From contig NC_134031.1 of the NCBI RefSeq assembly GCF_964204645.1, positions 6,014,001-6,078,000 on the forward strand: a stretch of DNA of 64,000 nucleotides, in the 5' to 3' direction. This document shows, one piece after another, positions 1 to 64,000 of the stretch. Under the pieces are notes generated by a model that was not told the origin of the DNA, searched no databases, and was given only the letters and a program-made list of their open reading frames with translations. Within the stretch, counting starts at the first letter, position 1, and every line of letters begins with the position of its first letter. A program made the translations under genes and the position numbers. This DNA comes from Tubulanus polymorphus (Eukaryota; Animalia; Nemertea).

Positions 1-2274
1 AGGATACTGGGTCAAATCTTTGATTTTGGACCCCCAGCTATCGTAACGAGCCCCTGTGTATGTAGCAGGACCTAGGCTGTGATAGTGAACCGAACCGCTG
101 AAGAAGGGAAGTGCAGTGTAATAAATCATGAATGAAGAAGTAAAATACTGAATCTGATTCCATCCCGCTCCCCAGAACTCTTGTCCAACTCTTCGTTGAT
201 TTATATACTAATGACTAGTTTTTCTTTGTTTTCAAATTTGTTGCCACACATTTGTTGTATTTTGGTCCGATGAAATCATTGAGCATGCTGCCGCGATGAT
301 GTCACCTTAGGCTTTAACTAGGCTTATTGTGAAATTGTATATCAGCATAGGCTATAGGCTATATGACTTATAAAGCCATTATGGATGAATGGCAGTAGGC
401 CTACTAAGAGTACCATAGAAAGAACTATGAGAGAAAGACTGAACTAATTTTCAGTCAAACGGAATAAGGCGGGTTTCGATTTAGAGCGTAAAATGCTTTC
501 GGAACAGCAATTCTTGAGTAAGGTCGATGGAAATTGTTAACAAGCCTTGTATCAGGTTAATCGGTTTCGGTTAATGGTGATTAGGTTTAGCGGCCTAAGC
601 AAACTCGCGGAGGAGGGTAGGCGATTCCAGAATCGAGCCAGATCAAAACTTGTCTTAGTCACTGCAGTATTTCAGCAAATGGTTTGTTAGCGTTAAGGTA
701 TTATTAAGGTAACTTAGGCTACTAGCAGCTTGATTTGATAGGCCAGACTCACATGTTTGTTTGGTGAACAATCTGGGTTTCAGGTGTTTATAGTGATCTC
801 TATCTACTAGCAAAGGTATACTGGTATGCCTATTTGCGGTTAAGATTCTTATTTTACAGTTGGATACCATTTACCATCGGATCAGTGAAGATATTCTCAT
901 GAACTAAGCTTGGCCTTAGGCCGATCACGATCGCTAGGGCCTATTATACAATATTTAGAGGTGTAGGTCTTATGTTTAGTTAGTCGTTGAGAGGGAGGGT
1001 GTGCTTGAGATGATCGTTTCAAATATATCCAGATACAGTCAAACCCGCTTAATCCGGTTTTTGGTCCAATCCGGACAATATTTGTAGGCCATTTCTTTGC
1101 TAAGATATACAAAAAACGACTTTTAATCCAGATTTCCCGTAAACCGGATAAGTTTCGTTGGTCCCAAATGATTCGAATTAAGCAGATTCTACTGTATTTC
1201 GAAAACGAAAGTACGGCTCGGGTTCAACATATAGGCTAATCGTGCTACAGTTTAATTTGTTAAAATTTCGAATCGACGATTCGTCAGTAGATGACGAATG
1301 CAAGGTAGCTGGAGATAGGAGCAACTTGTCTGGCTTGAAGAACGGCGTGCGTATAGTCAAGTGTGAGTCAGTCAGGAATGTTTCCTATCAATCATTCTCC
1401 GACTCTGTAGTGTTTTGGTGCTTCGGCCTATAGCAGTCAGAGACCACGGGTCAGGATATATTGGCCGCATCATTATCGAGTGAATGTCATGGTTGAGGCA
1501 CACGTTGTTATCTCGTTTATGACGATAACTCCTAATCGAGCTATTATATTCAGACCGCTCTAGACCCCGTTATAGTTAACTATTGCATTTAAGTCTAAAT
1601 ATACTGTCGACATAGGCAAACGTGTTTGAACTTTTTACATAAATCTCAGAACTGTGGCAGTGAAAGGAATCAGGCGTATAGGGAATTATGGTGAATACTA
1701 AAAGCTCTCTAGCTTATACGCTTCTTACTAAGTATCGAAAATAGCTTACTTCAATTCGGTGTTTTTTTTATTCGTGATAAGATCTTACTCGACTGTGGAT
1801 GGTATAGATTTGTAATTCAAAAGATGATGCATATAGAATTTGTACCAAATAATGAGGAAAGAGAAAGTTAAATGAATTTAAGCTTAAGTTAGGCCTATAG
1901 GCAGCCGAGGGATCAAGGCTTTTAAATAAAGGCCTGAATTATGGTGTATGTATATAAGTCTATCTATACACATGTTCTGAATTTTTGAAATAGGTTCGTA
2001 ATAAGTAGTGAGAGGATGTTGGCCAAATTAGTAATTATGGTGGCATGACTGCAGTGACAATGTATAAGCTTTATTAGCTTTTTTTAGGCGGAAGACAGCG
2101 TTGTATCGAAACAGGAAAAGCTGGTCTTAACTATTTACAGAAGGCGCCTCCCTTGTTATGCGTAGATAGACAGTGTATAGTGATTTATTAGGAATCGTAG
2201 CGTCTTAACGCTATAGTAGGCCTCAAGAAAGGAAATGGCAGCTTTGTTGTAGGCTAGATAGTAGATCGAGGCAG

Positions 2275-2529
2275 CCCTTTTAGTGGGGACTAATTAATAC
2301 CCGAAAGTGCTAGAGATAATTTGAAAATTTGAAAAAAATTCCATCCCAGTGCGGTGTATAATTGGCACAGCGCACCTACTCCGCAGCGCGGTGTATTGCT
2401 AGATACTTACATTTCACTATGTTTGACAGGTGCCATCTTTCAATATGGATAACAACTAATGTACTAATAACACCAATACATTGCACTGCAGCGAACTATC
2501 AAAAGTCCATAACCAATTTATAGAGAAGG
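2275..2529. mobile_element. degenerate family A MITE
   Basis: Internal sequence matches 28469-28760, ends decayed; another partial copy at about 12595-12751. Confidence 0.7.
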
Positions 2530-3727
2530 TTAACTATTTATTGAGGCTTCGACTTCGTTTTGTTTGATCTGGGGATCAGATTTTCTGAAAAACGATGCTT
2601 TGTTTTTCCGACGACGTGGGGCATTGTTTGAATAACACTTGTATCGAGTGAATTACTGGATACTAGACGTATTCACACGATGTTTCATATCTGATGATAA
2701 TGATATAATTGTGCGTGTTTGACAGCTGATATAATATTCCCATTCCAATTTCTGTCTGGCTCTCTCCACCGGGGCCTGCGATGGTCTAATGAGTTAGCTT
2801 GTCTTCGGTTACAATAGCGTATATGATTATTAAAGATTAGATGACCGATGTTATGAACTGATTGAATGAATCAATTTGAATGCGTATTGAAATATCCAGT
2901 GCATATATGCCGACGATATGTCAAATTTGTAGCATATGGAATTTGATTTTTTTTTATCTCGCTCATATATAGCCTATTGCATCACATGCCGTATATGTCT
3001 ATGACTAAATCAATTATAATAATGTTGAATACTATTTTCTAACTGCTGAATGTTTTAATTAGGCCTACCTAAGATACGCTGGGTAATTTTGATAGAAGGT
3101 CGTGCGGTTTTTTAAGCAACATTATCCGTTGGACTAATCCAGCAGCGACCAAAAAGAATCTTAAGCGTCGAGCTTTATTTTACTTCCCCATTTGATAGTT
3201 CATGAGTTATTTGGTATTTCTGGAGATTCCATATGCTGTTTTATTATATATATATACCGGTATATAGGCCTATGTATAACATAAGTTTCGAGATAGTCTG
3301 AGTAAATGCAGAGACGTTTGCTGATTTGTGTACGTTTAAACATCCCCTCTGGTTATTGCTGAATCATGTTTGAACTGGGAACTATTTTTACGAGTTTTCT
3401 GTTTAAAGTACGTGTGTACATTTTTGTACGAGGTCGTAACGTTTTTATCCACGCAACAACCCTATTTTGGTAAAAATTCTGAAATGTCTGAAAAAAGAAT
3501 GCCTGAAACCCTTCATTCAAGATGAGGCAGGGGTCTAATCTTTGTGTTCGATAACGTACCATCTTTTATGTAGGATCAGATTTTGTCGAGATCCTACTGG
3601 TTGGACGGGAAGCCACAATGATCGTTTGCTCGTGAAGGCCCCGGCCCTGGAATTACGTGGCATTAGTTAATACCCTGCTAGGAGATGAATTTGATGAATG
3701 GAAACTGGGGGTTAATTCCATGCAGAC

Positions 3728-3820
3728 TTGATTTGATTGATTGATTTGATTGAATATTTGATATGATTGATTTGAATGATTGATTGATTTGGTTGATTGA
3801 TTGATTTGGTTGATTGAATT
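3728..3820. repeat. imperfect (GATT)n microsatellite
   Basis: TTGATTTGATTGATTGATT... Confidence 0.9.
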
Positions 3821-4069
3821 GGGTTATGATTTGTTCATACAAGAACCTATGTAATGTGGCCGACACCTTTGTTCAGTTGTTACATTTCCTGTAGAAGAAC
3901 TGTGTCATTTTTTGTGTGACCCTCTGCTTACTTACCACCACCCAATTCTTTACGATCCCTGTATATAGATTCCTATATTCAGTTGTTCGGCCGACGAATA
4001 CCGGCGGTACTTTTATCATCATTCTTCGTGTTCTAAGCGTTTTTTATTTTGTATATGAATTGTTTTAAG

Positions 4070-4192
4070 GAGTTTTAACGACGGCTCAACAAGCCCCCGC
4101 GCAACAACAACAACAGCAGCCACAACAACTACAAAATTGTTCGACTACCTCGTCGCGACCGACTACGATTAATAAGAAAAAACTGAAAGCAG
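4070..4192 (+). CDS. candidate ABL N-terminal exon (poly-Q, basic end)
   Basis: Open frame VLTTAQQAPAQQQQQQPQQLQNCSTTSSRPTTINKKKLKA ends in phase-1 donor G|GTGAGA, compatible with exon 21063. The acceptor (ttttaag) is weak and there is no in-frame ATG. Confidence 0.35.
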
Positions 4193-5019
4193 GTGAGACA
4201 GGTAGATTTTATATAATAACGGCTTCATCTCGTCTCATGATATCATCATCAGCTGCACCGTCAACACACAGGCTCAAATCACCGATTACTTAGAATTTAC
4301 GCGAAATTAAAAGATATTTTTTGACTTTTCGAGATGTAGAGATTTGAAGCATTTTCTTTCAGTTTTAAACTTACAATTTAAGGATGTCATCACTGTTGAT
4401 TCATCCTTTGAATCAAGGCGGCCCCTTCCATTTTTACATCCACCCCTCTGAAAATCAGCCACCCCTTAATATCTGCTGCCCCTGACCACAGAAAGAAGAT
4501 TGCGCTAAATCAAGCTTAATTTTCTGTATTTTTGGGGGGATTGAAAGCCTAGCTACTTCAGCAACCACGATGTCGAATGCAGCCCCTTGAAAATTCCAGC
4601 TTAATCAATTTATTGCTAAAGATATGTATTGTTTAATTCTACAGTCCTCCAAAATTATTTCAGTTAATTTTCATATCTCAAAAAAATTTTTCTTTCGACG
4701 ACATACATCGTGAATATCTGTTTTTTTTTTTTAAATATACAGTTAATTAGTATACATTTAATTGATTTGAGCCTCGAATAATTTCACTATCTCGTCATCT
4801 GCTGCATGTGCGTTATTCTCGTTTGTTATATTTTATTGCATGGTTTTATGTTAGATACTACGAACAACGACGACCTGTTTTTTGCTATCAATGTCTGAGC
4901 TATTTTTCCGTTGAATAAGAGCAGATAACCCCCGTACATGTCATTTTAGCCCGACCTCGTTGTTTTGTCTATTCTTCATTTTATTTAAGTTCAGTTAAGA
5001 AATATTTCATATCTACATT

Positions 5020-5488
5020 AAGCTTAGCATACATCGACAAAGCAACTGGAGACAACTAGTTGCTAGTGAGCGAGTACCCTGCTCACATCGAAAATCTAAT
5101 GAAAACCAGCAACTACATGGCTCATGCCGGTCGCTAGGTCCATAGCGCACACATCGACAGCAATTGAGATGTGTAATCTAGCAAATATTCTCAGGGCATC
5201 TCGAGTCAGGTGACAAATTGCTTTGTTTTAGTCAGTTGCAACCATGTGTTTTTGATTTATAGAGCGCCCACATCATTGGATATGACAACAACTGAGTACA
5301 ACTAGTGGCTCAAAAGTAGAACATGGGCAACTGGCTGGAACTGGAGATAGATGGACGCTAACCAGTCGTAAGCTAGCTCACATCGGCACGTTCGAGCAAC
5401 TGATTGTATCCAGCCAGGTGCTCTCATACGCTTTTAACTGCCCAGCTACTAGTTGTCTCCAATCGCCATGTCGATGCAGACTTGGCTT
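5020..5488. mobile_element. palindromic MITE
   Basis: Inverted ends containing CATCGACA..GGAGACAACTAGT / ACTAGTTGTCTCC..TGTCGATG. Confidence 0.6.
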
Positions 5489-8400
5489 TAGTTCACCACC
5501 GTGCTACCTCGGCTGGGATTCGCGCCTGACCCTCCGTCATCGAGCCTCGCCACGGTACGAAACCCTGCCCGACTAGTATGCACCTACATGCGCGACTTAG
5601 GAGGCGATGATGTCATTTTTAGCCAATCAGAAATCCTATCTCATTTAAGCCCAGGTTTTTCTGTTGGTAGTTTATCTTTGAAATTTAACTCGGCGATTAT
5701 ACAATAGCGGTCTGATTGGTGCGACAAACCTGTGCATCTACCTGCGCACCCGGTCTAGTGTGGCAGGGTTTCAAATTCCGGCTGAGGGATGATGGTTTAC
5801 TGCATGCTAAATGAAATATATGTGCTTCGATTGAGGTGGGTTTTCGAATGGGTTTTTCCCATCCATTTACTATAGGCATGTCTCGTATTGCAATCTCGGT
5901 GAGGTTGCTCCAATTCCGATGTATAAATTCCTAAAAACATCTAACTTTCGCAATTTCCAGACCTGATATTTGTTTGTTTCTCACTAGAGATCAACGTGGG
6001 TATTCATTAATTAAAAACCTTTAGAGATTTTGGCTCGATTAGATTATCCTAAGTGTCTGCGGGGGGGGGGGGGATGATGTTGTAGGACTTTAAATTCATG
6101 CCTTATATAAACTTGTGTAAACAGACCTTTCCTACCTTCGGAAAAAATACAGATTGAACCCAGCGACGGAGTGGTCTCGGGGTCCGTACCCCTGCCTTGC
6201 CATTGAGGCGGCCCTTTTTGTCAAGACAGAGATCGGAAAACCTATAAATTCGACATTCATCCTCGTAAATTGCAACCGTTCGGTTGTATTTCTTCTCTCG
6301 TGTATATTACTACTGTAGCTGCCGGGGTATAGTGTGTTCTAAGTGGAATTATTGGCTACATTTATTCGCACATCTGATGTCGATGTGGTCGACGTATACG
6401 TGGTCGGTTTCTCCGTTAGTTGCGATTACGCCGCACGTGTATTTCATTCCGTGTATTTCATTCCGGTAATCGGCGATAACATTAGTTTCTTTTTACATTA
6501 GTTTCTTTTTACAGTGTTCGTTCGATGTTTTACGGGATGATATTTGCACGAATAATTGCTGTTTGGCCGGTGTGTGTGTGTGTGTGGTTTACATGAGCAT
6601 CGATTCTGATTGTAAACCGCGTTGATAGCTGCTGTAATGAGGGTGGCCACTGACCTGGAAAACTCGGGGAATCACAAAAATCCGGGATTTTGACTGATTT
6701 TACCCACAAAAAAAACCGTAAAACTCAGGGAATTCAGATAATGCTATTGACGACATGTTTCTTTATCAATACGTGATTAAATGAAAGATGAATAAATTGT
6801 AACGTTTTAAACCTATAGATTTCTCTGATTCACTCGGGGAATTTCGTGTTATAACGTGGAAAAATTGGGGAGAACTCGGGAATTTTTTGGTAAATTGGGG
6901 GGGGGGCAATGGCGCCACCCTGCTTCTTGCCCCTCTACCTTGGTGCCTGCATTCAACCGACGGTGTCAAATCTCTGGACAACGTTTAGCGTTTGTATCGT
7001 TATTCATTGGAAGTCCCGATTTTGAAGTCCCAATTTTCGGTACATTTTAACAGTACTTGTACCTTTTCAAAAGTCCCCAGAGGTACGTTATTCGACGTTT
7101 TGACTGTATACAACGGGTAATGCCCGGCATAAACTTTCCCAGATTTGCCTGATCAGATGACTGGACCTACGGCAAAGAGGTCGGCCATTGCGAAATATTA
7201 AGCATGATTAAGCCACAAGCAGAAAAATTGGCGCAGTTTTTAAATAGAGGGAACCAATTTTGTTGGATAGGAGATGCGTGATCTAGCGAAATACGTGAAG
7301 TGTGGTATGTGCGCTTTGTTTCAGGTTTGATTAGATACATTGTGATGAAATACTTTCGAAAGATTTCCCGGCTAGTAATGCTGTAAATGGATTCCGTTTT
7401 AACGCCGATTGGAATCAGTTACCGATATTAAACGCCGCGCTGCCCTCTGCAAGTCTCCGCATGATTCTTTCATCATCGATCGAACCGGCGTGAAACACTT
7501 TACGCGATTACCTGTTTACCCGCGCGCTCGAGGTCATTCATTCATCTGCCTCCGGTATCCGTCAAGGTCAGGTGGATCCATAAGCATCGATTGATTATTC
7601 GCGGAGGAAATGACAGCTCTTCATTTTCGACGGCGGCGGTGAAACGCAATTCGGACGGACGCGATGAAATTTTGATTTCAGGAAATCCATTATTAGTCGG
7701 GGCGAGCAGATTTTTATTACAACACAAGCTTTTTTTTTTTAATCACTGAATGATGTTTTTTTTTTGAATGATAATCATGCTAGAGAAAAGTTTGCATTTT
7801 ATTTTAGGAAATTTGATGCCATTACGTATCTCACAAGTTGTCAATGAAGGTATTATCGATTTATTCATCTCTATTTCATGTTTTCGTTACGTAGCTTCAT
7901 TTCTTAAATTCCGTTTTCAAATCGTTAGTTTTAGTACACGCGGTGTATCGGTTTTTTGTTTCGTTTCGTTAAATAGTTTCCTCACCCGCCGGGTCGTAGT
8001 TCCTAGGCATAATCGGTGCCAAATACTTATATTGTCTCCTCGTCTATGCGCTGGCAAATGCCGCAGTTGTCCAACAAGATTAAAAATGAAAGCAAGTATA
8101 CGATAAACTCTGCCTTACTCAGTTGCATTGAGGCTCATAATATTTCACCCATGTCTAGAATCAGAAAAATAGCTGCCCCGCGCCGAGGAGGGCTCAGGGG
8201 TAGCAAAGGAACCCCCTAAAATTTTCAAAGTGCCCTTCAAATTTGGGTCAACATTTTTCAAAATTTAGATACAATTTTCATGTCTTTTTTAACGCCAAAT
8301 GGAAATTGAAATTATCCATTCTCAAATGATTTATTCAGGTACCCGAGCACTTCATATATAAGATGTCCTTTTTCAACAAGTGCTCCTTTTTATGGTAAAA

Positions 8401-8855
8401 AGTGCCCTTTTTGTTGAAATAGCTTGGCACAGGCCTGAATAGAACATTTATCGGCCTGTTGACCAATACAGAGTAAGGAGAGTCTACCGAATTACAATTC
8501 CCCTTGTTATACTATCAATAGTATTACCTAAGTGTTTTATGTACTAGTTACTTAGGGAGTTTAACCCTATTTTCGAAACAATGTTACAATTAAATCCATA
8601 TATTTACATCCAACACTTCAACGTATTGTTCAACTTATTAAATTCACACAAGTCGAACACCTCGAACATAGCTCGGGGTCTTATGATTTACCGGCCTGTT
8701 GACGGTCAGTTGTAAAGGACTTAGATCGACCGTAAAAAGCCTAGGGGGGAATGTTAAGAGAAACCAAATTGATTTTCGAATTTCATCAACAATACCCGTC
8801 TCGTAGATTTTTGCGCACTTGTATTTCTGTTTTGGTCTATTTGGTTCCGTAGTTA

Positions 8856-9025
8856 GGGATCATTCATTTATTACGTAGGCATGAAATTTGAATTTTTAAC
8901 CCCCCCTCCCCCTCTGTACGCAAATCGGCCATTCTTTCATATAGGCCTACATTAAGCATTACAGTACGCAATTGCACTGACTCCTCCCCCCTCCCCTAAT
9001 GCGTACGTAATAAATGAATGACCCC
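8856..9025. mobile_element. PIF/Harbinger (Tourist-type) MITE
   Basis: About 22-bp TIR GGGATCATTCATTTATTACGTA; TTA TSD. Confidence 0.8.
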
Positions 9026-9214
9026 TTAGTTGTATTTGTAAAACGTTTTTCACCATCATCATCACCACCTTCACCCGGTAGTTTAGTCATCGGTAGGTAT
9101 ACAGCACCGTGCACAATACTAGGAATTGATGTTTTTGCAGTAGACATATTCGGTTTTGAAATATTGTTTAGGGCTATTATTATCATTATCATTATCAACG
9201 GTAATAAAATATAT

Positions 9215-10015
9215 AAAGAGTCATCTTTATATAGTCGTAGTAAAATTACATTAAGGGTAATCTTCACATAAAGAGTCATCTTTGTATAGTCGTAGTAAAA
9301 ACAGTTTAAGAGTCATCTTTATATAATCGTAGCAAAAAAATAAATAAAGAGTCATCTTTATATAGTCATAGTAAAATTACATGATAAGTCAACTTCATAT
9401 AGTCGTAGCAAAAATATATATATAAAGAGTCATCTTTATATAGTCGTAGTAAAATTACATAAAGAGTCATCTTTATATAGTCGTAGCAAAAACACTTAAA
9501 GAGTCATCTTAATATAATTGTAGTAAAATTACATAAAGAGTCATCTTTATATAGTCATAGCAAAATTACATTAAGAGTCATCTTTATATAGTCATAGCAA
9601 AACAATATATATAAAGAGTCATCTTTATATAGTCGTAGTGAAATTACATAAAGAGTCATCTTTATATAGTCATAGCAAAAACACTTAAAGAGTCATCTTA
9701 ATATAATCATAGTAAAACTACATTAAGAGTTAAGAGTCATCTTCATATAGTCATAGCCAAAAATACATTAAGAGTCATCTTTATATAGTGATAGTAAAAC
9801 TACATAAAGAGTCATCTTTATATAGTGATAGTAAAACTACATTAAGAGTCATCTTTATATAGTGATAGTAAAACTACATTAAGAGTCATCTTTATATAGT
9901 CGTAGCCAAAAAATACATGAAGAGTCATCTTTATCATCTTTATGTAGTGATAGTAAAATTACATTAATAGTCATCTTTATATAATTGTCGGAAAAATACA
10001 TAGAGTCATCTTTAT
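9215..10015. repeat. minisatellite, ~37-bp unit, ~21 copies
   Basis: AAGAGTCATCTTTATATAGTCGTAGTAAAATTACAT. Confidence 0.95.
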
Positions 10016-10949
10016 AAGTATTTTTTAAGCGGAAGACGTCATCTCGATACTGATTGATGGTGTTTATTATTAACTTGACTTCCGTCTATGAGCGATTACC
10101 GAGAGGTATCTCATTATCTCTCAGAGACGTTTCATTTTAAGACGTTGATTTACTCGATACGTCGAACTGTCTGAAAGCGAATGAAATCAAACCGTCGATG
10201 TAATGAAAAAAACTAGATGAGAATTTGAATAATGGGCCATTTTCAGAAACTCTGGTCCGTAGAATTGGGCCGAAATGTCAATTTCTTCTCCAGTTATTCA
10301 TTATATATTGTGGATTTTTACTTCATTTATATTGGACAGTCACTAATTGTCTATGGAAACCTATGTGAAGGCCACTATATTCTTCTGACCATTGGTATAG
10401 ACGTTTGTGATGACATATGATGACACTACATATATTATCGTTGTCGGTTAGGTTTGAATGCCATCGAAATGATGATAGTGGGCGACTCCGAGAACATACA
10501 CGGTAATCGCTGCCATCCTTTTCTCTAGCGGGTGGCTCCAGGTGGACAGCGGTGGTTATGGAATCAGCTACTAGAATTTCCTCATTGTGTGTCTGGTTTG
10601 TTGTGATGAGACAAACCTTCTTCGAACGATTCCATTGCGCCTCTTCAGCGGTAACAACTGTTGAACGCTGTTTACTGGATCAAATACTTGACGACTGATT
10701 TCGTTGTTATTGGCAACTGCATCTTCCCCCTCTGTTGCAGCCCTGAGTTCACCACTGTGTCGCTGGTTAGTTCTCGTTATGTGAGATGATAATGGGCTTT
10801 TGACTTTGTTTTGTTTGATATCTTCTTGAGGATATGAAAATATCCCCACTTACATGAAATAATATGGATCTCGCTCCATACTATACGTAGCTGAAGCAAT
10901 TTACGTGAGTCTGACCACAGCTAAAAAAATGGTGCAGTCACAGTGTGTG

Positions 10950-11505
10950 GTGCACTTGTTGCTAGTATAGGTTGGACACATTGTACTTGCTGCCAGTGCG
11001 TGGCGTACTTGTCCGCTAGTGTGGGTTGGACACAGTGTACTTGTCACCGGTGTGCGGCGTACTTGTTGCTAGTGTGGGTTGGACACAGTGTACTTGTTGC
11101 CAATGTGCGACGTACTTGTCGCTAGTGTGGGTTGGACACAGTGTCCTTGTCGCCGGTGTGCGGTGTACTTGTCCGCTAGTGTGGGTTGGACACAGTGTAC
11201 TTGTCGCCGGTGTGCGGCATACTTGTCGCTAGTATAGGTTGGACACAGTGTACTTGTCGCCGGTGTGCGGCGTACTTGTCGCTAGTGTGGGTTGGACACA
11301 GTGTCCTTGTCGCCGGTGTGCGGCTTACTTGTCGCTAGTGTGGGTTGGACACAGTGTACTTGTTGCCAATGTGCGACGTACTTGTCGCTAGTGTGGGTTG
11401 GACATAGTGTACTTGTGGCCGGTGTGCGGCGTACTTGTTGCTAGTGTGGGTTGGACACAGTGTACTTGTCGCATGTGTGTGGTGCACTTGTTGTTAGTGT
11501 GTGGT
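10950..11505. repeat. minisatellite, ~53-bp unit, ~10 copies
   Basis: GTACTTGTCGCTAGTGTGGGTTGGACACAGTGTACTTGTCGCCGGTGTGCGGC. Confidence 0.95.
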
Positions 11506-14500
11506 GGGCTTAATAAGTTAACTGGGTAAGACAACTGTACCAGCCAATCATCGATAACCAAAATAATTATCAGCAGACTTTATGACGACCCAGCCAATCA
11601 TATCAATTATTCTAGGTCACCTGACCAAGGAACCACCTAGAAGACCTGATCAAGTGGCAGCAAGAAACTACCATAGTGAAAGCTGGGGAACATGTTTCTG
11701 TCTCTTGCTTCCGTGTGCTTTAGGCTTCAGGGCCCAGTTGTTCGGTCATGGCTGTAACTTAAAACATGGTCTAAAGTCTTTAGACTGGTCTCAGGTTGTT
11801 AAATTAGCTATCGAACGTAGACGGTTTTAGACTATAGTCTTAGCGATGATTGCGAATCTGGCTCCAGGTTGATGGCGCGTTGTCTGGTTGGAGTTGATTG
11901 AAGAGACCGCGGTATCAACGATGCGATCTCTCGATCGTGTCGGCGTTCCTGCGCGGCGGCGTTCCCGCTTGCCACTGAGATGGATGTCAGCGATTCACGA
12001 GAAAATAAGACCGTAAACTCGATCTTACACGAGGATTACTGTATTGACCGTGTTATTGATTGAGTGCGCGTTTTCCCCGTCTGCGAGACTCCTTCCGCAA
12101 ACTCCGCGATTATAACCGCAGATAATAAGCCTGTCACCGCAACACCCCCTCGTGACCACGATCAAAATACACCAATTGACTCTCGTATGAAGCTTCAGGC
12201 GGTTCTTTCATTATCTTCTGGATTATGGATTTGACGAACTTGAAATGATGGGGGAGGGGAAAAAATCTTTTTTTTTAGGTCATTTCGGATAATGTCTGTG
12301 CACCGCGATTTTTTTGTATGCGATGTCTAAAGATGATACGGCAATGGAAAAAAATATTAAACCTCATTCTTTTTTTCCATATCTTTGTTTAAAATTGAGG
12401 GGGCACTGAAAATAAATTATCGTTATACCTAGTTTCCACGATCAAGGATTTCAGGCCTATAGCAAATAATTTCTAATGAACAGGTCCTCATTCCAAAAAT
12501 GGCAACCCTAAAGGCCATTTTTAGGCAATGCTGATTGGACGAATAGAATGTGCTGAAATATTTGAGAAAGAATTTTTAAAAAAACCATTTTGGTCGAATT
12601 TTTCACCAGGAGTGATTTAGCACGTGGGAATGACGTGTATTGTTTCCCAATCAAAACTAATCACTAATAACATCAATACGCCACGATGCGGTGTACTAGC
12701 AGTCCATCACCGATTTATACACCGTACTGCGGTGTAGACACACTGAAAGGGTTAAACCTGTCCATTGAACTATGCACTTTGAAAAATAAAATCCTCTATG
12801 AATTATTGCTTCCAATCGATCAATGAAGGACAATATTTTTATTCATGACGAGATTTACTGAATAATCTCGCTGCTCGTCGCGGCCTAAGTGCGATGTTAC
12901 GCAGCTCGGAAATGTTATTCCGATGAATGAATTTCTCTGATGTGTTGCACCTTCCGACCTCTCTACAGGTATATCGGTATCCGCCAATGATAACATCTTT
13001 CATCTTTCACTGCTGGTTCGCGTGGTTGAATGCCGGTACCGGATACCCCGCTTCTGCCAGCGCTGCTGCTGATGCTGCTGGTGCTAGTACTCTATAGTGA
13101 AAGCTGTTACAGCAACTATTCATACAGCGAATGATGTCATCTTGACTTTCTGGGAATGAAATCTCATGCTCTGATTCATATGTGTATACGCGTACTGGTT
13201 TCGAATCCTGTATCCTGGAGGATTCATTTCCCCATTATTACTCTCCTATCTTGAATGAGGTATATATCCTGGAGGATCCAGTGTAAGAGTAATATTTCAG
13301 ATATATGAGAAAGATGGGTGGGACCCAAACTTGTATCATGTATCCTGGTGATGGTTTCATGTATCCTGGTGATGGTTTCATGAAAATGTTTAAGCTTAAA
13401 ACGGTTAAGTTAATTGAATTGTTTTCCTCATTGAAAACATGAAGTAACCAATGGCAATTACACCATAAATTTTAGTTAAACTTTTTCGTGAAACCAGACC
13501 CTGGAGATGGTAACTGAATGGCAAAAAGCCCTCTGCGCCTCAAAGGAAGTCTAACTTAATCTTGGAGTATTGCCAAACCCTCGCAGGACAGAGTCGTCTG
13601 CTACTGATGAAGGTAGTGGTTCCTGGAAAGGATTCCTAGTACAGGTTCCCTGATTCCTTTTAAACTCACAGAAAATGCGGTTAAAGGTGCTTGAAACTCC
13701 TTTCATTCGAGCAATATGCCCGAAACTCCTTAAAATCTAAATTTTGAGATATGCTGATTAGAAATGTCTGTAGTTAATAGTAGACTATACCTAAATCGGG
13801 ATAGTTAGAACTGGGATTTTTTTCTAATCAGAAACTGAGTTTATGTAGCGTAAATGATAAAAATTTGTTTTCAAAACCACTGAATTAACAGTTTACCGAG
13901 ATAAACATCGCCGATTTAGGATTAGTCTATACTGTAAGACTGGGATGAGAGTGATACAAAGGCTTCCTCGAAATTCAAAATTCTCTCCTTTAAAACTCCT
14001 TATATCCGGGAATAACTGATTCATGGGACCCGGTAATACGTTGGTAACCTTAAGTGCCGAGGATCGGGGAGAAATCCCTGTATACACGTTCGGGAAGAAA
14101 GAAGCATCGATTTAATGGTATTAACCTCCGAACAGTGCTTTTGACCAGAAAGGTTTAGTAGCCAACCGTACATTATTCGCGTCTAAAAATAATTTTTGAT
14201 TTTAATGGATATTTCGTTCCGTAAACATTTTTCGCAAAGTACTTTCTCCGCGCGCGCAAACTCTATCTACTAAATCTATGTCTAGACCAGCGGCATCAGT
14301 CAGGGTCAAGGTCGTCGAATATTTCCCCCAGGGATCTGTTGTTCAATGTTTTATCGGGGTAATAAAAATGATGTATCATTGAATCTCTCGGCCGACTGTA
14401 GTGTGTACTGTTTAAACCGCTATTCTGTCCACCGTGTGTTCTGTTCGCTGTACACGCGATCAATTCGATTTGAATATTCTATGTTCATTTCGCGTTCAAG

Positions 14501-17079
14501 AGACCGGCCGCGTAGCCTGAGGATATTGCGCGTGGGGTTTATGGTCCGGCTGTAACTGAACGGGGGGGGGGGGGTACTGGAGAAAATCAGATATGAGCAA
14601 CCACTTGCATTTTTACCCGGGTTACGCGTCTCCAATATGCTAGAAACGCAAGGAGTTTTCCGCAAAAACCCGGGTTTTAGAAATTGTGGTACACACTCTG
14701 CATTGGACCCGCATTAGTGTAAAACTCGGCATTTTCTCTAGTGTAGACAGTGAACCCGTGTTCAATGCAGCGTTCGGGTGCCACGATTGACCTTGAACTA
14801 CAGATGTGGATTCATACTACTGAAACTGCGTTAAGTGTGGACGCTACTCGCTGCGAATGGGGGTTTACATCGAACCTACGCACATCGAAACGCGGGTAAC
14901 GAGCTAGTGTACGTGTGGTTAGAGCGATTTCCGTTGATATAACGAAGGTATAAGTAAATGAACAAATTTGATACGCTGTCCATATACTATGCTGTAATAG
15001 TTGTAACGTTTTCTGCGTGATATTTCCTTTTGAATTGAAAATGAGCGAAACGAGATATGTTTTGCGCGGAAACCACCAGGCCCAAACCCCCTGCGCGATG
15101 AGCCTGTTTAAAGACGGACTTGCGAAGCCAGCTATCCAACCACATGGCGTCGCTTAAACCTAACCAACGGTCTAAAATTATTTTTGATTTAAGATAACGG
15201 ATTAACCTCAGTTGGTCGCGACCCTATAGCATGTTTCATAGCGGTCCTTAAAAGTCATGGAATGGGAATGAGTCAATTCAAGGCCTTGAAAGTCATGGAA
15301 TGGCCACTAAAATCCTTGAATCGGGGTCATGGTCCTTGAATGACCACAAAATACATTTTGAAGCTTTTGGTCAGGTATAATCTATTGTATAGGCCTACAT
15401 TGTGTCAGATCTGGTCATTGTATTATTTGGTCCAGTGCACTAGTCTGGTAAGTCAGTGGAGAATGGGTGGTCATTTTAGCGGTCATTGATGGACAGCATT
15501 TATTAACAGTTGGTACAATTCAAATCGGGTCATAGGATTAGGGTCAAAAAGGTCGTTCAATGTGATGGAACCGAGACTGGTCATGGAGACTTGTGTGAAC
15601 AGTGCTATAGACCCGCCCTCGCCTTTTTATGCAAACGGGTATTCAAGCCGACAGAACGATGAAATGATACTCCCCTGACACTTATCTGCAACATACGCGT
15701 CTTATTAGATTAAGAAAAAAACCAACGCGTGAGCGCACGATGATCTCTTTCTTTCTTTCCTTTGATGTTTATATTGTCGGCGTACCGAGGGATAAAACCG
15801 TATTATATACAAACTATGTATATCGGTGATACGTCTAATAATTTCCGGCTGAAGAATCTATTATCAGTAAAATCATTTCTCGTAATAGTCTCGACACGCG
15901 TAGATACACGGGTGAACTATATTGCGTCTGATATGACGGTTGTTCTGTGTTGTTGCGTTATCGGAAAAACAGACGCGAATAGAAAATCGACACGGAGGGC
16001 TTCTTTCCGTAGACAGTCGGATTAGTGCCATGTCGTCGAGGCTTCGATTCATCGTAATAACGATTATAATTATTTTTCCGAACGCTTAATAGTATTAAAA
16101 ATCTGGACTCAGTTTTCGCAAAAAAAAATTAACTCAAATTTTTTGTGTAATTGCTATTGGTTACTTCATTTTTTCAATGAGGACAACTATTTGAACTTAA
16201 ACCGTTTTTGGCTTACAATTTTTCCTGAAACCGGGCCCTGTTAACGGGTTTTATCTTTTTGTGATCTCGTAGTGGGTTGGGTCGATTGTCTCTCGTATTT
16301 ATTTCATTGTTTCTATCTAATTTTAAACCTCGGTGTCTCTTAAGGCTGGATGAATTGGTGGATTTATGGCATGACCAGCCCCCTCTATATGATGTCACCT
16401 TATGATACGTACCTTTATACCTTTTTATACGTGCCTTTATACCTTTCTGAATGATACCTATATTGCTCAAGGTTGAAGACCATTTTTTTCAATTTCTATT
16501 TTTTTGGGATCGTTTTCCACATTTTTACACCCCGAAAACCTTGAACCCGCCAAACTAAAAGAACACTTGTTTACCAGCATTAAGTCATAGCTACAATGGC
16601 GATATATCTATATATAGTCAATACAAAGGGATGATAATGATGTATGGTAGACCTAATTATCCGTACATTCAATTCAACAAGTCCCGCTAATGTTTATATA
16701 CGTTTCTAAATGACTGGTATTATCCAGACAGCAGTTCTCCCCTCGTCTCTCCCCTCGTCCCTCTCTTGCTCTCGTTATATGCCAGAATTGACATGATTAT
16801 AATCGCTACTCGGAGACAGATCTGACACGGATTCGACTCTGCTCCGTTGAGCTGTGACGACGACGAGCTCTTCCCCACGATCTGTCGTGCGATCGCTTAA
16901 TACGATCTTCATTTCATGCCGTTAATCTCGCCATTCACCTCGATCTGCCGACAGTTTTTTTTTTTTTCTCAGTATTTGTTACTATCTTATAATGAGAAAT
17001 ACTGATTCGATTCATTTTGATTCATACAGAAATATGAAAGATGTAACTGATGGTCTTATTGTTGATTACTGATTATTAA

Positions 17080-17386
17080 CCCTTTCAGTGCATCTACACC
17101 GCAGTGCGGTGTATAAATCGGTGACGGATTTTGCTAGTACACTGCACTGCGGTGTATTGATGTAATTAGTAATTATCCTTTCTCAAGGTCAATTGTATCT
17201 CAATTGAAAGATGGCAGGCAGCACCTGTCAAACATAGTGAAATCTTAGTAACCAATGATACACTGTGCCGCAGTGTATAGGTACTATATTGGTATTCCTG
17301 TTATTCAACACATTAGGGTGGAATTTTTCAAAATTTTTGAATTATCTCCAGCACTACAGGGTATTAATTAGTCAGCACTGAAAGGG
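17080..17386. mobile_element. TTAA-specific (piggyBac-type) MITE, family A
   Basis: TTAA|CCCTTTCAGTGC...GCACTGAAAGGG|TTAA. Confidence 0.88.
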
Positions 17387-18139
17387 TTAATTTGAACATT
17401 ATCTTTCATATTTCAATGAAATGTTACTGAACGAAAATTCAATTTGTTCTTGATAGCACTTTTCAGTAGTCGGCAGCCCTGTTTATCTATTTATCCAATT
17501 TTCCATCGTTAAGACAAAGCGCGTAGGTTTAGGACTACATCTGAGACATTACTAATTATACATCAACTAAAAGATAGACAACTCCAATTCACGTTTCAAA
17601 CCCGGAAGCTTTATCTAAGTCACGGAAAATCCTGAAGAGATTATCGTTAAAAAGCCCCGAGTTTTTTCAATTACATTCCGGGATTTTCCGGGTGATCTCG
17701 AAATACTTATAAAGAAGTTGGGGATTGTCGTATAATATCCAGTATTCATCCGTGAAACAATAGTCCGAATTCTATTCGTTATTACGACGATCATTAAGTT
17801 CAGGAAGGTTTTACCAACAGAACTATGAATGATTGATACGGGATACTCCCCTATACACATGCATTAGATGACACGCCAGTAGATGACTTCATTTTCATCA
17901 TGAATGTTCACGTCAAAAGAGCGCTTTTTAGAAAATCGGCTTCTCAGTTGGATAGGTTCTTAAAAAACGGTCGGCGACGCGATCTAGTCGGTAGTGAGTA
18001 AAACTATTTTCAATGCAACGGGTTGCGTCTGGATTTTCGAAATTGCCAGCCGATATATGATCTCGGATGAAATTATATTTCGCATCGGGCCTTCGATTTA
18101 TTTTCATATCGGCTTATGATATTTGTGTCACCTTTAATA

Positions 18140-18583
18140 CACAGCTGCCAACTTTTCCTGATTTACAGATATTTGCTAATATTTTATAATGAGAAATACT
18201 GATTTGATTCATTTTGATTCATTCACAAATATGAAAGATGTTACTGAGGGTCTTACTGTTGATAACTGATTAATTTCAAGAGGCGCAGTGGCCGAGTGGG
18301 TTTAGCCGCCGGTCACTGGTCTCGTCGATCCAGGCTTTACGGGTTCGAACCCTGGTGGTGACAGTTTCTTATCTTAGTCGAACGTTCTTCTCTGGTCTCT
18401 CCCCCATTGGGAAAAAGAAACATGGAACCCGCTGCTAATAATGCCTTGCGTGACGCTCAGTGGGTTGAGGGTATTTGAAAAAAAATTGATTTCAACATTT
18501 TCTCTCATATTTCGATGAAATGTTACGGAATGAAAATTCAATTCATTACTGATAGCACTTGATCTCAGAGGTTGGCAGCCCTG
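18140..18583. mobile_element. MITE with CAGGGCTGCCAAC-type TIRs hosting the SINE; paralogue at 16945-17481
   Basis: Imperfect TIRs and a colinear internal match between the two copies. Confidence 0.75.
18280..18485 (+). mobile_element. tRNA-derived SINE
   Basis: A box TGGCCGAGTGG, B box GGTTCGAACCC, unique tail, A8 end, TSD TTAATTTCAA/TTGATTTCAA; degenerate relative at about 36474-36853. Confidence 0.8.
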
Positions 18584-19445
18584 TTAGCGTGAAGACGAAC
18601 AGGAAATCAATCTATTTCTATGTGTCTTTCACAGGAATTCTTACGGCCTTCATTTCTTGGCTTCGGTTTTCTCGGCGCATTTCTAGCTCTATTTTCATTG
18701 TTTATATATTGCGCATTGGATACTATATTGTTTACACTTGTTGCTGTTGGCAATAATATGCACGGGGCGCACGTTATTGAGCTAAATCAATTGATAGTCA
18801 TATTATCGATAAAATCAATACGGTCGTTGTCGGCGCTACGTAACTGACCTCATTACGTTATTGATTTCTAGATATATAAAACAAGCATAGTTTACTCGCA
18901 AATTGAACGATTCATACTCGAATAAATAAATGAACATGGATTTTCCCTCAGTACGGCAGGGGTGTAGAGTCGAGGTTATTTTTTCGCTATATCGCCAAAA
19001 AGCAGTGATTTGTGAATTTACAAATATGTCCCGAAGGGATACCGGCACTCAACGGACGGTGTAACAAAACACGGGGTCTTTAGGAATGAAAATCAGTTCA
19101 TTTCAAATGAAATTCGAACTTGATTCATAAGCTTCCAAATCCGAAAAATATCGAAGTCATAGATATTAGATTGGCTTTCTCGCATAGTGTATGGTATAGA
19201 TTTCACTGAAAATCGATTTACAAATCTGAAAAATAGATTCGAATTTGATTGAAATCTAGAAGGAAGTTGAAGCGCGGTGACCCAGTGCCACTAGCGATCC
19301 TGGTGGATCATCGCTGAATCCTCGCTTGCCACAGTAGGGTTGCCAGTACCCCGAATATGCGAGCATACAAAATGTTGCAGTCAGTAAGTGTCACTGGAGA
19401 CATGTAGTTGAATGTAGTCAATCAGAGGCATTCATTTTGATTAAG

Positions 19446-19536
19446 CCACATTATATATAAGTCCCACATTATATATAAGCCCCACATTATATATAAGTCC
19501 CACATTATATGTAATGTGGGACTTATATATAATGTG
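19446..19536. repeat. 18-bp tandem units ending in a perfect 25-bp-stem palindrome
   Basis: CACATTATATATAAGTCC x3-4, then arms 19483-19507 / 19512-19536. Confidence 0.85.
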
Positions 19537-20687
19537 TTTAACTTATACATAAGTTTTCAAAAGTCATGACTTTCAGTTCGTATCATATCTAAATGAGTTT
19601 GTGTCGGTTGAAATTGGTGATTTAACAAAATAGGGTGACTCCGTTGGACTTGCTTTCAGCAACGGCGAGAAATTCCAGAACGTGTTGACCATCGTGATGA
19701 TAAAAGTTTTCCAATGACGTCGCGCATGGTTTTTACCCAAATAAGGGCGGTTCCAGCTTCAGTTACCGAGTACTGCACGGTCTTGTATCACTAGTGCCAC
19801 AGAGAAGGGTGAGGTTATCGCAGGCCAGAAAGCTTCTCGAATTTTTACCACATCCAGATGCAATCTGGATGTTTTGGAATTTCTATGACCACCAGATGCA
19901 GTCTGAGCATTTGCAGAGATGTCAAATGTAATTATCGGCGACACGTCTAAATTTTCTTTTTTTTTTGTTATCCTATTATATTCGAGCCGTTCATCCGAGC
20001 TCTGTGAGATAGAACTTTGCGGATCCTCCGCTGACAAGTTAGTTACAAGCTTTAATGCAATAGATACAGCACAAGCTTATTAAGAAATCATATACAGCAG
20101 CGTAAGAAAATATTGAATCCATTCGACCGACTATGCCTCAAAGGGAAATTTCAAGGCAATTTTAAAAATCGACATGATCAAACACAAATATTGTGAAAAC
20201 CGTTCTGTTTCCGGAGGTTTCAAGAGAAGGTGGTTGCGTATTTGATAGCATATGTGCGCGGGGCTGAATAGATCCAGTTTGTGTCAGGTTCGGTTTCTAT
20301 TGTGTATTGTCACACTCGATGACTGTCTCGTTCCCGCTATTATACGGTAAATGTTTTTCCGAGAAATCGTGAAGTAATTGAATTCATGAGTGTTCAGTCG
20401 GATGCTAGACATGGGAATTCAATAGATAGGCGTATACTGTAAGTTAAAACTTATAATGCGATAATGTCTGGTTTAAAAGCAGCGCTGGGTTCAGCGCTAT
20501 ATACCAGTGGTACGTAATACACGGGTCCAGCGCCAAATCAGGGGGCCCATTTCATGGAATGACTTATTGAGTTTTCTTTCACCAATGAAAATTTAATGAA
20601 TCGTTAAATTCCTCTGCGAAATGTCCCTCGGGTCCCCAGTCAAAATGTTCAACTTTCGAACTGACAACTGATAACCAGCAACTGAGG

Positions 20688-20975
20688 GTAGAACTGGGTT
20701 CCAGGTGTTTTTAACCCATCTAAAGATAGAGCTGATTAAACCCATACCTGTTGAACTTGGTCACTATCTTAACTTAGGGACTATATCTGGTAGAACTGGG
20801 TTCTGGGTGTTTTAAACCCACTAAAAATGGAGCTGATTAATCCCATACCCTACTGAACTGGGTCCCTTTCTTAACTGAGGGACTATATCTGGTCGAGCTG
20901 GGGTCCGGGTGTTTTAAACCCATTAAAGAACTGATTAAACCCATACCGTATTAAACTGAGTCCCTATCTCAAACC
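20688..20975. repeat. ~102-bp tandem repeat x3
   Basis: GGTAGAACTGGGTTC..GGTGTTTT..GAGCTGATTAAACCCATACC recurs three times. Confidence 0.8.
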
Positions 20976-21062
20976 TGTTTATGTCAAAACAAAACCAACA
21001 TGTCTATTTTGACTGAAGTTTTTGAGTAAGATTTGTTTTAACAGTCTGATTATTTTTTTCAG

Positions 21063-42547
<21,485 letters not shown>

Positions 42548-42767
42548 CCGCGATTGTGTCGAGATATCGTGTTATACGGAGATTTCAAAAAACATCGGTT
42601 CGCGAAATGATTCGATTCGAAAATATGTGATGAATGTAGTTTTTATAAACAGGAGGCGTTATTGTGAGCTTAGATTTCATAAATGTAAATGTAGTGCATA
42701 TGGCAAACAATTAACCCAAATCGAGCATTTTACTTGAACATTTCATTAATGTAGAGAGGCTATTTAA

Positions 42768-42920
42768 CCCTTTCAGTGCGTAACTGATGATACACTGCAC
42801 TGCGGTGTAGATGCACTTTATGCGGTTTATGCCCGTGATTGAACACACTGGAGTGGAATTTTAAAATTTTCCAGATTATCTCCAGCACTTTAGGGTATTA
42901 ATTAGTCGGCACTGAAAGGT
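42768..42920. mobile_element. family A TTAA MITE, internally deleted, in the inferred ABL 3' UTR
   Basis: TTAA|CCCTTTCAGTGC...GCACTGAAAGGT|TTAA. Confidence 0.8.
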
Positions 42921-45900
42921 TTAATGAATTGATTTAGGTGGATCCATTGAGACTTGTACAAGTCCATTGAGTGCCCTATTTCATTTTGTCAACAAAGATG
43001 ATAGGTGCATTTCAGCACAGGAGTACGCCTAATATCGCGTTTTTGGAAATCTAAGTGCCCTTTTTGGGCTTGACAAGTTCTTCAAAATTAGCTCCTCAGT
43101 GTGGGAGTTCACCTTTTCGGACACGGTGTCAAATTGTCCTTTTGAGTTGGGACAAGTCCTTTAAAATTGGCCTCTGAATCTACCCGCGACAGGAATATCT
43201 GCTATCAATTTTCAACGCCCTTCCTATGCCACTGCCATTATCACCAATAGCAGCCATTGCTTAAATGTCGCGTAGATCGAAAATCATCTCACAAAAATGC
43301 CTCCGGATTGATGTTCGCTTTGCTACACGGCCATTACTATCAAGAACCTACCGTAATCGATCTATTTATCGTAAGAAGCCATGTTCTACTACCCCACCCC
43401 CTGCATCTCAACCCTAACGCATATATACCTTATCAATACGAAACCATAAAAACAATGTATGAATAGAACATAAAAAAGTCAGTTTCATGGCTTTATTTCC
43501 TTAGAACTATGCTCAATTCGAAACCATAGTCATTTATTTAACCTCGCTCTGATTCGATGTCGACCATTTTATAATCGCTCGCCGTAATTTATTAAGGAGC
43601 TGGATTCCTGAATGAATTAAACCTTAAAAACAATAACACGATAGCGTTCGATTTCGCTTAACTCGCGAAAGCAGAACTGGTCCCGTAGAGACTATTAAGC
43701 ACGTCGAGTCTGCAAGTCGTAATTATTGATGAACGTTATTCTTACAATCATTCGCTAGTGCTACTGCTTACAACAACGGCATTAAATATATCGAATATCA
43801 AAACTATATTTCTGACGTCGATGCAGAAATGATTCTCATGTTCATTGATTCGAAACAGTTCAAACTCGTGCGATAAAGTGGATGACGCCGCTTTTAGGCA
43901 ATATCGTCGATCCGCAGCCTGGAACCGTCGCAGAGGGCTCGGTCCAGGCTGCTTAACTGTATTAGATAAACCGCGTTGAGTTGACGACGCTAAGAAGAAA
44001 TGTACGAAACGAAAATATTTTCTATATAATTCATGAATGTGACGAGAGCTTTGTTACTTTTCCTCTTTTTCTTTTCTCTCCTTTCTCGCACTCGAATCGA
44101 CGAAATATGATGTAAATATTGAATACTGGTGCTTTAAGTGAAGTGTATTTGTAATATTGTGATAGCAGATTTAATGTGTAAAAACGTGTTGAGAAGCGGA
44201 GAACAATGATTCGGTCCGAAATCGGATTATTTCCTTTTTTTTCTTCGACAATTTTTTTTTAACCGAACTATAGTTTACTATCATGAATGCTTAATATTAG
44301 TACAATGTCGGTCATGTTCGGTACAGTCGTAGCTGGATGGCCAAATGCGAGTGAATAGCTGTGAATTTATTGAGGTTCCTCTGTCGCAAATTGTTAAGAA
44401 CGAAGACCGGTCTTGATCCTAGCTTATTTACCAGTTTTATACTCGTAAAGATTTGTAGATTTTTCTACCCCGAAGCCAGTTCAACAGTTGCGAAAAAGCA
44501 GATTCCCAATGATAGTAATACGTGGCCAAGATTTGTCTCTCAGTTGTATAGTCAATACTATCGTCAGTTCATTATCCTGCGATGAGAACGTGTGAGATGA
44601 ATAATTGTTTTTTTTTTTTCTAAGATTAGAAATTTCCCCGATGAATTTAGCTAGAATTTTTTGTGTGTAAATATTAAGTGAATTTTTTCGATGACAACAC
44701 AATATGTACTTAATTAATGAACTTATTGAAAATAGCACGTTGCATGTGTGAATGTGTGCATGCTTCGCGTTCAGTTGATATGATCTACCAGAATCTACTA
44801 CCGGTAACTTATAAAACCCTAAATTGTAGAGGCCTGTGTGTCGAGATCCCCTCTTGATACAGCCATTTGCCTTGCGGATCTTAGTGGTTTGGTCCACAAA
44901 TATTGTGTTCGTGGGACTGAGTTCTTGAGGGATTTTCTGCTAGAGCGGTGGTGGCGTAAGCGCAATTCCTATGTTGATCAAATTCCTAGAATGAACTTTG
45001 GCAGTAGTACTCGCTTAATTCGGATTCTCTAATCGGATTTTCACTGATTTCGTCATTGGAGGGGTAACCTCAGGCATCGTTTCAAACTCCACAAGATCAG
45101 GAGCTAAATAAATCCACACCACTAAAGCCAGGCGTGTGGATACCTGGTATTTGCTAGGGAGGCAATTGAAGCTAGTCAAGTGAGATTCCAACCAGATTTA
45201 ATGTTTTTCCGAATTTTTCAAATTCGTCGAATTATTTAGCACAAGACCATCCATTTCTGGGCCGTTTACGAAACAAACATGATTCGCGAAACTCGACTTT
45301 TGTTTCAGTAAAAGAAAAAAAAAATTCTCAACGATCTCAAATTTTCTTGCAATTTAATGTATGATCTCTCGGTATAGAATTTGGTGCTTCTATTATGATC
45401 GCGTGTGTGTACTGAAGCGTCCATTAGCTCCTTTTACGTACCGGTAGATCATATTATACCGCCCCTAGTAGTGGTACGACGAATAAACTGCCGCTTGGCG
45501 GTAGATCGGTTAACCCATGCTGCCCTCTATAGTGTGTGGGAGATCAGTTGATCGGAGATTTTATGTAATTTATGTGTTTGTATGTTCTGTAATTTATGAA
45601 CGATGAATGTAAGTGAATTCACGATTTGTCCGAAAATCGATAATATGACATCGGTAATCGCGGTGTTGATAATTAGGGGCTTCGTGAAACGTTCGATAGA
45701 TTAATCGAAATCGTCGCTGCTCGTGATGGCAACGTGGTTCGAGATGTGTTCGCTAAAATCAAAGCATAATAATTGTCGTTTAGCGGTAATATTAGATACG
45801 CTGGGGTGGATCCAGGGGCATTTATGAGACTTGTACGAGTCATCAAATTTTTTTTTGTGCCCGTTTTCATTTTGTCAACAAAGATAATTGGTGCATTTCA

Positions 45901-46730
45901 GTGTGGGAGTTCGCTTTATATTGCCTTTTTGGAACATCAAAATGCCTATTTGGGATGTGACAAGTTCTTCAAAATTAGCTCCTCGATGCGGAAGTACATA
46001 TAATAATGCCTTTTTAGATGTCAAAGTGCCATTTTCGGATGTGATGAGTCCTTCAAAATATTGGCCTCTGGATCCACCCCCGAGAAAGAGAACATGGAAT
46101 TAACCACCACATATTGATGTATTATTACGTGATAAATCAAATCATTTAAAATAATAGTATCCATATTTAATACGACATTCGGTTGCTAGGTTTTTTCAAC
46201 CGATGATTTGAAAACGACAGTCGTACAGCTGAAACTTGCGAGAAACTGGCGATAGCCGGACGCTGTTCTCTGCTTATATTATTTACAGCGAAATTCTTGA
46301 TGGGGGCCATTTATTACATAGGTATATAGAAGAGGGAGCCAGCGGTTTGAATAATTCAGACGAAATTCTCGTGTACGGTAGACTCAACATACCCCCCTCC
46401 CTATTCAGAGTTGGTCAATCATTTTCTAGTCGTTCGATTAAAAAATTTGAACCTCGGAAATCGTATTCCTAGATATCTACTCAAAGGAAAGCCAACAGTC
46501 TGAAATGATTCCAGGTATGCGGAGTCTACCTGCATTAATGAAAGGAGCGGTGTAAAAAGAAAGATATTTTATGTAGATTCGCGAGCCCTTTTTGCTGATT
46601 AGGATGAAGGTTATGAGAATGGGAGTTGCAGCGCTCCCACAGCGCTCCCACACATTGTCTCTGCATTCTCTTGTATTTATGTATAATGTATTTGTGTTTA
46701 TATCCTGCGAATCAGTGTTTTTGGTAAACA

Positions 46731-46736
46731 AATAAA
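46731..46736 (+). terminator. likely ABL polyadenylation signal (about 4.2-kb 3' UTR)
   Basis: AATAAA followed about 30 nt later by a GT/T-rich tract; alternative AATAAA at 45482 and 46793. Confidence 0.4.
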
Positions 46737-47244
46737 AATAGCAAATATACATGATTCTATAATGCGTTTTGTTTTACGTCATGACTATATTCAATAAATC
46801 GTCGGCAGATTTAGTCTTGTTGACGCGCGGGTTGTTACAGTAGAAACCGCTTAATTCGGATCATTCAGGATCAGCAATCATCCCGTTTACTGGAAATCTG
46901 GATTTAAAAGTCATTTTCTTGTGTACTAGTGAACAAATGGACTAAATTGTCCAGTTCCACAATTCTGAGTTAAGACTTAACTCCGAGTTAACTCATTGAA
47001 AATGAACTAACTTTAACTCAGTTAACTCGAACTCACAACAACTGTGGAACTGGGTCCCTGATTAGCTCAAAATCCGGATTAAGCCGATCCGGATCTTTTC
47101 CAACACTCCCATAACTCGCTTCCACCAGGTGAAGATGGCCCTTTGATTTTTAATTTGCTGACATTTTATCTCCAAATTTAGTTTTTATCTTTTCTAATTT
47201 TAATATTTTATGTTCAATTTCTTTTGTAACATCGACTAATTTTT

Positions 47245-48493
47245 TAGCCCACTTGGGACTTAAGTCCCAGCGGGCTATTACGTTCACTTTTCGTCCGCCG
47301 TCCGTCCGTCCGTTCGTCCGTCCATAGACGGAATCCAGTTATTTTGGGAAGTCTTGATATTTGGGTTACACATGTATCTACCCTAGACACATCTTCAGCC
47401 CAAAAACTGGCCCTGTCAGATTCAAGATGGCCGAATGGCAGCCATTGTTGTTCACCAAAATCAGCACTTTTTACACATTTTTGAACTTTTTGAGGGAAAT
47501 TTTGAAGACGCTTTGATCAATTACCTTGATCTTTCGGATATATGTGAATTCCCCCAGGGCCCATCAGCATAACAAAAATTGGGTCGATCGGACTCAAGAT
47601 GGCCGTCCTATGACCTTTTTAGTGCCCAAAAATGTTAATTTTGGCCCAAATTCTGAGTCCTGTAGCTTCCTACTGGTTTATCATTTCTCATTGCAATTTG
47701 TGATGGGTATTCTTTGGAAAGGGATGTTTTATACTTGAGACAGGTATTTTTCATCAGCCAATTATGACGCAATTGGCGGCCATCTTGGTGTCAGCAGTAC
47801 TCATTCGTAAGTGGGAAAAAGTTTTTCCACATTATATTGATACCTAAGCGTATTTTGTTACCACAATCAATTAGAAAGTTGTAGCTCATAACGTGTTCTA
47901 TGATTGTGGTGAGTTTCAAGGTCATTGGTTTTTGTATATGGCCACCAGGGGGCGTTGAATAATGCAATATCTTAGTATTTCTATATTATATTCGTATCAA
48001 TGCATATTTTGTAACCACAATCAATTGCAAAGTTGTAGCTCATGACATCGTCTATGATTGTGGCAAGTTTTAAGGCCATTAGTTATTCTATATGGTCACC
48101 AGGGGGCGTTGAATAGTAGAATAATTTAGTATTTTCTTATTATATTGGTACCTAGGCATATTTTGTTACCATGATCAATTACAAAGTTATAGTTCTTGAC
48201 ATGTTCTATGATTGTGGTGAGTTTCGAGGTCATTGGGTTTTGAATATGGTCACCAGGGGGCGTTGAATGGTAGAATAACTTAGTATTTCCATATTAAAGT
48301 GGTAACGAGGCATATTTTGTTATCACAATCAATTACAAAATCGTAGCTGCTGACATGTTCTATGATTGTGTTGAGTTTCAAGGTTATTGGATTCTGTATA
48401 TGGTCACCAGGGGGCGTTGAATATTGAAATTGTTAGATTGTTGAGCATTTGGAACCACTTCCCAAGTGGGCATGGTGTCCCTGGACCCCTAGT
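47245..48493 (+). mobile_element. HINE/DINE-1-like element, second copy
   Basis: Colinear, highly similar to 32485-33749; inserted in a T-run; longer (GTCC)n. Confidence 0.85.
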
Positions 48494-48646
48494 TTATTTC
48501 AAATTGTTTTTTGCTGGTTTTATTCTGTTATTTATTGTCGCTAAGAATGCTTTTCCGTCTCCCATTTATTAGGAAAAAAATTACTAGTGGTGATGAGTGA
48601 TTTGTCGTACTCTCGTACTCTGGTATGAAAGCCCACTTTCCCATTA

Positions 48647-49284
48647 GGCCACACCAAAAAAAATCATGTTTCTCGGGCGGGGCAATCACCAAAATGGGTA
48701 GGTCGGTAGGGAATTTTTTTTTCTTTTTATGGAAAAAAAAATTTCGGGTATTCTTCTGACAGTGGGTAGGTCACCGTAAATAATTTTTTACGGGACTAAA
48801 TTTCCAGTTAAAAATATGATTAGCAGCTAGACGAATACAATAATAAAGGGAAGTTGATGTTTTTGTATTATATTTCACACTTGGAGACTGTTTATAAAAA
48901 GAAAATCATCAAAATCTTGAATAGGCGTATAATACATTGTATACGGAATTCCTGGAATTTTACAATCCAAGGTCGCCATCAATATCTGATTAGCAACGTT
49001 GTCTGAGCACATAAGTACCATATCCATTATAAAATTGTTAAATCCGATGTAATAGAATATTTTTATCATGTCGTCTCGGTGCCGACATCCACGATTTCAC
49101 GAAAAAGAAAAAATATTTACGAAAATGGAGAGCTTTGTAGTCGATCGGCCACATATATAATGTATTTTTGAAAATAGTTATTTCATCCACAATTTTGAAA
49201 AAGGGTCGGTAGGCAATTTTATTTTATTTCGAAAATAATTTTTTGAAATGACGAAATATCGGGTTTTTTTCTTTTGGTGTGGCC
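48647..49284. mobile_element. Harbinger-type non-autonomous element
   Basis: TTA|GGCCACACCAAAA...TTTTGGTGTGGCC|TTA. Confidence 0.75.
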
Positions 49285-50471
49285 TTACTACCGATGATAG
49301 GCGATTTAAAGACATGATAGGCGCGGATTTAGAACACACGATAGCCGATGAGAACACAAAGAACATATCGTATTGCTTTCTGAATATATTATTCAAAAAC
49401 AAAAAACAAACTATGATGTATTATTAATTCATTTAAGATTTAAGAATTTATGTTTGTCCGTTTACAAAAACAATATCGCCTTGTAAGTATAATAATAAAG
49501 ATGCAATGATTGTAACTTATTTGAAAACATTGAAAGAATTGTTTACAATTAATAACAAGAAACATAAAAGTAACAAGATCAGGCAATGATACCAGTAGTA
49601 ATCATTATACCGGTTCTCATTATAATTAGGCCTTATATTATTAATTATATATATACCTATTATTAATTATACTCGCAATATAATTAATTCACAAAGTGCA
49701 CATACAATTTAAAAACATATCAGTCCAAGCTTATAAGTTGACATAGATAAATTAGACATATCGCAGTTGCGATAACACTGATTAATTAGTGAGACTTCAC
49801 ACGGCAGCTCGCGCCATTTTGCAGAGCTTCTCGGGACCTGTGGTGACAGGTCTGCATTAAAACTGATGAAATGAAGGAAAGCTTTAATTTATACGGTCTC
49901 TTTATAGTATTGAGTATAATATCAATTGCTAACCATAGATAGAGTTAATCTTAAGTTACTATAAATCAATAATTTTGCAACGCGTGGTTATTCTGCAGAG
50001 CCTTCGGGACCTATGGTGACAGGTCTGCATTAAAACTCATGAAAAAAAAACTTTACTTTTTAAGACCTCGATATAGCAATGAATACAATATCAATTGCTA
50101 ACCATAGATAGACTTAATCTTAAGTTACTATAAAACAATGATTATGAATGAAGCGAGACCTCAAACGGCCGCTCCGCGCCATTTTGCTGAGCTTCTCGGG
50201 ACCATTCGGGACCTGAGGCGCTTTTACGAAATTGAATCTGATTCGGTTTAGCTATATCCGATTCGATGTTGGAAAACGAAAGGATTAGTAAATCGAATCG
50301 TTTTTCGTAAATGAGTCGAATCAATTTATCAATTTAAAGGTCGCGATTCGAAAGAAAATGGGCGTCAATGGTGACCGAATTATTGATAGATGATGGCTGC
50401 AATTAGATGTCTTTAGCCCGCGGTCAAAGAGGACGCCATGTTGGATTTCACTGACTAAATCGCCACTTACT

Positions 50472-50692
50472 TACTGTCCCGTGAGAGGACCCGAATGAAC
50501 TAACTGTCCCGTGAGATGAACTGGTTTCAAATAATGTTCCGTGAGAGGGCCCGATTCAACACACTGTCCCATGAGAGGACCCGATTTTGAAATACTGTCC
50601 CGTGAGAGAACCCAATTCAACGCACTCTCCCGTGAGAGGACACTGTCCCGTGAGAGGGCTCGATTCAACACACTGTCCCGTGAGAGGACAGG
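50472..50692. repeat. ~30-bp minisatellite
   Basis: CACTGTCCCGTGAGAGGACCCGATTCAA units. Confidence 0.85.
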
Positions 50693-51543
50693 TTTCTACC
50701 CGGCCCCGATTTAGTTACTTGAGTCCTTCACCGTCGGTTGGCTGGATCCACTGTTCCATGATTGGGAGACTTAATGAAATTGTCCACTTTGTCAATGTTG
50801 AGTCCAATGTTCATAATGATAATGTATTTTTTTGCCATATATATATAAAATTTACAACAAGAAATTATCATCTCAACCATATGCGTACAATGATGGCTGG
50901 ATGTACGTGCTAAAAGCCAAATTAGCTACGAGTCCCCTTAAAACATAAAACAAATCGTATATATGTGAAATTATGTTCAGTTATTTATTTATCAAAATCT
51001 GTAAACCATATTACATTCGAAGACTATTATTCATATTTGAACATAAACAACATATGTTGGAATTCGAAATAAATTTAACATTTTAGATTACTAAATCTTT
51101 GTCGCCAAACTAAATTATAACTTATCATTTAATTATTACTTAACACGGTAAAAAAAGGTTATCATCAATTCTTTCATATTTCCCCTTTTATTCTTCCGCA
51201 ATATTTCCCAATTCCGGATAGATGTATTATAATTGGAACCAAAAATTATCAATTTCATATTGGATGACACAAAACGCCTTGTCTGTAAAGACACAATACA
51301 AAAAAAAATATTTAACACGAAGTAGTTAGTACACAGCATAAGACATCAACAACAAACACAGGCAGATAAAACGATCAAACGGTTAGTAACACCATTGGCA
51401 CCAAACTTGTCAAGATACATTCACTTTATTATCGATAGTATGAGTAAGTCTATACACTAAAAATTGAAATTTTCGATAGCTGTGGATCCGTCTTCTATTG
51501 ATCCGATCTTCATTACTACATTTAATGTTTCGATTTGATGATA

Positions 51544-51551
51544 TCATGGAG
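51544..51551 (-). CDS. probable terminal coding segment of the TSP1/F-lectin gene (Ala-Pro-stop)
   Basis: ttttattatttcAG|CT CCA TGA in phase 1; AATAAA on the minus strand at 51425-51430 and further downstream. Confidence 0.55.
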
Positions 51552-54500
51552 CTGAAATAATAAAATTACGAATAAATTTCGATTATTAACATGTTCTTAA
51601 CATTACTTTGAGTGTATTTAGTAAACAATCGAGTGCAGTTACTTTCGACATTGGCCACAGAAAAATGAAGCAAACAAACAACAATAACACAGTCAATTTT
51701 TGTATTGTACAAGTGCTTATATTTAATTGCATGCCCGCGGGTCTACTGAATGAAAAAACTTAAGAAATAATTTAGAAATTTAGAAATAAGTTGCTCCCCA
51801 AAACCTATAAAATCAAACTACATCGACTCATTTAATCGAAACTGAAACAATCATTTTTGCTATTTTCACGCTTCCTCGAAATGAAGTCAAAGGAAACGAA
51901 CCTGGCACTATTTTTGTCATCGTAAATGTGGTTATCATTTCGTTCAAAATGGTGTTTAAATTAAGTTCATCGAGCAATGGACTGCAGAGCTAATTGGAAT
52001 TCAATCAAAACTTATGTTTCAAAAAGGAGGAGTGTGAAAATTGTCACAGCAATGGGGACCTCGAGGGACCGCCACAAAATGGCGCCTAGAAACTGGAAAC
52101 TTCTCTATTGCGGTGACTTATTCGTGGAAAGTTTCTTTACTTCTCGGCAACTCACCTTGACACGGCGGTGTGGAACATCTTATTGCATTCGTAGTATAAC
52201 CCTCACAATCTTTTCCATTTCCAGATGGACTTGGGTTGGTACACGTTCTAGTGCGTTTCAGAATCCCTCCACCGCATGATCTGGAACACTGGCTCCACGG
52301 ACCCCAGTCGCTCAAGCCGCCATCGATGTCTATTGGAAATAGAAAACATCAAGAAAATAGTAATCAACTTGCTGTTACACATAATAAAACGTTAGGTCCT
52401 GTGTCAAAACAAGGTTCTGGAACACTGACTCCGCGTGATGCACCCCAGTCGCTTAAGAAATTCAAAAATACCAATCAGTTAAATATACTGTATTTGCTAT
52501 ACATAATAAAAACGTAGCCTATGTTAAAGAAAAATCTCTAGTTCAGTGCAGCAGTCACGCTATAGTCAATCATTGTAGAATCTGAGCCCAATTCTGTGTC
52601 ATTTTGAATTGTCAAATCAAAAATTGACAGGCCGGGGTCCAGAATAAGAGAAGAGGCATTTTGTCGGATAAAGCAGGCACAGGCCTCTATTGGGGTTTTG
52701 CCTGACTTCCGCCCTAAGTTGAGGTAGGCCACTAGTCTTTGAATTAAGCCAATTAGATGCGCTGATTTTCACCAGCCACATCGCTATGCATCTAGTTGGC
52801 TAGATTTATAGACTCTAGGGCACCTAGTGGCAACCTATCTGCCCACGAAATCTTGGGCAATGTAATACACAAATGAAGGGTTTGTGTTGTTGGCGTGAGC
52901 CTCGGCGGGCGGTTATCAAATCCTGGCAAGCGAGGATGGGTAAACCATACAGCTGCGTACAAGGAGGGGTGTGAAAATGGAGGATTTATGCGTTTGTATG
53001 TGGATGGTTTGGTTGCCGCCCACCGAGTTTACATCTAATAAAACCTTGGCTGCAAACCCTCCATTGATCTATTACACCGCCAAAAATGTCTTGGGCCACC
53101 AGTCTAAATATCTAGCAAATATGATTCTTTGAATTGATAATAAGTAATGTGAAATACAACGTATCTGATAAGTTTAGCTAGATATCGACTGGTGGCCGCT
53201 GAGCTGTCCGCCCAAAAAGATTTGATGGTTCCCCTTCTCTGGTTATCAATGTATACAGATAATAGTATCAGAATGAATTGTTTTTTCAACGACTGTGGAT
53301 TTTGGTCATGCACTTATGAAATATTGATTGATATCAGTATCTACCGGTCATTATCGTAACGGCTTATTCGTCGTCAAAGATGCTCATATAGCGTGGCTTT
53401 TGCTGAAATACTCACCGGGACACGATGCCTGTGTACATTGTGACGTTTCAGTCTCGATGCTAACTGGAATACCAGACCCTTTTAGTGGGCAGGAGAGGCC
53501 ACCATTTGATGGCGGCGGATTGTTACACATCCGTTGACGAGTTTTGACACCCGAACCACAGATTTTGGAACATGTAGACCAGCCGCCCCAAATACCCCAG
53601 TTTCCATTAACTACAAATGAAAAAGAATAATGAGAAATAACGAGCATCTTATAAATGATAATTTCGCGTACAATGAAGTGAGATACAAGTGTTTAAGCTA
53701 CGCTGGGTTCAAACGAATCCCTGCGAACAAAAACAGCCCCCGCCCTGCTCGTGGGTCTACTGAATGAAAAAACTTTATTTAGCTCCCCAAAACCTATAAA
53801 ATCAAACTATATGTTTTGGAACACTGGCTCCACGGACCCCAGTCGCTATAGCCGCCATCGATGTCTATTGGAATTAGAAAATATCATGAAAATAGTAATC
53901 AACTTGCTGCTATACATAATCAAACGTTAAGTCCTATGTCGAAACAAGGTTCTGGAACACTGACGACTCCGCGTGATGCACCCCAGTCGCTTAAGAAATT
54001 CGAAAATACCAATCAACTATACATATACTGTATTTGGTTTACATAACGAAGCGGAGCCTATTCAGAAGCGCATATTTTCGAAAAAAAAATGATTACTTAA
54101 ATGTCACCAAACGAATAGAAATAAGTTAAAATATTTTATTTCCATCTGTAAACATGTCACGTGATGCCAAAAATGGCGGACACATTTCTATATTTCTTTA
54201 GCGCTTATCAGGGCGACATACCAACAGTCACATCATCAACTGCACCGTTGACTTTGACCTCACAAAGAGTCAAAGGGTCACCGCTTTCTGATCTAATAGC
54301 CACGTATCTTCCTTCCAATTTGGCCGGACATGTGAATTCAACAGTGGCGCCGGCACCAAGACTATCGGTGTTTGTGGAGCATACTTGACCGGGTGTGAAA
54401 GATGCTTGCTGGTCGAACGGAGTGGGAGACACCAGTATCTTGAAGTTACGAAGTCTCGAACCTTTAGGAATGAATGAGAAAGATTGAATATAAATGTAAT

Positions 54501-57500
54501 TACGAAACATGATATGTTGCCCATCAAAACTTCGAACTTGAACACTTGTTGCATCATCAATTCATTTCTAATCACAGCATAGTTCAAATCGAGCAAACCG
54601 GGTTTCAGATGGGCCACGTGGGTTCGACTGACGTTAGCTAGTCCACGGCTCCAATTTTTCAGTAAAAAGTCAAGGGCATTATACTTACTACAACAATCTA
54701 CGCGATTTACCAACGTAACGCTGCGAACTGTGTAAGGCTTTCCGAGATCGACCTTCCACCAGGTTATTGGTGCTGCCAACGTATGTGTACACGAGTTGCC
54801 AAAGTAGTCGGCGTTCGTGTCTCCATCGATCGCTCTCGCAGCGTCATCCGCGGGAGCTTTTGGATTCGAAGGGCTTTGTTCGACTGTCTTTCCTTTCAAA
54901 TCGATCTCGTCTGCGACAAAAATAACAGAAATTTCTTACAGTTTTGAAATTTTGTAATTTTGAAATTTCTCTATAATACACCGCACAAAAACAAAGCGAG
55001 GTAGCACAATTTTGTTGAACGATTTCATTTTTTCAAACAGTAGGCCATACAAAGAAATACCCTAGTTTCTCATCGGATGTTTTTCTAGAAAGTGACTAGG
55101 GCAGGCGAATTTTATTTTTTATTGCTTTTTTTAAATAAAAAAGCTCAACCTGAGACTTATAAAACAGAGGCGGAAGGGAAGTTTTTTTTTACAAATGTCA
55201 GTAATCTAAGTAGAACATATGCAAAAAAAACTTTATTTAGAAATAAGTAGCTCCCCAAAACCTATAAAATCAAACTATATCGACTCATTTAATCGATATT
55301 GAAACAATCATTTTTGCTATTTTCACGCTTCCTCGAAATGAAGTCAAAGGAAACGAACCGGCGCTGTTTTTGTCATCGTAAATGTGGATTACCAACCAGT
55401 ACGTCGAGGATGAGCATATAAACACCCGCAGAAAAGAAATTCCACTGTCGCACACTATACAGCTATGCGGGCGAGCGGGTTTTGATTTAAAAAAAAGACG
55501 ATTGATGCTTTACCGAAGCGGGCGAGCGCATTTGTCATTTTAATTTCTATTAAGGACTTCTTTCATGACGCGGGCGGCATTTGCCTTTCTTGAGAAACTA
55601 GGGTATCTCTTTGTGTGGCCTTATATCTGGGCTGATATTTGAGGTAAACGCAAACGATAAACAGCATATGAAAGAAGAGAATCTCAGCTATGGATTTTTC
55701 ATTAAATCATCCGTGCATAACTTCAAGCTTGAATGCACGATCTTCCACCAATAAGAATACTCGATTTTTGAATGCTGAAGAATGTGTCATTGAGCGGGTA
55801 CTACTCGACCATTTTAATTTGAAAAATTGTGTTCACAAGGATAAAGGATGTCGTTTATTTATCATCCCGTGAATTCCGTTGCACAAATCCGACCTACATG
55901 TTAACGGTGGCTCAATGTTCAGTATTTTCGACAACATTTTTTTAACTTTACCTAACTTTTTCGCTCAGTTTATCACGTGTGCGTGTGAATTGGTTAAATT
56001 TGAATACGAACCTGGTTTCGCGATACCAGTTTTAGTTCCCATCACGCGAACCTCGCAAAGAGTTAACTTATCACCGCTCGTGGACAACACAGTCACGTAA
56101 CGACCTGATTTTTTGCCGGAAGCGCACTTGTACTTTTTCACTTGCCCGGCGCTCGGGCCAGCGGGCGGCTCGGCGCAGACTGCTGCTTGGTTGCCATCTT
56201 TAGATCTTATCGGTTTGTCGGAGACGTATATTGTAAATTCTTTCAGGCCTAGAAAATAATACATCGAAAAACCGTAGTGAATAGGCTACACGTGATTTTA
56301 AAATTTACACAGAACTATATAGACTGATCAAGAACTATTGGATTGGTATCTTTAAGGCCTTCTAAAGCCTTAACTTGACCCAAGTCCTGTAGTTCCTAAG
56401 GTTTTGCACTTGACTTGAACTAGTTAATTTCGAACGTTTAAACCTTAGAAAGCTTAGCCCCCCCCCCTTAATTCTACTCCCCCTTAAGACTAGCACCAAC
56501 TTACTACAACATGAATTGGTGTCTTTAATCCGAAAGTCCAGATTCATGGAAAAGTAAAACTCAAATTGTTGGTTTAATTGCTATAATTGTTAATTCATGT
56601 TTTCAACGAGGACAACAATCAAAACTTTGGCTCAAACTATTTCATGTAGGCCCTGGGCCCTAACTAGACACAGTTCGGCAGTTTTTGGTCCGAGTTGAAT
56701 GAGTGCATTTTAAATGTATTAGCCCTAGAAATCTGAGCCCACTTTTTTGGTGGGACTGGCGCCGAAACTTACCGCAGCAATCTTTGCGGCTTGAAATCGC
56801 GACTGCGGTGACGTCATGGGTGGCTCCGAGATCAACACTCCACCAGTTGATATTGTTGCCTCCTGCAACCGGAAGATCTGTTTGGATACAACTTCCTCCA
56901 GACCAATTGGGATCGTTGTTATCGTCGACGGCTCGGCTGGACACGCCTCCTTCAGCGACACTACTCTGATAGGTCAGTTTCCCCGTTAAGTCTAACGAGT
57001 CTATGAAATTACATTACAGATTGAATCGTAATTATTCTTATGCTCAATTTCATTCCGAAAAATTTCTTTGTATTCGTACACGCCACGTTGCGGTTCATAC
57101 ACATTAAACTTACCGAATGGCTCGCGCACGATCACTTCGCACAGCGTCAAAACTCCAACTGTCGTCCGCACGACTATGACGTATCTTCCAGTCAGAGGTT
57201 TCGGACATTGGAAAGTTTTACGAGGTCCCATGGCAACGGCTTGCTGTTGGGCACATCTATCCCCGACGGGAATGTTGCTGTACACGGTTGGAACCGTTTT
57301 GGTTACATAAATGTCGAACGATTGAAGGCGCTCAGCTGAAAGTAAATAGCAGGAAATAAGGATAGTTTTGATAGAGATTAGCCGGCACTGGTGTGGAGGA
57401 TGCGTATACAGAATTTGAAAGATTAAAAACAAATTATATTCATCAGAAATTTACATCAAAATACTCAACGTTTCGAACTCTCATCGGTCAGAGACCATCG

Positions 57501-60500
57501 TCAGGGGCCAGTTTTACAGACTGGTAACAGTGGAACATCGTTATTACGAACTCGGAAATAACAATTCATCGCATAGAATTTCGTCGCAGGTAAGACATGG
57601 AAGTGGAACTTATTTCATGAGGGTGGAATTTTTAGTGTGAAGGTAAAACCTTTTATATAATGTCGAGTCGTGGGAGGTGGCACTCCCCTAGCAAAATCTT
57701 TGAAAATTAGATGCAAAGAGAAGCAATTCTTCACAACTTCTAGCATATTTCGCGTAAGAATTCTAATTTTTTAACCTAACCTTCTTTTGTAAATATCTTT
57801 GTTCATTGTGACATGTTTTATAACCAAAATTTCTCGATTTCACGCATGATTTTATTACGTTCACATTCTAATCTAATTCGACCTTTTCATCCTCTGTACT
57901 TTTTGTATTCTGTCACATTGTACACGATTGTCTAAGTTACAAAATATCAACCGTATTTATTCCAAATAAACTGAAATTGAAATCTTTTAGTTTGAAATAA
58001 GCGAGTGCATATTTTGAATGGAAATAACGAATGAAAAACTTTTATCAAGGTAATGTATTGAAATCGATGCTCAAATTATCTTCTTAGGGCCGGCAACTGA
58101 GCGGAACTTTGTCAATGAGCGGGAGCATGCGCTCCAACACCACCTAACCCACCCCGACCCCCCAAATACAGGCCTGGTTGCTTGACATAAAGAACGTTCG
58201 CCAGACGGTTATACTAACAGAATCGCAGACGATTGACCAACGTCACTTCCGATATCGGTAGTTCCTCGCTCAGATCTAACTGCCACCAGTCTCGATCTTT
58301 TCCGTCGGTGTGGGTGCAACTCTTTTTAGCGGTGTAATCCGAATCATCATCACCGTCGATAGCGAGCGACGCGTCGCCCTTAAACGCGGTCGAAATCTGC
58401 GTAGCAATCCTGCCGGAGGTGGTATCGACGACAACTAAAGTTAGAGATAAGAAAAAATTTTAAGTGAAATCGTCACGGAAAATATTCCAGAGATACTAAC
58501 GCCTAGTATAATACTGACGCCTTGAAAATTAACAAGTATATTGCTTAATATCGTAAGATATAACAAAAAGGGATACAAATTGTTGTAGAATATATGTTAT
58601 TCGGGATATCAATAAAGTTATTTTTCGAACATATCAATGATTTATGGTGGCTGATAAGGGCCATAGCGTAAAATTCCTGGTATGTAAATGAGGGCACCAG
58701 AATACCAGAACGCCAAAACGAAAAAAAAACATCAGATTTTCTCTGAAATCTCGTTTTGGCACGCCAAAACATAGAATATTCCGTTTTGGCGCGGTTATTT
58801 GCGTTTTGGCGCCCCCGTCAAAACAAGCCTTCAACCACAGTAAAATTATTTTTCAATTTGGTGCCTTGATCTTGTGTGTAATTTGCATAAATTTGAATAT
58901 ATAAAATTATTTTACGTGGTTGAAAGTTCGTTTTGGCGGGGGCGCCAAAATGAAAGTTCGTTTTGGCGGGGCACCAAAACGGAATTTCCTTTGTTTTGGC
59001 GCGCCAAAACGAACTTTAAGAGAAATTTCGACGTTTTTCGTTGTTTTGGCGGGGGGTCAAAACGGAATATTCTTTGTTTTGGCGCGCCAAAAAGAACTTT
59101 CAGAGAAAATTTGACGTTTTTTTCAATTTGGCGTTCTGGCGCCCTCATTTACATACCAGGAATTTTACGCTATGGCCCTTATCAGCCACCATAATGATTG
59201 AATTGAATTGACCGGTAACAAGTCTATCCTCGATATGTTGATGACGTATTGCGCGCATGTTCTCAAAAAATAATTGTGAAAATTGATCAAAAATGAAGGA
59301 TATGAAATCAATATATTTGTTTTCAGAAAAAACGTCAAAGTCGAAATGGTTCTCTTGAAACGCCGCTATTGATGACGCAGTGCACATCGACTCACACAGA
59401 ACATCTTTAAATATCTAAGCGACGCATTATACCAAGTATCAATGTATATAAACATTATTGCAACGGTTTTTATGACGTCATCAGCATTTGAAATATCGAT
59501 GCCATCTACTTGTAACATCTAATAATGACAATATAGTACTTACGTGGACAGGGTATTTTAGTAGCGCAGACCTCCTTCTCGACAGCAGGTCCTATTTTTC
59601 TACAGTCGGCTCCGCACGCGGTTGGTTTAGGGTTCGTGCAGGTTCTTGAGCGAGTCCTGTGTCCGGAGCCGCACGACCTGCTACAATCAGACCACGCGCC
59701 CCACAACGAATAACCACCGTTCACTTTTTCGAAAAATGAAATCAACAAAAATTTATTTTGGAATACGTTAAATCAAAAACATTACGTAAAATATATTACC
59801 TACAAAGTCGAACGCACGCGGCAAAACTCAATCAAAACGGCAAAACATTCTCAAAACGTTTCGAGTAAAAGTTTTTCCCGCAAACGATAAAAATGTTCAA
59901 CGCACACGACATAACTAAAACACATCATCAAAAACGTTTTTTCCTTGCCGTGTGCGTTGGGTTTGAATGACGATTATCTAGAAGTTAATGTATTCATCAA
60001 CACGTCTATCATGAAATTTTAGCGCAAACCCAAATTGGAAATAATGGTGTTCAACCTGAACAAAATTGGGAAACATAGGTTACAACAAATACTTATTTAA
60101 AATGAATTGAAGAAGCCGAGAATCACCGGCAAAAATCTGCATTTCATTTCCTTCAAAATGGTGTTTAAATTAAGTTCATCGAGCAATGGACTGCAGAGCT
60201 AATTGGAATGCAATCAGGACTTTTGTTTCAAAAAGGAGGAGTGTGAAAATTGTCACAACAATGAGGACCTCGAGGGACCGCCACAAAATGGCGCCTAGAA
60301 ACTGGAAACTTCTCTATTGCGGTGACTTATTCGTGGAAAGTTTCTTTACTTCTCGGCAACTCACCTTGACACGGATGTGTGGAACATTTTTCTACATTCC
60401 AATATTGACCAACACAAGCTTTTCCATTTCCAGATTGACTTGGATTGTTACACGTTCTAATGCGTGTACGAGTACCTCCACCGCATGTTCTGGTACACTG

Positions 60501-62579
60501 GTACCACGTACCCCAGTCGCTATAGCCGCCATCAATGTCTATTGGAAATAGAAAACATCATGAAAATAGTAATCAACTTGCTGTTACACATAATCAAACG
60601 TTAAGTCCTATGTCGAAACAAGGCTCTGGAACACTGACTCCGCGTGATGCACCCCAGTCGCTTAAGAAATTCAAAAATACCAATCAGTTAAATATACTGT
60701 ATTTGCTATACATAATAAAAACGTAGCCTATGTTAAAGAAAAGCCTCTAGTTCAGTGCAGCAGTCACGTTTTAGTCAATCATTGTAGAATCTGAGCCCAA
60801 TTCTGTGTCATTTTGAAATGCCAAATCAAAAATTGACAGGCCGGGGTCTAGAATAAGAGAAGAGGCATTTTGTCGGATAAAGCAGGCACAGGCCTCTATT
60901 GGGGTTTTGCCTGACTTCCGCCCTAAGTTGAGATAGATTTCTTGCGCGGACAGGTTGCCGCTAAGCGGCCACTAGTCTATGAATAAAGCCAATCAGCAGA
61001 TGTGTTGAGGCGCTTTTACGAAATTGAATCTGATTCGGTTATTAGCTAAATCTGATTCGATGTCGAAAACAGAAAGAATTAGTAAATCGGATCGTTTTTC
61101 GTAAATGAGTCGAATCAATTTATTATCAATTTAAAGGTCGCGATTCGAAAGAAAATGGGTGTCAATGGTGACCGAATTATTGATAGATGATTGTCTGCGA
61201 TAAATATCTTTAGCCCGCGGTCGAAGAGGACGCCATGTTGGATTTCACTGACTAAATCGCCACTAACTTGCTCGCCGAGCAAGTTAGTCGATTTAATAAA
61301 TCAATTTACTAAACCGCGTCCATAAACGAGTTGATTTACCAAATCGGATTCACTAAACCGCGTGCTGTAAACGTGAAACTTAAATCGATTTACAAAGATT
61401 CAGTTTCGTAAAAGCGCCTTTGTTTTTCACCAGCTACATCGCTCATCCTCGCTTGCCAGGGGTCCGGTATCACTCCCGAACTCGCTTCCACCAGCCCCCT
61501 GGCCTCACGAAGCGTTATTTCATTACTGGCGCTGTTGCGCGTGACGTCATATATCGATTTGCGAAATACTTCCTTGTTCAGTAAAACGTTCGCTGATTGG
61601 TCAATTTGACGGGAAACCAACAGAAGTCTACTGACGGTTTGTTACAAGCGCTGTGATTGGTACGACCGGATTCTGGTCGGCTAGTAACGACTCCAACGAC
61701 TCGTGAGGTCAAGGGGTTCGGGGAACAGCGAGCGTAGTACATCGATGCACATCGCTATCCATCCAGTTGGCTAGATATATAGACTGGTGAGCACCTAGTG
61801 GCAACCAAGAAATCTTGGGCAATATAATAGACAGATGAGGGGTTTGTGTTGTTGGCGTGAGCTTCGGCGGGCGGTTATCAAATCCTGGCAAGCGAGGATG
61901 GGTAAACCATACAGCTGCGTACAAGGAGGGTGTAAAAATGGAGGATTTATGCGTTTGTATGTGGATGGTTTGGTTGCCGCCCACCGAGTTCACATCTAAT
62001 AAAACCTTGGATGCAAACCCCCCATTGATCTATTACACCGCCAAAAATGCCTTGGGCCACCAGTCCAGCAAATATGATTCGTTGAATTGATAATAAGTTA
62101 TGTGAAGTACAACGCATCTGATAAGATTTGCTAGATATATAGACTGGTGGCCGCTGAGCGGCAAACTGTCCGCCCAAAAGGATTTGATGGAACCTTCCCC
62201 TTCTCTGGTTATCAATGTATACAAAAAATAGTATCAGAATAAATTGTTTTTTCAACAACTGTGCATTTTGGTCATTAACTTATGAAATACTGATTGATAT
62301 CAGTATCTACCGGTCATTATTGTAACGGTTTATACGGCGTCAAAGATGTCCGGATAGCGTGGCTTTTGCTGAAATACTCACCGGAACACGGCGCCTGTGT
62401 ACATTGTGACCTTTCAGTCTCGAGGGTACCTCGCTCACCATTTAGTATGCCTAGTAGACAGGAGATGCCACCATTTGATGGCGGCGGATTGTTACACACC
62501 CGTTTACGAGTTTTGACACCCACACCACAGGATTTGGAACATGTAGACCAGCCGCCCCAAATACCCCAGTTTCCATTAA
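51544..62579 (-). CDS. modular extracellular protein: TSP1 x3 - F-type (fucose-binding/FTP) lectin x3 - TSP1 x2; 5'-incomplete
   Basis: Twelve frame-compatible exons, all introns phase 1 (2294 nt, about 764 aa): 62382-62579, 60365-60538, 59544-59723, 58219-58434, 57114-57335, 56773-57000, 56012-56248, 54689-54910, 54222-54461, 53416-53610, 52156-52329, 51544-51551. TSP1 WxxWxxCSxxCGxGxxxRxRxC and FTP AIDG..CTHT..WWxVDL..NRxDCC..RL..LTLCEV motifs. No TM segment before the stop. Confidence 0.88.
52156..52329 (-). CDS. TSP1 repeat exon (type B, duplicate of 60365-60538)
   Basis: Same splice sites as its paralogue; [58 protein letters not shown]. Confidence 0.87.
53416..53610 (-). CDS. TSP1 repeat exon (type A, duplicate of 62382-62579)
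   Basis: Same splice sites as its paralogue; [46 protein letters not shown]. Confidence 0.87.
53794..53864 (-). pseudogene. truncated third copy of the type-B TSP1 exon
   Basis: Intact acceptor, then [18 protein letters not shown], a deletion junction and TAG at 53794-53796. Confidence 0.75.
54222..54461 (-). CDS. F-type lectin domain 3, second half
   Basis: cctaaAG|GT..TTG|GTatg; [32 protein letters not shown]. Confidence 0.87.
54689..54910 (-). CDS. F-type lectin domain 3, first half
   Basis: gtcgcAG|AC..GTA|GTaagt; [44 protein letters not shown]. Confidence 0.9.
55043..55620. mobile_element. Harbinger-type non-autonomous element
   Basis: GGCCATACAAAGAAATACCCTAGTTTCTCA...TGAGAAACTAGGGTATCTCTTTGTGTGGCC|TTA. 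Confidence 0.72.
56012..56248 (-). CDS. F-type lectin domain 2, second half
   Basis: ttttctAG|GC..CAG|GTtcg; [31 protein letters not shown]. Confidence 0.85.
56773..57000 (-). CDS. F-type lectin domain 2, first half
   Basis: ttcatAG|AC..GCG|GTaagt; [41 protein letters not shown]. Confidence 0.88.
57114..57335 (-). CDS. F-type lectin domain 1, second half
   Basis: ctttcAG|CT..TCG|GTaagt; [34 protein letters not shown]. Confidence 0.88.
58219..58434 (-). CDS. F-type lectin domain 1, first half
   Basis: ctttAG|TT..TCT|GTtagt; [44 protein letters not shown] (not in the ORF track). Confidence 0.87.
58643..59193. mobile_element. long-TIR palindromic element rich in TTTTGGCG motifs
   Basis: Perfect 53-bp TIR, imperfect inverted match further inside, apparent 6-bp TSD ATGATT. 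Confidence 0.85.
59544..59723 (-). CDS. TSP1 repeat exon
   Basis: aaaAG|TG..CAC|GTaagt; [44 protein letters not shown]. Confidence 0.88.
60365..60538 (-). CDS. TSP1 repeat exon (type B)
   Basis: ccaatAG|AC..AAG|GTgagt; [58 protein letters not shown] (not in the ORF track). Confidence 0.88.
61008..61419. mobile_element. MITE absent from the paralogous duplicated intron
   Basis: AGGCGCTTTTACGAAA TIRs, TTG TSD; partial copy at about 50216-50468; empty site near 52762. Confidence 0.82.
61444..61748. mobile_element. insertion with 8-bp TSD
   Basis: ACATCGCT at 61436-61443 and 61749-61756, single at the empty site near 52779; 5' end CATCCTCGCTTGCCAGG is shared with the element at about 34998-35241. 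Confidence 0.72.
62382..62579 (-). CDS. TSP1 repeat exon (type A)
   Basis: tttgtAG|TT..CCG|GTgagt; [46 protein letters not shown]. Confidence 0.88.
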
Positions 62580-62796
62580 CTACAAATGAAAAAGAATAAT
62601 GAGAAATAACGAGCATCGTATTAGTGATAATTTTGCGTACAATGAAGTGAGATACAAGTGTTTACACTACGCTGGGTTCAAACTAGTTAGTTACCTAATC
62701 GTTGGTTGTAAGCTTTTTATAATCGGATGGGCTTATACCAATGTGGTTTGTGTGGTTTTTATGTGGTCTGTGAAAATGTCCGATCGTAACATTTGT

Positions 62797-63505
62797 GGCT
62801 TAAAATGGGGTCCCAAAATTAACTTTTTTTTCATATTACATGTAATTTGTAATAAAGTCCCTGGCTTCATTTAGCCTTATTTAGCATAGGCCTAAACTCA
62901 ATTCATTATACAGGCATACATCAAATAGCCTATGCATGTATGTTTATAATAAACAGTAACTTTCTGAAGAGAAATGAAAGGTTTTGCGCAAATCTGTAAT
63001 TCAATGTAATTCACTGTAATCGAGGTGTAATAAGCTGTAATAGCTGTAATAGCCAGATAAAACCAGTAATATTTGGCATAAATCTGTAATTCAATGTAAT
63101 TTGCTATAATTAAAGTGTAATAAGCTGTAATAGCTGAAATAACCATATAAAACCTAAGTAATCTGTAATTCAATGTAATTCACTGTAATTAAAGTGTAAT
63201 AAGCTGTAATGACTGTAATAACAGGTTTTACAGGTTGCCGGTTTTATCTGGTTATTACAGCTATTACAGCTTATTACACTTTAATTACAGCGAATTACAT
63301 TGAATTACAGATTTATGCCAAATATTACTAGGTAGTTTACATCAAGATCTTTATGTATTCTTTATATCATGTATATAGGGCTATATCATGAATTGAGTTT
63401 AGGCCTATGCATTGCGTATATCTGAGGCTAAATGAAGCCAGGGACTTTATTACAAATTACATGTAATATGGAAAAAAAGTTAATTTTGGGACCCCATTTT
63501 GAGCC
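62797..63505. mobile_element. foldback-type element with long inverted arms and internal tandem repeats
   Basis: GGCTTAAAATGGGGTCCCAAAATTAAC... / ...GTTAATTTTGGGACCCCATTTTGAGCC; internal CTGTAATTCAATGTAATT repeats in both orientations. Confidence 0.8.
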
Positions 63506-64000
63506 TTATATATCGTAAAACTAACGGTATATAGATCGTAAAACTAAACCACAGACTAGTTACTGACTAGGTTCAAACGAATCCCTGCGAACAAAAACAG
63601 CCCCCGCCCTGCCCGCGGGTCTACTGAATGAACCAGGGGGCAAGACGCATAGTCACGGCATCGACTTAAGACCAACTTGGTTTTGTAACCAATCTTACTA
63701 CTTAAGATCATTCTTAAAATCTATGACCACTTTCAAACTTATGTCACGACTGTATAACCAGACCACCCAAGTGCATTCTTTTAGAGAAGACCTTACCTTT
63801 TCTGAAAAACTTGTTTCATTTTACCGATTTGCGCAAACCCAATCGATATGAATTGTTCGGAAATATCAAATCATGTAATTAGCTACAAAAACACAATTGT
63901 CGCGAAGGATATGACTTCAGTGTGCTGAAACAGTCAAACACAGATTTGACGTTAAACCTACCCGCATTTTAAGCATTGCATTTAGACGTTTTCCAAATTT

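Follow-up and report, generated by a model that had tools for sequence, protein, structure and literature searches.

Divergence of duplicated TSP1 exons and their introns in a TSP1/F-type lectin gene of Tubulanus polymorphus

Gene architecture and the duplicated TSP1 block

In the window analysed here, a 64-kb stretch of Tubulanus polymorphus DNA, the greater part of a gene encoding a modular protein lies on the minus strand. TSP1 repeats x, y, A, B and C, in this order, precede three F-type (fucose-binding) lectin domains. A sister gene (paralogue) with the same arrangement is located on contig 10. Searches were run exon by exon, not on a joined protein. No upstream signal-peptide exon was recognisable in the window-equivalent interval 65.5-71 kb. 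A neighbouring ORF without introns had its best named relative in a nemertean (65%), followed by a brachiopod (59%). The single-copy part of the gene comprised the following features.

59536-59706, minus strand: TSP1 exon C, single copy, following B2 and preceding the lectin exons (Pfam PF00090, E=8.8e-11)
54211-58459, minus strand: three F-type-lectin-like domains of two exons each (Pfam F5_F8_type_C_2 / F5_F8_type_C); open frames, pairwise per domain, 58217-58459/57004-57450, 56663-57013/55968-56285 and 54600-54935/54211-54561
54205-54225, minus strand: end of the last F-type-lectin exon, with a candidate phase-1 donor (G/GTATGT, at approximately 54216) immediately before the stops TGA TAA

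Exon C shares 90% identity with its contig-10 counterpart. The lectin exons matched solved F-type lectins, FBP32 (3CQO, E=2.4e-15) and eel fucolectin/agglutinin (1K12, E=2.8e-8), as well as bacterial fucolectin-related proteins, and fell into the same Pfam clan (F5_F8_type_C_2). Elements of the fucose motif (His...Arg-x-Asp-x4-Arg/Lys) were present as CTHT in domains 1 and 3 and as R-x-DCC in domains 2 and 3. In domain 2, Gln takes the place of the His, and the last basic residue of the motif falls across an unjoined splice junction. The encoded protein may be a secreted glycan- or microbe-recognition molecule.

Exons A and B are present twice, within a duplicated block that also carries their introns.

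52156-52329, minus strand: TSP1 exon B1, downstream copy, 174 nt, phase 1-1, canonical AG/GT splice sites (PF00090, E=6.8e-12)
60365-60538, minus strand: TSP1 exon B2, upstream copy, positional counterpart of contig-10 exon B (PF00090, E=1.9e-12)
53416-53610, minus strand: TSP1 exon A1, downstream copy, 195 nt, phase 1-1 (PF00090, E=2.7e-9)
62382-62579, minus strand: TSP1 exon A2, upstream copy, 198 nt (PF00090, E=6.2e-10)
51924-53768, minus strand: downstream copy of the block (introns, A1 and B1), from self-BLAST and repeat families
60133-63632, minus strand: upstream, parental-position copy of the block, with two extra insertions of approximately 0.8-0.9 kb each
53811-54061, minus strand: B3, a truncated dead copy made up of approximately 195 nt from the exon-B upstream intron and, at 53811-53864, the initial 54-57 nt of exon B, from alignment
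51935-52110, no strand assigned: dispersed MITE/TIR-like repeat of approximately 170 nt in the intron downstream of B1 (query 618-793; more than 40 genome copies at 85-87% identity)
52416-52452 (second copy 60625-60661), minus strand: relic of the exon-B 5' end inside the upstream intron

All four exons passed the PF00090 cut-off of 21.6 bits (B1 45.8, B2 47.6, A1 37.5, A2 39.6). Both B copies are 174 nt long with phase 1-1, identical acceptors (TTCTATTTCCAATAG before the exon) and identical donors (GTGAGTTG after it). Frame 1 in exon coordinates contains stops and was rejected; the true frame begins at exon base 3 (phase 1). Six Cys residues and the WxxW motif, the framework of a group-1 TSR, were present in every A and B copy, and B1 aligned gaplessly to TSR2 and TSR3 of human TSP-1 (1LSL). 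The first Trp position is occupied by Leu, Tyr or Phe, and one ladder Arg has been lost in B1 (R23L). The initial annotation had reported that the cysteines, framework Trp, splice sites and reading frame were preserved, and this was confirmed in both copies.

The two block copies aligned as 51924-52727 with 60133-60936 (92.9% identity), 52777-53714 with 61748-62683 (88.6%) and 53703-53768 with 63567-63632 (95%). The MITE/TIR-like element recurs at approximately 60144-60319 and in the contig-10 paralogue. The analysis is based on a single assembly, and the copies might in principle be mis-assembled alleles or a false duplication. This is highly improbable: the downstream block is a patchwork (B fragment, 66-nt intron piece, A, then B) lying behind a different exon, the copies are separated by two large indels and 5% intron divergence, and the assembly contains no extra haplotig copies.

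A1 and B1 lie beyond the ancestral stop codon and polyadenylation signal (AATAAA, within 54130-54143, downstream of the last lectin exon). The contig-10 paralogue terminates after its last lectin exon, with no A/B pair in the following 20 kb. After the contig-7/contig-10 split, the contig-7 gene, studied here, gained a patchwork A-B copy with its introns directly following its last lectin exon. As judged from sequence, the only route of A1 and B1 into the message would be the candidate donor GTATGT at the end of the last lectin exon, and the downstream pair would be spliced in through it.

Divergence of exons and introns

B1 and B2 differ at 32/174 nt (9 transitions, 23 transversions). Among the 57 complete codons, 20 differ; purely silent codons number three (1, 21 and 31). 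Divergence was 14/398 (3.5%) in the intron upstream of exon B and 11/232 (4.7%) in the downstream intron, with no differences in the first 45 nt of the latter. The excess in exon B over these adjacent introns (25/630 in total) was significant (Fisher p=3.3e-9). The exon counts given in the initial annotation (approximately 32 nucleotide, 20 amino acid and three silent changes) were reproduced on recounting, and its intron divergence of 3-4% was right within a few bases. The exon-B relic within the intron carries two differences in 57 nt, which is the intron rate.

A1 and A2 differ at 28/195 nt plus an in-frame 3-nt indel, against 74/1354 (5.5%) for all introns (p=3e-5). Exon A shows the same contrast as exon B, so the effect is no accident of one exon. 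Two other duplicated TSP1 segments from the same genome served as controls, with exon divergence of 2.4% vs 11.4% for noncoding sequence in one and 8.2% vs 7.3% in the other; in these segments the exons had diverged no more than, or less than, their noncoding surroundings.

Nearly all of the exon excess consists of nonsynonymous change. With A and B pooled, dN was 0.212 and dS 0.108 (omega 2.0). The intron distance K was 0.055; dN exceeded it strongly (p=1.6e-11), also when only distal introns were used (p=1.2e-7), and dS did not differ from it significantly (p=0.14). Five purely silent codons were observed and 4.6 were expected from the intron rate. In exon B alone, dS was 0.147, nominally 2.7 times intron K (p=0.054).

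The replacements concentrate on two parts of the TSR fold: strand C, which spans the interval from the fourth to the fifth Cys, and the Arg-ladder strand. Codons 42-50 of exon B form a patch that is approximately 50% different, and an equally divergent patch containing the indel (codons 41-52) occupies the same structural place in exon A; the introns are 93-96% identical. Descriptively, this fits an ASSET-type segment switch, in which short exon patches are replaced, introns stay more than 85% identical and Cys residues are retained. Adjacent changes were in excess in the exons (21 pairs in 369 nt, vs 9 in 1354 nt of intron).

Intron uniformity, donors and tests for selection

On either side of exon B lies an intron tract without a single difference, 118 and 122 nt long (P=0.037 and 0.0004). 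The exon B flanks are approximately 6% diverged between contigs 7 and 10, against 15-25% for the other introns of this gene pair and a gene-wide dS of 0.225. The intron tracts beside exon B are therefore over-uniform, and some conversion or flank constraint is likely; the introns near exon B are accordingly an imperfect neutral yardstick. These observations, together with the nominally raised dS of exon B, would be expected if the exons are older than they look and their introns, particularly those beside exon B, were later homogenised by gene conversion or kept unchanged by splicing-related constraint, with convertants that touched the exon being purged. Of the marks expected of intron-restricted conversion, identical tracts longer than chance were observed, but not a silent divergence far above that of the introns (pooled dS, p=0.14). 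The initial annotation had objected to intron-only conversion that silent changes are too few; the silent differences match the intron rate, and so the objection holds. The nonsynonymous excess also persists against distal introns. Precise exon-sparing tracts would be demanded on both sides of two exons, and selection protecting the exon differences would still be required. We consider this history unlikely.

A second possibility is that the changes entered through a mutational process limited to exons: short-patch conversion from other TSP1 exons or from spliced RNA/cDNA of paralogues, or an ASSET-like switch that rewrites patches of 30-40 nt. The single strongly divergent patch per exon in a matching structural place, the indel in exon A and the excess of adjacent changes are consistent with such input, and an analogous unexplained phenomenon, the ASSET 'segment switch', has been described in exons of snake toxins (PMC2711939). 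Each exon was searched against the whole 268-Mb assembly by BLAST with E up to 10, and only the four known copies were returned. The hypervariable 26-mers were unique genome-wide at up to 3 mismatches. Local matches to the patches were at most 10-14 nt long, within the shuffled expectation. Ectopic conversion from other TSP1 exons was rejected, the genome-wide, 26-mer and local searches having given no donor. Patches taken from a donor should moreover elevate divergence at silent sites no less than at replacement sites, which was not seen, and the dead copy B3 is unaffected. Exon-limited input is accordingly regarded as improbable.

The behaviour of B3 was resolved by branch counts. In the exon part, 3 changes were assigned to B1, 5 to B2 and 1 to B3; the intron-part counts were 5, 1 and 14, respectively. 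B1 and B2 together vs B3 thus gave 8:1 in the exon part and 6:14 in the intron part (p=0.005). B3 is unaccelerated: its exon part stayed ancestral during the divergence of B1 and B2.

No inverted repeats or RNA pairing capable of looping out the exon were found in 880 nt around either copy of exon B. A Dscam-like array of mutually exclusive exons was also considered and rejected, the copies being 8.2 kb apart with seven exons between them and no inverted repeats.

Codon tests rested on three sequences and 122 codons, with A and B pooled as one list of codon columns in the likelihood script. Exon B alone gave a dN/dS of 1.6 (95% bootstrap 0.66-6.0; Fisher p=0.48). In a three-taxon maximum-likelihood codon model including the contig-10 paralogue, omega for A+B was 2.7 on the post-duplication branches (p=0.008) and 0.8 on the older branch; the B1 branch alone gave p=0.018. 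Allowing multinucleotide changes improved the fit (p=3e-6) and reduced omega for A+B to 2.1 (p=0.10). Multi-hit codons made up 15 of the 42 differing codons in A+B. Single-hit codons comprised 5 silent and 22 replacement changes (omega ~1.3). The lectin exons are more conserved than the TSP1 exons (omega 0.3-0.76).

The loss of significance bears on a further reading, in which the redundant modules are under relaxed constraint (omega ~1), multinucleotide mutations inflate the replacement count, and intron divergence falls short of the true neutral rate. It is documented that multinucleotide mutations can lead to a false inference of positive selection (bioRxiv 10.1101/165969), and with the multinucleotide-aware model, which fits far better, omega=1 is no longer rejected; the single-hit estimate points in the same direction. 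An omega of 1 would, however, demand a neutral distance of 0.155 per site, approximately three times intron K. Multi-hit triplets are four times commoner in the exons than in the introns (15/42 vs 6/68, p=0.0009). Neutral decay of the downstream pair was rejected, with a probability of 0.015 for the absence of stops and retention of all Cys, and 0.003 when Trp was included; the Cys/Trp framework and reading frame have thus been kept against neutral expectation. B3, the one truly unconstrained copy, changed least in its exon part. Relaxed constraint is rather improbable as the explanation.

We favour, with moderate confidence, adaptive diversification of the A and B exons after the internal duplication. 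Since that event (introns approximately 5% diverged), replacements in A and B have been fixed approximately four times faster than changes in introns or at silent sites, in both copies, with the Cys/Trp framework and splice sites held constant throughout. The most likely cause is positive selection that diversifies the surfaces through which the duplicated TSP1 modules would bind, and selection rather than an exon-limited mutational process probably drove the changes. The outcome may be neo- or sub-functionalisation of a recognition protein, its modules possibly being alternative or extra. Diversifying selection had been proposed in the initial annotation, with dN/dS as the check. The nonsynonymous excess, the retained framework and the unaccelerated dead copy support the direction of that proposal. 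The dN/dS tests were not decisive: significance was obtained for A+B, but not for exon B alone or under the multinucleotide-aware model. The position of A1 and B1 beyond the ancestral stop and the uniform intron tracts also count against it.

Comparison with known systems and biological meaning

TSP1 repeats are usually seen as conserved adhesive spacers. Gamete-recognition proteins in which replacement exceeds intron substitution include abalone lysin and oyster sperm bindin, the latter with F-lectin repeats. As in these, dN here lies above the noncoding rate and repeated modules diversify; oyster bindin, like the present protein, comes from a spiralian and carries F-type lectin domains in tandem. 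Diversification in oyster bindin affects the F-lectin repeat itself, whereas here it affects the TSP1 exons, and the lectin exons are the more conserved. Cassette exons that evolve fast and are alternatively spliced have conserved flanking introns, usually with lowered silent rates and omega below 1. Exon B resembles them in its symmetric phase 1-1, a length divisible by three, a raised replacement rate and unusually strong intron conservation over approximately 100 nt to either side, also in the paralogue. Unlike in cassette exons, dN is four times the intron rate, and alternative splicing would be only a possibility here.

The snake-toxin duplicates resemble the present case in their highly similar introns, strongly diverged coding exons and conserved cysteine framework, and in the radical replacement of short surface segments on top of point replacements. 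They differ in that the module here is a TSP1 repeat in a large lectin mosaic from a spiralian invertebrate, not a small secreted toxin, and the present case comprises two exon pairs and three genomic sequences. Hydractinia rhamnospondins, putative immune-recognition proteins diversified by duplication, have eight TSRs and a C-terminal rhamnose-binding lectin (PMC3269628, summary). The TSR array followed by lectin domain(s) and the family growth through duplication are shared, as far as that summary describes them. The lectin is F-type here and rhamnose-binding there, the phylum is different, and the summary of PMC3269628 does not describe exons evolving faster than introns.

A more speculative reading, which we regard as quite unlikely, is that the TSP1 repeats act as hypervariable modules conferring specificity on a lectin-based recognition protein. 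An ASSET-like process in the germline, confined to exons and leaving introns and non-functional copies untouched, would rewrite the strand-C patch. The segment switch would then have a second, independent instance, now in a spiralian.

The exon-faster-than-intron pattern is itself already known from other systems, to which a TSP1 case would add if confirmed. If it is not confirmed, the locus would represent ordinary fast drift following partial duplication. If it is, the same exon would be available with its introns in four forms (two live copies, a dead copy and an older paralogue), a natural experiment in which the shares of selection and mutation in the fast evolution of a small disulfide-rich domain can be told apart. 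The TSP1 repeats of a TSR/F-lectin mosaic would then join the few modules that outpace their introns, alongside those of toxins, gamete-recognition and immune proteins. Confirmation would also suggest that this gene pair, from a spiralian lineage that has received little study, serves in the recognition of a glycan, microbe, gamete or prey.

Structure of the gene and its TSP1 exons

The window, positions 6,014,001-6,078,000 of contig 7 in the 268-Mb assembly G000, contains a minus-strand modular gene in which TSP1 exons are followed by three F-type-lectin-like domains. Exons A and B are duplicated, with upstream (A2, B2) and downstream (A1, B1) copies. Homology searches were run exon by exon.

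Features of the gene, all on the minus strand
Just past window end: TSP1 exons x and y, upstream of A2 in gene order
62382-62579: TSP1 exon A2, Pfam TSP_1 above threshold
60365-60538: TSP1 exon B2, Pfam TSP_1 above threshold
About 59536-59706: TSP1 exon C, Pfam TSP_1 above threshold
58459 down to 54211: three F-type-lectin-like domains, two exons each, Pfam F5/8-type-C clan
54205-54210: stop codons TGA TAA, directly after the last lectin exon
Within 54130-54143: AATAAA, past the stop codons
54061-53811: B3, truncated copy of the exon B region, 3' of AATAAA
53416-53610: TSP1 exon A1, Pfam TSP_1 above threshold
52156-52329: TSP1 exon B1, Pfam TSP_1 above threshold

Splice sites were canonical and identical, in phase 1-1, in all TSP1 exons, and B1 aligned without gaps to human TSP-1 TSR2/3. 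One lectin exon matched the F-type lectins FBP32 and eel agglutinin. Domains 1 and 3 carry CTHT, where solved fucolectins also have the fucose-binding His; the second domain (56663-57013, minus) has Gln at this position (CIQT) and, judged by this residue, may not bind fucose.

Elsewhere in the window, an intronless ORF (24414-25520, minus; 361-368 aa) encodes a protein of the 3-hydroxyisobutyrate/2-hydroxy-3-oxopropionate dehydrogenase family. Among named proteins it is closest to one from the nemertean Lineus longissimus (65%), then to one from the brachiopod Lingula anatina (59%), which marks the source as a spiralian invertebrate rather than human. Tandem-repeat blocks lie at 9201-10016, 10941-11507 and 33076-33679 with 47820-48423, the last two having units of ~154 nt and lying in the two copies of a 1.3-kb segment (32480-33749 and 47240-48493). 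Positions 40001-42000 form 2 kb at 59% GC, the window elsewhere being 40% GC.

Divergence of exons and introns

The initial annotation described exon B copies diverging faster than their introns, mostly by replacements, and proposed diversifying selection. Its counts were right to within a few bases. Between the B copies, 32/174 nt (9 transitions, 23 transversions) have changed, as have 20/57 codons, and three codons are purely silent; the adjoining introns show 14/398 and 11/232 differences (p=3.3e-9). Exon A of the same block differs at 28/195 plus a 3-nt in-frame indel, compared with 74/1354 for all introns (p=3e-5). The fast exon divergence of the A/B copies is real.

Nei-Gojobori divergence between copies
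Exon B (B1 vs B2): dN 0.236, dS 0.147, omega 1.6 (bootstrap 0.66-6.0, not significant)
Exon A (A1 vs A2): dN 0.192, dS 0.078, omega 2.45
Exons A+B: dN 0.212, dS 0.108, omega 2.0 (replacement vs silent p=0.064)

Silent divergence of A+B did not depart significantly from that of introns (5 purely silent codons vs 4.6 expected; p=0.14), and replacement divergence was far above the intron rate (p=1.6e-11; against distal introns only, p=1.2e-7). The pattern that the initial annotation had named as refuting selection, omega not above 1 together with exons whose dS greatly exceeds the divergence of introns, was not found.

A GY94-type F3x4 likelihood model was written for the three-taxon tree of the two copies and the contig-10 paralogue, a sister gene. 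On the post-duplication branches, exon B gave an omega of 2.3 (p=0.11), exon A one of 3.4 (p=0.026) and the two pooled one of 2.7 (p=0.008); omega was 0.8 on the older branch, and the B1 branch on its own gave p=0.018. Multi-hit codons made up 15/42 differing codons, and inflation of positive-selection signals by multinucleotide changes is a described artefact (bioRxiv 10.1101/165969). Adding a multinucleotide rate improved the fit greatly (p=3e-6) and lowered omega to 2.1 (p=0.10). Omega above 1 was significant for A+B without the multinucleotide rate, but not for exon B alone or with that rate. Fitting omega=1 demanded a neutral distance ~3x the intron divergence, and multi-hit triplets occurred in exons at four times their intron frequency (p=0.0009).

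Four controls favour selection. In neutral-decay simulations of the downstream pair, frame and all Cys survived in 1.5% of trials, and frame, all Cys and all Trp in 0.3%. B3, a dead copy, comprises the first 54 nt of exon B and 192 nt of intron. Its intron part is the longest branch (14 unique changes vs 5 and 1) and its exon part the shortest (1 change vs 3 and 5; Fisher p=0.005). Because the dead exon part changed least, the acceleration is not intrinsic to exon B sequence. An older exon relic within the intron (52416-52452) changes at the intron rate, and in two further duplications with TSP1 exons elsewhere in the genome, exon vs noncoding divergence was 2.4% vs 11.4% and 8.2% vs 7.3%.

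The relic (also 60625-60661; locus L003, about 1380-1470) is an older partial duplication of the exon B 5' end, ~90 nt upstream of the real exon; its contig-10 copy retains acceptor sequence. Long tandem TSP1-exon arrays with a period of ~329 nt occur at G000 C10:660,000-700,000 (L044, L049, L052-L057); their copies are 75-90% identical in DNA and nearly identical in protein, the opposite of the A/B pair.

Duplication history, intron flanks and possible gene conversion

The closest exons to exon B genome-wide were B2 (65% amino-acid identity) and one contig-10 exon (60%), the rest being at most 55%. Exon order in the contig-10 paralogue matches (x, y, A, B, C, three lectin domains), and no A/B pair was found within the 20 kb past its last lectin exon. 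Since that gene ends there without the pair, A1/B1 arose later, by a partial duplication specific to contig 7, and lie past the original stop codon and polyA signal. A candidate phase-1 donor, G|GTATGT, lies immediately 5' of the contig-7 stop codon and could plausibly splice the last lectin exon to A1. Gene-wide, the contig-7 and contig-10 genes differ with dS 0.225, dN 0.11 and omega 0.49; most lectin exons (omega 0.3-0.76) evolve more slowly than the TSP1 exons (0.5-1.1).

The A-B intron of the upstream copy holds a ~0.8 kb insertion (60937-61747). Part of the insertion, 61006-61272, shares 91% identity with 50214-50475, so a transposable element probably arrived here after duplication.

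Gene conversion was considered as an alternative. Searches of the 268-Mb assembly turned up no donor for exon A, exon B or their hypervariable patches, and no local template for the A/B changes was found. Donor patches should also raise dS; no such rise was seen. The fit of silent divergence to the intron rate bears out the objection to intron-restricted conversion raised in the initial annotation. Even so, differences are not distributed evenly along the introns: exon B is bordered by identical stretches of 118 and 122 nt (second-longest run, P=0.0004), and ~100-nt exon B flanks (52050-52155 and 52330-52440 vs C10:10296368-10296797) are ~6% diverged between contigs 7 and 10, other introns 15-25%. 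Together these make some flank constraint (for instance if exon B were a symmetric cassette exon under splicing control) or conversion acting locally at exon B likely; the similarity of the flanks may stem from splicing-regulatory constraint, or from conversion between chromosomes that spared the exon. Flank uniformity sharpens the exon-border contrast without accounting for the excess of replacements.

The intron downstream of exon B carries a ~170 nt repeat (51935-52110, about 60144-60319, also in L003) that predates the contig-7/contig-10 gene split. More than 40 copies, 85-87% identical, occur in the genome, and several of them form inverted pairs separated by 0.3-1.6 kb, pointing to a DNA transposon terminal repeat or a MITE.

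Location of the changes and their interpretation

Changes are densest between Cys4 and Cys5 (codons 42-50 in B and 41-52 in A, where there is also an indel), a stretch that the alignment to TSP-1 TSR2/3 places in strand C. Further changes, including R23L in B1, fall in B codons 22-26, in the Arg-ladder strand. The first Trp position is also altered, to Leu, Tyr or Phe. Within the hypervariable patches the copies differ by ~50%, against 93-96% identity in their introns.

Such patches amid near-identical introns match the description of ASSET, the switching of short exon segments in snake toxins (PMC2711939). The TSR/F-lectin protein resembles rhamnospondins in architecture, as summarised in PMC3269628, and the A/B diversification resembles the evolution of toxin and gamete-recognition genes. 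Our best reading, taken with somewhat more confidence than doubt, is that the duplicated TSP1 modules of a TSR/F-lectin recognition protein have diversified adaptively.
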